From the NCBI RefSeq assembly GCF_030384885.1, contig NZ_CP128613.1: 64,000 nt of DNA. One strand, given 5' to 3'. Both the position numbers and the translations under genes were made by a program. Positions 1 through 64,000 of the stretch are shown piece by piece; positions within the stretch are counted from its first letter, which is position 1; each line of letters starts with the position of its first letter. The notes under the pieces were generated by a model, which did not search any database, was not told the DNA's origin, and saw only the letters and a program-made list of their open reading frames with translations. The stretch is from Escherichia coli (GTDB lineage Bacteria; Pseudomonadota; Gammaproteobacteria; Enterobacterales; Enterobacteriaceae).

Positions 1-105
1 CAGGTAGCCAAGTACCGATCCCAGACCAAGACGTACCGCAATGGGTACAATCAGCGCCGCCGAACCGAGATAAATCAGCGCCTGAATCAGCGTATGGCTA
101 TCCAT
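1..105 (-). CDS. kefC: Glutathione-regulated K+ efflux antiporter KefC, N-terminal 35 codons only (gene continues beyond window start)
   Basis: Reverse-strand translation from the ATG at 103-105 gives [35 protein letters not shown], which I recognise as the KefC N-terminus; start overlaps the kefF 3' end as in K-12. Confidence 0.85.
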
Positions 106-628
106 GATGTGCCTCCTGCCATTCCAGCAGACGTTGCTTATAATGACGCGCCTGCCCTTCGAGGGTTTCGTCGTCACAAATAAAGGTACAGTGCATGGCA
201 AACGGTGGCAGCCAGTTCAGCCCGCAGTAGATTGCCGTCGCCTGTAGCGGCTGCGACAGCACATCAAAGCCCGGATGCGCGCCAATCTCAAAATGGCTTT
301 CCCCGCCGCCGGTCGTCACCGCCCACAGCAAATGTTTGCCATGCAGCGCCGTACCGCCGTGACCGTAAGCCCAGCCGTGCGAGAAGACTTTATCGATCCA
401 AAGTTTAAGGAGCGGTGGAATGCTGTACCACTGCATCGGGTGCTGCCAGACGATCAGATCGGCGCGAGACAACGCCTCCTGCTCGGCAGCAATATCGATA
501 TTGAAGTCAGGATAGAGTTGATAAAGAGAGCGAATTTCGACGCCTTCCAGCGTCCTTGCCTGTTCAAGCATCCGTTTATTCGCATGGGAATGATGCGGAT
601 ACGGATGCGCATAAATGATAAGAATCAT
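98..628 (-). CDS. kefF: KefF, flavodoxin-like quinone oxidoreductase and regulator of KefC
   Basis: 176-aa [26 protein letters not shown]... recognised as KefF; 531 bp as in K-12; position upstream of and overlapping kefC. Confidence 0.93.
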
Positions 629-735
629 AATTAGCCTACGTAATTACGCCTTTGTTTTCCCACAAAGTGTAGTCATATATTCACGCGGCTTATAGTCAAT
701 AATATTGATTCAAAAAAGGCAGAAATCTGAATAAA

Positions 736-2067
736 TTACCCCATTCGTTGCCTGCGAATCGTCATATTGCTGGTCTGGGCCAGCGACATCCCCCGTGTCT
801 CTGGCGCAAACGCAATGGAAATCAACAAACCAAACAGCGAGATACCTGCTCCCATCAGCATCGTGTTACTGATGCCGTAATTATTGATAAAGATCGGCAG
901 CGCCCAGGTTGAAACAATGGTGCCAATACGGCTTAAGGACATAATAACGCCCACAGCAGAGGCGCGAATATCCGTCGGGAAGAGTTCATTAGGATAGAGC
1001 CACTGCAAATTACCCGGCCCACCAGAGAAAAAGGCATACACCGCAAATGCCATCACTACCAGCCAGATCCCCATATCCGGGATCAGCCCCAAAACCGCCA
1101 ACGCCAGCGTCATCATGGCAAAGCTGCCAATCAACAACGGACGCCGTCCGGCAGTGTTTAGCCACAGCATCGGCGGAATACAGCCGAGCATAAAGAACAG
1201 GCTAATCACCACGTTCCCCAGTGCCGCGTTTTTGCCAACGCCCAATCCCAGCAGACCAACGATTTGCGGGCCAAAGGTGTAAATAGCGAACATCGGGATC
1301 ACCTGGCAGGTCCAGATGGCGGCAACAAACAGAACAAAAGGAAAATGGCGGCGATTAAACAGATCGCGAAAACGGGTTTGCTGCGGCTGCTCTTCGTCGA
1401 AAGCCACCGGCTCACCAAACAGTTTGATCATCATCTCTTCGCACTCTTTCACTCGCCCTTTGCGTAATAACCAGCGGGGAGATTCTGGCAGTTCGAATCG
1501 ACCAATCAAAATCAACAAACAGGGGATCGCCGCGCTACCCAGCATCCAGCGCCAGCCGCCTTCCACATCATAAAGCCAGTAGCCGACCAGATCGGCACAG
1601 GTCGCGCCGACATACCACATAGCGGCGATAAAGCTGATGGAAAACGCCCGCTGACGGGTGCTGGAGAACTCGGTGATCATCGAAGTCGCGATGGGATAAT
1701 CCGCACCGATGACAATGCCGATGAGTACCCGCATCACCAGTAGTTCGATGGGGGATGAGACAAACATCGTTGCTACCGATATCACACCGATGGCGATGAT
1801 ATCAATGAGGAACATTTTGCGCCGTCCGACTTTATCGGAGATATAGCCAAACAGCGATGTGCCAACGAACAGCCCGGCGAGCGTTCCCGCGCCCAGCAAG
1901 CCAATCCAGTCAGCGTCCAGTTTCAGCGCCGGAGTCAGTTGCTCCAGCGCCACGCCAATCATTACCAGTACATAACCATCCAGAAACGGACCACCGCTTC
2001 CCCACAGCAAAATGCGGCGGTGAATAGAAGAGAATTTAAGATCGTCAAAGTTTCTGGACGGTTGCAT
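736..2067 (-). CDS. yaaU: MFS-family transporter YaaU
   Basis: 443-aa ORF with multiple hydrophobic segments; length and position between kefF and fixX match yaaU. Confidence 0.88.
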   Translation of the reverse strand: MQPSRNFDDLKFSSIHRRILLWGSGGPFLDGYVLVMIGVALEQLTPALKLDADWIGLLGAGTLAGLFVGTSLFGYISDKVGRRKMFLIDIIAIGVISVATMFVSSPIELLVMRVLIGIVIGADYPIATSMITEFSSTRQRAFSISFIAAMWYVGATCADLVGYWLYDVEGGWRWMLGSAAIPCLLILIGRFELPESPRWLLRKGRVKECEEMMIKLFGEPVAFDEEQPQQTRFRDLFNRRHFPFVLFVAAIWTCQVIPMFAIYTFGPQIVGLLGLGVGKNAALGNVVISLFFMLGCIPPMLWLNTAGRRPLLIGSFAMMTLALAVLGLIPDMGIWLVVMAFAVYAFFSGGPGNLQWLYPNELFPTDIRASAVGVIMSLSRIGTIVSTWALPIFINNYGISNTMLMGAGISLFGLLISIAFAPETRGMSLAQTSNMTIRRQRMG

Positions 2068-2126
2068 GGGTTATTCCTGTTTTTTTTGCAATGAGAGTCA
2101 GTACGGCGTTACGTATCAAACCAACA

Positions 2127-2414
2127 TCAGCCGTAACGAAACTCCACACCAAAGGTGCCGCGCGGGTATTCCCACTGTTCCAGCGCCGACCCCAGCCCCA
2201 GAATTCGGCAGGTACCACACTCCAGACATCCGGCGTAATCGAAACGCACGCTGCCGTCATCCTGCTTCTTATACAGACCTGCGGGGCACGCTTTCACCAG
2301 CAGCTCCAGCGCCTGTTTATCCGCATCGGCCTTTACAACAATGTGCGGATGCTCTTCATCGACATTGAATTTATTGACGCCCAGTTTGACGTCCACATTG
2401 ACGGGAGAAGTCAT
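2127..2414 (-). CDS. fixX: Ferredoxin-like protein FixX
   Basis: 95-aa ORF with Cys cluster (CPAGLY...CLECGTC); overlaps fixC stop; 288 bp as in K-12. Confidence 0.9.
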   Translation of the reverse strand: MTSPVNVDVKLGVNKFNVDEEHPHIVVKADADKQALELLVKACPAGLYKKQDDGSVRFDYAGCLECGTCRILGLGSALEQWEYPRGTFGVEFRYG

Positions 2415-3697
2415 AAAACGGTCACTCCTTTCATGCCATCCTTGATCAGATTGATGAAGCCCACTTTCTTGCCGTGGCGGAGGATTTTCTTGCGCATCAG
2501 TTCCGGCGCGCTGCCGTCAATGGTGAACAGGTCACGCGCCACGCCCACCGCCAGTTCCGGGTAGCCGCTAAACATGCGTGGGTTATCAAGGAACGCCGGT
2601 AGTTTCTGGTACATGCGCATATCGCGCAGTGGGCCACTCTCCAGATGCTGACGATATTCCGTCAGTTTTTGCTTACTGAAATCGTCGCTTTTCATCGCTG
2701 AAAGCACGGTTTTTGCAGCAGCTTCCCCGGCGGCAATCGCCAGATCCATACCGCGAATGGTAAAACCGAGGTTCATACACATTCCGGCGGCATCACCGGC
2801 AATCAGTACGCCGTCACCGACCAGCTCCGGCAGCATGTTGATGCCTGCTTCCGGCACTACGTGAGCGGAATATTCCACCAGCTTGCCGCCTGCGATCAGC
2901 GGTGCAACGGCCGGATGTTGTTTGAAATCTTCCAGCATTTGCGGCACCGATTTTTTCGCGTCATGCAGATGATGGAGACCGCAAACCAGCCCCAGCGACA
3001 GGGTATTTTCATTGGTATAAAGGAAGCCGCCGCCCATCAGGCCATCAGTAGGTGATCCCGCAAACAGGCAAGCCGCGCCCTGATTACCCTGCAACTGAAA
3101 ACGGTCTTCGATAACCGACTTCGGTAATTCGATCAGTTCCTTCACGCCAACCGCCACATCCGTCGGTTTGACGCGTTTTGCCATCCCCAGCTTTTCGGCA
3201 AGGATGGAATTCACCCCGTCAGCAAGGATCACCGTTTTCGCTTCAATCACATCGCCATCGGCTTCTACGCCGACAACTTTGCCATCGCGCTGTACGAGGT
3301 TATCGACGCGGATCCCGGTAATTAACTGCGCGCCCGCCTCTTCGGCCTGCTCCATCAACCAGGCATCAAATTTACTGCGCAAAACGGAGTAAGAACGCTG
3401 GGATGGCGAGGTTTCGTCGCCATTGCAGTAGTCCATAGTCATCGCTGACTTTTCCGTCATAAACGCGAGTTTTTCATGGGTGATCAGGCGTTCTACGGGG
3501 GCGGATTCGGCGAAACCAGGAATAATGTGTTCCAGACTGTGGGCATAGAGACGCCCGCCGGTGACGTTCTTGGCACCTGCGGAATTGCCACGCTCGATAA
3601 CTAACACTTGCGCCCCTTCGCGGGCGAGCACCAGTGCGGCAACCGAACCGGCAAGCCCTGCACCGACGATGATGGCGTCAAAGATATCTTCGGACAT
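2411..3697 (-). CDS. fixC: FAD-dependent oxidoreductase FixC (electron-transfer flavoprotein-quinone oxidoreductase-like)
   Basis: 428-aa ORF with N-terminal dinucleotide-binding motif DAIIVGAGLAGS; synteny fixABCX. Confidence 0.92.
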   Translation of the reverse strand: MSEDIFDAIIVGAGLAGSVAALVLAREGAQVLVIERGNSAGAKNVTGGRLYAHSLEHIIPGFAESAPVERLITHEKLAFMTEKSAMTMDYCNGDETSPSQRSYSVLRSKFDAWLMEQAEEAGAQLITGIRVDNLVQRDGKVVGVEADGDVIEAKTVILADGVNSILAEKLGMAKRVKPTDVAVGVKELIELPKSVIEDRFQLQGNQGAACLFAGSPTDGLMGGGFLYTNENTLSLGLVCGLHHLHDAKKSVPQMLEDFKQHPAVAPLIAGGKLVEYSAHVVPEAGINMLPELVGDGVLIAGDAAGMCMNLGFTIRGMDLAIAAGEAAAKTVLSAMKSDDFSKQKLTEYRQHLESGPLRDMRMYQKLPAFLDNPRMFSGYPELAVGVARDLFTIDGSAPELMRKKILRHGKKVGFINLIKDGMKGVTVL

Positions 3698-3747
3698 AAG
3701 AGCTCCCTGTCAGCGGCAGGGCCGAAATGCAGCCCTGCCAGAGTGGA

Positions 3748-4689
3748 TCAACGCGCTAAAGCGGCGGTCAGCGCCGGAAGGATCTTCACGGCGTCACCAA
3801 CAATGCCGTAATCCGCGAACTGGAAGATCGGCGCATTTTTATCTTTGTTGATGGCGAAAATAGTTTGCGACGCGTTAGCGCCAACCATGTGCTGGATCTG
3901 CCCGGAGATCCCCACCGCCAGGTACAATTCAGGTTTCAGCATCAGGTTGGAGATACCGACATAGCGTTCGTGCTCCATCCATTTTTCGTTTTCCGCCACC
4001 GGACGAGAACAGGCCAGCTCCGCACCTATCGCCTTGCAAAGCTGTTCTGCCAGCGCAATGTTCTCTTTGCTGCCAATGCCGCGACCGACGCTGACCACCA
4101 GACGGGCTTTATCCAGATCGACGCTGTTGCTCTGGCGCGCCTGCGTTGCCGTGCGGGTAATCGCCACCGCCGGAGCCTGCCACGCCACGGTGTGTGTTTC
4201 GCCAGTACGTGACGCGTCTGGCTGAGCCGCATCAAACGTGCCGCTGCTGATGGTCAGTACCGCATACGGCGTGGCAATGCGTTCTTCGCCAATCGCCAGA
4301 CCGCCGTAAACCATGTGTTTCACTGTCGCTTTACCGTCCTGCACGCTAACGGCGCTGGCATCGTTCGAAACCGCCGCTTTAAGGCGGTAACCCAGTTTTG
4401 CCGCCAGTAATTTGCCGCGACGGGTATTCGGCAACAGCACCAGACCGTCTGCGCCGTGCTGGCGAATAGTGTCAGCCATGACACCGGCGTAATCTTCGAT
4501 CATCCGATCGTCCGGTTTGCCGCTTAATGTCCAGACATGATTAGCACCAAGCTGGATTGCCAGTGCGCCGTCGGCATCATTGAGGACAAAGGTGTTGATT
4601 TGATTAGCTAAAGCCTGCGCACCGTTCATCAGTTCCGGCAGACGAGAAGGGGTATCGCTGAATACCCAGACTTGAGAAAACGTGTTCAT
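3748..4689 (-). CDS. fixB: Electron transfer flavoprotein alpha-subunit homolog FixB
   Basis: 313-aa ORF, ETF-alpha-like; synteny. Confidence 0.92.
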
Positions 4690-4703
4690 AGCATCCCCTG
4701 TAA

Positions 4704-5474
4704 TTAAATGACTTTGCGAAGATTTTCAGCAAATGCGGCGATCTGTTCTTCGCCGTCGCCTTCAATCACAATGCGCTGACGCTCGCGCTGTTTCGGTGCG
4801 GCAACCTGTTGTTCAGACCAGGCTTCCATGGCGTTAAAGCCAATGTCCGCCGCCGACCATACCTGGACTGGCTTTTTCGCCGCGCCGAGAATGGCTTTCA
4901 TCGAAGGAATTTGTGGGGAATTGATATCAGTGGAAACAGCAACAACCGCAGGCAGCGGAATGCTTAAGGTTTCTGTTTCATCTTCCAGTTCGCGCTCAAC
5001 GGTGAGGGTATCTGCCGTCAGGGAGATAATTTTGCTGACGCCGTTAACTGCCGGAATATTGAGGATTTCGCCCACCAGCAAACCAACCTGCTGGGCATAA
5101 AGGTCGGAAGAACCATCGCCACAAAGGATCAAATCAAAGCCTGCTTTCTGGGCGGCAGCAGCCAGTGCGGTCGCCGTTTGTTGCGGCAGTGCCTGCTCGA
5201 ACTGGTCATCAATCACCACAATCAGTTCATCCGGGCCGCGCGATAGCACATCTTTACGCCCTTTGGCGTTGGTCAGGGCTTTACCGCCCACACTTAAGGC
5301 TGTCACCTGCGCCTCTGCTGTCTGTTGCTTTAGCTGGCAAGCCGCTTCAATAGCGTTGAGATCGTATTGGCTTATTTTGGCATCGGCTTTACTGAAGTCT
5401 AACGAACCATCAGCATTATTGACCGCAATATCCTGTTCATCAGGCACGCACTTATAGCAAGTAATAATCTTCAT
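4704..5474 (-). CDS. fixA: Electron transfer flavoprotein beta-subunit homolog FixA
   Basis: ORF-track ORF extends to 5537, but the start I recall for FixA ([15 protein letters not shown]...) is the ATG at 5472-5474, giving 771 bp. Confidence 0.9.
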
Positions 5475-5559
5475 TGCATCTCCAGAAATCATGAAGGAAA
5501 CGTCGTTCATATCGGTGGTGTTAATTACAGATATCACGCCCTTTAATTTGGAAATAAAA

Positions 5560-5700
5560 CTTTAATCACCAATATTGAAAATATCACACGCAGATAAATC
5601 CAACTTTCAATATTGTTAAGCTCCTCACCAATATTGAAAACATGGCGTAGCAAAAAAGAAATTTTCAATATTGTTTTATGGATCACCAATATTGAAAGTC
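5560..5700. promoter_or_regulatory. cai/fix divergent control region with five copies of a palindromic CAATATTG core (likely CaiF/CRP-type activator sites)
   Basis: Cores at 5570-5577, 5608-5615, 5629-5636, 5666-5673 and 5687-5694 with alternating flanks ACCAATATTGAAA / TTTCAATATTGTT; lies between divergently transcribed fixA and caiT. Confidence 0.6.
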
Positions 5701-5944
5701 AGATGCTATTTTTTCACTCACAATCAAACACATCATATTGATTAATAATGAATATTTTCACAAAGACATCCTGTTTTTACCCGATAAAAAACTGTGATTC
5801 TCATCACAGAACGCAACCCACTGAATACCCATTATGAGTTAGCCATTAACGCGTCCACGAGGTTAATGATAATTATATTAAATGTTAACAAAAATAAAAC
5901 AAACGGGAACGCAAAATAAATATTCGTTTTCACAGTGGAATTAA

Positions 5945-7462
<1,518 letters not shown>

Positions 7463-7492
7463 TTAACCCACAAAATATCAAGAGGTTGAAAG

Positions 7493-8635
7493 ATGGATTT
7501 TAATTTAAATGATGAGCAGGAACTGTTTGTCGCCGGTATCCGCGAACTGATGGCCAGCGAAAACTGGGAGGCCTATTTTGCCGAGTGCGACCGTGACAGC
7601 GTCTACCCGGAACGTTTTGTCAAAGCACTGGCAGATATGGGTATCGACAGCCTGCTTATCCCGGAAGAGCACGGCGGGCTGGACGCAGGTTTTGTCACCC
7701 TCGCCGCCGTGTGGATGGAATTGGGTCGTTTGGGGGCACCAACCTACGTGCTGTACCAGTTGCCGGGTGGATTCAACACCTTCCTGCGCGAAGGCACACA
7801 AGAGCAGATCGACAAGATTATGGCGTTTCGTGGTACTGGTAAGCAGATGTGGAACTCAGCGATTACCGAACCAGGGGCTGGCTCTGACGTGGGTAGCCTG
7901 AAAACGACTTATACCCGTAGAAATGGTAAGATTTATCTTAATGGTAGTAAGTGTTTTATTACCAGCAGCGCCTACACCCCGTACATCGTGGTGATGGCGC
8001 GTGACGGGGCTTCTCCGGACAAACCTGTCTACACCGAATGGTTTGTTGATATGAGCAAACCGGGCATCAAAGTGACCAAACTAGAGAAGCTCGGTCTGCG
8101 TATGGATAGCTGCTGTGAAATCACCTTTGACGATGTGGAACTGGACGAGAAAGACATGTTCGGTCGGGAAGGTAACGGCTTTAACCGCGTCAAAGAAGAG
8201 TTCGATCATGAACGTTTCCTGGTAGCTCTCACCAACTACGGTACGGCGATGTGCGCCTTTGAAGATGCGGCGCGCTACGCCAACCAGCGCGTGCAGTTTG
8301 GCGAGGCTATTGGTCGTTTCCAGTTGATTCAGGAAAAATTCGCCCACATGGCGATCAAATTAAACTCCATGAAAAACATGCTGTATGAAGCAGCGTGGAA
8401 AGCAGACAACGGCACCATCACCTCTGGCGATGCAGCGATGTGCAAATACTTCTGCGCCAATGCGGCATTTGAAGTGGTGGATAGCGCAATGCAGGTGCTG
8501 GGCGGTGTTGGGATTGCGGGCAACCACCGCATCAGCCGCTTCTGGCGTGACCTGCGTGTAGACCGCGTTTCCGGAGGATCTGACGAAATGCAGATCCTGA
8601 CGCTGGGTCGTGCGGTGCTGAAACAATACCGCTAA
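7493..8635 (+). CDS. caiA: Crotonobetainyl-CoA reductase CaiA (acyl-CoA dehydrogenase family)
   Basis: 380-aa ORF; acyl-CoA dehydrogenase-like sequence; synteny. Confidence 0.93.
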
Positions 8636-8647
8636 GTCCGTGCGCTG

Positions 8648-8735
8648 CCTGATGCGACGCTACCGCGTCTTATCAGGCCTACGGGAGCACGAATGTAGGC
8701 CTGATAAGGCGTTTACGCCGCATCCGGCAGTCATG
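8648..8735. repeat. REP/BIME-type extragenic palindromic repeats
   Basis: GCCTGATGCGACGC...CTTATCAGGCCTAC and CCGGATGCGGCG-type palindromic units in the caiA-caiB intergenic space. Confidence 0.75.
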
Positions 8736-8745
8736 CGCTACATAA

Positions 8746-9981
<1,236 letters not shown>

Positions 9982-10054
9982 ACGCGTGGCGTCAGTCAGC
10001 TTGCCTGACTAGCGCCCGCCCAATAACAAACGAACAAAAATGGATAGAGGTGCA

Positions 10055-11608
10055 ATGGATATCATTGGCGGACAACATCTACGTCAAATGTGGGACGATC
10101 TGGCGGACGTTTACGGTCATAAAACGGCGCTGATTTGTGAATCCAGCGGCGGAGTCGTTAACCGGTATAGTTATCTTGAGTTAAATCAGGAGATTAACCG
10201 CACGGCAAACCTGTTTTATACGCTGGGGATTCGCAAAGGCGACAAGGTTGCTCTACATCTCGACAACTGCCCGGAATTTATCTTTTGCTGGTTCGGGCTG
10301 GTAAAAATTGGCGCAATTATGGTGCCGATTAACGCCCGCCTGTTGCGCGAAGAAAGCGCGTGGATCCTGCAAAATAGCCAGGCGTGCCTGCTGGTGACCA
10401 GTGCGCAGTTCTATCCCATGTATCAACAGATTCAGCAGGAAGATGCCACGCAACTGCGGCACATTTGCCTGACAGATGTGGAGCTTCCCGCTGATGATGG
10501 CGTGAGTTCGTTTACTCAACTGAAAAATCAACAACCTGCCACCTTGTGCTATGCACCGCCGCTATCGACTGACGATACGGCGGAAATTCTCTTTACCTCC
10601 GGTACCACTTCCCGGCCGAAAGGGGTGGTGATTACCCATTACAACCTGCGCTTCGCCGGATATTACTCCGCCTGGCAATGTGCACTGCGTGACGATGACG
10701 TCTACCTGACGGTAATGCCTGCATTTCATATCGATTGCCAGTGTACTGCGGCGATGGCGGCATTTTCTGCCGGAGCCACCTTTGTGCTGGTCGAGAAATA
10801 CAGCGCCCGCGCCTTCTGGGGACAGGTACAAAAGTACCGCGCCACCGTTACCGAATGCATTCCGATGATGATCCGTACCTTGATGGTGCAGCCGCCTTCT
10901 GTGAACGATCGGCAACACCATCTGCGGGAAGTGATGTTTTATCTCAACCTGTCGGAGCAGGAAAAGGACGCATTTTGTGAACGCTTTGGCGTCCGCTTGC
11001 TGACGTCTTATGGGATGACGGAAACCATTGTTGGCATTATCGGCGATCGCCCCGGCGATAAACGACGCTGGCCGTCAATTGGCCGTGCAGGATTTTGCTA
11101 CGAAGCGGAGATCCGCGACGATCACAACCGTCCGCTCCCGGCTGGTGAAATCGGTGAAATCTGCATTAAAGGCGTACCAGGGAAAACCATCTTCAAAGAA
11201 TATTTTCTTAACCCGCAAGCCACTGCCAGAGTCCTGGAAGCCGATGGCTGGCTGCACACTGGCGATACCGGATACCGCGACGAAGAGGGCTTTTTTTATT
11301 TCGTCGATCGCCGCTGCAATATGATTAAACGCGGTGGCGAGAATGTCTCCTGCGTGGAGCTGGAAAATATTATCGCCGCACATCCAAAAATTCAGGATAT
11401 CGTGGTTGTGGGTATTAAAGATTCGATTCGCGATGAAGCCATCAAAGCATTTGTGGTGCTGAATGAAGGTGAAACATTGAGCGAAGAGGAATTTTTCCGC
11501 TTCTGCGAACAAAATATGGCGAAATTTAAAGTGCCCTCTTATCTGGAGATCAGAAAAGATCTGCCACGTAATTGCTCGGGGAAAATAATCAGAAAGAATC
11601 TGAAATAA
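10055..11608 (+). CDS. caiC: Crotonobetaine/carnitine-CoA ligase CaiC
   Basis: Adenylate-forming enzyme motifs ([10 protein letters not shown]); ORF-track start is 10040, but the ATG at 10055 (MDIIGGQHL...) gives the 1554-bp length I recall for caiC. Confidence 0.88.
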
Positions 11609-11716
11609 ATGAAACGGCAGGGAACTACCCTGCCCGCTAATAATCACGTTCTAAAACAATATGCATTTTTTGCAGGGATGTTGTCGTCCCTGAAAAAGCA
11701 AAAATGGAGAAAAGGA

Positions 11717-12502
11717 ATGAGTGAATCATTACATCTGACCCGCAATGGATCAATTCTGGAAATTACCCTTGATCGCCCAAAAGCGAATGCTATTGATGCA
11801 AAAACCAGCTTTGAAATGGGCGAAGTATTTCTAAATTTCCGTGACGATCCGCAATTACGTGTCGCCATTATTACCGGTGCCGGAGAGAAATTCTTTTCCG
11901 CAGGCTGGGATTTAAAGGCGGCAGCAGAAGGCGAAGCACCTGATGCTGGCTTTGGCCCGGGTGGTTTTGCGGGATTAACCGAAATTTTCAATCTCGACAA
12001 ACCGGTTATCGCAGCTGTGAACGGCTACGCCTTTGGCGGCGGCTTTGAACTGGCACTGGCGGCAGATTTTATTGTCTGTGCCGATAACGCCAGCTTCGCC
12101 CTGCCGGAAGCCAAACTGGGCATCGTTCCTGACAGCGGCGGTGTGCTGCGTCTGCCGAAGATCCTGCCGCCTGCTATCGTCAATGAAATGGTGATGACCG
12201 GCAGAAGAATGAGCGCAGAAGAGGCGCTGCGTTGGGGGGTAGTCAACCGCGTGGTTAGCCAGGCGGAACTGATGGATAACGCCCGCGAACTGGCACAGCA
12301 ACTTGTTGACAGCGCCCCACTGGCGATCGCAGCGCTGAAAGAGATCTACCGCACCACCAGCGAAATGCCAGTAGAAGAAGCGTATCGCTATATTCGCAGC
12401 GGCGTGTTGAAACACTATCCATCGGTTCTGCATTCGGAAGATGCCATTGAAGGGCCACTGGCGTTTGCCGAGAAGCGCGATCCGGTGTGGAAAGGACGTT
12501 AA
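11717..12502 (+). CDS. caiD: Carnitinyl-CoA dehydratase CaiD (enoyl-CoA hydratase family)
   Basis: Start chosen at ATG 11717 ([27 protein letters not shown]...), preceded by AAAGGAA ribosome-binding site; ORF-track ORF begins earlier at 11609. Confidence 0.9.
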
Positions 12503-12507
12503 CAACC

Positions 12508-13098
12508 GTGAGTTATTACGCCTTTGAGGGGTTAATTCCGGTGGTTCACCCGACGGCGTTTGTCCATCCCAGTGCAGTATTGATTGGCGATGTGATTGTG
12601 GGAGCCGGTGTCTACATCGGCCCACTCGCCTCACTGCGTGGTGATTACGGGCAGTTGATCGTGCAAGCGGGAGCCAATATTCAGGATGGCTGCATTATGC
12701 ATGGCTACTGCGACACTGACACCATCGTTGGGGAAAACGGCCATATCGGGCACGGAGCAATCCTACATGGTTGTGTGATTGGTCGCGATGCATTGGTCGG
12801 GATGAACAGCGTGATTATGGATGGCGCGGTCATTGGCGAAGAGAGCATTGTTGCCGCTATGAGCTTTGTCAAAGCGGGCTTTCGCGGCGAGAAACGCCAG
12901 TTGTTGATGGGCACGCCTGCCCGCGCTGTACGCAGTGTTAGTGACGACGAGTTACACTGGAAGCAGTTGAATACCAAAGAGTATCAGGATCTTGTCGGCC
13001 GCTGCCATGTAGCGTTACATGAAACGCAGCCGTTGAGACAAATGGAGGAAAATCGTCCCCGTTTGCAGGGGACGACGGATGTGGCGCCAAAGCAGTGA
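12508..13098 (+). CDS. caiE: Carnitine operon protein CaiE (hexapeptide-repeat / gamma-carbonic-anhydrase-like)
   Basis: Start at GTG 12508 (…[17 protein letters not shown]…) gives 591 bp; hexapeptide-repeat-like sequence; synteny. Confidence 0.85.
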
Positions 13099-13102
13099 CA
13101 TC

Positions 13103-13187
13103 GTCGGATGCGGCGTAAACACCTTATCCGACCTGACTGGAGAGCAACCGTAGGCCAGATAAGATGCCAGCATCGCATCCGGCAACC
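13103..13187. repeat. REP/BIME-type extragenic palindromic repeats
   Basis: CGGATGCGGCGTAAACACCTTATCCG and GCCAGCATCGCATCCGGCA palindromic units between convergent caiE and caiF. Confidence 0.7.
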
Positions 13188-13214
13188 AGACCGCACGGTA
13201 TCAACGAAATTAAA

Positions 13215-13610
13215 TTAACGACGCATACTCTTCGACAACATCATTTGCCACTTCTGCTCGCGGTTAAGTTCCGTGAGTGGAACGGCAGGAATACGCGGTG
13301 TCTTTCTTACGCCGACTAATTTTTCCCGACTGTTATTGCGCAGGCGCGCGTAAATTTGCTCATCGATATCGACCACTTTAACCAGTCGCTGACACTGGCA
13401 TCCCCGCCCTTCCAGCTTATTAGGGATCATCTTAACTTCGCAGCTTATTTCTGTGACTTCCGACAGAATATAAGTCAGGGTATTAACCGCCTTGCTGTGT
13501 TCAATATCGAAATGAATAGAGATCTCTCTTGCTATCACCCACCGATTTTCAGCCATCATCCATTCGGCGATTAACAAGTAGCGTGGTTTTTCAACATATC
13601 CTTCACACAT
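13215..13610 (-). CDS. caiF: Transcriptional activator CaiF of the cai and fix operons
   Basis: Start I recall for CaiF (MCEGYVEKP...) is the ATG at 13608-13610, 396 bp; ORF-track ORF extends upstream to 13715. Confidence 0.88.
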   Translation of the reverse strand: MCEGYVEKPRYLLIAEWMMAENRWVIAREISIHFDIEHSKAVNTLTYILSEVTEISCEVKMIPNKLEGRGCQCQRLVKVVDIDEQIYARLRNNSREKLVGVRKTPRIPAVPLTELNREQKWQMMLSKSMRR

Positions 13611-13870
13611 ACGAACTCCAGTTTCACAAATTAAAAGTCTGGCTATGACTCGTTTTGAAGCAATTAAACAAGGCCATATTAAAATTGTGGATATATCGAT
13701 AGTATGCAACTTCACCGTCGATAAGTGTGAGCTAAATCCTGCTTATGTCATCAAAAATATCGATTCCCCAAAAGATTTACTTAATGGGCAAAAAAAACGG
13801 TCCTCATCAGAGAACCGTATTAGTTATTCGATCAAATTAGCGGATGAAAAATATCCGCCATGACACGCTA

Positions 13871-16800
13871 TTATTTGATCTGCGCGTGCATTTCCTGCAC
13901 CGAAATTACTTTTTCAGTCGCATCGGCATTCAGCGCCATCGCGGTAGCGAAACCACCGTTCAGGGTGGTGTCATAATGCACTTTATATTGCAGCGCACTG
14001 CGACGAATCACGCGGGAGTCTTCAATCGCGCGACGGCCTGAGGTGGTGTTGATGATGTAGGTATATTCGCCATTCTTGATGCGGTCCTGAATGTGCGGAC
14101 GACCTTCATGCACCTTGTTCACCAAACGCGGGTTAATACCTGCTTCGCCCAGCACAATCGCTGTGCCGTGGGTCGCATCCAGCTCGAAGCCCTGTTTCAG
14201 CAGTTTTGCCGCCAGGTCTACCACGCGTTCTTTATCGCCTTCGCGCACGGAAAGCAGCGCACGACCGTGTTTCTTCATGGTGGAGTTGCTGCCCAGCTGC
14301 GCTTTGGCAAACGCTTCAGCGAAGGTGCGGCCCACGCCCATCACTTCCCCGGTAGAGCGCATTTCTGGCCCTAACAGCGGGTCAACGCCGGGGAATTTGT
14401 TGAACGGCAGCACCACTTCTTTCACCGAGTAATATGGCGGGATAACTTCTTTAGTTACGCCCTGCTCAGCCAGCGATTTGCCAGCCATCACACGCGCCGC
14501 CACTTTCGCCAGCGGTACGCCGGTGGCTTTGGAGACGAACGGAACGGTACGCGCCGCACGCGGGTTAACTTCAATCAGGTAGACTTCGTTGTTTTTCACC
14601 GCAAACTGCACGTTCATCAGACCGCGCACCTGCAATTCGAAGGCCAGTTTCTGCACCTGTTGGCGCATCACATCCTGAATTTCCTGACTTAAAGTGTAGG
14701 CTGGCAGAGAACATGCGGAATCACCGGAGTGTACGCCCGCCTGCTCAATATGCTCCATGATGCCGCCAATCAGCACCATTTCACCGTCGCAGATGGCGTC
14801 CACATCCACTTCTACCGCGTCATCGAGGAAGTGGTCCAGCAATACTGGTGCATCGTTAGACACGCTCACCGCCGTCTGGAAGTAGCGACGCAGGTCAGCT
14901 TCGTCATAGACGATTTCCATCGCCCGACCGCCGAGAACGTAAGACGGACGCACCACCAGCGGGTAACCAATCTCTTTTGCCTTCTCAACCGCCATTTCAA
15001 TAGCGGTAACGGTGGCGTTCGCCGGTTGTTTCAGTTTCAGACGGTCAACCGCATGCTGGAAGCGTTCACGGTCTTCCGCACGGTCGATAGCATCCGGGCT
15101 GGTGCCGATAACCGGTACGCCAGCGGCTTCCAGTGCGCGCGCCAGTTTCAGCGGGGTCTGACCGCCGTACTGAACGATAACGCCTTTCGGCTTCTCAATA
15201 CGCACGATTTCCAGCACATCTTCCAGGGTTACCGGCTCAAAGTAGAGGCGATCGGAAGTGTCGTAGTCAGTGGAGACGGTTTCCGGGTTACAGTTAACCA
15301 TGATGGTTTCGTAACCGTCTTCACGTAGCGCCAGCGAGGCGTGTACACAGCAGTAGTCGAATTCAATACCCTGACCGATACGGTTCGGGCCGCCGCCGAG
15401 CACCATGATTTTGTCACGGTCAGATGGGTTGGATTCGCACTCTTCTTCATAGGTGGAGTACATATACGCGGTGTCGGTGGCAAATTCTGCCGCACAGGTA
15501 TCCACACGTTTGTAGACCGGGTGCAGGTCATACTGGTCGCGTAGCTTACGGATTTCTGCTTCACGCACGCCCGCGAGTTTTGCCAGACGCGCATCGGCAA
15601 AGCCTTTGCGTTTCAGCTGGCGCAGGAAGTCAGCGTTCAGGCCAGTGATGCCCACTTCCGCTACTTTCTCTTCCAGGCGCACCAGCTCTTCAATTTGTAC
15701 CAGGAACCAGCGGTCGATATTGGTCAGATTGAAGACGCCGTCTACGGACAGGCCCGCACGGAACGCATCGGCGATATACCAGATACGCTCTGCGCCTGCG
15801 TCTTTCAGCTCGCGGCGAATTTTGGTCAGCGCTTCCGGGTCGTCGAGACTCACTTTCGGGTCGAAGCCAGTTGCGCCCACTTCCAGGCCACGCAGCGCTT
15901 TTTGCAGGGATTCCTGCTGCGTGCGACCAATCGCCATCACTTCGCCAACCGATTTCATCTGAGTGGTCAGACGGTCGTTAGCACCGGCGAATTTCTCGAA
16001 GTTGAAGCGAGGAATTTTGGTGACCACGTAGTCGATGGACGGCTCGAAGGAGGCCGGAGTACGCCCGCCGGTGATGTCGTTCATCAGTTCGTCGAGGGTG
16101 TAACCCACCGCCAGTTTCGCCGCCACTTTAGCAATCGGGAAGCCGGTCGCTTTCGACGCCAGCGCCGAAGAACGCGACACGCGCGGGTTCATTTCGATAA
16201 CAATCAGGCGACCATTTTTCGGGTTCACCGCAAACTGGACGTTGGAACCACCGGTTTCAACGCCGATTTCACGCAGTACCGCCATCGAGGCGTTACGCAT
16301 GATTTGATATTCTTTGTCGGTCAGCGTTTGGGCTGGCGCGACAGTGATGGAGTCACCGGTGTGGATGCCCATCGCATCGAAGTTTTCGATAGAGCAGACG
16401 ATGATGCAGTTGTCGTTTTTATCACGCACCACTTCCATCTCGTACTCTTTCCAGCCGATCAGCGACTCATCAATCAGCAGCTCTTTGGTTGGGGAGAGAT
16501 CCAGACCGCGGGCGCAAATTTCTTCAAACTCTTCGCGGTTATAAGCGATACCACCACCGCTACCACCCATGGTAAAGGATGGGCGAATAATGCACGGGAA
16601 GCCCACTTCAGCGGCAACTGCCAGCGCTTCTTCCATGGTGTGTGCGATACCAGAACGCGCAGTTTCCAGACCGATTTTCTTCATCGCCACGTCGAAACGG
16701 CGGCGGTCTTCGGCTTTATCAATCGCATCGGCGGTGGCACCAATCATGGTGACGCCGAACTCTTCCAGCACGCCCTGACGCTCCAGCTCCAGCGCACAGT

Positions 16801-17089
16801 TCAGCGCTGTCTGACCGCCCATCGTTGGCAACACCGCGTCCGGACGCTCTTTTTCAATAATCTTGCGTACCACTTCCCAGTGAATCGGCTCGATGTAGGT
16901 CGCATCAGCCATTTCCGGGTCGGTCATGATGGTCGCTGGGTTGGAGTTCACCAGAATGACGCGGTAACCCTCTTCGCGCAGGGCTTTACATGCTTGCGCG
17001 CCAGAGTAGTCAAACTCACACGCCTGACCGATAACAATCGGGCCCGCACCCAGAATCAGGATACTTTTTATATCTGTACGTTTTGGCAT
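13871..17089 (-). CDS. carB: Carbamoyl-phosphate synthase large subunit
   Basis: 1072-aa [35 protein letters not shown]..., two ATP-grasp halves; immediately downstream of carA. Confidence 0.97.
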
Positions 17090-17106
17090 GGCTCTTTTAC
17101 TCCTGA

Positions 17107-18255
17107 TTACTTAGCGGTTTTACGGTACTGCTCAATTAACTCGATAAAGTGGTCGAACAACGGCGCTGCGTCGTGTGGACCCGGACTGGCTTCCGGGTGA
17201 CCCTGGAAGCTGAATGCCGGTTTATCGGTGCGATGAATGCCCTGTAACGTACCGTCGAACAGGGATTTATGTGTGACACGCAGGTTTGCAGGTAATGTTG
17301 CTTCATCCACCGCAAAACCGTGGTTCTGGGCGGTGATCATCACCACGTTTTTCTCCACATCTTTAACCGGATGGTTGCCGCCGTGGTGACCAAATTTCAT
17401 TTTGATGGTCTTCGCACCGCTCGCCAGCGCCAGCAGCTGATGACCGAGGCAGATGCCGAATACCGGAATGTCGGTTTCGAGGAATTTCTGGATGGCAGTA
17501 ATAGCGTAATCACACGGTGCCGGGTCGCCAGGACCGTTGGAGAGGAAGATGCCGTCTGGATTCATTTTCAGCACGTCTTCCGCAGAGGTTTGCGCCGGAA
17601 CGATGGTCAGGCGGCAGCCTCTATCCACCAACATACGCAGGATGTTGCGCTTGGCACCAAAATCATAAGCCACAACGTGGAACGGCAGCTCGTCTTCTTT
17701 CTTCGCTTCTGGCAGGCCGCCGGTCAGCGTCCAGCTCCCTTGTGTCCAGCTATAGGATTCTGCGGTGGTCACTTCTTTTGCCAGATCCATGCCGTTCAGA
17801 CCTGGGAACGCGCGGGCTTTTTCTAACGCCAGCGCCGCATCCGGGTTATCGCCTGCGATAATGCAGCCATTCTGTGCGCCTTTCTCACGCAGTAAACGCG
17901 TCAGCTTACGGGTATCGATATCAGCAATCGCCACGATGTTATGGCGTTTAAGGTAAGAAGAGAGGTCTTCGGTATTACGGAAGTTGCTGGCAATCAGCGG
18001 CAGGTCGCGAATCACCAGACCTTGTGCATGTACCTGAGAAGATTCTTCATCGGCGTCATTAGTGCCGACATTGCCAATATGGGGATAAGTAAGAGTAACG
18101 ATTTGACGAGAATAGGAAGGATCAGTGAGGATTTCTTGATAACCGGTCATTGAAGTATTGAAAACGACTTCCCCAACCGCCGAACCTGTTGCCCCTATGG
18201 CCCGACCGTGAAACTGGGTTCCGTCTTCCAGAACCAATAGCGCTGACTTAATCAA
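17107..18255 (-). CDS. carA: Carbamoyl-phosphate synthase small (glutamine amidotransferase) subunit
   Basis: Protein continues as [20 protein letters not shown]...; the start I recall for CarA corresponds to a TTG codon (reverse of 18253-18255), giving exactly 1149 bp; ORF-track start at 18282 is an upstream GTG. Confidence 0.93.
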
Positions 18256-18710
18256 AACACCCTCCAGAGAATATTCACTCACTTTATTTGCATATTAATT
18301 CACAATGATGACGTAAATCAATGCAAATCTGCTTACCGACGAATTTCTGGCAAACGGCGGCATTCTGGAGATATGGGCGCTAAAAGTCAACTTAATGGCG
18401 GGATTTTTTATATTATTTTATAGCTCATGCATGTTTTACAGGCATTAAGCGACAAAAAGATCATATAACCCGTTCTGGAAAACGCTTGCGCAGCAAGAAG
18501 ATTGCATAAAATCAAAACGCGTAGAAAAAAGTGGACCAAATGGTCAAAATTTACATTAAAACAACAAAAACAGAAGCGAAAACATGTTATTTTTAGCATG
18601 TTCCATGCTTTTATAAATAAAAAACTCAAAATAAAAGGGCTAAAAATTAAAGCCCTTTACAATCAATATATTAAATATGTTATTTTTGCATCATCACAAA
18701 TGTTTTGTGG

Positions 18711-19547
<837 letters not shown>

Positions 19548-19698
19548 TTAATTTGCATAGACCGTTTTCAGAGTAACCAGCGCATCGCTACGCCGCCAGC
19601 CAAAAACGCTGATAATTAGAAATTAATGATAAACAGGGAGGGATATCAGTGAAAGGCATGAGTCGATGAATGACTGCATGCCGATAACATGTGACAGG

Positions 19699-20613
19699 TT
19701 ACGACGCCAGAGCCAGCACCTCAGCCACCCACTGCTGGAAACCTTTCACATCCAGATCCAGCGCCACCTGCACGTTTGCAGGTTTACTCAGGCAACCATC
19801 AATATCAACAACCGTCGTGCCTGAGGTAAATTCACCCTGAGTTTCCACTGCCACAAAACACGGTTTGAGAGTGAACAGGTCCGGGCGCACCAACCAGGCG
19901 ATGGCGCAGAGATCGTGCATTCGCAGGCCGCTCTGCATACTGCCGCTACGGTAGTGGCTAAACAGGGCGTGTAGCATTTTTCCGGTGCGATTCAACTCCG
20001 GCAAAGTAGCGAGATAGTCAGGAGTTAATATTGCCTGATTGGTGACATCCAGACCGCACATAACGATTTCGATGCCGCTACGGAAGACACAGGCTGCCGC
20101 TTCTGGATCGGCAGCGATATTAAACTCGGCGTTTGGCGTACAGTTGCCGCGTCCGGCAGAACCGCCCATGATCACCAGACGGCGAATATGCGGTTTGCAT
20201 TCCGGGCATTGTGAAAGTAACAGCGCAATATTGGTTAACGGGCCGATGGCTACCAGCGTAACAGGCTCAGGCGCACGCATCAGGGCATCACGAATCGCCA
20301 GAAACGCCGGTTGCTCCAGTGGCTTTCGGTTGTGCTCAACAAAGTCGTAGCCAGCCATTCCCGATTCACCGTGTACAGATGCCGCATTACGCGGTGCGCG
20401 TACCAGCGGCACAGCGGCTCCCTGGGCGAGCGGAATATCCGCATTCCAGAAATGCAGCAGTTGCAGGGCGTTGCGGGTAGTTTTCTCAACCGAAACATTG
20501 CCCGCGACGGTGGTCATCAGTTGCAGGTCGAGTTCGGGGGCAAAAATCGCGGCGGCAATGGCGACCGCATCGTCAATACCGGGGTCTGTATCGAGGAAGA
20601 TAGGTAAACGCAT
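19699..20613 (-). CDS. rihC: Non-specific ribonucleoside hydrolase RihC
   Basis: 304-aa ORF with N-terminal nucleoside hydrolase aspartate motif ([12 protein letters not shown]); 915 bp; synteny. Confidence 0.93.
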
Positions 20614-20678
20614 GTTTTCTCCATAAAAAATGCCGGTAACAGGACCGGCATTTTCGCATAACTTAGGCTGCTAATGAC

Positions 20679-21629
20679 TTAATCGACTTCACGAATATCG
20701 ACACGCAGCTCTTTCGGCACTTCGAAAACAATGTTTTCTTCACGGCCTTCCAGCGGAATGGCTTCACCACCGCCCAGCTGCTGCAAACGTGCCACCACAT
20801 TCTGCACCAGAATATCCGGAGCCGATGCGCCCGCAGTCACGCCGACGCAGTTCACGCCTTTTACCCACACTTCCTGGATATCTTTCGCATCGTCAATCAA
20901 AAACGCGCGTTTGCCCATACGCTGGGCCAGTTCCGCCAGACGGTTGGAGTTGGAAGAGTTTTTTGAACCAACCACCAGTACTACTTCCGCCTGTTCTGCC
21001 AGAGCGCGTACCGCTTCCTGACGGTTAGTGGTGGCGTAGCAAATGTCATCTTTGCGCGGCCCGACAATTTTCGGGAAGCGTTTACGCAACGCATCGATCA
21101 CATCAGACGTGTCATCCACCGACAGCGTAGTTTGGGTCATAAAGGAGAGTTTCTCTTCGTTTTTGACCGTCAGTTTCCACACATCGTCTGGCGATTCGAC
21201 CAGATACATTCCCCCTTCCGGGTTGCTGTACTGACCCATCGTCCCTTCCACTTCCGGGTGACCGGCGTGACCGATAAGAATAGACTCTTCACCACGGCGG
21301 CTGGCACGGGCGACTTCCATATGCACTTTGGTCACCAGCGGACAGGTGGCATCAAACACCGTCAAATCACGGCTTTTCGCTTCGTTACGTACCGCCTGAG
21401 AAACACCGTGTGCGGAGAAAATCAGGATCGCGCCGTCCGGGACTTCGCTAATCTGCTCAATAAAGATAGCCCCACGCTCGCGCAGGCTATCGACCACGTA
21501 GCGGTTATGCACCACTTCGTGACGGACATATATCGGTGCGCCGTAAATGGCCAGCGCGTTTTCAACAATGCTGATAGCGCGGTCTACCCCGGCACAAAAA
21601 CCACGTGGGTTGGCCAACAGGATCTGCAT
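20679..21629 (-). CDS. ispH: 4-hydroxy-3-methylbut-2-enyl diphosphate reductase (IspH/LytB)
   Basis: Start at ATG 21627-21629 ([19 protein letters not shown]...); 951 bp; ORF-track ORF extends upstream to 21713. Confidence 0.95.
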
Positions 21630-21630
21630 G

Positions 21631-22080
21631 TTACGCCTCCAGTGCCGGATCGATTTCCAGCACTTCAATATCAAAATGAACGGTCTGCCCGGCCAGCGGA
21701 TGGTTGAAATCAACGGTAATGGAGTCGCCGTTAATTTCGCGGATCACGCCAGGCATCTCACTGCCATCCATTGCGGTAAAAAGCATGATTGCGCCAATTT
21801 CTGGCTCGCCTGCATCCATAAACTCACGGCGGGAGAAGTACTGAATCAGGTCCGGTGACGGCACACCAAACGCCGCATCTGGCTCCAGCGAGAAGGTGGT
21901 TTTATCGCCCACTTTCAGCCCCAGCAGGTGTTGCTCCAGCCCTTCAGAAAGAGAAACATCGCCCAAGCGGAACAACGCCGGTTTACCGTTGTTGCGGGTA
22001 GACTCGGCGGTAGTGCCATCGTCGAGTTTCAGCGTGAAGTGCACCAGGACGGCGCTATTGCTCTGTACAGATTCAGACAT
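21631..22080 (-). CDS. fkpB: FKBP-type peptidyl-prolyl cis-trans isomerase FkpB (SlpA)
   Basis: 149-aa [32 protein letters not shown]...; 450 bp. Confidence 0.95.
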
Positions 22081-22110
22081 GCAGGTTTGCTCTTATATTT
22101 TGAGGATTTT

Positions 22111-22180
22111 TGCCGGATGCGGCCTACGATTTCGCAGCAATCTGTAGGCCGGATAAGATGCGTCAGCATCGCATCCGGCA
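22111..22180. repeat. REP/BIME-type extragenic palindromic repeats
   Basis: GCCGGATGCGGCCTAC...GTAGGCCGGATAAG...GCATCGCATCCGGCA units between fkpB and lspA. Confidence 0.7.
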
Positions 22181-22187
22181 GGGTTTA

Positions 22188-22682
22188 TTATTGTTTTTTC
22201 GCTTTAGAAGGCAAAAAACCTTCCAGCACAATCAGTGCCGCACCGACACAGATGGCAGTATCGGCAAGGTTGAAGGTAGCGAAGTGCCAGTCGCCGACGT
22301 AGAAGTCGATCATATCGACAACGAAGCCGTGCCACAGGCGGTCGAACAGGTTGCCCAGCGCACCGCCAATAATCAGCGCGTAAGCGATATTGTTTAGCTT
22401 CTGCGTGGCCTTCGAGCGATACATCATCACCATCAGGATCACGCTAATACCAATCGCAATACCGGCAAAGAACCAACGCTGCCAGCCGCCGCTATCGGCA
22501 AGGAAACTAAACGCCGCGCCATAGTTACGCGCATAATGCAGATTAAGCGACGGGAACAGCGGGACCGTATCCCCCAGAGCAAAATTCTGGAGGATCAGGT
22601 ACTTGCTGCCCAGATCGATAATCAGCACGACTACCACCAGCCACAGCCAGCGTAGCCCTGTTGAACAGATCGATTGACTCAT
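22188..22682 (-). CDS. lspA: Lipoprotein signal peptidase (signal peptidase II)
   Basis: 164-aa hydrophobic ORF; 495 bp; start overlaps ileS stop. Confidence 0.95.
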
Positions 22683-25498
22683 CAGGCAAACTTACGTTTT
22701 TCACCGTCACCGGCGACGTTGCTGACACAGCGGCCGCAGATTTCTGCGTGTTCCGCCACCTTGCCGACATCCTGGGTGTAGTGCCAGCAGCGTGGGCACT
22801 TCTCACCTTCGGCTTTACTCAACGCGACTTTCAGCCCTTTGAGTACTTCGCTCTGCTGAGCATCAGCAGGGGCGTCGTTATAGTCTGCAACGGTAGCGCC
22901 GGAGGTCAACAGGACAAATCGTAATTCATCGCCCAGCGCGGTCAGTTTCGCCGCCAGTTCCGGTTCTGCATACAAGGTTACTGCCGCTTCCAGCGAGCCA
23001 CCCACTTTCTTGTCAGCACGCGCTTGCTCAATGACTTTGTTCACTTCACCGCGCACTTTCAACAGCTCGTCCCAGAACGCATCGTTCATCGCTTCGCTGT
23101 CTGCCAGACCAAACAGGCCTTCGTACCACTCGCCGGTGAAGACGTATTTTTCACGTTCGCCCGGCAGATAGCCCCACACTTCATCAGCGGTGAAGGAGAG
23201 GATTGGTGCCATCCAGCGAACCAGCGCTTCTGCGATGTGATACAGCGCAGTCTGGCAGCTACGACGCGCCACGCTGTCCGCTTTCGCGGTGTACTGGCGG
23301 TCCTTAATGATGTCGAGGTAGAAAGAGCCCATCTCAACGGAGCAGAAGCGCATCAGACGCTGTACCACTTCGTGGAAATCGTATGCTTCGTATGCCTTGA
23401 GAATGTCTTCCTGCGCCGCTTTCGCACAACCTACGGCCCAGCGATCCAGTACCACCATCTCTTCCGGTTTCACCATATCTTTTGCCGGATCAAAACCGTT
23501 CAGGTTTGCCAGCAGGAAGCGTGCGGTGTTACGGATACGACGATAGCTGTCGGCTGCACGTTTCAGGATCTCGTCAGAAACGGCCATTTCACCGGTGTAG
23601 TCAGTTGATGCCACCCACAGACGCAGAATATCCGCGCCGAGTTTGTTCATCACGTCCTGCGGCGAAACGGTGTTGCCGATAGATTTAGACATCTTGCGAC
23701 CCTGACCATCCACGGTAAAGCCGTGGGTCAGTACCTGACGATACGGTGCTTTGCCCTTCATCGCGGTAGAGATCATCAGAGAGGACATGAACCAGCCACG
23801 GTGCTGGTCTGAACCTTCCAGATACATGTCCGCTGCGTGACCAGCAAATTCCGGACGCACGTCAACCACAGAAGAGTGGGTAGATCCGGAGTCAAACCAT
23901 ACGTCCAGCGTATCCGGCACTTTCACGTACTGGTCAGCTTCGTCGCCGAGGATCTCTTTCGCATCGAGATCCCACCACGCCTGGATGCCATCAACTTCAA
24001 CGCGTTTTGCCACTTCTTCCATCAGTTCGAGGGTACGCGGATGCAGCTCTTCCGTGTCTTTGTGCACGAACAGTGACATCGGTACGCCCCAGGTGCGCTG
24101 ACGGGAGATACACCAGTCAGGACGGTTAGCAACCATCGACTCGATACGCGCCTGACCCCAGTCCGGGATCCACTGCACGCCTTTGATCTCTTTCAGTGAC
24201 TGCGCACGCAGACCTTTCTGATCCATGCTGACGAACCACTGCGGCGTCGCGCGGAAGATGATCGGCGTTTTGTGACGCCAGCAGCACGGATAGCTGTGCT
24301 GCATTTTCTCAACGTGCAACAGCGCGCCTTTTTCCTGCAGCAGCGCAACAACGATGTCGTTCGCTTTGAAGACGTTCACGCCATCCAGCGTCGGGTAAGT
24401 GCCCGGCAGATAAGTGCCGTCCGGGCCAACCGGGTTAGCGGTTTCCAGGCCGTATTTCTGACCAATCACATAGTCGTCCGGGCCGTGGCCAGGCGCGGTA
24501 TGAACGGCACCGGTACCGGCATCCAGCGTAACGTGATCGCCAAGAATTGCCGGAACGTCGAAGCCCATAAACGGATGGGTAAAGCGAAGCAGCTCCAGCT
24601 CCGCACCTTTTACCGTGCCGAGAATGGTGTAATCGGTCACGCCGATACGCTGCATTACGCTTTCAACCAGATCTTTCGCCAGAATCACAGCCTGACCGTC
24701 GATCTGCACCAGCGCATAGTCGAAATCCGGTGCAATGGAGATTGCGCGGTTGGCAGGCAGAGTCCACGGCGTAGTGGTCCAGATCACCAGCGAGATTGGG
24801 CCGTTAACGTTGCTTACGCCAAATTTTGCTTTCAGTGCATCCTGATCGACCGCCTGGAAAGCGACGTCGATGGACGGAGAAGTTTTGTCGTAATACTCAA
24901 CTTCCGCTTCCGCCAGCGCAGAACGGCAGTCAACGCACCAGTGCACCGGCTTCGCACCTTTGTGCAGGTGACCGTTGCCGATGATTTTGCCCAGCGCGCG
25001 GATGATATTGGCTTCAGTTTTGAAGTCCATAGTCAGGTACGGGTGCGACCAGTCGCCCAGCACGCCCAGACGGATAAAGTCTTTGCGCTGACCGTCAACC
25101 TGGGTCGCAGCGTATTCGCGGCACTTAGCGCGGAACTCGGCGGCGGTGAATTTCTCACCCGGCTTACCGTATTCTTGCTCTACTTTCAGCTCGATCGGCA
25201 GACCGTGGCAGTCCCAGCCAGGCACATACGGCGAGTCATAACCGGAAAGCCCTTTGGACTTCACGATAATGTCTTTCAGAATCTTGTTAACCGAGTGACC
25301 AATATGAATGCTGCCATTCGCATAAGGAGGGCCATCATGCAGAATGAAGGTTTTTTTGCCTTTTTTAGCCGCACGAATGATGCCGTACAGATCATCATCA
25401 GTCCAACGCGCCAGCATTCCCGGTTCACGCTTGGCGAGATCGCCACGCATCGGGAACCCTGTTTCCGGCAAATTCAGGGTTGATTTATAGTCACTCAT
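22682..25498 (-). CDS. ileS: Isoleucyl-tRNA synthetase
   Basis: 938-aa ORF with class I synthetase HIGH (GSIHIGH) and KMSKS motifs and C-terminal zinc-binding Cys cluster. Confidence 0.97.
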
Positions 25499-25540
25499 CA
25501 GATTCTCGGTTCCGTATTTCGGTTTGATTACATAACAGGC

Positions 25541-26482
25541 TTAAGCCGGTTTTGTTAGCCCAAAAAATTCGCGGGCGGTTAATTCATCACGCGCAATCTG
25601 CGCTTTCAGTTCGTCCAGCGACGCAAATCGCTGCTCATTGCGTATTTTTTTACGCAGCACTACTTGTATATGGCGACCATACAGGTCCATTGCAACATCT
25701 AACAAATGCACTTCCAGCTGCTGGCGAATACCGGCAACCGTTGGGCGTGTTCCGATGTTTGCCACGCCGGGTAACGGCTTTTCACCGAGGCCCAGCACTT
25801 CTACCGCATAAACCCCTTTCACCGGGGAAACCTGACGGCGCAGCGGTACATTCGCCGTCGGGAAACCTATAGTGCGCCCTAATTCATCTCCGTGGACCAC
25901 ACGCCCGGAGATGGCAAACGGGTGCCCCAGTAAACTTTCTGCCAGAGCCAGATTGTCATCCGCCAGCGCCTGACGCACAGCGGTACTGCTGATGCGCACG
26001 CCACCTTCACAAAAAGTTTGCGTACTGGTGATATCGAAGCCGTATTCCGCGCCAGCTTTCTGTAATAACAAGAAATCGCCTTCACGACCAGCGCCAAAGC
26101 GGAAATCATCACCTACGGCAAGAAATTTTACCCGCAAATGCTTCACCAGAAGGTCACTGATGAAATTTTGCGCGGTTAACGCCGCGAAACGCCTGTCGAA
26201 ACGCACGCACAGCACGTAATCAACGCCACACTCTGCAAGGTAACGCAGTTTTTCCCGCAGTCGGGTCAGCCGTGCCGGGGCTTTATCGGTAGCAAACAGT
26301 TCCAGTGGTTGAGGTTCAAAAAGCATCACCATCACCGGTAAGTTGCGCTTGCGCCCTTCTTCCTGCAAGCCCTGTAACAGCGCGCGATGACCGCGATGCA
26401 CGCCGTCGAAATTACCAATAGTCAGCACACACCCTTCTTGCGGGGCCTGGCTGAGATTATGTATGCCGCGTATCAGCTTCAT
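25541..26482 (-). CDS. ribF: Bifunctional riboflavin kinase / FMN adenylyltransferase
   Basis: 313-aa ORF MKLIRGIHNLSQAPQEGCVLTIGNFDGVHRGH...; 942 bp. Confidence 0.95.
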   Translation of the reverse strand: MKLIRGIHNLSQAPQEGCVLTIGNFDGVHRGHRALLQGLQEEGRKRNLPVMVMLFEPQPLELFATDKAPARLTRLREKLRYLAECGVDYVLCVRFDRRFAALTAQNFISDLLVKHLRVKFLAVGDDFRFGAGREGDFLLLQKAGAEYGFDITSTQTFCEGGVRISSTAVRQALADDNLALAESLLGHPFAISGRVVHGDELGRTIGFPTANVPLRRQVSPVKGVYAVEVLGLGEKPLPGVANIGTRPTVAGIRQQLEVHLLDVAMDLYGRHIQVVLRKKIRNEQRFASLDELKAQIARDELTAREFFGLTKPA

Positions 26483-26489
26483 GTCTGGC

Positions 26490-26708
26490 TCAAAACAGTG
26501 AAAATCGTCCGAGTATACCTTGTACAGCGGTCAAGGTTAACCGGCGATTGAGTACCGAAATCAGAAAGAAGTGGCTTTTCATTGCCATGCCGCAAATTAC
26601 GGGAAGAAACAGACCGCCTGCTGCAATTTTTATCGCGGAAAAGCTGTATTCGCACCACGCAAGCTGGTAGAATCCTGCGCCATCACTACGTAACGAGTGC
26701 CGGCACAT
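26490..26708 (-). CDS. yaaY: Small protein of unknown function YaaY
   Basis: 72-aa ORF MCRHSLRSDGAGFYQL... immediately upstream of ribF on the same strand; length and position match yaaY as I recall it. Confidence 0.6.
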   Translation of the reverse strand: MCRHSLRSDGAGFYQLAWCEYSFSAIKIAAGGLFLPVICGMAMKSHFFLISVLNRRLTLTAVQGILGRFSLF

Positions 26709-26789
26709 TAACGGCGCTTATTTGCACAAATCCATTGACAAAAGAAGGCTAAAAGGGCATATTCCTCGGCCTTTGAATTGTCCATATAG

Positions 26790-27074
<285 letters not shown>

Positions 27075-27096
27075 TCGCCAATTTGCTGAAGCTTTG

Positions 27097-27127
27097 TGAA
27101 AAAGCCCGCGCAAGCGGGTTTTTTTAT
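27097..27127 (+). terminator. Rho-independent terminator of rpsT
   Basis: GC-rich hairpin AAAGCCCGCGCAAGCGGGTTTTTTT followed by T-run directly after the rpsT stop. Confidence 0.8.
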
Positions 27128-27560
27128 GTCTGCGGCTTTTGTGATGCCTGAGAGAACACAATGGCGATTGCCAGAGAGTCAAAAGTTACAGGTTCTTGCA
27201 GACATGCCGTTACACTCTCTGAACTCTTCGTGACTTAAGAATCGTAGAGTCATCGGCTGATATATTCTGAATAAGAATATCTACTCAATCTTCAGACTCC
27301 CCCTACACAGAATGTGGAGATTGTGATACACATTGAGGTATTAAACTTAAGACCACTCTACCTTTGAATTAAATTCCTATACTCTTTAACCATCCATAAA
27401 TATCACTTTATTAAATCTAATAAATTATTAACCACAATCAATACAGGTTAAATACTTATTTATAATGTACTTATTAAAAACTAATGAGCGATTTTTGATA
27501 GTAATCACATATACTTTAAAATAAATTAATAAAAAAACTCATCAAATTCAAGGACTGATA

Positions 27561-36878: not shown

Positions 36879-38372
36879 TTAGCCCCAGGTTACCGCTTCC
36901 GGTTTATCACCTCTGGCTTTCATTAATGAATCATTATCAATATCGGCTTTATACTTTAAGAACTTACCATACATTTGTTTTTCAATGTCTGGATTTTTAC
37001 CTATCTGATTAATGGTCTCAAAACGATCGGTTTTGAGGTTGTATAAGTACTTTGGCTTATTGTTACGATCGATGATCATTTTCCAGTCACCATCACGTAT
37101 CGCCCATTCGTCGGTTGGATCATCCTGGAATGGCATGTCAATTCCGAAGATTAATGGCTTTTCACGTTTTAGCGCCTTGTTCTCAAGGACAGGAACCAAC
37201 GATTCGCCATCAAAAGTGCGGTCCGTCGGTAATTTGAAGTTCATTATTTTCGCCAGCGTAGGCATCCAGTCCAGACCATAAACGGGAGTATCTGAAACCA
37301 TTCCCTTTGGAAGATGCTTTCCGTATTTAATAATCGCCGGAACACGGATGCCGCCTTCCCAAAGATTATCCTTGCGACCGCGTAATCCATCAGTTTCCCC
37401 TGCCAAATTCAGCTCATACACTTTGCGCGCTTCACGGGTTACTGGGCCGTTATCACTGGTAAAAATAACGATGGTGTTATCTTCTTCACCCATCGCTTTG
37501 ATTTTATCCAGTACTTTTCCAACCTGAGCATCCAGATAACTGATGTTGGCATAATATTCTCCTGTACCACGCCAGGGTTTATCCGCCCAGTCGCCATAAA
37601 ATAAATCAGGATGCTGCTTCTGATAGTCGCTCATATAATGTGAGTACATGTCGAGGTATTTTTTGGGCGAAGCCAGGGGACTGTGCACTTCGGTAAAAGC
37701 GACATAAAGGAAGAAAGGCTTACTATCCTTTTTGTTATCCAACCAGTTAACGACTTCCGAACTGACATACTCACCGCTCATTTTATCGGCTCGTGGAGTG
37801 GGTTGCCCGTTACGTAGCCAGCCTGTCGGGTAAACTATGCCATAACGCGGGCGTTCTTTAGCGTTATCTAGCGTGGCGTCGGTAACAAAGCCCGCCGTAT
37901 TAACCAGTGAGTAATCAAAGCCCATATCTTTTGCCTGAGGCTGATCGGTACGATCGCCGCCTGCATTCAGATGCAGCTTACCCATCATTGCCGTGTCGTA
38001 CCCTTGCGCTTTGAGTAGATTAGCAATCGTGAGTTCGTTACGCCCTAAGGCAACATCTTTGCCTGAAGGAATCCATGAGCGAATTCCAGCACGAAATGGC
38101 ATCCGGTCGGTTAATAGCCCAGCGCGTGAAGGTGAACTTAAAGGGGCGGGGGCATAGTAGTCAGTAAATTTGACCCCTTCCTGGGCAAGCCTGTCGATAT
38201 TAGGTGTTTTAACGATCTGATGACCATATGTTGCTAAATCGCCATAACCTAAATCATCCGCCATAATAATGACTAAATTAGGTTGTTTAGCCTCTGCGGC
38301 TAAGGCAGGACTAAAAGCATTCCCTGTGCAAACTGCAAGGCCGATCAAACTGGCCATTAACGTTTTCTGCAT
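36879..38372 (-). CDS. Periplasmic sulfatase, Ser-type (arylsulfatase family)
   Basis: 497-aa ORF with signal peptide and sulfatase N-terminal signature …NLVIIMADDLGYGDL…APAPLSSPSRAGLLTD… (S-x-P-x-R rather than C-x-P-x-R). Confidence 0.85.
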   Translation of the reverse strand: MQKTLMASLIGLAVCTGNAFSPALAAEAKQPNLVIIMADDLGYGDLATYGHQIVKTPNIDRLAQEGVKFTDYYAPAPLSSPSRAGLLTDRMPFRAGIRSWIPSGKDVALGRNELTIANLLKAQGYDTAMMGKLHLNAGGDRTDQPQAKDMGFDYSLVNTAGFVTDATLDNAKERPRYGIVYPTGWLRNGQPTPRADKMSGEYVSSEVVNWLDNKKDSKPFFLYVAFTEVHSPLASPKKYLDMYSHYMSDYQKQHPDLFYGDWADKPWRGTGEYYANISYLDAQVGKVLDKIKAMGEEDNTIVIFTSDNGPVTREARKVYELNLAGETDGLRGRKDNLWEGGIRVPAIIKYGKHLPKGMVSDTPVYGLDWMPTLAKIMNFKLPTDRTFDGESLVPVLENKALKREKPLIFGIDMPFQDDPTDEWAIRDGDWKMIIDRNNKPKYLYNLKTDRFETINQIGKNPDIEKQMYGKFLKYKADIDNDSLMKARGDKPEAVTWG

Positions 38373-38392
38373 AATTATTCCCTGATAAAAAA

Positions 38393-39154
38393 TTAGAAAT
38401 CATAACCAAGCATATAAATCATTTGATCGCCAAAGCCATCGTAGCCCAGCTTATTATCGAAATAACGCCACGTCACACTGGCTTTCCAGCGAGGATAGAA
38501 CTTCCAGGCAATAGTTAAACCGCCATTTAATCCGTTCCGGCCAAATTGCTGCTCCGTGTAAGCATCGTTCCTGTCCAGTTCTATTTCATTCCAGTTAGAT
38601 AAAACAAATTTTTCGTCAAATAACATAAATGGCAATACTGCTGTCCAGCCAACAACATAACCATTCCAACCATTCGTTTGACCATATTTAGCTGATACGT
38701 AGTCACCAGATTGATTATGTAATCCAATATACGGTTTAAAAAAGCCCCACTCGCCGTTCCAGCCGAGGTAACCGAATCCATAAAACATGTCCAGATCGTC
38801 ACCCCATGAGTTATCCCATTGGCCATAAATTTTGCCAAAGAATGTCATATCAGAGTCAAAGAGTCTGACATGCGTCATTGCTGAAACCGTATGATTTCTC
38901 CCTGCTACAGCATGATTGAGTACATTACTTTCATAAAATGAGTAAAATTCTGCTTCTTTAAAATTTACCCCAAAATCCGCAGTCACTTTCCATACTTCAC
39001 CACGGTGAGTGTTTACAAATCCACTATTCCAGTCTGCATAACCCGCATTTATTGAACCAAAGGTTCCTTTATATTCTAATGAAGAATATGCAGGAAAATG
39101 ATAGATAGCTGTTATCAGGGTACACGCAATAAGAAGTCGTCTTTTGGCAGACAT
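38393..39154 (-). CDS. Outer-membrane channel, Tsx (nucleoside-specific channel) family-like
   Basis: 253-aa ORF with signal peptide, aromatic-rich beta-barrel-like composition and C-terminal …MLGYDF resembling the Tsx C-terminus; first gene of the leftward three-gene cluster. Confidence 0.6.
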   Translation of the reverse strand: MSAKRRLLIACTLITAIYHFPAYSSLEYKGTFGSINAGYADWNSGFVNTHRGEVWKVTADFGVNFKEAEFYSFYESNVLNHAVAGRNHTVSAMTHVRLFDSDMTFFGKIYGQWDNSWGDDLDMFYGFGYLGWNGEWGFFKPYIGLHNQSGDYVSAKYGQTNGWNGYVVGWTAVLPFMLFDEKFVLSNWNEIELDRNDAYTEQQFGRNGLNGGLTIAWKFYPRWKASVTWRYFDNKLGYDGFGDQMIYMLGYDF

Positions 39155-39659
39155 ATAATATGATCTCCATTCATTGTTTTTATGGTTCCATAGAAATCAA
39201 TACATCAGATAATTCATTTTTATTAAGAATGACCAGGCCAGTATATTTAAAGATGACTATCGAAGCGTGATGAAGATCGCAGATTACTTTTGCGAACGGG
39301 CGGAGAGATATCGTGTTTCAGAAAATGTGTCTATTTTAAATATCACCCTTTGATTTATAGGCATTTTTCATGATGAACTTAGCATTGACTGCTGAACGTA
39401 TTTCTTTGTCTCTCTATAGTATTACACTAACCTTTAATAATTAATTTCCTTTAGCTATTCACTTTTGATAGAGGAAAACACCTTTTTTTGTGAATCCCTG
39501 ATATATTTAAGTTAAATAAATTGATGTATTGAAATATTATTCCGTAAAAATGCGAGGCGTCTTCAGAAAAAGAATTGATAAAACAGAAGTGAATTAAAAG
39601 CGCTGTATAATAGCGGCGAGTGCTTGAGGCTATCTGTCTCAGGCATTAGCTGAACGGCA

Positions 39660-39720
39660 GATAGAGAAAAGCCCCGAGTGATATTTTACCATCAACCCGA
39701 GGCCCCCTATATGCTGAACA
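39660..39720 (-). ncRNA. sokC: Sok-type antisense RNA (sokC) opposing the mokC translation start; approximate coordinates
   Basis: Placed by the known hok/sok architecture (antisense RNA overlapping the mok start region) and by offset from K-12 coordinates as I recall them; not verified by structure prediction. Confidence 0.4.
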
Positions 39721-39920
39721 CATGTAGAGTGCCTCTTACTGACCGTAAGGTCAAGGAGAAGAGAGCAATGAAGCAGCATAAGGCGATGATTGTCGCCCTG
39801 ATCGTCATCTGTATCACCGCCGTAGTGGCGGCGCTGGTAACGAGAAAAGACCTCTGTGAGGTTCACATCCGAACTGGCCAGACGGAGGTTGCTGTTTTCA
39901 CGGCTTACGAATCCGAGTAA
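39711..39920 (+). CDS. mokC: Regulatory overlapping reading frame MokC
   Basis: ORF starting MLNTCRVPLTDRKVKEKRA and running through hokC in the same frame, as in hok/mok/sok type I toxin-antitoxin loci. Confidence 0.75.
   Translation: MLNTCRVPLTDRKVKEKRAMKQHKAMIVALIVICITAVVAALVTRKDLCEVHIRTGQTEVAVFTAYESE
39768..39920 (+). CDS. hokC: Type I toxin HokC (Gef), small membrane toxin
   Basis: 50-aa peptide MKQHKAMIVALIVICITAVVAALVTRKDLCEVHIRTGQTEVAVFTAYESE recognised as Hok family. Confidence 0.9.
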   Translation: MKQHKAMIVALIVICITAVVAALVTRKDLCEVHIRTGQTEVAVFTAYESE

Positions 39921-40023
39921 GAGCAACGGCGGGGAGTGATCCCCGCCACTTTACAGGTGCTCGCATATCTTCAACGCACCCTGTTTTTTACCTGGCCTGC
40001 CCACGGGCAGGCTTTTGGGGAGG

Positions 40024-41154
40024 TTAGCGAGTCAGGTCGTCGAAAAACTTCTTCACACCATCAAAGAAGCTCTTTGAGCGCGGGCTGTTGTGCTCGCCGG
40101 TTGGGCCACCGAAGCTTTCTTGCAGCTCTTGCAGCAGCTGTTTCTGCTTCTCGTTCAGGCCTACCGGTGTTTCGACGACAACGCGGCACAGCAAATCACC
40201 CTGTGCGCCACCGCGGACAGACTTGACGCCTTTACCGCGCATACGGAACAGCTTACCGGTCTGGGTTTCGCCAGGCACTTTCAGTTTGACGCGACCATCA
40301 AGAGTCGGTACTTCGATTTCGCCACCCAGCGCCGCCATAGCGAAGTTGATCGGGACTTCGCAATACAGGTTGTTGCCTTCACGCTCGAAAATCGGGTGCT
40401 GTTTAACCTGAACCTGAACGTACAGATCGCCTGCCGGTGCGCCATGCTCGCCCGCTTCACCTTCGCCCGCAAGACGGATGCGGTCTCCAGTGTCCACTCC
40501 TGCCGGGATTTTAACGGACAGCGTTTTGCTGCGCTCAACACGACCATGACCATGACATTTGTTGCACGGATCTTTGATCAGCGTACCGCGGCCCTGACAG
40601 TGTGGACAGGTCTGCTGTACAGCGAAGAAGCCCTGGCGCATCTGCACCTGACCAGAACCATGGCAGGTCGGACAGGTCTGCGGCTGTGTACCTGGTTTTG
40701 CACCGCTACCGTGGCAAACGTCACACTCTTCCAGAGTCGGAATGCGGATCTCTTTGGTCACGCCACGTACAGCTTCTTCGAGGGTGAGCTCCATGTTATA
40801 GCGTAAATCAGCACCGCGCGCCGCACGTTGACGACCACGTCCGCCGCCAAAAATATCGCCGAAAACGTCACCAAAAATATCGCTGAAGTCTGCGCCGCCG
40901 CCAAAACCGCCGCCGCCCATGCCGCCTTGCTCAAAAGCAGCATGACCATACTGATCGTATGCCGCACGTTTTTGCGAGTCGGTCAGAACTTCATAAGCTT
41001 CCTTGATCTCTTTAAATTTCGCCTCGGCCTCTTTGTCACCCTGGTTACGGTCCGGGTGGTATTTCATGGCCAGGCGTTTGTAGGCCTTTTTGATTTCACG
41101 CTCTTCCGCTGTTTTGGAAACGCCTAAAATCTCGTAATAATCTTGCTTAGCCAT
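40024..41154 (-). CDS. dnaJ: Chaperone DnaJ (Hsp40)
   Basis: Start at ATG 41152-41154 ([37 protein letters not shown]…), J-domain HPD motif, Gly-rich linker, four CxxCxGxG zinc-finger repeats; 1131 bp. Confidence 0.97.
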
Positions 41155-41242
41155 CTTTTTTAAATTGCCCCTAGATGAATGCACGGGCGGAGAGGAAATT
41201 CCCCTTCGCCCGTGTCAGTATAATTACCCGTTTATAGGGCGA
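41155..41242 (-). ncRNA. Possible small RNA in the dnaK-dnaJ intergenic space (tpke11-like); existence uncertain
   Basis: Position only: from memory a small RNA has been annotated in the dnaK-dnaJ spacer in K-12; hairpin CCCGTGCATTCATCTAGGGG…CCCTTCGCCCGTG-type structures visible but not evaluated. Confidence 0.25.
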
Positions 41243-43159
41243 TTATTTTTTGTCTTTGACTTCTTCAAATTCAGCGTCGACAACATCGTCATCTTTCGCG
41301 TTGTTTGCAGAAGCATCAGCACCGGCAGTCTGCTGCTGGGCATGTTGCTGCTGGGCGATTTCCATCAGTTTCTGGGAAACCTGTGCCAGTTCCTGCATTT
41401 TCGCTTCGATAGCGGCTTTGTCTTCACCTTTCAGAGCAGTTTCCAGTGCAGTCAGCGCAGACTCGATAGCAGTTTTGTCGTCAGCCGGCAGTTTGTCGCC
41501 TGCTTCTTCAACCTGCTTACGGGTGCTGTGCAGCAGATGGTCGCCCTGGTTGCGAGTCTGTACCAGCTCTTCAAACTTACGGTCAGCTTCGGCGTTAGCT
41601 TCTGCGTCGCGTACCATTTTCTGGATTTCATCTTCGTTCAGACCAGAAGAAGCCTTGATGGTGATCTTCTGCTCTTTACCGCTGTTTTTATCTTTCGCGG
41701 AAACGTGCAAGATACCGTCAGCATCGATATCGAAGGTAACTTCGATCTGCGGCATGCCGCGCGGTGCCGGGTTGATACCATCCAGGTTGAACTGACCCAG
41801 AGATTTGTTATCAGCTGCACGTTTACGTTCACCCTGCAGCACATGGATGGTTACCGCAGACTGGTTGTCTTCAGCGGTAGAGAACACCTGGCTGTGCTTG
41901 GTCGGGATAGTGGTATTTTTCGCGATCAGCGTCGTCATCACACCGCCCATGGTTTCGATACCCAGAGACAGCGGGGTAACGTCCAGCAGCAGTACGTCTT
42001 TTACGTCACCAGTCAGAACACCACCCTGAACAGCAGCACCGATGGCTACAGCTTCGTCCGGGTTAACGTCTTTACGCGGCTCTTTACCAAAGAATTCAGC
42101 AACTTTCTTCTGAACCATTGGCATACGAGTCTGACCACCAACGAGGATAACGTCGTCAATATCAGATACGGACAGGCCAGCGTCCTGCAGAGCAACTTTC
42201 AGCGGCTCAATGGAACGGTTCACCAGGTCTTCTACCAGGCTTTCCAGTTTCGCACGAGTCACTTTGATGTTCATGTGTTTCGGACCGGTCGCGTCTGCAG
42301 TGATGTACGGCAGGTTAACGTCGGTCTGCTGAGCGGAAGAAAGTTCGATTTTCGCTTTTTCTGCCGCTTCTTTCAGGCGCTGCATTGCCAGCGGATCGTT
42401 GCGCAGGTCAATGCCCTGATCTTTCTTGAATTCTTCAACCAGGTAGTTGATCAGACGGCTGTCGAAGTCTTCACCACCCAGGTGGGTATCACCGTTGGTT
42501 GCCAGAACTTCGAAGGTTTTTTCGCCGTCAACTTCGTCGATTTCGATAATAGAAATATCGAAAGTACCACCACCCAGGTCATAAACCGCGATAGTACGGT
42601 TGCCAGTACCTTTGTCCAGACCATAAGCCAGCGCAGCTGCGGTCGGTTCGTTGATGATACGTTTTACTTCCAGACCAGCGATACGGCCTGCGTCTTTGGT
42701 TGCCTGACGCTGAGCATCGTTAAAGTATGCCGGTACGGTAATAACAGCTTCAGTTACCGGTTCGCCCAGGTAATCTTCCGCGGTTTTCTTCATTTTTTTC
42801 AGCACTTCAGCAGAAATCTGCGGCGGTGCCATTTTCTGGCCTTTAACTTCGACCCAAGCGTCGCCGTTATCAGCAGCAATAATTTTGAACGGCATGATGG
42901 AAACATCACGCTGTACTTCTTCGTCCTGGAAGCGGCGGCCAATCAGGCGTTTAATCGCAAACAGGGTGTTTTGCGGGTTTGTCACTGCCTGACGTTTAGC
43001 CGGCTGACCAACCAGAGTTTCACCATCCTGGGTATAGGCAATGATAGAAGGCGTGGTGCGATCGCCTTCGGCGTTCTCCAGCACTCGCGGAGTGGTGCCA
43101 TCCATAATCGCTACACAAGAGTTGGTAGTACCCAGGTCGATACCAATTATTTTACCCAT
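41243..43159 (-). CDS. dnaK: Chaperone DnaK (Hsp70)
   Basis: 638-aa [46 protein letters not shown]…. Confidence 0.98.
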
Positions 43160-43212
43160 CTAAACGTCTCCACTATATATTCGGTCATCATGTGGTTGTG
43201 AGTCTGTAATAG

Positions 43213-43312
43213 GGGCGAAACGTCTGGTTTCAACTGCCCAATTTCATTTTTTTGCAGACTCACTCACTGCGGTTGACTACTAAATGGGGTCGTAACCCAC
43301 GTCATCAAGGGG
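43213..43312 (-). promoter_or_regulatory. Heat-shock (sigma-32) promoters of dnaK
   Basis: On the dnaK strand: CCCTTGATGACGTGGGTTACGACCCCATTTAG (about 43279-43312) and TTGAAACCAGACGTTTCGCCCCTATTACAG (about 43213-43250), both matching the sigma-32 consensus CTTGAA-N(13-15)-CCCCATnT. Confidence 0.8.
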
Positions 43313-43534
43313 GAGATGCAAAAATTTTTTGTGCTTTTGCGCAGAAATTTCGCGATATGCCAGAACAAGACACGAAACTGACAGCAATTTTATTCATATA
43401 AAGAATGAATGGCAGCCAAGACATTCATAGAAAAATTGTAATAAAAAGAAAATATTACGTACCTGAATCTTCTCTTTATCAGCAGTAAACTAGTGGGTAT
43501 TCATCCCCTACCTCTCCCCACTAAGAGAATACTT

Positions 43535-43939
43535 ATGAAATCCGTTTTTACGCTTTCCGCCAGCCTGGCGATTAGCCTGCTGCTGTGCTGCACGGCGCAG
43601 GCAAACGACCATAAAATCCTCGGCGTCATTGCCATGCCGCGTAACGAAACCAACGATCTGGCGCTGAAACTTCCTGTTTGTCGCATTGTTAAACGCATTC
43701 AACTCACTGCCGACCATGGCGATTTACAGTTAAGTGGTGCATCGGTTTATTTCAAAGCCGCCCGTAGCGCCAGTCAGAGCCTGAATATTCCTTCAGAAAT
43801 AAAAGAAGGGCAAACCACTGACTGGATCAACATTAACAGCGATAACGACAATAAACGCTGCGTCTCAAAAATCACCTTTTCCGGCCATACGGTGAACTCA
43901 TCGGATATGGCCACGCTGAAAATTATCGGCGACGACTAA
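43535..43939 (+). CDS. yaaI: Secreted protein of unknown function YaaI (DUF2541-like)
   Basis: Start at ATG 43535 ([23 protein letters not shown]…), signal peptide; 405 bp; ORF-track ORF begins at 43493. Confidence 0.85.
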
Positions 43940-43964
43940 CGCCAGAATATAGAAGCCACAAAAA

Positions 43965-44678
43965 ATGAATGTTAATTACCTGAATGATTCAGATCTGGAT
44001 TTTCTCCAGCAATGTAGTGAGGAACAATTGGCAAATTTCGCCCGGCTGCTCACCCATAATGAAAAAGGCAAAACTCGCCTCTCCAGCGTACTGATGCGCA
44101 ACGAACTGTTTAAATCGATGGAAGGACATCCCGAGCAACATCGCCGCAACTGGCAGCTGATTGCCGGAGAATTACAGCATTTTGGTGGCGATAGTATCGC
44201 CAACAAACTGCGTGGACACGGTAAATTGTATCGGGCCATTTTGCTCGATGTTTCAAAACGATTGAAGCTGAAAGCCGACAAAGAGATGTCTACGTTTGAA
44301 ATTGAGCAACAGTTACTGGAACAATTTCTGCGTAATACCTGGAAGAAAATGGATGAGGAACATAAGCAGGAGTTTCTGCACGCGGTCGATGCCAGGGTGA
44401 ATGAGCTGGAAGAGCTGCTGCCGCTGCTGATGAAAGACAAATTATTGGCAAAAGGCGTGTCGCATTTGCTTTCCAGCCAATTGACCCGCATTTTACGCAC
44501 CCACGCAGCAATGAGCGTACTTGGGCATGGTTTGCTGCGCGGCGCGGGGCTGGGAGGCCCTGTAGGCGCGGCACTAAATGGGGTTAAAGCGGTCAGCGGC
44601 AGCGCCTATCGCGTGACGATTCCAGCCGTACTGCAAATCGCCTGCCTGCGCCGGATGGTTAGTGCCACTCAGGTCTGA
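43965..44678 (+). CDS. yaaW: Conserved protein YaaW
   Basis: 237-aa ORF; length and position between yaaI and satP match yaaW. Confidence 0.8.
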   Translation: MNVNYLNDSDLDFLQQCSEEQLANFARLLTHNEKGKTRLSSVLMRNELFKSMEGHPEQHRRNWQLIAGELQHFGGDSIANKLRGHGKLYRAILLDVSKRLKLKADKEMSTFEIEQQLLEQFLRNTWKKMDEEHKQEFLHAVDARVNELEELLPLLMKDKLLAKGVSHLLSSQLTRILRTHAAMSVLGHGLLRGAGLGGPVGAALNGVKAVSGSAYRVTIPAVLQIACLRRMVSATQV

Positions 44679-44826
44679 TACCGGAAACCGGGGAAAATTT
44701 TCATTTTCCCTTCAAAAGATCGTAGACACTGCCCCACTGGCTGATTATTATGCCGCGCCCTGAAAACACTACAGTTATTCAGGGAAATTATTTCACCATT
44801 CATTCGATGATGATTTTTGAGGAATT

Positions 44827-45393
44827 ATGGGCAACACTAAGTTGGCTAATCCGGCACCGCTGGGCCTGATGGGCTTCGGCATGACCACCATTCTGCTTAA
44901 CCTGCACAACGTGGGTTATTTCGCTCTTGACGGTATTATTCTTGCAATGGGCATTTTCTACGGCGGCATCGCGCAAATTTTTGCTGGTCTGCTGGAGTAC
45001 AAAAAAGGCAACACTTTCGGTTTAACCGCATTCACCTCTTATGGTTCTTTTTGGCTGACGCTGGTTGCGATTCTGCTGATGCCGAAACTGGGTCTGACCG
45101 ATGCGCCAAATGCACAGTTCCTTGGTGTATACCTGGGTCTGTGGGGCGTATTTACGCTGTTTATGTTCTTCGGCACGCTGAAAGGCGCACGCGTTCTGCA
45201 ATTCGTTTTCTTTAGCCTGACCGTGCTGTTTGCCCTGCTGGCGATCGGTAACATTGTCGGTAATGCCGCGATCATCCACTTTGCCGGCTGGATTGGTCTG
45301 ATCTGCGGTGCCAGCGCAATCTATCTGGCGATGGGTGAAGTACTGAACGAGCAGTTTGGTCGCACCGTTCTGCCGATTGGTGAATCACACTAA
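44827..45393 (+). CDS. satP: Succinate-acetate/proton symporter SatP (YaaH)
   Basis: 188-aa membrane ORF MGNTKLANPAPLGLMGFGMTTILLNLHNVGYF…; 567 bp; followed by hairpin terminator GAGATCCCCCCGCATGGGGGGATTTTTTT. Confidence 0.93.
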   Translation: MGNTKLANPAPLGLMGFGMTTILLNLHNVGYFALDGIILAMGIFYGGIAQIFAGLLEYKKGNTFGLTAFTSYGSFWLTLVAILLMPKLGLTDAPNAQFLGVYLGLWGVFTLFMFFGTLKGARVLQFVFFSLTVLFALLAIGNIVGNAAIIHFAGWIGLICGASAIYLAMGEVLNEQFGRTVLPIGESH

Positions 45394-45427
45394 TTGTTTT
45401 GAGATCCCCCCGCATGGGGGGATTTTT

Positions 45428-46015
45428 TTATTCGCTAACTTCGCGTCTTGCACTCTTCGGTCTGAATGCTGCAACTACTTCCGGTGCCGTTTCAACGTAT
45501 GGCCCTTCCAGCAACTGAATGCAGTACGGTACGCTGGCAAAAATACCGTGCACCACAACGTTACCCTCAGCGTCCTTCACACCTTCCAGCGTCTCTTTAA
45601 TAGACTTCGGCTGACCGGGTAAGTTAAGGATTAGTGCTTGTTTGCGAATCACGCCCACCTGGCGCGAAAGGATCGCGGTTGGAACAAAATGCAGGCTAAT
45701 TTGGCGCATCTGTTCACCAAAGCCCGGCATCTCGCGGTCCGCTACTGCCAGCGTCGCATCGGGCGTGACGTCACGACGCGCCGGACCAGTTCCGCCCGTG
45801 GTGAGCACCAGATGGCAACTCATTTCATCCACCAGCTCACACAACGTTTGCTCAATGATCGCCTGCTCATCGGGGATTAAGCGGGTTTCCAGTTCAAACG
45901 GCGTGGTCAGCGCCGATGTCAGCCATTCTTCCAGCGCAGGGATGCCTTTATCCTGATAAACGCCGCTGGATGCGCGATCAGAGATGGAAACTAAGCCAAT
46001 ACGTAAAGTATTCAT
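45428..46015 (-). CDS. mog: Molybdopterin adenylyltransferase Mog
   Basis: 195-aa ORF MNTLRIGLVSISDRASSGVYQDKGIPALEEWL…; 588 bp. Confidence 0.95.
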   Translation of the reverse strand: MNTLRIGLVSISDRASSGVYQDKGIPALEEWLTSALTTPFELETRLIPDEQAIIEQTLCELVDEMSCHLVLTTGGTGPARRDVTPDATLAVADREMPGFGEQMRQISLHFVPTAILSRQVGVIRKQALILNLPGQPKSIKETLEGVKDAEGNVVVHGIFASVPYCIQLLEGPYVETAPEVVAAFRPKSARREVSE

Positions 46016-46129
46016 TAAGATTTTTCCGTTTAAACAGTCTCGTTAAACAGAATGATACACTGCGAAGGGAGTGACAGACAGGCTTCAGAAGAGGTAGCGT
46101 GACCGACTTCCCGGTCACGCTAAGAATGA

Positions 46130-47083
46130 TTACAGCAGATCGCCGATCATTTTTTCCAGTTTTTCCTGGTCAACAGCAAACTTACGGATACCTTCCGCCA
46201 GTTTATCTACTGCCATTGGATCCTGGTTGTGCTGCCACAGGAACTCGGACTCAGTGATACGCGCCGGACGCGCTTTCACTTCGCCGGTGTAAGACAGTTT
46301 ACGCTCGACAGCCCCTTCGCTCTCAGCCAGCTCTTTCAGCAGTGCCGGTGCGATGGTCAGACGGTCGCAGCCTGCCAGTTCCAGAATTTCGCCGATGTTA
46401 CGGAAGCTTGCGCCCATCACCACGGTTTCATAACCGTGCTCTTTGTAGTACTGATAGATTTCAGATACAGAAACCACGCCCGGATCTTCTGCCGGAGCGT
46501 ACTCTTTCTTATCGGTATTCGCTTTGTACCAGTCAAGAATACGGCCAACAAACGGCGAGATCAGGAACACGCCCGCTTCCGCACAAGCACGAGCCTGAGC
46601 GAAGGAGAACAACAGGGTCAGGTTACAGTTGATACCTTCTTTTTCCAGCTGTTCTGCAGCACGGATACCCTGCCAGGTAGAAGCCAGTTTGATCAGAATA
46701 CGATCGTTGCTAATACCTGCATCGTTGTAGAGCTTGATCAGGCGTTTTGCTTTCGCAATTGACGCTTCGGTGTCATAGGAAAGACGCGCATCAACCTCAG
46801 TTGAGATACGGCCCGGAACCAGTTTCAGGATTTCCAGACCAATATTTACTGCCAGTTTGTCGGTCGCGTCCACGATCTGCTGCGCGCGATCGTTGCTCTG
46901 CTGTTTCGCCCAGGCGACAGCATCATCAATCAACTTACGATATTCCGGAATCTGCGCTGCGTTAAGAATGAGAGAAGGGTTAGTTGTGGCATCCTGCGGT
47001 TGATACAGCTTCATTGCCGCGATGTCCCCAGTGTCGGCCACTACGGTGGTGTACTGACGAAGGTAGGTCAATTTGTCCGTCAT
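46130..47083 (-). CDS. talB: Transaldolase B
   Basis: Start at ATG 47081-47083 (MTDKLT…[33 protein letters not shown]…); 954 bp; ORF-track ORF extends to 47146. Confidence 0.96.
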
Positions 47084-47361
47084 GATAGTATTTCTCTTTA
47101 AACAGCTTGTTAGGGGGATGTAACCGGTCTGCCCTGATGATATCACGACGCAACGTCAGCGCAACCGCCGACAAGACGGTTATCGCCAGGCGAGGCTGTT
47201 TCGGATTTCTGACACTGCGTTGATATCGCCCGCCATTTTTATACAAAACCTCATGTATGCTACGCAGAAGTTATCAACTACCTCGTAGCGTATATACTTC
47301 TTAAACAATTGGTAACGTTTACACAGGAAAGTCATCGCGACCGGCAATAAGAGGGATATGC

Positions 47362-48792
47362 ATGCCAGATTTTTTCTCCTTTATTAACAGCGTCCTTTGG
47401 GGATCGGTAATGATTTACCTGCTCTTCGGCGCAGGTTGTTGGTTCACTTTTCGCACCGGATTTGTGCAGTTTCGCTACATCCGCCAGTTTGGCAAAAGTC
47501 TTAAAAATAGCATTCATCCACAGCCAGGCGGTTTAACCTCATTTCAGTCATTGTGTACCAGTCTTGCGGCGCGCGTGGGTAGCGGCAACCTGGCTGGCGT
47601 TGCGCTGGCTATTACCGCCGGTGGACCAGGTGCCGTCTTCTGGATGTGGGTTGCCGCGTTTATCGGCATGGCGACCTCGTTTGCCGAATGTTCCCTTGCA
47701 CAACTTTATAAAGAACGTGACGTTAATGGGCAGTTTCGTGGCGGACCGGCATGGTATATGGCGCGCGGGCTGGGGATGCGCTGGATGGGCGTTCTGTTCG
47801 CCCTCTTTTTGCTCATCGCCTACGGCATAATTTTCAGCGGAGTTCAGGCGAACGCCGTTGCCCGAGCCCTGAGTTTTTCTTTTGATTTTCCCCCGCTGGT
47901 GACAGGCATTATTCTTGCTGTCTTTGCTCTGCTGGCAATCACTCGCGGTCTTCATGGCGTCGCCCGGCTCATGCAGGGGTTTGTCCCGTTGATGGCGATA
48001 ATCTGGGTACTGACCAGCCTGGTAATTTGCGTAATGAATATCGGGCAACTTCCCCACGTCATTTGGTCTATTTTTGAGAGTGCTTTTGGCTGGCAGGAAG
48101 CGGCAGGCGGCGCGGCGGGATATACCTTAAGCCAGGCGATTACTAACGGTTTTCAGCGCAGTATGTTTTCCAATGAGGCGGGAATGGGGTCGACGCCAAA
48201 CGCGGCAGCGGCAGCTGCGTCCTGGCCTCCGCATCCCGCAGCGCAAGGGATTGTCCAGATGATTGGCATTTTTATCGACACCCTGGTCATCTGTACGGCA
48301 AGCGCCATGCTGATATTACTGGCTGGCAACGGCACAACCTACATGCCACTGGAAGGTATTCAGCTTATCCAGAAGGCGATGCGGGTGTTAATGGGTTCCT
48401 GGGGTGCGGAGTTTGTTACCCTCGTGGTTATTCTGTTTGCCTTCAGCTCCATCGTTGCCAACTACATTTATGCCGAAAACAATCTCTTCTTCTTACGCCT
48501 GAACAACCCTAAAGCGATCTGGTGTCTGCGAATCTGCACCTTCGCAACGGTCATCGGCGGCACCTTGCTAAGTCTTCCGCTGATGTGGCAACTGGCAGAT
48601 ATCATAATGGCCTGCATGGCTATTACCAATTTGACCGCCATATTACTGCTCTCGCCTGTGGTTCATACCATTGCCAGTGATTATCTACGCCAGCGTAAAC
48701 TCGGCGTGCGCCCGGTGTTTGATCCGTTGCGTTATCCGGATATTGGTCGCCAGCTTTCTCCGGACGCGTGGGATGATGTTTCGCAGGAGTAA
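47362..48792 (+). CDS. yaaJ: Amino acid (alanine) sodium symporter family transporter YaaJ
   Basis: 476-aa polytopic membrane ORF; 1431 bp; synteny. Confidence 0.9.
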   Translation: MPDFFSFINSVLWGSVMIYLLFGAGCWFTFRTGFVQFRYIRQFGKSLKNSIHPQPGGLTSFQSLCTSLAARVGSGNLAGVALAITAGGPGAVFWMWVAAFIGMATSFAECSLAQLYKERDVNGQFRGGPAWYMARGLGMRWMGVLFALFLLIAYGIIFSGVQANAVARALSFSFDFPPLVTGIILAVFALLAITRGLHGVARLMQGFVPLMAIIWVLTSLVICVMNIGQLPHVIWSIFESAFGWQEAAGGAAGYTLSQAITNGFQRSMFSNEAGMGSTPNAAAAAASWPPHPAAQGIVQMIGIFIDTLVICTASAMLILLAGNGTTYMPLEGIQLIQKAMRVLMGSWGAEFVTLVVILFAFSSIVANYIYAENNLFFLRLNNPKAIWCLRICTFATVIGGTLLSLPLMWQLADIIMACMAITNLTAILLLSPVVHTIASDYLRQRKLGVRPVFDPLRYPDIGRQLSPDAWDDVSQE

Positions 48793-48861
48793 TCACAACT
48801 ATCGATCAACTCATTCTCTTTTTTTGCTAAAGTCGGCATAAATTTCCTGCAAGGACTGGAT

Positions 48862-49638
48862 ATGCTGATTCTTATTTCACCTGCGAAAACGCTCGATTAC
48901 CAAAGCCCGTTGCCCACCACGCGCTATACGCTGCCGGAGCTGTTAGACAATTCCCAGCAGTTGATCCATGAAGCGCGGAAACTGACGCCTCCACAGATTA
49001 GCACGCTGATGCGCATCAGCGACAAACTGGCGGGCATCAACGCCGCTCGCTTTCATGACTGGCAGCCAGATTTCACGCCAGAGAATGCCCGACAGGCGAT
49101 TCTGGCGTTTAAAGGTGATGTCTACACCGGCTTGCAGGCCGAAACCTTCAGCGAAGACGATTTCGATTTTGCCCAACAACATTTGCGAATGCTTTCCGGC
49201 TTGTATGGCGTACTGCGCCCGCTCGATTTAATGCAGCCTTATCGTCTGGAAATGGGGATCCGTCTTGAGAATGCCCGAGGGAAAGATCTGTATCAATTCT
49301 GGGGAGATATCATCACCAACAAGCTGAACGAGGCGCTCGCAGCACAAGGCGATAATGTGGTGATTAATCTGGCGTCAGATGAGTATTTTAAATCGGTGAA
49401 GCCGAAGAAATTGAATGCCGAGATTATCAAGCCAGTGTTCCTCGATGAGAAGAACGGCAAATTTAAGATAATCAGCTTCTACGCTAAGAAAGCACGCGGT
49501 CTGATGAGTCGTTTCATTATTGAAAATCGGCTGACCAAACCAGAGCAACTGACTGGTTTTAATAGCGAAGGTTACTTCTTTGATGAAGCTTCCTCCAGCA
49601 ACGGCGAACTGGTGTTTAAACGCTACGAGCAGCGTTAA
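48862..49638 (+). CDS. yaaA: Peroxide stress protein YaaA (UPF0246 family)
   Basis: 258-aa [38 protein letters not shown]…; 777 bp. Confidence 0.93.
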
Positions 49639-49651
49639 GTTTGCAGTAAAT

Positions 49652-49780
49652 ACCGGATGCGGCGTGAACGCCTTATCCGGCCTACAAAAGCATGCAGATT
49701 CAATATATTGCAGAATTAACGTAGGCCTGATAAGACGCGCCAGCGTCGCATCAGGCGCTGAATGCCGGATTGTTACCCGG
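49652..49780. repeat. REP/BIME-type extragenic palindromic repeats
   Basis: CCGGATGCGGCGTGAACGCCTTATCCGGCCTAC and GTAGGCCTGATAAGACGCGCCAGCGTCGCATCAGGCGC units between yaaA and yaaX. Confidence 0.75.
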
Positions 49781-49790
49781 CATTTGTCAT

Positions 49791-50087
49791 TTAGCGGTGA
49801 TGTTTGCCTGGACCATGACCGCCGTGATGATCATGAGGAGCTTTCTTATGGTGGCGCGGCGGTGGCGGCGGTCCGTGTGGGTGCCAGCGATTGCCTCGCC
49901 ATTCATAATGTTGTTTCCACCAGCCGTGGTCGCGCCAGTGACCGCCATCCCAGTAATAGCCACGATTATCACGATCGCCTATCTGTAATTTTACTGACGG
50001 GACTAACGTAATTTCCGCAGCCTGTGCTGCCATGGGAGCGACCAGAACCAGGGAAAGTGCGAGTACGATAGATTGCATCTTTTTCAC
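49791..50087 (-). CDS. yaaX: Secreted His/Trp/Gly-rich small protein YaaX (DUF2502)
   Basis: 98-aa ORF with signal peptide and [12 protein letters not shown] repeats; 297 bp. Confidence 0.85.
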
Positions 50088-50247
50088 AGGTTACTCCTTT
50101 TATCATTGCCCGTTATGGGTCGATATCCGGAGATTACGCGATGAGAACGGCGGTTGTTATTCTCCGCAATCCTAATCTCTAAGTTACCGCATTTATTGAG
50201 AATTTCTCCTTTTTTCCTGTCGTTTTTCTCCATATTTTCTTCATAAA

Positions 50248-50290
50248 AAAGCCGGGCTGTATAAAAGCAAACCCGGCCTGATTGAGATAA
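50248..50290 (-). terminator. Rho-independent terminator of the thr operon
   Basis: On the thr strand CAGGCCGGGTTTGCTTTTATACAGCCCGGCTTTTTTAT: GC stem plus U-run directly after the thrC stop. Confidence 0.75.
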
Positions 50291-50300
50291 TGAATAGATG

Positions 50301-51587
50301 TTACTGATGATTCATCATCAATTTACGCAACGCAGCAAAATCGGCGGGCAGATTATGCGAAAGCAAGGGTAAATCAGCACGTTCTGCCAGCTCTTTTGGC
50401 AGATCCAATGTTTCACCGAGAATCGCCTCCACGCTCTCTTTAAATTTCGCCGGATGCGCGGTGCCGAGGAACAAGCCATATTCGCCTGGATGCAACTGGT
50501 CGCGCAGCGCACGATAAGCTACGGCAGCGTGCGGCTCCGAGGTATAGCCCAGCGCTTTTAACTCACGCATTGTCTGTTGCGTGGTTTCATCATCCACGGC
50601 TGCATAGCCCAGCTCTTTCAGTTGCCAGATTTTGCGGCGGAATAACTCCTCCACACGCGGCCAGTTGTTCGGCTGACTCACGTCCATCGCGTTGGATAAC
50701 GTCGCCTGAGTCGCTTTGGGTGACCACTGCCCGTCGTGCAGGAAACGCGGCACGGTATCGTTCACGTTAGTGGCAGCGATAAAACGCTTCACCGGCAGGC
50801 CAAGAGATTTCGCCAGCAGGCCCGCAGTCAAATCGCCGAAGTTACCGCTCGGCACCGAGACAACCAGCTGGTTGCGCGCTTCCTGCGGCAGCTGCGCAAC
50901 AGCTTCAAAGTAGTAGCAAATCTGCGCCAGCAAACGGCTGATGTTAATGGAGTTAGCAGAGTTTAGCCCCAGCGCCACTTTCAGTTCTTCATCATCAAAC
51001 GCCTGCTTCACCAGCGCCTGACAGGCATCGAAATCGCCGTCGATGGCAACAGTTTCAATATTGCCGCCCAATGTACAGAACAGTTTTTCTTGCAGTGGAC
51101 TGATTTTGCCTCTTGGATAGAGGATAACCACTTTCACATTCGGTAAACCGTAGAAAGCATGAGCCACTGCCGCTCCAGTATCACCGGAGGTCGCGGTCAG
51201 AATGGTCACTGGCTTATCGCCCGCAATATGGGTCAGCATTTGTGCCATAAAGCGACCGCCGAAATCTTTAAATGCCAGTGTTGGCCCATGAAACAATTCC
51301 AGACAACCGACATCGCTTTCAACATTGGCGACCGGAGCCGGGAAAGCAAACGCCGCGCGCACGCGCTCTTCCAGTATTTCCTGCGGGATCTCATCACCAA
51401 TAAACGCCGAGAGGATCTTCGCACTGCGGGTGACAAAATCCAGTTTCAGCATCTCATCAATTTCAGTCAGGCTAAATTCCGGCAGGTCGTGCGGAAAAAA
51501 CAGCCCCTGATTTTTGCCCAACCCCTGAGTTACGGCTTGCGCAAAGCTGACCTGTTCGTTGTGATCTTTCAGATTGTAGAGTTTCAT
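50301..51587 (-). CDS. thrC: Threonine synthase
   Basis: 428-aa ORF MKLYNLKDHNEQVSFAQAVTQGLGKNQGLFFP…. Confidence 0.97.
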   Translation of the reverse strand: MKLYNLKDHNEQVSFAQAVTQGLGKNQGLFFPHDLPEFSLTEIDEMLKLDFVTRSAKILSAFIGDEIPQEILEERVRAAFAFPAPVANVESDVGCLELFHGPTLAFKDFGGRFMAQMLTHIAGDKPVTILTATSGDTGAAVAHAFYGLPNVKVVILYPRGKISPLQEKLFCTLGGNIETVAIDGDFDACQALVKQAFDDEELKVALGLNSANSINISRLLAQICYYFEAVAQLPQEARNQLVVSVPSGNFGDLTAGLLAKSLGLPVKRFIAATNVNDTVPRFLHDGQWSPKATQATLSNAMDVSQPNNWPRVEELFRRKIWQLKELGYAAVDDETTQQTMRELKALGYTSEPHAAVAYRALRDQLHPGEYGLFLGTAHPAKFKESVEAILGETLDLPKELAERADLPLLSHNLPADFAALRKLMMNHQ

Positions 51588-52520
51588 TTAGTTTTCCAGT
51601 ACTCGTGCGCCCGCCGTATCCAGCCGGCAAATATGAACAAAACCTTCCTGATTTTGCAGGTAGTTCTTACCCAACCAGTCGGCAACGCGCTGGGCGGTAT
51701 CCGGCTTGTCACACAGAGCGAACAAAGTCGGGCCAGAGCCGGAGATACCGCTCGCTACCGCGCCGATTTCCGCGACCGCCTGCCGCGCCTGCTTGAAGCC
51801 AGGCAGTAAACGTTCACGGTAAGGTTCAGCGATAACATCTTTCATCAACTTCGCGGCAAGCTCAGGCTGACGGGAATAGCAGGCGTGAATGAAGCCTGCC
51901 AGATGTCGCCCGTGCGCAATGCAATCCTGGCGGCGATACTGTGCCGGTAAAATAGCCCGGGCTTCTGCCGTCGAGACTTTAATCCCCGGATATGCCAGCA
52001 CCCACAGCCACTCATCAAACCCCGGCACTTGCTGGCTGATGATGTCGTTTTCTTCGATCATCAACTGCATACCACCAAGAAAACACGGTGCCACGTTATC
52101 GTAATGAATGCTGCCGGAGATACGCCCTTCCAGCTCGCCCATCAAAGCCAACAAACGAGTGTCATTAAGCGGCTTGCCGCAGTGTTCATTCATCGCCATC
52201 AGCGCCGCGACCACCGAACAGGCACTGGAGCCTAAGCCCGAGCCGATCGGCATATTCTTTTCCAGATTCATCGCCACTGGAATTTGCTTGCCCAGCTCCT
52301 GGCAAAAACGCTCCCAGCACTGATAAACGATATTTTCCCTTGGTTCTGACGGCAGCTTATCGGCAAAGCGTCCAAGGTTGTTGAGACTGAATGTCTCTGC
52401 CGCCTCAACCGTGACTACATCTCCGAGCAATGCACCATCAACGGGTGTCACCGCCGCCCCGAGCACATCAAACCCGACGCTCATATTGGCACTGGAAGCC
52501 GGGGCATAAACTTTAACCAT
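51588..52520 (-). CDS. thrB: Homoserine kinase
   Basis: 310-aa [37 protein letters not shown]…. Confidence 0.97.
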
Positions 52521-52521
52521 G

Positions 52522-54984
52522 TCAGACTCCTAACTTCCATGAGAGGGTACGTAGCAGATCGGCAAAGACACCAGCAGCTGTAACGTCATTGCCCGCGCCA
52601 TATCCGCGCAGAACCAACGGCAGCGGCTGATAATAGTGGCTATAGAAGGCCAGGGCGTTTTCGCCATTTTTCACTTTGAACAGCGGATCATTGCCATCCA
52701 CTTCGGCAATCTTCACGCGGCAGATGCCATCTTCATCAATATTGCCAACATAGCGCAAAACTTTGCCCTCATCACGAGCCTTCGCCACGCGTGCGGCAAA
52801 GAGATCGTCGAGCTGTGACAGATTCGCCATAAAAGCTGCAACATCACCCTCTGCGTTAAACTCTGCGGGCAGCACAGGTTCAATTTCAATATCCGCCAGT
52901 TCCAGTTCACGTCCCGTTTCACGGGCGAGAATCAATAGCTTACGCGCCACATCCATACCAGAAAGATCATCTCGCGGGTCCGGTTCGGTATAACCCATTT
53001 CCCGCGCCAGCGTGGTCGCCTCGGAGAAACTCATGCCTTCGTCTAACTTGCCGAAGATATAAGAAAGCGAACCGGAAAGAATGCCGGAGAACTTCATTAA
53101 TTCATCACCTGCGTTGAGCAGATTTTGCAGGTTCTCAATAACCGGTAATCCAGCCCCAACGTTAGTGTCATAGAGGAATTTACGCCGCGATTTTTCCGCC
53201 GCATAACGCAACTGATGGTAGTAATCCATCGACGAGGTGTTGGCCTTTTTGTTTGGCGTAACCACGTGGAAACCTTCGCGCAGGAAGTCAGCATACTGAT
53301 CCGCCACCGCCTGGCTGGAGGTACAGTCGACAATCACCGGATTCAGCAAATGATATTCTTTCACCAGGCGAATTAAGCGCCCGAGGTTAAACGGCTCTTT
53401 GGCTTGCGCCAGTTCTTCCTGCCAGTTCTCCAGATTAAGGCCATGCACATTGGTGAGCAGAGCCTTTGAGTTGGCAACGCCGCAGACACGTAAGTCGATA
53501 TGTTTATTCTTCAGCCAGCTTTGCTGGCGCTTCAGTTGCTCCAGCAGCGCACCGCCAACACCACCGACGCCAATTACAAACACTTCGATAACCTGATCGG
53601 TATTGAACAGCATCTGATGAGTAACGCGCACACCAGTGGTCGCATCATCGTTATTTACCACGACAGAGATTGAGCGTTCAGAAGATCCCTGAGCAATGGC
53701 GACAATGTTGATATTGGCGCGGGCCAGCGCGGCAAAGAATTTCGCCGAGATCCCACGCAAGGTGCGCATACCATCACCTACCACTGAGATAATGGCTAGC
53801 CGTTCCGTCACCGCCAGCGGCTCCAGCAAGCCTTCCTTCAGTTCAAGATAGAACTCTTCCTGCATCGCCCGTTCAGCTCGCACACAGTCGCTTTGTGGAA
53901 CGCAGAAACTGATACTGTATTCGGAAGATGATTGCGTAATCAGCACCACGGAAATACGGGCGCGTGACATCGCTGCAAAGACGCGCGCCGCCATGCCGAC
54001 CATTCCTTTCATCCCCGGGCCGGAAACACTGAACATTGCCATATTATTCAGATTGGAAATGCCCTTGACCGGTAATTCGTCTTCATCACGGCTGGCACCA
54101 ATGAGCGTACCTGGTGCTTGAGGATTTCCGGTATTTTTAATCAGGCAAGGGATTTGGAACTGGGCGATGGGGGTAATGGTGCGGGGGTGAAGAACTTTAG
54201 CGCCGAAGTAGGAAAGCTCCATCGCTTCCTGATAGGACATCGACTTCAACAACCTCGCATCGGGCACCTGACGCGGGTCGCAGGTATAGACCCCGTCAAC
54301 GTCCGTCCAGATCTCGCAACAATCGGCGCGTAAACAGGCAGCCAGTACCGTGGCGGAGTAGTCGGAACCGTTACGTCCAAGCACCACCAGTTCGCCTTTT
54401 TCATTACCGGCGGTGAAACCTGCCATCAGCACCATGTGGTCAGCCGGAATGCGGCTTGCCGCAATACGGCGGGTGGACTCAGCAATATCGACGGTAGATT
54501 CGAGGTAATGACCGACTGCCAGCAGTTTTTCGACCGGATCGATTACGGTAACGTTGTGACCACGCGCTTCTAACACGCCGGCCATAATGGCGATCGACAT
54601 TTTCTCGCCACGGCAAATCAGTGCCGCGTTGATGCTATCCGGGCACTGCCCTAACAAACTAATACCATGCAGGACATGTTTAATTTGGGCAAATTCCTGG
54701 TCGACGAAAGTTTTCAGCTGCGCCAGCGGGAATCCCGGCTGAGCGGCGGCAAGTCCCGTCAGAAGTTCGGCAAAAATACGTTCGGCATCGCTGATATTGG
54801 GTAAAGCATCCTGGCCGCTAATCGTTTTTTCAATCATCGCCACCAGGTGGTTGGTGATTTTGGCAGGGGCAGAGAGGACGGTAGCCACCTGCCCCTGCCT
54901 GGCATTGCTTTCCAGAATATCGGCAACCCGCAGAAAACGTTCTGCATTTGCCACTGATGTACCGCCGAACTTCAACACTCGCAT
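52522..54984 (-). CDS. thrA: Bifunctional aspartokinase I / homoserine dehydrogenase I
   Basis: Start at ATG 54982-54984 ([27 protein letters not shown]…); 2463 bp; ORF-track ORF extends upstream to 55026. Confidence 0.97.
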
Positions 54985-55014
54985 GGTTGTTACCTCGTTA
55001 CCTTTGGTCGAAAA

Positions 55015-55064
55015 AAAAGCCCGCACTGTCAGGTGCGGGCTTTTTTCTGTGTTTCCTGTACGCG
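55015..55064 (-). promoter_or_regulatory. thr operon attenuator (terminator hairpin between thrL and thrA)
   Basis: GC-rich hairpin (CAGCCCGCACC…GGTGCGGGCTTTTTT on the thr strand) immediately after the leader peptide. Confidence 0.8.
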
Positions 55065-55133
<69 letters not shown>

Positions 55134-55343
55134 TGTTGTGTACTCTGTAATTTTTATCTGTCTGTGCGCTATGCCTATATTGGTTAAAGTATTTAGTGAC
55201 CTAAGTCAATAAAATTTTAATTTACTCACGGCAGGTAACCAGTTCAGAAGCTGCTGTCAGAGACTCTTTTTTTAATCCACACAGAGACATATTGCCCGTT
55301 GCAGTCAGAATGAAAAGCTGAAAAATACTTACTAAGGCGTTTT

Positions 55344-56030
55344 TTATTTGGTGATATTTTTTTCAATATCATGCAGCAAACGATGCAACATTGCCGTGTC
55401 TCGTTGCTCTAAAAGCCCCAGCCGTTGTTGTAACCAGTCGACCAGTTTTGTGTCATCTGCCACTGCCAGGGTCGTCAGCAATGACATGGCTCGTTCGCGT
55501 AAAGCTTGCAGTTGATGTTGGTCTGCCGTTGTGTCACTTTTGGCCGGTTGTTGTATTAATGTTGCTAATTGATAGCAATAAACCATCACCGCCTGTCCCA
55601 GATTCAGCGAAGGATAATCTGCCACCATCGGCACACCAGTAAGAACGTCAGCCAAGGCTAACTCCTCGTTAGTCAGCCCGGAATCTTCGCGACCAAACAC
55701 CAGCGCTGCATGGCTCATCCACGAGGATTTTTCCTCTAACAGCGGCACCAGTTCCACCGGCGTGGCGTAGTAATGATATTTCGCCCGACTGCGTGCAGTG
55801 GTGGCGACAGTGAAGTCGACATCGTGTAACGATTCAGCCAGAGTTGGGAAAACTTTAATATTATCAATAATATCACCAGATCCATGTGCAACCCAGCGGG
55901 TAGCTGGCTCCAGGTGTGCCTGACTATCGACAATTCGCAGCTCGCTAAACCCCATCGTTTTCATTGCCCGCGCCGCTGCCCCAATATTTTCTGCTCTGGC
56001 GGGTGCGACCAGAATAATCGTTATACGCAT
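55344..56030 (-). CDS. lasT: SpoU/TrmH-family RNA methyltransferase LasT (YjtD)
   Basis: 228-aa ORF MRITIILVAPARAENIGAAARAMKTMGF…; 687 bp. Confidence 0.9.
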   Translation of the reverse strand: MRITIILVAPARAENIGAAARAMKTMGFSELRIVDSQAHLEPATRWVAHGSGDIIDNIKVFPTLAESLHDVDFTVATTARSRAKYHYYATPVELVPLLEEKSSWMSHAALVFGREDSGLTNEELALADVLTGVPMVADYPSLNLGQAVMVYCYQLATLIQQPAKSDTTADQHQLQALRERAMSLLTTLAVADDTKLVDWLQQRLGLLEQRDTAMLHRLLHDIEKNITK

Positions 56031-56429
56031 ATTGACACTCTTCTTGACCTAATAACCGCGCACAGGGTGATCATTGTCAACTTATTACGCGGATCGAATT
56101 TACAACCCCTTAACGTAAGTCGCAGAAAAAGCCCTTCACTTAACTTAAAAAAGGCTAAACTATTTCCTGACTATACTAATGGTTGAATTGTTAAAAAATG
56201 CTACATATCCTTCTGTTTACTTAGGATAATTTTATAAAAAATAAATCTCGACAATTGGATTCACCACGTTTATTAGTTGTATGATGCAACTAGTTGGATT
56301 ATTAAAATAATGTGACGAAAGCTAGCATTTAGATACGATGATTTCATCAAACTGTTAACGTGCTACAATTGAACTTGATATATGTCAACGAAGCGTAGTT
56401 TTATTGGGTGTCCGGCCCCTCTTAGCCTG

Positions 56430-56570
56430 TTATGTTGCTGTTAAAATGGTTAGGATGACAGCCGTTTTTGACACTGTCGGGTCCTGAGGGAAAGTACCCA
56501 CGACCAAGCTAATGATGTTGTTGACGTTGATGGAAAGTGCATCAAGAACGCAATTACGTACTTTAGTCAT
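56430..56570 (-). CDS. yjjY: Small protein YjjY
   Basis: Reverse-strand translation from ATG 56568-56570 gives MTKVRNCVLDALSINVNNIISLVVGTFPQDPTVSKTAVILTILTAT* (46 aa); below the ORF-track size cut-off. Confidence 0.75.
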   Translation of the reverse strand: MTKVRNCVLDALSINVNNIISLVVGTFPQDPTVSKTAVILTILTAT

Positions 56571-56665
56571 GTTACGCCGATCATGTTAATTTGCAGCATG
56601 CATCAGGCAGGTCAGGGACTTTTGTACTTCCTGTTTCGATTTAGTTGGCAATTTAGGTAGCAAAC

Positions 56666-57382
56666 ATGCAGACCCCGCACATTCTTATCGTTGAAGACGA
56701 GTTGGTAACACGCAACACGTTGAAAAGTATTTTCGAAGCGGAAGGCTATGATGTTTTCGAAGCGACAGATGGCGCGGAAATGCATCAGATCCTCTCTGAA
56801 TATGACATCAACCTGGTGATCATGGATATCAATCTGCCGGGTAAGAACGGTCTTCTGTTAGCGCGTGAACTGCGCGAGCAGGCGAATGTTGCGTTGATGT
56901 TCCTGACTGGCCGTGACAACGAAGTCGATAAAATTCTCGGCCTCGAAATCGGTGCAGATGATTACATCACCAAACCGTTCAACCCGCGTGAACTGACTAT
57001 TCGTGCACGCAACCTGCTGTCCCGTACCATGAATCTTGGTACTGTCAGCGAAGAACGTCGTAGCGTTGAAAGCTACAAGTTCAATGGTTGGGAACTGGAC
57101 ATCAACAGCCGTTCGCTGATCGGCCCTGATGGCGAGCAGTACAAGCTGCCGCGCAGCGAGTTCCGCGCCATGCTTCACTTCTGTGAAAACCCAGGCAAAA
57201 TTCAGTCCCGTGCTGAACTGCTGAAGAAAATGACCGGCCGTGAGCTGAAACCGCACGACCGTACTGTAGACGTGACGATCCGCCGTATTCGTAAACATTT
57301 CGAATCTACGCCGGATACGCCGGAAATCATCGCCACCATTCACGGTGAAGGTTATCGCTTCTGCGGTGATCTGGAAGATTAA
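56666..57382 (+). CDS. arcA: Aerobic respiration control response regulator ArcA (OmpR family)
   Basis: 238-aa [46 protein letters not shown]…. Confidence 0.97.
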
Positions 57383-57399
57383 TCGGCTTTACCACCGTC

Positions 57400-57435
57400 A
57401 AAAAAAACGGCGCTTTTTAGCGCCGTTTTTATTTT
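57400..57435. terminator. Bidirectional Rho-independent terminator between convergent arcA and creD
   Basis: Hairpin AAAACGGCGCTTTTTAGCGCCGTTTT flanked by A-run upstream and T-run downstream. Confidence 0.8.
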
Positions 57436-57441
57436 TCAACC

Positions 57442-64000: not shown

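Follow-up and report, generated by a model that had tools for sequence, protein, structure and literature searches.

Four of the five palindromic repeats between the divergent fixA and caiT genes of Escherichia coli are half-sites of operators already known for the activator CaiF in the cai-fix control region; the fifth is an unpaired copy that lies in the core promoter of the fix operon. We consider it very probable that all five are CaiF half-sites in the control region shared by fixABCX and caiTABCDE, of which four form the operators F1 and F2; the fifth would also be bound by CaiF. As a finding this is the rediscovery of a textbook-level element, and it serves as a positive control for reading a sequence without tools; the sole addition to the known picture is a deeply conserved fifth half-site embedded in a promoter. 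Sequence identity, conservation, and geometry were computed, the binding of CaiF at F1 and F2 is taken from the literature, and we infer binding and function for the fifth copy.

An exact search of the window (the entire 64,000-nucleotide stretch of E. coli DNA that was analysed) places cores of sequence CAATATTG at 5570, 5608, 5629, 5666, and 5687, with spacings of 38, 21, 37, and 21 bp; these are the positions and spacings given in the initial annotation of the region, which also described alternating flanks. The alternation is real: three identical 15-mers, TCACCAATATTGAAA, start at 5566, 5625, and 5683 (A type), and two copies of TTTCAATATTGTT, the reverse orientation, start at 5605 and 5663 (B type). 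The clustering of the five copies is far beyond chance: the 473-bp fixA–caiT intergenic region holds five cores, compared with a mean of 0.017 and a maximum of two in 200,000 composition-matched shuffles, and the whole 64-kb window contains eight (1.72 expected), a number that was reached in 0 of 100 shuffles. The repeat region has a G+C content of 25–36% (64–75% A+T), vs 50–60% G+C in the flanking genes. From it diverge fixA, the first gene of fixABCX (4704–5474, minus strand; ATG at 5474, 256 aa), and caiT, the first gene of caiTABCDE (5948–7462, plus strand; a 504-aa ORF), an arrangement found in all of the Enterobacterales loci; fixA is annotated in matching E. coli genomes, and caiT is annotated as the L-carnitine/gamma-butyrobetaine antiporter.

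K-12 MG1655 and the window agree at every base of all five copies. Of 5426 complete E. coli genomes, 5388 have the 141-bp array, each in a single copy and with 95–100% identity, and it bears no annotation; the 601 bp around the repeats are 100% identical to strain 2013C-4282 and 93–94% identical to most other complete genomes. Matches to the array in a plasmid collection were dismissed as chromosome-sized records that had been wrongly labelled. We also rejected a reading of the repeats as an RNA element: Rfam matches at the repeats were noise, far under the gathering scores, and the repeats sit between the two divergent promoters.

The published CaiF site, as given in the available text of PMC12083890 and PMC3680233 (citing Buchet et al. 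1998/1999), is TTTCAATATTG-N13-CAATATTGAAA. Exact matches to this site are located at 5605–5639 (F1; cores at 5608 and 5629) and 5663–5697 (F2; cores at 5666 and 5687), both identical in K-12, and a search of the 64-kb window that allowed up to three mismatches returned no others (none expected). The second and third copies therefore form F1 and the fourth and fifth form F2, so that the copy nearest fixA is left without a partner. The initial annotation had placed the repeats in the divergent cai-fix control region, attributed them to CaiF, and proposed a comparison with published CaiF sites; the exact matches bear out both the region and the recognition, with four of the five copies making up F1 and F2. 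Its regulators were named rightly, but it grouped the copies wrongly and missed the functional pairs. Copies 2–5 do not differ from the F1 and F2 operators as these are presented in the available text of PMC12083890 and PMC3680233, where binding of CaiF protein at F1 and F2 is reported for K-12 (Buchet et al. 1999); that text names F1 and F2 as the only CaiF sites, and the extra, partnerless copy 1 goes unmentioned in it.

The geometry of the array, computed at 10.5 bp per helical turn, is regular within each operator: the partners in a pair are 21 bp (2.0 turns) apart and share a common face. The initial annotation had taken the array to be strictly phased on one face of the helix, which is true only inside each pair; the centres of F1 and F2 are 58 bp (5.5 turns) apart, that is, on opposite faces (∼189°), and copy 1 is rotated by ∼223° from F1 and by ∼51° from F2. 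Because the F1–F2 gap differs between genera (34 to 38 bp), rigid phasing is disfavoured. The same annotation's roughly 58-bp repeated unit describes the layout fairly but does not reflect a duplication, since only the sites are alike and the spacers are not. A tandem duplication of the unit was rejected: Tandem Repeats Finder reported nothing in the region at a score of at least 30, the repeated blocks are limited to the sites (16–19 nt), and the units are not alike over their full length.

The fifth half-site, TCACCAATATTGAAA at 5566–5580 (plus strand; core at 5570–5577), is the copy nearest fixA and is an exact 15-mer match to the A halves of F1 and F2. It has no inverted partner at N13, with the fixA side (5546–5556) matching at 4 of 11 positions; the closest inverted copy is 24 bp away, so the element is a half-site and not a full operator. 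A degenerate, half-site-like partner with two deletions, TTTAATTTGG at 5542–5551, was rejected because its distance is wrong. The fix promoter is listed as GTGACA-17-TAAAGT (PMC3946193, Table 1). From this listing and an alignment with K-12, a candidate −35 hexamer is found on the minus strand at 5582–5587 (GTGATA here, GTGACA in K-12), and two overlapping candidate −10 hexamers occupy 5554–5564 on the same strand, the listed TAAAGT at 5564 to 5559 and TTTTAT at 5559 to 5554. The 17-bp spacer of the listed promoter runs from 5581 to 5565, and 15 of its 17 positions are taken up by the 15-mer. With the candidate −10s 5 bp apart, the fifth copy would be located at about −18 to −28 or at about −23 to −33; if the hexamer at 5559 to 5554 is the −10, the half-site would overlie the −35 position. 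Under either choice of −10 the fifth copy belongs to the fix core promoter. A scan of 5450–5960 for consensus promoters returned sites no more often than in shuffled sequence and missed both of the activator-dependent promoters.

We compared the intergenic regions of 80 loci that encode relatives of CaiT (with 3-kb flanks), of which the 54 from Enterobacterales were used for the fifth copy. Read on the fix strand, TTCAATATTGGTGA-N6-T(T/A)T(T/A)AT is present in 53 of these 54 loci (one of the 53 with TATTAC as its hexamer), the half-site reading TTCAATATTG-GTGA before the N6 and the hexamer. The distance from the half-site core to this −10-like hexamer is exactly 10 bp in all 53, and the hexamer is TTTTAT in 36, TATTAT in nine, TTTAAT in seven, and TATTAC in one. 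The hexamer at 5559 to 5554 is thus order-wide, whereas TAAAGT is kept only in the Escherichia–Citrobacter–Salmonella group, always as TAnnnT. A metagenome scan for TTCAATATTGGTGA-N6-TWTWAT gave 87 matches. Loci with fixA/caiT account for 40 of them, and a truncated E. coli locus of this kind for one more; the remaining 46 were set aside as chance, being singletons in unrelated low-GC DNA, many of them apparently coding (TTC AAT ATT GGT GAx, that is, F-N-I-G-D/E).

The layouts differ between genera in the number of pairs that accompany this half-site. Five copies, A-38-B-21-A-(34..37)-B-21-A, are found in Escherichia, Salmonella, Citrobacter, Pseudocitrobacter, Phytobacter, and Intestinirhabdus, with F2 itself kept in Escherichia, Salmonella, Citrobacter, Phytobacter, and Intestinirhabdus; three copies, A-38..40-B-21-A, in Yokenella, Trabulsiella, Pluralibacter, Atlantibacter, and relatives; seven copies, with spacings of 38, 21, 38, 21, 38, and 21 bp, in Proteus; and a single A-type copy in Hafnia, Edwardsiella, and Serratia H1w. 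The arrays are therefore odd-numbered (one, three, five, or seven copies), that is, an unpaired fixA-side A copy and zero to three pairs. The 21-bp spacing within pairs is invariant in all of the taxa examined, and the 38-bp step to the first pair is nearly constant. Leminorella and Limnobaculum have a single A-type copy and, ∼25 bp from the fixA start, one B-type copy, and Budvicia has two A-type copies as a direct repeat, 27 bp apart. The array is absent from Shewanella, Campylobacter, Ferrimonas, and others, where isolated single cores occur in three loci.

Conservation of the fifth copy extends to more taxa than that of F1 or F2. Across 18 five-copy taxa the sites are conserved islands, and the sequence between them and at 5700–5790 is at background; in these taxa, however, the whole block at 5474–5590 is conserved with the fifth copy within it, so the evidence for conservation of the copy itself comes from the distant genera. 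We found no description of this half-site in the papers covered by our literature search, which dealt with CaiF binding through secondary sources.

Two of these genera deserve separate mention. In Proteus (eight loci and one metagenome locus) the seven half-sites amount to three operators and the unpaired copy; carnitine metabolism in Proteus is regulated differently, including expression in air (PMC2131755). In Budvicia aquatica, positions 297–340 of the intergenic region hold two copies of ATCACCAATATTGAAA in direct and not inverted orientation, which was seen in no other genus.

The involvement of CRP, also claimed in the initial annotation, is well founded: a perfect CRP site, TGTGATTCTCATCACA (TGTGA-N6-TCACA, 10/10 positions, no mismatches), is located at 5793–5808, upstream of the cai promoter, and the cai and fix promoters use separate CRP molecules (PMC3105977). 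A CRP-like site, TGTTAAGCTCCTCACC, lies inside the F1 spacer at 5614–5629 (8/10 core positions, two mismatches), and a weaker one, TGTTTTATGGATCACC, inside F2 at 5672–5687 (7/10). The frequency of two-mismatch CRP sites across the window does not exceed chance (21 vs 26 expected), so the case for the weaker CRP-like site is its conservation and not its score; the site nested in F1 is kept at 8/10 in most of the five-copy taxa. A motif check was also proposed for FNR and IHF, and here the result is negative: with up to two mismatches allowed, the only match to the FNR consensus TTGAT-N4-ATCAA in the intergenic region is the CRP site itself, and the IHF consensus WATCAANNNNTTR has no match in 5475–5947. 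The lack of an intergenic FNR consensus fits the report that FNR acts via caiF (PMC3688515).

Seen from the cai side, the array keeps a nearly constant distance from the perfect CRP site. The last CaiF core and the centre of the perfect CRP site are 110 bp apart (108–110 bp) in nearly all of the five-copy taxa, with unconserved sequence in between, and F1 is separated from the CRP site by 178.5 bp (17.0 turns). The half-sites of the CRP site are retained between E. coli lineages, and its spacer and flanks diverge. CRP reportedly acts at −41.5 of cai and at a second fix site (CRP site 2) at −69.5, with the two starts said to be 289 bp apart; these three values are consistent with starts near 5842 (cai) and 5552 (fix), to within 1 bp, and the CRP-like centre at 5621.5 fits fix CRP site 2. 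With these starts, CaiF would work on cai from positions of about −162 and −220, so that the DNA would have to bend or loop.

Several readings of the repeats compete. In the most novel one, to which we give somewhat less than an even chance, the fifth half-site is the ancestral, central CaiF element, where CaiF contacts RNA polymerase in place of the −35 contact, and one, two, or three operators were added upstream later in different lineages. CaiF would bind this copy and may either activate or limit fix from it. That the copy is instead a functionless relic of a ∼58-bp duplication, or is kept only through its overlap with the fix core promoter so that only F1 and F2 matter, seems unlikely to us. 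The two CaiF sites named in the available text of the secondary sources agree with it, as does the conservation in close relatives of the entire fix promoter and leader block and not solely of the fifth copy. However, the copy retains zero or one mismatch and its fixed 10-bp distance in 53 of 54 loci, which range from Escherichia to Proteus, Hafnia, Edwardsiella, and Budvicia and differ in the bases beside it, promoter spacers are normally not conserved in sequence, and a unit duplication has left no trace; because the copy is the sole one in several genera, it looks ancestral and not derived. We regard as quite improbable that it is an auto-limiting or repressing site, at which a CaiF protomer bound in the spacer hinders RNA polymerase and holds fix below cai. 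Such a role would suit a 15-mer that fills 15 of the 17 spacer positions of the listed promoter, since proteins bound between −35 and −10 repress more often than they activate, as well as the expression of fix, which is reportedly about ten-fold lower than that of cai; but the genera with one copy would then have no activating site for fix, and the order-wide −10-like hexamer sets the copy over the −35, a position typical of activators.

The other two readings concern the repeats as a whole. The TCAC beside the A-type copies could be a CRP half-site, the CaiF pairs being composite CaiF/CRP sites with flanks that alternate because of CRP; we consider this possible but doubtful. The site at 5614–5629 (TGTTA-N6-TCACC) scores 8/10, is kept in most five-copy taxa, and has the same centre as F1, and several CRP molecules act in the spacer (PMC3105977). 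Against it, TCAC also stands beside the unpaired fifth copy, where it has no TGTGA-like partner 6 bp upstream and yet is invariant in 19 of 19 taxa; moreover, two of the sites in Proteus read TCAA, and many genera have TGCCA or TGCTA as the left half, so the similarity to CRP sites is weak outside the Escherichia–Citrobacter group. It is highly improbable that the repeats serve H-NS or another nucleoid protein, or reflect intrinsic curvature of AT-rich DNA, and are not sites for a specific regulator. The initial annotation had suggested additional binding of nucleoid proteins to this AT-rich DNA, and as an addition the suggestion has some support: the region is 64–75% A+T, H-NS is marked in the fixA–caiT spacer (PMC3946193, Table 1), and H-NS represses carnitine metabolism, albeit probably at the level of caiF (PMC2131755). 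But a nucleoid protein has no need for 10–14 bp of sequence kept base for base with a 21-bp spacing fixed across genera, and the most A+T-rich stretch, 5700–5790, is the least conserved; H-NS may bind the region as a whole, which would leave the repeats unexplained.

The cognate regulator is encoded 7 kb from the array: caiF (13215–13610, minus strand) is an ORF of 131 aa that matches the Pfam family CaiF_GrlA (PF07180) at 25 bits, which is the curated cut-off. The only relative of CaiF with a solved structure is GrlA (4kt5_C), a member of the same family from the LEE pathogenicity island whose structure includes GrlR (4KT5); the likeness is weak and confined to the N-terminal DNA-binding region (CaiF residues 4–62, E = 0.007), and GrlA differs from CaiF in its target promoters and in its partner, GrlR. 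We know of no N13 inverted-repeat operator for GrlA. A single-sequence AlphaFold2 model of CaiF had a mean pLDDT of 40 and was unusable.

Published work places the expression of caiF under the control of anaerobiosis (through FNR) and of cAMP–CRP; CaiF, activated by a CoA ester derived from carnitine, binds F1 and F2 and, with CRP, turns on both promoters. With the halves of each operator two helical turns apart, two CaiF protomers would bind per operator on one face of the DNA; the perfect CRP site at 5793–5808 would serve cai, and the weaker site in the F1 spacer would serve fix. CaiF bound at copy 1 would be coupled directly to RNA polymerase at fix, the copy either replacing the −35 contact or serving as an element bound within the spacer; for cai, the whole array would be a far-upstream element whose distance to the CRP site is fixed. 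TCA(C) is invariant 5′ of every A-type copy in all taxa (5566–5569, 5625–5628, and 5683–5686) and B-type copies lack it, which makes the inverted repeat asymmetric beyond 11 bp; a simple symmetric dimer model does not account for this flank.

The organization of cai-fix resembles that of araC-araBAD, melR-melAB, and rhaSR-rhaBAD, where a pair of divergent promoters is driven from a shared intergenic region by CRP and a specific activator with several sites, one of whose half-sites adjoins or overlaps the −35 region; cai-fix is placed together with rhaBAD-rhaSR and malI-malXY in PMC3105977. Unlike the AraC-family regulators of these sugar regulons, CaiF is a small protein of the CaiF/GrlA family that recognizes inverted-repeat pairs with a 13-bp gap, and next to the promoter it has just one half-site, located further downstream than is usual for them. 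For a site at about −35 to −15 and a fixed distance from the −10, the pho boxes of PhoB, which replace the −35, and spacer binding of the MerR type may serve as analogies; the fix spacer is 17 bp, vs 19–20 bp in MerR-type promoters, no family relationship is claimed, and a contact between CaiF and sigma or alpha is hypothetical. If CaiF binds the fifth half-site, the picture of activation at fix, and possibly at cai, would change, and the site would be relevant to carnitine biosensors based on CaiF that are built from this promoter region (PMC12083890). If that site is also ancestral, the two-site model of F1 and F2 would be incomplete, and CaiF would be able to act from a monomeric site.

The cai side of the intergenic region provided several further observations. 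The caiTABCDE promoter is given in PMC3946193 as TTAACG-16-AATAAT (5846–5873 in the window; GATAAT in this strain), from which transcription would start near 5880 with the perfect CRP site near −80; a conserved CATTAT at 5830–5835 instead fits CRP at −41.5, and the two assignments of the cai promoter conflict. A terminator-like hairpin called on the minus strand at 5792–5809 is the CRP palindrome followed by a run of T and was rejected as an artefact of the scan.

Between 5721 and 5822, the identity of the window to K-12 falls to 57–67%, compared with 97–99% in the flanks, and the length differs by just 1 bp; across 5400–6000, identity to the window of at least 99% is found in 10 of 5398 matching genomes. 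This divergent patch could be an old polymorphism or the product of recombination in a spacer that is constrained only in length. Within it, TTGATT at 5738–5743 (consensus about aTTGATTTAnAA) is conserved across many genera, ∼47 bp past the last CaiF core and in unconserved surroundings; at the same position K-12 has an IHF-like sequence, AATCAGTTTGTTA, on the opposite strand, which is missing in the window strain.

Where the cai CRP site would be expected, ∼250–290 bp upstream of caiT, Edwardsiella, Hafnia, Leminorella, Limnobaculum, and Serratia H1w carry TTTGATTAAGATCAC instead. This sequence matches the FNR consensus TTGAT-N4-ATCAA at 9/10 positions and that of CRP at 8/10; the global regulator may have been switched at one promoter position.

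Follow-up and report, generated by a model that had tools for sequence, protein, structure and literature searches.

The dapB–carA intergenic region of an Escherichia coli genome: its correspondence to the published carAB control region and the UUG start codon of carA

The DNA analysed here (hereafter the window) is a stretch of 64,000 nucleotides from an Escherichia coli genome (contig NZ_CP128613.1 of assembly GCF_030384885.1). On its minus strand the genes rihC (19699–20613), dapB, carA and carB (13871–17089) follow one another in the order found in E. coli K-12. The dapB frame ends with a TAA stop codon at 18713–18711, carB adjoins carA 17 nt downstream of it, and a spacer of exactly 455 bp (18256–18710) separates dapB from carA. 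The initial annotation had described this spacer as a very AT-rich upstream region of 455 bp, and both the length and the composition were borne out: its GC content is 33.0% compared to 49.5% for the window, which places it at the 3.5th percentile of all 455-bp windows, and in the distal half of the spacer GC content falls to 26%. The features located in the interval are listed below.

18711–19532, minus strand: dapB coding sequence (273 aa)
18619–18658, minus strand: dapB intrinsic terminator, a stem-loop (18658–18634) and a U-rich tail
18679–18642, unstranded: IHF footprint (−324 to −287), published positions mapped onto the window
18661–18673, plus strand: IHF consensus match AATCAATATATTA (WATCAANNNNTTR match), in the IHF footprint
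18415–18635, unstranded: stretch of about 220 bp predicted to wrap around hexameric PepA (−280 to −60), published positions mapped onto the window
18547–18532, minus strand: RUT box TTGACCATTTGGTCCA (RutR), −192 to −177
18491–18476, minus strand: PUR box GCGCAAGCGTTTTCCA (PurR), centred at −128.5
18459–18462, unstranded: Dam site GATC, its A at 18461 corresponding to −106 (published as 106 bp upstream)
18356–18390, minus strand: P1 core promoter (promoter scan, sequence, published map)
18390–18385, minus strand: P1 −35 element TTGACT, with a 17-bp spacer to the −10 element
18367–18362, minus strand: P1 −10 element CAGAAT
18361–18356, minus strand: GCCGCC discriminator
18355, minus strand: P1 transcription start G, anchor of the site map and first base of ES003
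18355–18350, minus strand: GTTTGC (published as 5′-GUUUGC-3′), site of UTP-sensitive reiterative transcription (stuttering), preceded by GCCGCC
18303–18355, minus strand: Rfam ES003 (RF02750), the first 53 nt of the P1 transcript (87.4 bits)
18302–18289, minus strand: ARG-box palindrome TGAATTAATATGCA overlapping the P2 −10 region (motif search)
18282–18280, minus strand: in-frame GTG nine codons upstream of the TTG, rejected as an alternative carA start
18261–18265, minus strand: Shine-Dalgarno (SD) sequence GGAGG in the context CTGGAGG, with a 5-nt spacer to the carA TTG
18255–18253, minus strand: carA initiation codon TTG (sequence, RefSeq, literature, orthologue conservation)
17107–18255, minus strand: carA coding sequence, 382 aa, glutamine-hydrolysing carbamoyl-phosphate synthase small subunit (ORF, PDB, Pfam, RefSeq)

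A hairpin likely terminating dapB had been proposed at about 18640–18665. The literal hairpin string, AAAAGGGCTAAAAATTAAAGCCCTTT, was indeed found, but at 18633–18658, 7 nt away from the proposed position. Read on the minus strand, the hairpin begins 52 nt past the dapB stop codon and consists of an 8-bp stem (AAAGGGCU/AGCCCUUU) with four G-C pairs and a 9-nt loop, followed by UAUUUUGAGUUUUUU. It therefore has the parts of an intrinsic terminator, i.e., a GC-containing stem-loop and a U-tract shortly past the stop codon and on the dapB strand. A consensus terminator scan of the region returned no match, since the scan covered loops of at most 8 nt and the loop of this hairpin exceeds that limit. 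The folding energy is not exceptional for an AT-rich stretch (z = −1.07), and the terminator call is thus based on anatomy and homology and not on folding statistics.

The homology comes from DapZ, an Hfq-dependent sRNA produced from the dapB 3′UTR in Salmonella and Klebsiella. The Rfam DapZ model (RF02551) matched the dapB 3′UTR of the window with 31.1 bits (E = 0.0014), below the gathering score of 56, and confidence in the alignment was limited to the terminator hairpin and the tail. In a Klebsiella control the model scored 83.9 bits directly after the dapB stop codon, and in K-12 no match was obtained at an E of 0.01 or better. The Escherichia dapB 3′UTR shares with DapZ its position right after the dapB stop codon, the terminator hairpin and the U-tail, but its 5′, seed-containing half has diverged. 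By Rfam's criterion it is not a DapZ member; its sequence is that of a diverged, sub-threshold relative. The alignment of the hairpin and U-tail to the DapZ model, and a Klebsiella orthologue that scores above the gathering threshold at the same place, support the assignment of the hairpin as the dapB terminator.

Since the hairpin shares its 5′ arm and loop with the IHF footprint, and the same region contains the weak DapZ match, the hairpin could instead be chiefly a DNA feature of a nucleoprotein complex with IHF and PepA, or it could form the 3′ end of a separate, DapZ-like sRNA. We consider this improbable. A U-run follows the GC-cored stem on the dapB strand, 52 nt past the stop codon, while on the opposite strand no T-run follows the hairpin. 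The DapZ score lies under the gathering score with only the terminator half aligning well, and K-12 gives no hit where Klebsiella gives a strong one. Nor are a terminator and the other roles of a hairpin mutually exclusive, as in Salmonella DapZ uses the dapB terminator. We retain the reading of 18658–18619 as the intrinsic terminator of dapB.

The regulatory sites upstream of carA were mapped relative to the P1 start. As an anchor we used the G at 18355, which corresponds to K-12 position 29551, lies 100 nt before the carA TTG and is also the base with which Rfam ES003 begins. The P1 position was cross-checked via the GATC at −106, the RUT box and the PUR box. With this anchor, every motif placed relative to P1 by the Charlier 2018 review (PMC6245113) was found in the window at its published distance, in agreement with the earlier suggestion that the spacer contains the known tandem, multiply regulated carAB promoters. 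What is expected of an E. coli-type carAB control region is present: the P1 hexamers, the discriminator and a start consisting of G followed by UUU; P2 with its ArgR operator; and four further sites at their published distances. Together these elements account for essentially the whole 455 bp, with positions +1 to +100 forming the leader with P2, positions −1 to −324 the P1 operator, and the other 31 bp plus an overlap the dapB 3′UTR and terminator.

According to the same review, ArgR binds over P2, and the P1 and P2 starts are 67 nt apart. The P2 start at about 18288 was obtained by arithmetic only (P1 start plus 67); it lies 3–4 nt from the best −10 hexamer, which is unusually close, and the placement may be off by a few bases. 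Binding of PepA, IHF, RutR, PurR and ArgR, like the mapping of the promoters, is taken from the literature by way of the review; in the window these proteins are predicted to bind and to regulate transcription as well.

Comparison with other genera points to the same elements. In a four-genus alignment, islands of conservation coincide with the P1 −10 element, a TTTGCCA sequence, the ARG operator and the SD block TATTCTCTGGAGG. The ARG-box palindrome is invariant in Klebsiella and Proteus, and the RUT box is identical in Klebsiella. The PUR core reads GCAAGCGTT in the Escherichia and Klebsiella rows and GCAAACGG in Proteus, and the GATC site is kept in Escherichia and Klebsiella and is GATA in Proteus. 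A riboswitch candidate known as the Breaker-lab "carA motif" was also considered; it is a motif of Polynucleobacter-type betaproteobacteria and has no bearing on this locus.

The ES003 model matched the 5′ end of the P1 transcript with a score far above its gathering score of 37 bits, passing the threshold over model positions 1–53 of 53. The window is 100% identical to it over all 53 positions, beginning at P1 +1, with no difference. Rau et al. 2015 place ES003 at K-12 29551–29603 with an experimentally known transcription start site, find its level reduced 133-fold in stationary phase, and report no terminator for it. On the evidence of that paper, ES003 could be an independent sRNA or no more than the 5′ end of P1 transcripts, whether stable or abortive. 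The drop in stationary phase fits the description of P1 in the review as a stringently controlled promoter.

We next turn to the start of carA. The carA frame is open from an upstream in-frame TAA at 18297–18295, and the longest ORF runs from the GTG at 18282–18280 down to 17107, while the annotated gene is nine codons shorter. The initial annotation had favoured the TTG at 18253–18255 and noted that the nearest upstream in-frame GTG would add nine residues; reverse complementation and frame analysis confirmed the latter. The TTG has a GGAGG at functional spacing before it and no better-placed start, as expected of a UUG-initiated gene. The RefSeq/PGAP annotation gives a 1149-nt, TTG-started, 382-aa CarA in K-12 and in strain 2013C-4282, which is 100% identical at this locus.

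Database structures lead to the same codon. Six distinct CarA sequences in the PDB align from the TTG-encoded residue, which is residue 10 of the GTG-extended translation. Five of the six chains (e.g. 1cs0_B and 1bxr_B) are full length and begin with MIKSALL, and the alignment of 1a9x_B begins one residue later, at residue 11 of the extended translation. The chains match from residue 1 with E values of about 1e-260 (1cs0_B, E = 9e-261, two substitutions). In the TTG-started protein, Pfam recognises CPSase_sm_chain (PF00988) at residues 7–132 (180 bits) and, C-terminal to it, the class-I glutamine amidotransferase domain GATase (PF00117) at residues 196–372 (196 bits). Historically, Piette et al. 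in 1984 reportedly left both UUG and AUU open as the carA start. Weyens et al., in Eur J Biochem in 1985, are said to have found that carA synthesis starts at the UUG codon and that the native CarA N-terminus is Met-Ile-Lys; for the N-terminus of the protein we rely on this literature. The Charlier 2018 review (PMC6245113) gives TTG as the carA initiation codon. With RefSeq, the six PDB sequences, the review, the SD sequence and the orthologues in agreement, translation of carA starts at TTG 18255–18253, which is read as fMet and is preceded by a strong SD (CUGGAGG, 5-nt spacer). The proposed start is correct but was already known, the question having been settled in the 1980s. Folding of the leader gave a minimum free energy structure in which the SD pairs with the early coding sequence (z = −1.87, with 8 of 200 shuffles equally good).

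Initiation wholly or partly at the GTG, which would add the nine residues MSEYSLEGV, deserves consideration as the codon is in the carA frame with no stop codon between it and the TTG, is kept in place in K-12, Klebsiella and Proteus, and lies in a stretch into which tblastn alignments reach in Klebsiella and Proteus. Yet RefSeq, the PDB sequences and the Charlier 2018 review all give TTG and not GTG. The GTG is without a Shine-Dalgarno sequence, being preceded by ATATGCAAATAAA. It is only about 6 nt from the 5′ end of the P2 mRNA (about 18288), compared to 33 nt for the TTG, and P2 transcripts would therefore be unable to use it in a conventional way. The nine codons between GTG and TTG include the SD of the TTG, and the differences between Escherichia and Klebsiella in these codons are both non-synonymous (GAA to GGA and GGT to GAT). 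In Aeromonas, Amphritea and Acinetobacter the GTG is absent with no alternative upstream start, and in Aeromonas and Amphritea an in-frame stop codon lies 5–6 codons upstream of the conserved TTG. We therefore consider initiation at the GTG very improbable; a minor second initiation there on P1 transcripts is formally conceivable, given the conservation of the codon in Klebsiella and Proteus.

The ATT at 18252–18250, directly after the TTG, is a still less probable initiator, although its distance of 8 nt from the SD is also acceptable and E. coli does have a gene initiated at AUU (infC). The second carA codon is ATT in Enterobacterales, AAT in Aeromonas, ACA in Amphritea and AGC in Acinetobacter while the TTG is invariant in all of them, which rules out ATT as a conserved initiator; the 382-residue PDB chains begin with M-I-K, that is, Met from TTG followed by Ile from ATT, and the Charlier 2018 review names TTG, not ATT. 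The TTG at 18255–18253 remains the start of carA.

Orthologous carA starts were taken from chromosomes mis-filed in PLSDB. TTG is present at the aligned start in five further genera: Klebsiella, Proteus, Aeromonas, Amphritea and Acinetobacter. The SD before it is CTGGAGG in Klebsiella, Proteus and Aeromonas, GGGAGG in Amphritea and CAGGAG in Acinetobacter, and the TATTCTCTGGAGG block is invariant in Escherichia, Klebsiella and Proteus. A study of A. baumannii likewise treats carA as TTG-started (PMC12525168). Elsewhere the carA start is ATG (Neisseria and Legionella) or GTG (Ralstonia).

A broader sample was obtained by scanning metagenomes for a conserved CarA protein block, which yielded 120 loci. 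Start codons of carA, carB and dapB were picked by one rule: within 10 codons of the start aligned with E. coli, the candidate with the best SD was taken, then the nearest. A proteobacterial-type set was defined as the 74 metagenomic loci in which the N-terminal region of CarA is at least 55% identical to that of E. coli. In this set the carA start was TTG in 34 loci, GTG in 33, ATG in five and uncallable in two, so that TTG or GTG was found in 67 of the 72 callable loci. In the same loci carB started with ATG in 57 cases and GTG in five, with TTG in none (57/62 ATG), and dapB with ATG in 18, GTG in five and TTG in one. The difference between carA and the two control genes taken together was highly significant (Fisher p = 2e-26). 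The homology-anchored carB and dapB replaced an earlier control composed of all long ORFs, which was too noisy: only 46% of its starts were ATG, a result inflated by spurious ORFs and the SD-first picking rule.

In 52 of the 74 loci there is no in-frame ATG between the upstream stop codon and the conserved core, making a non-ATG start unavoidable, and the carA result is therefore independent of the picking rule. It also holds after clustering at 70% identity (51 clusters; TTG 22, GTG 25, ATG 4). The mean SD match was 4.9 nt for carA genes with TTG versus 2.6 nt for carA genes with ATG and 2.8 nt for carB genes with ATG. In the more distant metagenomic loci carA starts mostly with ATG (25 of 40 callable). 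Among the genome-scan matches listed for the general CarA pattern EDGT...MTGYQEI, the outgroups had ATG (Flavobacteriaceae) and TTG (Selenomonadaceae).

These data lead us to suggest, tentatively and with somewhat less than even confidence, that in proteobacterial carAB operons a weak carA start codon is an ancient trait that has been conserved and selected, and not a quirk of E. coli. The suggestion is based on carA UUG or GUG in about 90% of the proteobacterial-type loci sampled, unavoidable in at least 70%, versus AUG in about 92% for the co-transcribed carB. If it is true, the weak start implies a translational set-point or a regulatory function, and the candidate functions would be the CarA:CarB stoichiometry or initiation sensitive to IF3 or to growth rate. 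We infer that the output of CarA, as compared with that of the AUG-started carB, is set by the combination of a weak codon and a strong SD. The carAB operon governs the first committed step common to arginine and pyrimidine synthesis, and carA would be a naturally occurring example well suited to asking why weak start codons persist. We found no discussion of conserved non-AUG carA initiation in the open-access literature searched. The breadth of non-AUG initiation at carA versus AUG at carB is the sole element of our analysis that goes beyond this literature, and it is a modest comparative observation.

Taken as a whole, the interval is the Escherichia dapB–carA intergenic region, an already known and fully characterised carAB control region, and we have very little doubt that the established account applies to it: the hairpin terminates dapB, P1 and P2 drive the transcription of carAB with the regulation described in the literature, and a UUG with a strong SD initiates CarA. 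For this account our analysis contributes the identity and spacing of motifs, the agreement of annotation and structure databases, and the conservation of UUG and SD across species. In the predicted course of events, transcription of dapB would stop at the intrinsic terminator 18658–18619, which the IHF site overlaps. The AT-rich operator of about 220 bp would wrap around PepA and bear the RutR and PurR boxes and the Dam site. P1, starting at G 18355, would be controlled by pyrimidines, purines, ppGpp and UTP-sensitive stuttering at GTTTGC, and P2, 67 nt downstream, would be repressed by ArgR. Translation would then begin at the carA UUG (18255–18253), read as fMet and driven by the strong SD.

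For the window itself this matters little, because one of the best-studied bacterial control regions has been re-identified. The result has some use as an annotation check, since longest-ORF callers would wrongly add nine residues to CarA, and as a positive control, since a divergent Escherichia lineage is seen to follow the published site map to the base. The extent of this divergence was assessed with a 651-bp query (18150–18800), which is 100% identical to E. coli strain 2013C-4282. Identity of at least 95% to this query was found in only seven of 5425 complete E. coli genomes, the other 5418 falling in the 90–95% band. Over the proximal 215 nt, all 5425 E. coli genomes having the locus reach at least 95% identity.

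The closest known system is the carAB control region of K-12 (carAp1/carAp2, the b0031–b0032 spacer at 29196–29650), which has the same 455-bp length. Nucleotide identity between the window and K-12 is 97.2% for carA, 96.7% for dapB and 92.3% for the spacer. The two are 100% identical from −64 (relative to P1) to the first carA codons, leader included, and P1, GCCGCC, GTTTGC, P2 with the ARG operator, the PUR and RUT boxes, GATC, the IHF site and the dapB terminator stand at the same distances. The 35 substitutions in the spacer all lie upstream of −65, and 20 of them fall in a patch from −272 to −222 (18577–18627), which is within the PepA-wrapped DNA and outside the RutR, PurR and IHF boxes; the 651-bp query covers this patch.

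As a gene with a weak initiator, carA resembles rpsT (UUG) and infC (AUU), where the start codon is likewise read by fMet-tRNA and compensated by the SD; the TTG-started rpsT is itself present in the window (26811–27074, plus strand). To our knowledge, no autoregulatory role of the infC (IF3) kind has been reported for the carA UUG. What sets carA apart from rpsT and infC is that proteobacterial-type lineages have retained its UUG/GUG codon class alongside an AUG in carB.

Among the proteobacterial-type carAB loci within the metagenome set (L132-L251), the carA start codon is TTG or GTG in 67 of the 72 callable cases, and the adjoining carB starts with ATG in 57 of 62. In 52 of 74 proteobacterial-type loci carA can only begin at a codon other than ATG, and the longest Shine-Dalgarno matches in such loci are those of TTG starts. 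Outgroup loci were recovered by scanning genome contigs with a general CarA pattern. Among the matches listed, carA of Selenomonadaceae also has an apparent TTG start (LKGKLILEDGT; L007, L008, L021, L030, L047 and others), with in-frame stop codons located a few codons upstream of it; carA of Flavobacteriaceae, among the same matches, starts with ATG (MKYQ...).

Two individual loci were recorded separately. In L164, an Enterobacterales-like carA on metagenome contig Ga0157365_10000816, an in-frame ATG stands where E. coli has its GTG (18280-18282), nine codons upstream of the conserved Shine-Dalgarno sequence and TTG; gene callers may pick this ATG as the carA start in the L164 lineage. L131 is a carA copy on a 34.6-kb record of Pasteurella multocida labelled as a plasmid (NZ_CP020348.1). 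It has a TAG codon after a good Shine-Dalgarno sequence at the aligned start position, and the tblastn match to it is broken into four pieces, the copy being either a pseudogene or the product of a low-quality assembly. Orthologous loci were also obtained from PLSDB records that are labelled as plasmids and are evidently whole chromosomes of 2-5 Mb (CP125156.1, NZ_OL790812.1, NZ_AP026896.1, NZ_CP119140.1 and others).

Besides carA, the window contains a probable rpsT, a second classic UUG-initiated gene, with an adjoining reading frame:

26811-27074, plus strand: 87-aa ORF with a TTG start, at the position where rpsT (ribosomal protein S20) is expected
27561-29033, plus strand: 490-aa ORF adjoining rpsT

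Of all 455-bp stretches in the window, the one from 27338 has the lowest GC content (23%); it covers the upstream region and the 5' end of the 490-aa ORF. A Pfam search with its product revealed no domain above threshold and only a weak pentapeptide-repeat match. Since this ORF adjoins rpsT, at a site where K-12 presumably carries IS1, it is probably an accessory gene.

Comparison of the dapB-carA spacer with K-12 and with Rfam models revealed three further features:

18577-18627, no strand: patch heavily diverged from K-12 (20 of 51 positions differ, no indels)
18627-18707, minus strand: sub-threshold DapZ match in the dapB 3'UTR (31.1 bits vs a gathering score of 56)
18303-18355, minus strand: match to the ES003 sRNA model (RF02750, 87.4 bits)

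The diverged patch lies within the PepA-wrapped part of the P1 operator, between the IHF and RutR sites, and contains small palindromes in the window (AGCATG-GAA-CATGCT and AACATG...CATGTT). Of 5425 complete E. coli genomes, no more than 7 reach 95% identity to the window over 18150-18800. A 651-bp query across the region matched E. coli strain 2013C-4282 at 100%. K-12, in contrast, differs by about 3% in both carA and dapB, and by about 8% at the 3' end of rihC. The window may thus come from a divergent lineage of Escherichia or contain a recombined segment. In the annotation of NZ_CP027579.1, locus tags pass from C6996_RS13685 (dapB) to C6996_RS13675 (carA), with RS13680 missing among the listed features; this tag may belong to a dropped or hidden feature located between dapB and carA.

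The DapZ alignment to the dapB 3'UTR is good in the terminator half only. A Klebsiella locus (L123:476-553) scored 83.9 bits with the same model, and no DapZ match was found in K-12 at E ≤ 0.01.

The ES003 match corresponds exactly to nucleotides 1-53 of the carAB P1 transcript, its 3' limit being located just ahead of the ArgR operator and the P2 -10 element. ES003 is reported to lack a terminator and to be 133-fold down in stationary phase (Rau 2015). Instead of being an sRNA in its own right, it may represent a 5' fragment of the transcript, either stable or abortive.

Follow-up and report, generated by a model that had tools for sequence, protein, structure and literature searches.

The uninterrupted hokC/mokC/sokC locus beside dnaJ in an Escherichia coli genome: a common and probably ancestral arrangement

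Does a hokC gene that lies beside dnaJ without an IS186 element constitute a functional type I toxin–antitoxin system? The question is raised by positions 39660–40023 of the window (the whole 64,000-nucleotide stretch of E. coli DNA analysed here). The original prediction was that this uninterrupted copy may be functional, on the grounds that K-12 carries IS186 just downstream of hokC and that such insertions presumably inactivate its chromosomal hok loci. Our reading, to which we assign a probability of roughly 85% as a whole, is that the locus is the wild-type, probably ancestral Escherichia hokC/mokC/sokC—a complete hok/sok-type module equipped with every cis-acting RNA element known from plasmid R1—and that it would operate by the mechanism proposed below.

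The coding part of the locus is as originally described. The toxin gene hokC occupies positions 39768–39920 (+ strand), encodes 50 amino acids (MKQHKAMIVALIVICITAVVAALVTRKDLCEVHIRTGQTEVAVFTAYESE) and is identical in nucleotide sequence to K-12 hokC. The mokC frame (39711–39920, + strand; 69 codons, with GAGG at 39699–39702) is an in-frame N-terminal extension of hokC; the two share a stop codon (39918–39920), and the extent of mokC is that of K-12 mokC (b0018). HokC matches the Pfam family HOK_GEF (PF01848) with E = 5.5e-24 over model positions 1–42 of 42, and its NCBIfam Hok-family match falls under the curated cut-off (46.8 vs 73 bits). By sequence, hokC is firmly identified as a Hok/Gef membrane toxin gene of the expected ~50 codons, and mokC as a mok frame that lies upstream of, and overlaps, hok and has a presumably regulated start. 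Downstream, hokC converges on dnaJ (40024–41154, − strand; stop codon 40024–40026). The spacer between the two stop codons, previously put at about 100 bp, measures 103 bp. The gene order across the region is nhaR, nhaA, a zinc-binding ORF, a sulfatase and an OmpK-like porin (all − strand), hokC (+), then dnaJ and dnaK (−). PGAP (RefSeq) names the 50-codon hokC CDS 'mokC, type I toxin-antitoxin system toxin MokC', both in the window and in L005–L010, L132 and L133; the longer mokC frame and the sokC RNA are both absent from the RefSeq annotation of these non-K-12 genomes.

The counterpart in K-12 MG1655—hokC (gef), mokC and sokC (sof), or b4412, b0018 and b4413—also lies beside dnaJ, and its hokC and mokC have the same coding sequence as those of the window. 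Between the −10 box and the first 3' hairpin, window and K-12 differ at three positions only (39619, 39632 and 39705). Over 39633–39943 the K-12 hokC/mokC/sokC sequence is matched with a sole mismatch, at 39705, which is also the one base that distinguishes the two sokC regions, promoter included. The 3' elements are the same in both strains once IS186 is removed from K-12 in silico. Over the tested stretch, the window is 100% identical to strain 2013C-4282, a human stool isolate.

Three sets of non-coding elements surround these frames: (i) an antisense RNA, (ii) the promoters and ends of the transcripts, and (iii) the mRNA structures. The Rfam model sok (RF01794) matches positions 39618–39770 with 114.6 bits (gathering score 59; E = 6.9e-27). 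Within this match lies SokC (39661–39719, − strand; ~59 nt), which was placed by gap-free alignment with K-12 sokC (16952–17010) and covers the mokC start codon and ribosome-binding site. Its predicted fold is a single-stranded 5' tail and a stem-loop followed by UUUU (z = −5.2). The sokC promoter (39726–39754, − strand), read from the sequence, consists of a −35 box TTGACC (39754–39749), a 17-nt spacer and a −10 box CACTCT (39731–39726). It is identical to that of K-12, its spacing fits the annotated 5' end of K-12 SokC, and its layout is like that of R1 (TTGCGC, 17 nt, TATCCT). The sequence features point to an antisense Sok RNA, transcribed from its own promoter over the mok start. Two weak Rfam hits, TEG147 and rpsL_pseudo, were far under their gathering scores and were dismissed.

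For the hokC/mokC transcript, homology indicates a −10 box TATAAT at 39606–39611 (+ strand), with no good −35 box. The TATAAT is invariant in eight E. coli sequences and in E. albertii, and is placed like the TATGAT of R1 relative to the conserved 5' motif GCTTGAGG. Judged by the positions of the −10 box and of the conserved 5' motif GCUUGAGGC, and by analogy with R1, the mRNA would start near 39618. The predicted full-length mRNA spans 39618–40017 (+ strand; ~400 nt), its 5' end being set where the Rfam sok model begins, in keeping with the −10 spacing, and its 3' end at a hairpin followed by CUUUU. A strict consensus scan of 39400–40100 found a full sigma-70 promoter for neither transcript (the weak −10 box of sokC was missed), so promoters and terminator were assigned by homology and folding. 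The one terminator that the scan did call, a minus-strand hairpin within hokC, is irrelevant here.

The spacer between hokC and dnaJ had been predicted to contain two GC-rich hairpins that form the fold-back element of the mRNA. The first, hairpin 1 (GGCGGGGAGTGATCCCCGCC; GGCGGGG-AGUGAU-CCCCGCC as RNA), lies where it was said to lie, at 39928–39947 (+ strand). It is a predicted stem-loop of the 3' UTR that forms an 8-bp stem in every fold, and R1 has an equivalent at the same place. The second (CCTGCCCACGGGCAGG) exists too, at 39996–40011 rather than 39982–39997, a displacement of 14 bases. Hairpin 2 with its CUUUU (39994–40017, + strand; stem 39994–40001/40006–40013) is, on the folding model, the likely intrinsic terminator of the hokC mRNA; it was left uncalled by the consensus scan because its T-run comprises just four T. 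Seven nucleotides separate it from the dnaJ stop codon.

Neither hairpin is the predicted fold-back element. In the fold of 39618–40017 (MFE −161 kcal/mol; z = −5.6 against shuffles), hairpins 1 and 2 stand alone, and the segment that folds back lies between them. In both the MFE and the centroid structure, positions 39620–39629 (GUGCUUGAGG)—part of the tac-like 5' element at 39618–39629 (+ strand; GAGUGCUUGAGG)—form a 10-bp helix with 39969–39979 (CUUCAACGCAC). The latter belongs to an fbi-like fold-back element at 39969–39981 (+ strand; CUUCAACGCAC, then CC), which is invariant in every E. coli and E. albertii sequence aligned and has the position of R1's CUGAAGCGCC, just upstream of the terminator. 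Folding of the transcript ends, proposed earlier as a check, thus predicts the expected 5'–3' pairing, with other partners. The remaining 3'-UTR segment (39948–39968, + strand) is predicted in the MFE structure to pair with the mokC start region (39709–39730); its equivalent in E. albertii contains a 4-nt insertion. An fbi position guessed by eye, 39954–39964, was dropped, as the MFE structure pairs the 5' end with 39969–39979 and 39948–39968 with the mokC start.

Shortening the mRNA from its 3' end changes the predicted fold. In silico truncations to 39976, 39968 and 39947 all form a helix between 39619–39630 and 39636–39647 (+ strand), a ucb-like alternative partner of the 5' end. Indeed, losing as few as four fbi nucleotides is enough to flip the 5' end into this local hairpin. 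The modelled structures correspond to the long-range tac/fbi lock and the tac/ucb rearrangement of the published tac/fbi/ucb/dcb model (PMC9841398). The same 5'–3' pairing is predicted for the hok mRNAs of E. albertii, Citrobacter, Pseudescherichia and the R1 type; in the last, nucleotides 1–10 are predicted to pair with fbi. Between R1 and hokC the clamp has changed on both sides with pairing kept (GCGC/GCGC to GUGC/GCAC). Within E. coli the aligned sequences agree in 98% of columns, which leaves too little variation for covariation. When the 5' 14-mer was paired with each 3' UTR in RNAduplex, the energies were no better than those of shuffled UTRs (z −0.1 to −2.6), a test that does not discriminate because short GC-rich duplexes arise easily. 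The matches listed in a genome scan with the 14-mer GGCTTACGAATCCG were mostly due to chance and included four useful loci (L044, L045, L064 and L077), a number too small for a formal test of covariation. The same 14-mer occurs on at least 16 contigs of the MAG 'Pseudomonadota bacterium C21_maxbin.011' (L013–L028), in a repeat translating as ...AAYESGVPLAGA...; this is probably a REP-like dispersed repeat that is unrelated to hok.

The resemblance to plasmid R1 hok/mok/sok (parB) extends over the whole locus: the same arrangement of genes, in which mok extends hok in frame, an antisense Sok over the mok start, a Sok −35 box that overlaps the hok ribosome-binding site, the GCUUGAGGC 5' motif, the 3'-UTR order (hairpin, spacer, fbi, terminator) and the predicted 5'–3' clamp. 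The R1 system differs in that it is plasmid-borne, mediates post-segregational killing, and is only distantly similar in protein and UTRs; its clamp sequences are GGCGC/GCGCC, as opposed to GUGC/GCAC in hokC. By homology to R1, we infer the transcript ends, 3' trimming, Sok-mediated decay and any killing that enter the following mechanism. The ~400-nt mRNA from near 39618 would be made in a closed form, with 39620–39629 paired to 39969–39979, and would be translationally inert. Slow trimming at the 3' end would remove the 3' element, and the 5' end would snap onto 39636–39647, remodelling the mokC start region. Translation of mokC would then permit translation of the in-frame hokC membrane toxin. 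In the trimmed mRNA, the mokC start would be bound by the short, unstable SokC (39719 to 39661, − strand), and this pairing would lead to destruction of the mRNA.

Absence of IS186 from the interval was confirmed by alignment with K-12. In MG1655, IS186A is annotated between dnaJ and hokC, as the original prediction states; the window is continuous across the insertion point, and IS-derived sequence is absent between 39920 and 40024. The two K-12 flanks of IS186A overlap at window positions 39932–39943, which represent the target duplication. The K-12 element thus sits within hairpin 1, at a distance of 22 bp from the hokC stop codon and with a 10–12 bp target duplication, where it parts the predicted fbi and terminator from the gene. 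The 22-bp distance agrees with the figure quoted in a CRISPRi preprint.

How common is the uninterrupted allele? A 201-bp query that spans the interval aligned without a break in 3814 of 5426 complete E. coli genomes (~70%). In the remaining matching genomes (1611/5425) the match breaks at the hairpin; the corresponding ~30% interrupted probably overstates the natural frequency, because laboratory derivatives of K-12 and B are abundant in the collection. In E. albertii NBRC 107761, hokC also lies directly beside dnaJ, without an IS. From these genome counts and from E. albertii it follows that the uninterrupted arrangement is the majority state and probably ancestral. In K-12 and in the interrupted genomes, IS186 in hairpin 1 would, under the proposed mechanism, sever the gene from its 3' clamp and terminator.

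Insertion has occurred in both orientations. The junction query in K-12 orientation was found in 821 genomes, and that in the opposite orientation (taken from strain Eco_23-3571, with the transposase gene inverted) in 943. Together these exceed the 1611 interrupted genomes by 153, a surplus that may come from a paralogous hok locus, likewise with an IS186, to which the queries match. For both orientations, insertion position and duplication in hairpin 1 are identical (equivalent sites L001 1371–2750 and L004 2054–3430). With its GGGG-N6-CCCC sequence, hairpin 1 is of the GC-rich target type described for IS186. PMC3045373 lists the relevant paper by its title (SaiSree et al. 2001), and at the lon hot spot both orientations are seen as well.

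The missing IS186 is therefore normal, and it is already known: an uninterrupted hokC was described in 1999 (Pedersen and Gerdes, Mol Microbiol 32:1090) in strain ECOR24, which, as cited in PMC3562002 and bioRxiv 10.1101/2025.08.07.668861, is like the window in carrying hok-family regulatory elements and serves as published precedent. PMC3562002 gives the view that IS186 in K-12 disrupts fbi and normal processing. The window re-identifies the normal allele of a textbook locus, which in itself matters little. With K-12 as the exception, annotation and reasoning derived from it, such as the view that chromosomal hok genes are inactivated by IS elements, are not transferable to most E. coli. Relative to other IS-free strains, the window offers nothing extra except one rare substitution in the 5' pairing element.

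Whether an IS-free locus is also a functional one is a separate matter. In favour of the original prediction, all parts of the module are present, intact and conserved. Against it, two papers citing Pedersen and Gerdes 1999 (PMC3562002; bioRxiv 10.1101/2025.08.07.668861) state that the IS-free hokC of ECOR24 showed neither post-segregational killing nor activation by rifampicin. These reports imply that the regulatory logic may exist without a lethal output. HokC itself is toxic upon over-expression. The companion claim, that the K-12 copy is inactivated by its IS, is itself in doubt: IS186 does separate the toxin gene from its 3' regulatory elements, but the CRISPRi preprint describes sokC knock-down as strongly deleterious in MG1655 despite the IS, which suggests that repressing sokC still makes the K-12 copy toxic. 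The literature equates neither IS-free with lethal nor IS-bearing with dead, and in light of the ECOR24 reports and the CRISPRi effect, the step from 'no IS' to 'functional' is only partly supported.

Several more specific accounts of the locus can be weighed against this background. The locus may be a functionally silent relic, transcribed and regulated like hok/sok, unable to kill natively and phenotypically indifferent to IS186. The reported ECOR24 results fit such a relic, as do the poor consensus matches of both promoters and the toleration of IS186 insertions in ~30% of genomes, the probably inflated fraction given above. So does the toxin sequence: Tyr47 would have to undergo A-to-I editing to become the second periplasmic cysteine. 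The UACG motif at its codon (TAC 39906–39908; motif 39906–39909, + strand) is a reported TadA editing site and is identical in K-12, where only 9% of hokC mRNA is edited (PMC12214031). On the other hand, over-expressed HokC is toxic, sokC knock-down is strongly deleterious even in K-12, and the mRNA hardly varies across E. coli and E. albertii, even in its non-coding 3' elements. That the mRNA is near-invariant while the DNA upstream of the −10 box diverges by ~25% argues for purifying selection on the RNA. We regard a silent relic as possible, though on balance unlikely.

The conservation of all RNA elements would suit a conditionally active module, responding to stress, starvation, phage or acting in anti-addiction, whose regulation is altered rather than abolished by recurrent IS186 insertion. 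Consistent with this, the sokC CRISPRi phenotype is stronger in minimal medium than in LB, and the site of IS186 is exactly the same in the two orientations, either of which is seen in hundreds of genomes. Yet the hairpin fits the known GC-rich target preference of IS186, so that recurrence at this site needs no selection; moreover, the CRISPRi result comes from a preprint, concerns an IS-bearing strain (K-12 MG1655), and was obtained with dCas9 at sokC, a position that also sits on mokC/hokC. Conditional activity is a tentative proposal, with the odds well against it. A bolder version is that IS-free loci are conditionally lethal when natively expressed, as the sokC CRISPRi phenotype hints, that repeated capture of IS186 is a selected rewiring or disarming, and that the substitution at 39619 is a second, independent route to the same end; this we consider highly speculative and quite improbable.

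The substitution concerns the second base of the predicted hokC mRNA (+2). Mutations in the sok promoter or in the fold-back elements had been named as what would speak against a functional locus; the sokC promoter is that of K-12, and the 5' pairing element does carry a rare change. Position 39619 is A in the window and G almost everywhere else: K-12 and E. albertii have G, as do seven further E. coli lineages, close relatives among them. Over 39606–39680, an exact match to the window is present in only 2 of 5400 E. coli genomes. The A removes a G–C pair near the outer end of the clamp, and the modelled duplex weakens by ~7 kcal/mol, from −18.5 to −11.6. Taken together, the near-private change, the G shared by close relatives and E. 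albertii, and the weaker predicted clamp raise the prospect that the locus is partly deregulated in this strain. Set against this, the full-length MFE structure still holds the 10-bp 5'–3' helix despite the A, a change at a helix end may be neutral, and the transcription start is itself predicted, such that the base at 39619 may not matter. Partial deregulation is, in our estimation, improbable, and we retain the wild-type, probably ancestral module as the best account of the locus.

Divergence from K-12 is concentrated further upstream. Across 39567–39605, the sequence that leads up to the −10 box, ~12 of 46 aligned positions (~25%) differ from the K-12-like allele; it matches strain AVS0151 and resembles E. 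albertii, and the sequence downstream of the −10 box is 98–100% conserved. This pattern suggests that a recombination event had its breakpoint at the promoter, or else that the allele is an old one in linkage with the porin/sulfatase island. The island itself consists of three minus-strand genes at 35505–39154, between nhaA and hokC, for a 414-aa 'IS1/IS1595 N-terminal zinc-binding domain' protein, a sulfatase and an OmpK-like porin. K-12 has no genes at this place; there nhaA directly precedes hokC. The porin flank is common to ~1214 of 5426 genomes, and PMC4182557 describes the module as variable.

Two observations concern the 3' end of the transcripts. Firstly, PMC3562002, a secondary source, gives the ECOR24 hokC transcript as ~330 nt, which would place its end at hairpin 1 rather than hairpin 2; a transcript that began at the predicted start and stopped right after hairpin 1 (39618–39947) would have this length. 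This species may be a 3'-processed form, or the transcript may have a 3' end other than that assumed here. Secondly, in the dnaJ direction (39905–40023, − strand), hairpin 2 has no U-run after it, and hairpin 1 is followed by GUUGCUCUU. Transcripts of dnaKJ may therefore run antisense over the hokC fbi and 3' UTR before they terminate, in which case IS186 in K-12 may also alter the dnaKJ 3' end.

Elsewhere in the window, the RefSeq annotation of an identical genome shows a 'type III effector' gene (27561–29033) adjoining rpsT, followed by a fimbrial cluster (29861–32022) in which frameshifts or truncations affect the chaperone and usher genes. Further Rfam matches that exceed the gathering score are the sRNA tpke11 between dnaK and dnaJ (41155–41232, − strand), ES003 (18303–18355, −), ES036 (CssrF; 49686–49728, +) and the thr leader (55010–55129, −), all of which are expected in such a chromosomal region.

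Follow-up and report, generated by a model that had tools for sequence, protein, structure and literature searches.

The dnaK-dnaJ spacer and the tpke11 family

Is the spacer between the dnaK and dnaJ genes of Escherichia coli a small RNA gene, or is it a functional part of the mRNA which contains it? We have analyzed this question in a window of 64,000 nt from an E. coli genome (contig NZ_CP128613.1), where both genes are found in the minus strand. The dnaK gene (41243..43159) is the upstream and more abundant cistron; its 638 amino acid open reading frame, which agrees with its translation and with the RefSeq annotation, ends in a TAA stop codon at 41243-41245. The downstream and less abundant cistron is dnaJ (40024..41154, 376 amino acids), identified by the same means, and the list of open reading frames places its ATG start codon at 41154. 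The intercistronic spacer lies in the minus strand at 41155..41242, as given by the ends of both open reading frames, and the length of 88 bp stated in the original prediction is exact. It corresponds to 14080-14167 in E. coli K-12. In fact, the window is 100% identical to the K-12 MG1655 genome over 14050-14197, and through this alignment a K-12 coordinate X becomes 41242-(X-14080) in the window. Positions inside the spacer are numbered along the sense strand, nucleotide n being located at window coordinate 41243 - n.

According to the original prediction a small RNA had been proposed at this place in K-12, which is correct: it is tpke11 (Rfam RF02031), predicted as a conserved structured RNA by Rivas et al. 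(2001). The match to this family covers 41155-41232 in the minus strand with 69.6 bits (gathering threshold 43, E 2e-14), and it includes the full length of the model (positions 1-77 of 77). The placement is also that of tpke11, in the strand of both genes and between the end of dnaK and the start of dnaJ. The Tpke11 sequence in the literature consists of this spacer followed by the first base (A) of the dnaJ start codon, and the EcoCyc entry G0-8893 ('tpke11') extends over 14080-14168, that is, over the whole intergenic region. By every criterion which can be tested, the feature in the spacer belongs to the tpke11 family of Rfam: locus and sequence are the same, only the label differs. Rfam types tpke11 as 'Gene; sRNA', while our evidence favors an mRNA element which acts in cis.

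Of 5426 complete E. coli genomes, 5424 contain the spacer sequence with at least 95% identity, always as a single copy. One variant appears within the species, and its sole change is in an apical base of the hairpin described below. A repeated element of the REP/BIME type is ruled out, with one copy in the window and one per genome in 5424 E. coli genomes. No RefSeq feature covers the spacer, either in MG1655 or in other E. coli genomes. The threshold for tpke11 is also passed by the spacers of Yersinia, Serratia, Photorhabdus, Pantoea, and Arsenophonus; those of Vibrionaceae and Shewanella fall below it. The spacer hairpin is already known in E. coli, and our results contain nothing new for this species.

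A stable hairpin in the spacer

The main structure of the spacer is a GC-rich RNA hairpin, which we call P3 (41180..41217, minus strand). It is identified by an inverted repeat, by folding, by a hairpin covariance model and by covariation in 43 homologues. Its core stem is formed by CACGGGCG (41207-41214) and CGCCCGUG (41182-41189), as found by folding. Above the core there is an A.C mismatch, followed by an upper stem (AGGGGA/UCCUCU) and an AUU loop. P3 corresponds to nucleotides 29-61 of the spacer and starts 28 nt past the dnaK stop codon; its base may be extended by two additional pairs, U26-A63 and G27-C62.

GC-rich inverted repeats with hairpin potential had been claimed from the sequence alone, and this is borne out. 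The two arms of the inverted repeat (41182-41197 and 41199-41214) have 16 nt each, are 88% complementary and are separated by only 1 nt. The sense-strand RNA from 41177-41217 folds as a single hairpin with -25.2 kcal/mol (z -5.3), while shuffled sequences of this segment average -11.1 +/- 2.7 kcal/mol and none of 200 was as stable. The minimum free energy (MFE) of the entire spacer is -32.7 kcal/mol (z -4.3). The opposite strand also folds, because the element is a palindrome. The spacer holds five mutually complementary G/C segments, including nucleotides 1-6, which are complementary to the 5' arm of P3. Chance would give 0 copies of the motif ACGGGCG-N-CGCCCGT in the 64 kb of the window, where we find one, and the hairpin covariance model has a single match in the window, with 40.9 bits in the minus strand versus 32 in the plus strand.

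P3 is a GC-rich stem-loop like those of intrinsic terminators, and it is followed by the tail CAUUCAUCU. There is no U tract (at least 5 U in 8 nt) right after the stem, and a consensus scan for hairpins followed by a U run detects no canonical intrinsic terminator in the minus strand of the spacer. A consensus scan of the same strand, which covered sigma-70 and not sigma-32, detects no promoter-like site which might serve dnaJ or tpke11.

Conservation of the hairpin

A scan for DnaJ in species-representative genomes yielded 80 loci, which belong to Enterobacterales, Vibrionales, and Alteromonadales. In 78 of them we could place the ends of both genes and extract the spacer. All 78 spacers are long, with 56-269 nt, and none lacks a stable GC-rich hairpin (-16 to -29 kcal/mol). 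A common core, CGGG(C/U)G...CGCCCG, is present in 56 spacers, which include all those of free-living Enterobacterales, five of the six from Vibrionaceae, and those of Shewanella, Aliidiomarina, and Lacimicrobium. In the remaining Vibrionaceae spacer the hairpin is almost the same, with a single base changed in the 3' arm (UGCCCG), and the hairpin model still detects it. The core reaches Vibrionaceae and Shewanella, while the Rfam tpke11 model does not; as judged from this comparison, its conservation beyond the reach of the family may be a modestly new point. Shewanella and Vibrio copies of the hairpin have tails which are richer in U than the tail in E. coli. In Pseudoalteromonas, Alteromonas and their relatives a different hairpin is found at this position, with a true U run, GCGCGCCUUUUG, behind it.

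The 43 distinct homologous hairpins have five core pairs (CGGGCG/CGCCCG) without any variation. Changes in the upper stem and loop are compensated, and a GNRA tetraloop is frequent. Paired bases are found in 87.9% of the cells of the alignment, and 8 of the 14 pairs show changes on both sides. There are 38 cells with double changes, as against 15.0 +/- 3.8 in shuffled alignments, none of which reached this number in 500 trials, and the covariation score is 0.213, with a maximum of 0.113 for controls with slid partners. G.U pairs are found where the antisense strand would give A.C; pair 13-26, for example, has 14 cases of G.U and none of A.C. The covariance model also gives higher scores to the sense strand than to the antisense strand, both in the window and in related loci, and in 323 kb of sequence from the 80 loci it detects no match outside the dnaK-dnaJ spacer. 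On the evidence of these alignments, P3 is a selected structure of the sense-strand RNA, as indicated by covariation, by the asymmetry of G.U pairs and by the higher sense-strand scores.

These counts come from a hairpin-only alignment (A3) and a model-based alignment (A6). When RNAalifold is applied to a plain MAFFT alignment (A2), it only reports the invariant lower stem, since the upper stem and the 3' tail are misaligned there. Two other alignments based on a model (A4 and A5) were excluded from the counts, since they combined matches to both strands of the palindrome.

Published RNA ends and transcript levels

Several published data sets may be mapped onto the spacer. Adams et al. (2021, supplementary file 3) report an in vivo RNA 3' end by Term-seq (LB, OD 0.4) at position 14145(+) of K-12, described as 'internal to tpke11' and located 23 nt upstream of dnaJ; the site appears in their supplement only, and the main text is silent on it. 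It corresponds to 41177 in the minus strand of the window, 5 nt past the core stem of P3 and 3 nt past the extended stem. Coverage falls 3.1-fold at this site, from 1085 upstream to 351 downstream, and in the presence of bicyclomycin it goes from 1076 to 435. The Rho score (1.25) is not significant, and the intrinsic-terminator score is 4.33 (the authors consider scores of at least 3 as suggestive). An in vivo 3' end a few nucleotides past the stem, insensitive to inhibition of Rho, is what would be expected of an intrinsic terminator, although Term-seq cannot separate termination from cleavage followed by exonuclease trimming. The original prediction had named uniform coverage of the spacer, with no discrete 3' end, as the outcome which would speak against it; the published data show the opposite.

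The two cistrons also differ in abundance. According to Burkhardt et al. (2017), mRNA levels of dnaK and dnaJ are 2475 and 669 (3.7-fold), translation efficiencies are 1.86 and 0.84 (2.2-fold), and ribosome densities are 4613 and 561 (8.2-fold). The main dnaK band in the northern blots of Stead et al. (2011) has 2.1 kb and contains dnaK only. An upstream segment more abundant than the downstream one, with its boundary at a hairpin, is the pattern of a stabilizing element, and it is found here both in the 3.1- and 3.7-fold differences and in the 2.1-kb band. Stead et al. (2011) also found that dnaK mRNA increases in an RNase E mutant (2-fold) and in an RNase III mutant, and that dnaJ mRNA increases in the RNase III mutant only.

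In Salmonella, where the spacer has 85 nt, Chan et al. (2025) found dnaK mRNA at low Mg2+ to be 2.5-fold above the amplicons from the spacer and from dnaJ, while at high Mg2+ all three regions (dnaK, spacer, and dnaJ) gave amplicons of similar abundance. This similarity suggests that the step down from dnaK to dnaJ may depend on conditions. The same authors report that PhoP destabilizes the dnaJ part only and that no sequence like an intrinsic terminator is present. They raise tpke11 as a possible player, and favor a cleavage into mRNAs of different stability. A literature search for Rend-seq data on dnaK and dnaJ and for names such as 'dnaK 3' UTR' found nothing relevant.

A probable leaky terminator or 3' stabilizer

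We consider it probable, with some reserve, that the spacer is no separate gene and acts in cis within the dnaK-dnaJ mRNA, as a leaky terminator and/or a 3' stabilizer which sets the dnaK:dnaJ ratio. In this explanation, P3 would form in the nascent RNA as the operon is transcribed from promoters upstream of dnaK. Approximately two thirds of the steady-state transcripts would end a few nucleotides past P3 in a Rho-independent way, P3 acting as an intrinsic terminator which is leaky and whose U tract is degenerate; the 3' end at 41177 would be formed by termination, not by cleavage. Placed at the 3' end of the dnaK-only mRNA of about 2.1 kb, P3 would also shield it from 3' exonucleases, which implies a putative role in the stabilization of dnaK mRNA. 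The other third of the transcripts would run on into dnaJ, whose translation would be about 2-fold less efficient, starting from a weak element (AGGGG) similar to a Shine-Dalgarno (SD) sequence and located 13 nt before the AUG. The weakness and distance of this element would account for the lower translation of dnaJ. Together, these steps would lead to a synthesis of DnaK about 8-fold over that of DnaJ. What has been described as the tpke11 sRNA would be this same structured mRNA segment, or fragments from its decay, and the role as terminator or stabilizer would be what selection maintains.

A partial terminator which sets the dnaK:dnaJ ratio was one of the two possibilities raised in the original prediction. 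It agrees with the discrete, Rho-independent 3' end, with the drop of 3.1- to 3.7-fold and with the 2.1-kb band; the U tract is missing, and the end may be formed by termination or by processing. The other possibility, a small RNA, holds in the sense that it had been proposed before as tpke11. An independent gene is poorly supported, with unmapped ends and with neither a sigma-70-like promoter nor a terminator with a U tail detected in the consensus scans. The partial terminator is the better-supported reading of the two.

The comparison with known systems is informative. Leaky intrinsic terminators inside operons have, like P3, a GC-rich hairpin, a nearby in vivo 3' end, independence from Rho and partial read-through, and the mRNA of the upstream gene is about 3-4-fold more abundant, as it is here. 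On the other hand, canonical intrinsic terminators have a defining U tract which is lacking after the spacer hairpin. This absence in the tail, CAUUCAUCU, speaks against our main explanation. The increase of dnaJ mRNA in the RNase III mutant is an observation that a terminator or stabilizer does not account for.

Intercistronic hairpins may also cause differential decay within an operon by stabilizing its upstream part, as in the malE-malF REP sequences, the Rhodobacter puf operon and the pap operon. P3 shares with them a stable stem-loop, which closes the more abundant upstream segment at its 3' end, and the existence of an RNA with dnaK only. Unlike the malE-malF REP, the spacer hairpin is present in a single copy per genome and is not repeated; its protective effect is putative.

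Alternative explanations

The 3' end may also be explained by processing. Transcription would read through the spacer, RNase E or RNase III would cut at or below it, 3' exonucleases would trim the upstream product back to the protective hairpin, and the dnaJ part would decay faster. The lack of a U tract in the tail agrees with this possibility, and an end only 3-5 nt past the stem is what stalled exonucleases should leave. The effects of both RNase mutants on dnaK and dnaJ mRNA, and the lower stability of the dnaJ part alone under PhoP in Salmonella, where cleavage is favored, point in the same direction. RNase E reportedly cuts between RN and WUU, and the sequence directly past the stem, GC followed by AUU, would agree with this preference. 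However, the intrinsic-terminator score is above the cut-off of its authors, and genuine U runs are found at the same position in related clades. Besides, our search detected no report of a processed 5' end past the hairpin in the literature which it covered, and the main text of two papers which map RNase III sites does not mention dnaK, dnaJ, or tpke11. We regard processing, the main rival of a leaky terminator, as rather unlikely. A more distant candidate is a trans-acting sRNA, tpke11, freed from the spacer and pairing with other mRNAs, possibly with the help of Hfq. Several data have been brought in its favor: the conserved structure reported by Rivas et al. (2001) and curated in Rfam, an association with Hfq according to one compilation, gel shifts of pgsA, prlC, and yehU RNA fragments by an extended in vitro transcript, the attenuation in macrophages of transposon insertions in tpke11 in one S. 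Enteritidis strain, and the PhoP-dependent down-regulation of tpke11 in intracellular Salmonella reported by Chan et al. (2025). Nevertheless, the fitness effect of the transposons is not specific for an sRNA, because an insertion at this place would also have polar effects on dnaJ, and the RNA used in the gel shifts had been extended about 280 nt into dnaJ in order to match a northern blot. In the literature covered by our search no ends of a small transcript are mapped, the 3' end at 14145 being the only one reported, and the catalogued entry of tpke11 is simply the intergenic region. One paper counts it as a product of the processing of longer transcripts, with no transcription start site of its own, and the consensus scan detected no sigma-70-like site. 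P3 is not followed by the 3' U tail of an sRNA terminator, overexpression of tpke11 gave no biofilm phenotype, RefSeq does not annotate it, and the best-conserved single-stranded motif of its relatives, AUGUUAAGGG, is not conserved in E. coli. Hfq-dependent sRNAs which derive from 3' UTRs or are processed from mRNAs are similar in their origin within a longer mRNA and in the reported association with Hfq, but the spacer RNA has neither a U-rich 3' tail nor, in E. coli, a conserved free seed. As to targets, only gel shifts obtained in vitro with the extended RNA are reported for tpke11. We consider a trans-acting sRNA very unlikely, and a separate sRNA of this kind is a weaker reading than a cis-acting element.

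Other explanations concern the translation of dnaJ, whose only SD-like element is AGGGGC (41167..41172, minus strand, nucleotides 71-76 of the spacer). Its GGGG ends 13 nt before the AUG, with an A-rich run in between. The best anti-SD match has -5.6 kcal/mol with a long spacing, as computed on a related locus which differs from the window in 1 nt further downstream. At the other end of the spacer, nucleotides 1-7 (UCGCCCU) lie right behind the dnaK stop codon. The MFE structure pairs nucleotides 3-7 (GCCCU, 41236..41240, minus strand) with nucleotides 72-76, forming an outer helix, P1, around P3; P1 joins the region of the dnaK stop to the ribosome-binding site of dnaJ. GCCCU may also pair locally with GGGU, nucleotides 14-17 (41226-41229). 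The main function of the spacer might be the control of dnaJ translation: P1 would mask the SD element of dnaJ unless it is opened by a ribosome terminating at dnaK, or would bring that ribosome near the dnaJ start. In Enterobacterales the distance from the hairpin to the dnaJ ATG is constant (23-32 nt), while that from the dnaK stop to the hairpin varies (26-67 nt), and the sequence which best matches the anti-SD is a conserved UAAGGG/AGGGG. Over 44 distinct Enterobacterales spacers the pairing of P1 amounts to 85.7%, and changes in it are mostly tolerated as G.U. Of 43 spacers, 20 are predicted to have the GGG mostly paired, a number which falls to zero if the first 15 nt are deleted or shuffled. 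The 2.2-fold lower translation efficiency of dnaJ in Burkhardt et al. (2017) also agrees with this explanation. However, in the E. coli window P1 has just 5 bp and the GGG is predicted to be 70% unpaired. P1 shows weak covariation, double changes being found in 2 pairs and 5 cells of an alignment which had been fitted to the structure. The local hairpin with nucleotides 14-17, which competes with P1, is equally conserved, and neither the 3' end nor the step down in mRNA is explained. Translational control as the main function appears quite unlikely to us. An RNA thermometer, which would free the ribosome-binding site of dnaJ at heat-shock temperatures, is suggested by the presence of a pairable SD-like element in a heat-shock operon. 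The predicted accessibility of the GGG does not rise with temperature: values over 30-45 C are 0.73, 0.70, 0.63, and 0.58 in the window, with averages of 0.32, 0.33, 0.33, and 0.32 across 43 relatives. Moreover, the main hairpin is much too stable to melt. With a predicted accessibility which is flat or falling according to thermodynamics, a thermometer is disfavored, and we give it practically no credit. Neither the sRNA nor translational coupling is exclusive of a leaky terminator or 3' stabilizer; both are compatible with it.

A final possibility is that the spacer, more than an sRNA gene or a simple terminator, is a conserved intercistronic mRNA element with several helices, P1, an optional and variable hairpin P2, and P3, whose core would be kept for its sequence-specific recognition, whether by a protein, by an RNase, or by the transcription complex. 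From Enterobacterales to Vibrionaceae and Shewanella the P3 core, CGGGCG/CGCCCG, shows no variation. Stability alone would permit swaps between G-C and C-G in the core, and none occur. The invariance of the core across three orders exceeds what a terminator or stabilizer needs, and hints at an additional constraint. We consider a multi-helix element of this kind unlikely. Two further aspects of the comparison may be modestly new: the three-helix architecture suggested by the alignments, with an extra variable hairpin between P1 and P3 in many Enterobacterales, and the predicted folding, also in many Enterobacterales, of the ribosome-binding site of dnaJ onto the bases just past the dnaK stop.

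Significance of the spacer element

In summary, and as a lesson for genome annotation, 'tpke11' is probably a mislabeled mRNA element rather than an sRNA gene. DnaK needs DnaJ only in sub-stoichiometric amounts and both share one operon, so that an element which sets their ratio would be part of the balance of heat-shock chaperones. In fact, the 2025 study in Salmonella indicates that the dnaK:dnaJ ratio shifts under Mg2+ starvation, at or after the spacer. If the multi-helix element exists, it would couple both the translation of dnaJ and read-through in dnaKJ to the translation of dnaK, and the ratio of chaperone to co-chaperone would be adjustable, as it is at low Mg2+ in Salmonella.

Genomic surroundings of the dnaK-dnaJ spacer

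The strand opposite dnaK contains an open reading frame of 678 amino acids (41165-43201, + strand), which appears in the open reading frame listing and covers all of dnaK plus the spacer. It looks like one of the long antisense shadow reading frames that are typical of hsp70 genes, and it is not supported as a gene.

On the other side, a strong Rfam match to sok, of the hok/sok toxin-antitoxin system, is found about 250 nt 3' of the dnaJ stop (39618-39770, + strand, 114.6 bits). No insertion is present between dnaJ and sok in the window. In the K-12 reference MG1655, an IS186 copy is located at this place, so the window comes from an E. coli strain other than MG1655.

Other RNA families in the window were counted at the Rfam gathering threshold. 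They are the threonine operon leader (55010-55129, - strand, 121 bits), the sRNA ES003 (18303-18355, - strand, 87.4 bits) and ES036/CssrF (49686-49728, + strand), whose 38.7 bits are just over the threshold of 37.6. The threonine leader shows that the window is the reverse complement of the beginning of the E. coli chromosome map. The window's 64 kb contain no tRNA genes.

Distribution and variation of the spacer

The spacer region (41155-41242) is 100% identical to MG1655 and to O157:H7 and O55:H7 strains alike. Only 2 of the 5426 complete E. coli genomes searched lack a match. Three of the 5424 matches are in records labelled as plasmids, which are probably mis-assigned replicons.

In many other Enterobacterales a further hairpin lies after the dnaK stop region and before the conserved GC-rich hairpin. 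It is found in the related loci L017-L041 (for example, L022 1395-1500 and L030 1389-1500), which include Pantoea, Erwinia, Serratia, Yersinia, Pectobacterium, Photorhabdus, Xenorhabdus, Edwardsiella, Hafnia and other genera. Its sequence varies, the pairing is always kept. Escherichia, Citrobacter and their close relatives do not have it.

The Mangrovibacter spacer (L010 1254-1500) measures 247 nt and carries a large, structured insert 3' of the conserved hairpin, and a Vibrio spacer (L076 1232-1500) reaches 269 nt and contains three tandem copies of AGAACCT. In Pseudoalteromonas and Alteromonas (L056, L058, L060-L063, L068 and L078) the spacers have 187-214 nt, with two to four hairpins each. 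One of these, a canonical GC hairpin that runs into UUUU(G), occupies the same place as the enterobacterial hairpin, but the sequences are unrelated.

Follow-up and report, generated by a model that had tools for sequence, protein, structure and literature searches.

The htgA/mbiA reading frame of Escherichia coli is probably a shadow of the yaaW coding sequence on the opposite strand

The DNA analysed here, referred to as the window, is one stretch of 64,000 nucleotides from Escherichia coli. It contains yaaW, with yaaI and dnaK as neighbours to one side and satP, mog and tal to the other. The minus strand of yaaW carries a long open reading frame (ORF), referred to below as the antisense ORF. 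The features needed for the description of both frames are as follows.

43535-43939, plus strand: yaaI, 25 nt upstream of yaaW; DUF2541, signal peptide
43965-44678, plus strand: yaaW, 237 aa; DUF3944 (PF13099, E = 1e-14) and Ubiq_cyt_C_chap (PF03981, E = 7.6e-16)
44606-44608, minus strand: TAG, upstream closing stop in frame with the antisense ORF
44500, minus strand: GTG, first canonical start of the antisense ORF, giving 174 aa
44489-44491, minus strand: ATG, the annotated mbiA start in K-12, giving 171 aa in the window

The Ubiq_cyt_C_chap domain of YaaW is a Cbp3-like chaperone domain, and the K-12 record annotates yaaW as 'putative enzyme-specific chaperone'. Over residues 1-234, YaaW also matches the PADLOC model JukA (E = 1.5e-57), named after the sensor of the Juk anti-jumbo-phage system (bioRxiv 10.1101/2022.09.17.508391). 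Judged by its domains and this profile match, YaaW belongs to the JukA/YaaW family, and this core-genome copy may have a role in defence. A PADLOC match was not detected for yaaI.

The naming of yaaW in public annotations deserves a separate remark. RefSeq/PGAP calls the gene 'msyB: acidic protein MsyB' in each of the 17 fetched E. coli loci other than K-12 (L002, L020-L035), and the protein is named MsyB in 29 of the 30 matches listed. This name traces to the NCBIfam model NF007593 (PRK10236), a 237-position profile that covers YaaW over its full length (E = 2.6e-156). The genuine MsyB (b1051, 124 aa) matches NF008544 instead and shows no similarity to YaaW (BLASTP E = 2.6). By these matches, NF007593 looks like a mislabelled family model that spreads a wrong gene name. 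Elsewhere in the window, the minus strand carries at 36879-39154 two ORFs that correspond to the sulfatase-family and OmpK-like genes of some E. coli strains (L020, L028, L029), while other strains have nhaA at these positions of the locus. This strain-variable segment lies near the mokC/sok locus (Rfam sok, 39618-39770).

The listing of ORFs in the 64-kb window places the antisense ORF at 43976-44500, with 174 codons plus stop and a GTG start, entirely within the 237 codons of yaaW; coordinates, strand and length given in a first-pass annotation of this DNA were thereby confirmed. Between 44605 and 43979 the frame runs for 209 codons without a stop, and neither ATG nor GTG nor TTG occurs in frame between the closing TAG at 44606-44608 and position 44500. 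The third codon positions of yaaW and of the antisense ORF coincide, a phase that is termed '-2' or '123/213' in the literature.

The antisense ORF is the known htgA/mbiA frame of E. coli K-12 (htgA/mbiA/htpY, b0012), at a locus that is already known and disputed, as the first-pass annotation had recognised. The curated record of K-12 MG1655 contains mbiA (b0012, 10830..11315, 161 aa, 'uncharacterized protein MbiA') inside yaaW (b0011), and these coordinates correspond to 44006..44491 of the window, so that locus, strand, frame and ATG are the same. Between the two yaaW sequences, 13 bases differ. At position 44006 the window has C (TGG, Trp) and K-12 has T (TGA, stop), a difference that is synonymous in yaaW (CTC/CTT, Leu). 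Because the K-12 TGA reads TGG here, the ORF of the window is 10 codons longer at the C-terminus than K-12 mbiA, and the GTG at 44500 adds three optional N-terminal codons. The K-12 product thus has 161 aa, compared to 171 aa (from the ATG) or 174 aa (from the GTG) in the window, and the two products differ in three residues before the K-12 stop (N/S, S/N, H/Q). The difference in stop and length is allelic, within one and the same gene locus. RefSeq/PGAP leaves the minus strand unannotated in every one of the 17 fetched E. coli loci other than K-12.

Fellner 2014 is said to have reported a phenotype for htgA, which was renamed mbiA. Later work cites htgA/mbiA of Fellner 2014 among the few overlapping genes 'verified by demonstrating a phenotype'. 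As related by Delaye 2008 (PMC2268670), Missiakas 1993 had described the ORF as the heat-shock gene htpY/htgA and claimed cloning, Northern blots, protein labelling and promoter mapping, and Nonaka 2006 saw no sigma-32 induction of htgA. Delaye 2008 (PMC2268670) recast htgA as a gene that arose in the E. coli/Shigella lineage when yaaW was overprinted, and stated that its existence 'remains controversial', with the unconfirmed sigma-32 induction, the re-annotated start codon and a nonsense mutation in one strain as grounds for doubt. The first-pass annotation also noted that the coding status has been questioned. Mir and Schober 2014 (PMC4182739) noted for the '-2' frame that conservation 'might be solely an artefact' of the selection that acts on the sense frame.

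According to the overprinting proposal, mbiA/htgA would be a real and very young gene of the Escherichia/Shigella lineage, too young or too weakly selected to carry a signal of purifying selection. Translation would start at the ATG at 44491 and yield a small Ser/Cys-rich protein whose role is conditional, such as the reported heat-shock expression or biofilm effects. A variant of this proposal, also claimed in print, sees a de novo protein caught early, whose C-terminus is still polymorphic (171/161/145 aa). The published cloning, labelling and phenotype work, as described in the citing articles, argues for such a gene, as does the fact that the curated K-12 record keeps mbiA as a coding sequence (CDS), while the missing sigma-32 induction in Nonaka 2006 and the re-annotated start, both as recounted in Delaye 2008 (PMC2268670), argue against it. 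Taken together with the results described in the following, we regard a young gene as rather improbable.

The length of the antisense ORF was compared with two null models. In the first, the synonymous codons of yaaW were permuted, so that neither the protein nor its codon usage changed. For the coincident-third phase, the longest stop-free stretch of the permuted sequences had a mean of 145 codons; the probability was 0.11 for a stop-free stretch of at least 209 codons and 0.19 for an ORF of at least 174 codons, and three antisense stops were observed in this phase compared to 3.7 expected. The second and harsher null, in which YaaW was back-translated with the codon usage of neighbouring genes including the highly expressed dnaK and tal, gave probabilities of 0.029 for the stop-free stretch (at least 209 codons) and 0.055 for the ORF (at least 174 codons). 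The latter value is borderline and could be counted in favour of a young gene. Across the window, 28 ORFs of at least 100 aa lie antisense inside a longer ORF; ten reach at least 174 aa. While most of the embedded ORFs (15 of 28) are in another phase, with the third position of the host on position 1 of the embedded codon, the htgA/mbiA ORF is the second longest of the coincident-third-position phase. In view of the permutation values and the ten ORFs of comparable length, the 174 codons of the antisense ORF are unremarkable given YaaW, and borderline under the harsher null.

The longest of the 28 embedded ORFs lies opposite dnaK (41243-43159, minus strand). With 678 aa (41165-43201, plus strand) it is longer than dnaK itself (638 aa), and it illustrates the lengths that such frames reach without being genes.

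A codon-usage discriminant was derived by contrasting 40 presumed genes of the window with their antisense frames in the same phase. Genes scored between +0.16 and +0.74 and shadow frames between -0.68 and -0.20; yaaW reached +0.53 and the antisense ORF -0.51. The predicted antisense product consists of 23.6% Ser, 9.2% Cys and 9.8% Arg, and an AlphaFold2 model from the single sequence had a mean pLDDT of 28 and no secondary structure, a result that carries little weight alone. Codon usage, composition and model of the antisense ORF hence look like those of a non-coding frame, and the absence of a predicted fold as well as the atypical codon usage and composition speak against a young gene. A homologue search with the antisense product in 5.8 billion proteins returned four entries, of kinds rarely called in databases, the best of which was the same ORF from another E. 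coli (98% identical); the other three were weaker matches. The product matched no Pfam or NCBIfam family. Judging from the four entries of this search, an independent protein family for the antisense product does not seem to exist.

To describe how the frame varies within and outside the genus, three further positions are required.

44180-44182, minus strand: antisense codon 107, AAA (Lys), opposite His72-Phe73 of YaaW (Phe TTT) in Escherichia
44054-44056, minus strand: polymorphic stop site 2, TGG in the window; a stop here leads to the 145-aa allele
44006-44008, minus strand: polymorphic stop site 1, TGG in the window; TGA in K-12 and 11 other sampled sequences

In the coincident-third phase, an antisense stop needs a T-ending sense codon before His or Gln, or a T- or C-ending one before Tyr. 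Outside Escherichia (Salmonella, Citrobacter, Kluyvera, Pseudescherichia and others) the antisense frame contains five to nine stops. All seven non-Escherichia YaaW orthologues of the same length (714 nt) have His72-Tyr73 (CAT TAC/TAT), which corresponds to an antisense stop, and this is the sole stop common to all seven. The remaining stops of the outgroups are scattered and lineage-specific and result mostly from silent T-ending yaaW codons. The centre of the ORF was therefore opened in Escherichia by a single conservative replacement in YaaW, Tyr73 to Phe. The restriction of the long ORF to Escherichia, with five to nine stops in the outgroups, is also what Delaye 2008 (PMC2268670) proposed for a young gene and counts in its favour.

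Within the genus, we compared 34 yaaW sequences, including the window, K-12, 18 further genome sequences and 12 metagenomic contigs. The further genomes include one cryptic-clade Escherichia and E. albertii, and 16 spread RefSeq genomes were sampled. The scan of genome contigs for yaaW loci returned 17 loci, and the metagenome scan provided 12 more usable yaaW sequences. The RefSeq collection that was searched consists of E. coli assemblies only, and the sample accordingly contains no Shigella; E. fergusonii is likewise not part of it. Two loci, L003 ('Escherichia coli strain SCPM-O-B-8794', a GTDB representative) and the metagenomic L049, show only ~88.5% yaaW identity to the window and are as distant from it as the cryptic-clade Escherichia sp. 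E1V33. By this distance, they probably represent a cryptic Escherichia lineage and not E. coli sensu stricto.

Both the ATG at 44491 and the GTG at 44500 were kept in 34 of 34 Escherichia sequences, and antisense codons 1-148 were open in all of them. These two observations count in favour of a young gene. Towards the C-terminus, three alleles were found (lengths from the ATG): 171 aa in 18 of the 34 sequences, which is the allele of the window and the commonest in the sample, 161 aa in 12, including K-12, and 145 aa in four. The TGA at 44006-44008 that ends the 161-aa allele also occurs in Salmonella, Citrobacter and other outgroups. The stop at 44054-44056 was detected in the RefSeq E. coli L021, the metagenomic E. 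coli L046 and L054 and in E. albertii L005, and the underlying change at 44054 is silent in yaaW (Thr, ACC/ACT). The two shorter alleles thus cut 10 or 26 codons, in all cases via yaaW-synonymous changes. With a conserved start and three different stops, the boundaries of the ORF are not conserved across the clade. The statement of the first-pass annotation that the ORF is preserved here is consequently valid for the presence of the open frame; it does not extend to the 3' end, which differs from K-12 and is polymorphic (171/161/145 aa).

Larger lesions of the locus were observed as well. In the complete E. coli genome H30 (NZ_CP180600.1), an IS1 element interrupts yaaW together with the antisense ORF. 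Two metagenomic loci (L052, L036) carry deletions in yaaW, a frameshifting one of 23 nt in one contig and an in-frame one of 6 nt in another. Among 5,426 complete E. coli genomes, yaaW was matched in 5,424 at 95-100% identity and two were without any match. The insertion, the deletions and the two unmatched genomes indicate that both frames are dispensable at least occasionally.

Next, selection on the antisense protein was assessed. For this, 12.7 kb around yaaW were aligned for 19 Escherichia genomes, every segregating change was sorted by what it does to the sense frame and to the antisense frame of the same phase, and opportunities were weighted by kappa = 2.96, as obtained from four-fold sites. 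In the overlapped part of yaaW, the changes silent in yaaW comprised 71 that are also synonymous in the antisense frame (SS) over 547 opportunities and 27 that are nonsynonymous there (SN) over 162.9. The resulting antisense omega, given that changes are synonymous in yaaW, was 1.28 (95% CI 0.79-2.01); values of 0.5 and 0.7 were rejected with P = 9e-5 and P = 0.007, respectively, and 32 distinct sequences gave an omega of 1.24. The corresponding antisense frames of dnaJ, dnaK, yaaI, satP, mog, tal, yaaJ and yaaA, which were used as controls, ranged from 0.52 to 1.49 with a pooled value of 0.99. Antisense-nonsynonymous changes were therefore not depleted among the 19 Escherichia genomes, and purifying selection on the antisense protein was not detected at genus level. 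This result (omega 1.28, with values of 0.5 or lower rejected) argues against a young gene. The test draws its power from setting E. coli against the cryptic clades and E. albertii. For E. coli sensu stricto alone, omega was 0.70 with a CI of 0.21-1.86, based on few changes (SS 24, SN 5), and the controls had 0.84; the E. coli value is compatible with mild constraint and to this extent with a young gene. The data may thus be compatible with an antisense protein that is weakly selected, or selected in E. coli only.

The nonsense alleles can be evaluated in the same framework. Only seven yaaW-silent single-base changes are able to create an antisense stop, and two of the seven segregate. Three of the seven are transitions, and two of these three are the segregating alleles at 44006 and 44054. 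The two stop gains observed over 12.9 opportunities compare to an SS rate of 0.13-0.14 and thus correspond to the neutral rate, which is a further point against a young gene, as these alleles shorten the ORF by 10 or 26 codons. For codons 1-148, 1.0 stop-gain events were expected, with P(0) = 0.37, and the intact state of this part in every sample is in keeping with that.

A naive calculation of dN/dS for the antisense ORF gave 0.21. Such a value was not accepted as a sign of selection, as it is a known artefact of the coincident-third phase (PMC4182739). In this phase naive dN/dS is misleading, and tests have to be conditioned on the sense gene.

The sense gene itself is under strong purifying selection, with a yaaW omega of 0.071 (0.077 in the overlapped part and 0.066 outside of it). 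Extra constraint on yaaW was not seen, and its silent-site diversity is as high as in the neighbouring genes. Delaye 2008 (PMC2268670) had relied on a slower rate of yaaW in the lineages that carry the ORF. We conducted relative-rate tests of Escherichia versus Salmonella, Citrobacter and others with Kluyvera as outgroup, and none of 36 amino-acid tests for a slow-down was significant. For nucleotides 1-408, the mean number of unique changes was 34.3 in Escherichia compared to 35.4 in the comparators, and two of 27 tests were nominally significant. The slow-down of yaaW described by Delaye 2008 was hence not reproduced with close outgroups, and its absence weakens the case for a young gene. 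The substitution analysis that the first-pass annotation had named as a check is in line with constraint from yaaW (omega 1.28 compared to 0.99 in the controls), and its suggestion that the ORF may be preserved through the sense gene is supported by the yaaW omega of 0.071 together with the neutral behaviour of the antisense changes.

We conclude that htgA/mbiA is probably a shadow ORF, that is, a by-product of the yaaW coding sequence and not an independently selected protein-coding gene, because the sequence-based tests are all explained by yaaW alone. The mechanism can be read from the sequence: the coincidence of the third positions on both strands allows antisense stops only at a few codon pairs of YaaW, and the replacement of Tyr73 by Phe in the Escherichia lineage removed the single stop that is common to the seven same-length outgroup orthologues. 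Thereafter, the frame stays open passively, as purifying selection on YaaW bars most changes. Only the seven yaaW-silent stop-creating changes remain, and the two that segregate account for the 161-aa and 145-aa alleles beside the 171/174-aa allele. According to this model, the predicted Ser/Cys-rich product would either not be made or have no selected function. The published claims of function, the intragenic promoter active in vitro and the RNA-seq overlap described below, the CDS in K-12, the start kept in 34 of 34 sequences, the open codons 1-148, the borderline null and the low power of the selection test within E. coli sensu stricto are the points that stand against a shadow ORF.

With shadow ORFs such as the one opposite dnaK, htgA/mbiA shares a length that is explained by the sense gene, the codon usage and amino-acid composition of non-coding frames, and neutral evolution once the sense gene is taken into account. 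It is set apart from most shadow ORFs by published experiments and by its curated annotation. A different comparison is offered by the antisense overlapping genes of EHEC (nog1/citC, pop/ompA, laoB, ano, asa), which are likewise embedded, taxonomically restricted and proposed to originate from overprinting. Those genes rest on RNA-seq and ribosome profiling, whereas the literature searched contained no report of translation data for htgA/mbiA, and the sequence tests gave no sign of selection on its product. The gene is among the most-cited cases of bacterial birth by overprinting and is still a CDS in the reference annotation of K-12. If it is only a shadow of yaaW, this textbook-type example of de novo gene birth would be weakened, and the annotation should be flagged. 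For the window, there is nothing new to annotate on the minus strand opposite yaaW.

Antisense strands are commonly transcribed in a pervasive manner, in most cases with no function. If the antisense strand of yaaW is transcribed, a shadow ORF would imply that this transcription is either pervasive or acts at the RNA level. The latter possibility leads to another explanation, in which an antisense transcript across yaaW is functional and lowers or gates yaaW in the manner of an excludon, through transcriptional interference or because RNase III cuts the duplex, while the ORF is incidental. It is supported by ExcludonFinder, an RNA-seq-based approach that lists yaaW-mbiA as a transcriptional overlap, and by an intragenic htgA/yaaW promoter that is active in vitro (PMC2731890). 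Strand-specific stop mutations could moreover alter the stability of such an RNA, which would reconcile reported phenotypes with an unselected protein. Evidence to the contrary comes from the synonymous sites of yaaW, which are as variable as those of the neighbours and thus reveal no extra constraint from an RNA element, from the Rfam scan, which had no match within yaaW, and from the scans of the minus strand upstream of the ORF, where no promoter-like site stands out. We consider a functional antisense RNA unlikely. The more specific idea that the 'mbiA' transcript is a regulatory antisense RNA gating a JukA-type jumbo-phage sensor in E. coli, again with an incidental ORF, appears more doubtful still.

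Promoter, terminator, Shine-Dalgarno (SD) and Rfam scans revealed nothing distinctive at the antisense ORF, and no promoter or SD signal was convincing. SD pairing amounted to -3.9 kcal/mol at the ATG at 44491, which places it at the 21st percentile among the ATG triplets of the window, and to -0.9 at the GTG; yaaW itself has -0.2. A sigma-70 scan of the minus strand upstream of the ORF gave no match. One candidate was found for sigma-32.

44686-44716, minus strand: sigma-32-like match TTTGAAG-N16-CCCCGGTT, scoring 10/14, in the yaaW-satP spacer, ~200 nt upstream of the ORF

The 16-nt spacer of this match is over-long, chance alone would give ~0.6 matches of this kind in the searched stretch, and the dnaK promoters in the window score 11-12 on the same scale. 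The site is a match at chance level and provides no promoter evidence.

The same spacer (~44679-44826) contains, just past the yaaW stop, a perfect 8-bp inverted repeat, GGGAAAAT-tttc-ATTTTCCC (44686-44700 and nearby). The repeat adjoins a CCGG-aaa-CCGG element and overlaps the weak sigma-32-like match, which is on the other strand. It could form a hairpin terminator for yaaW.
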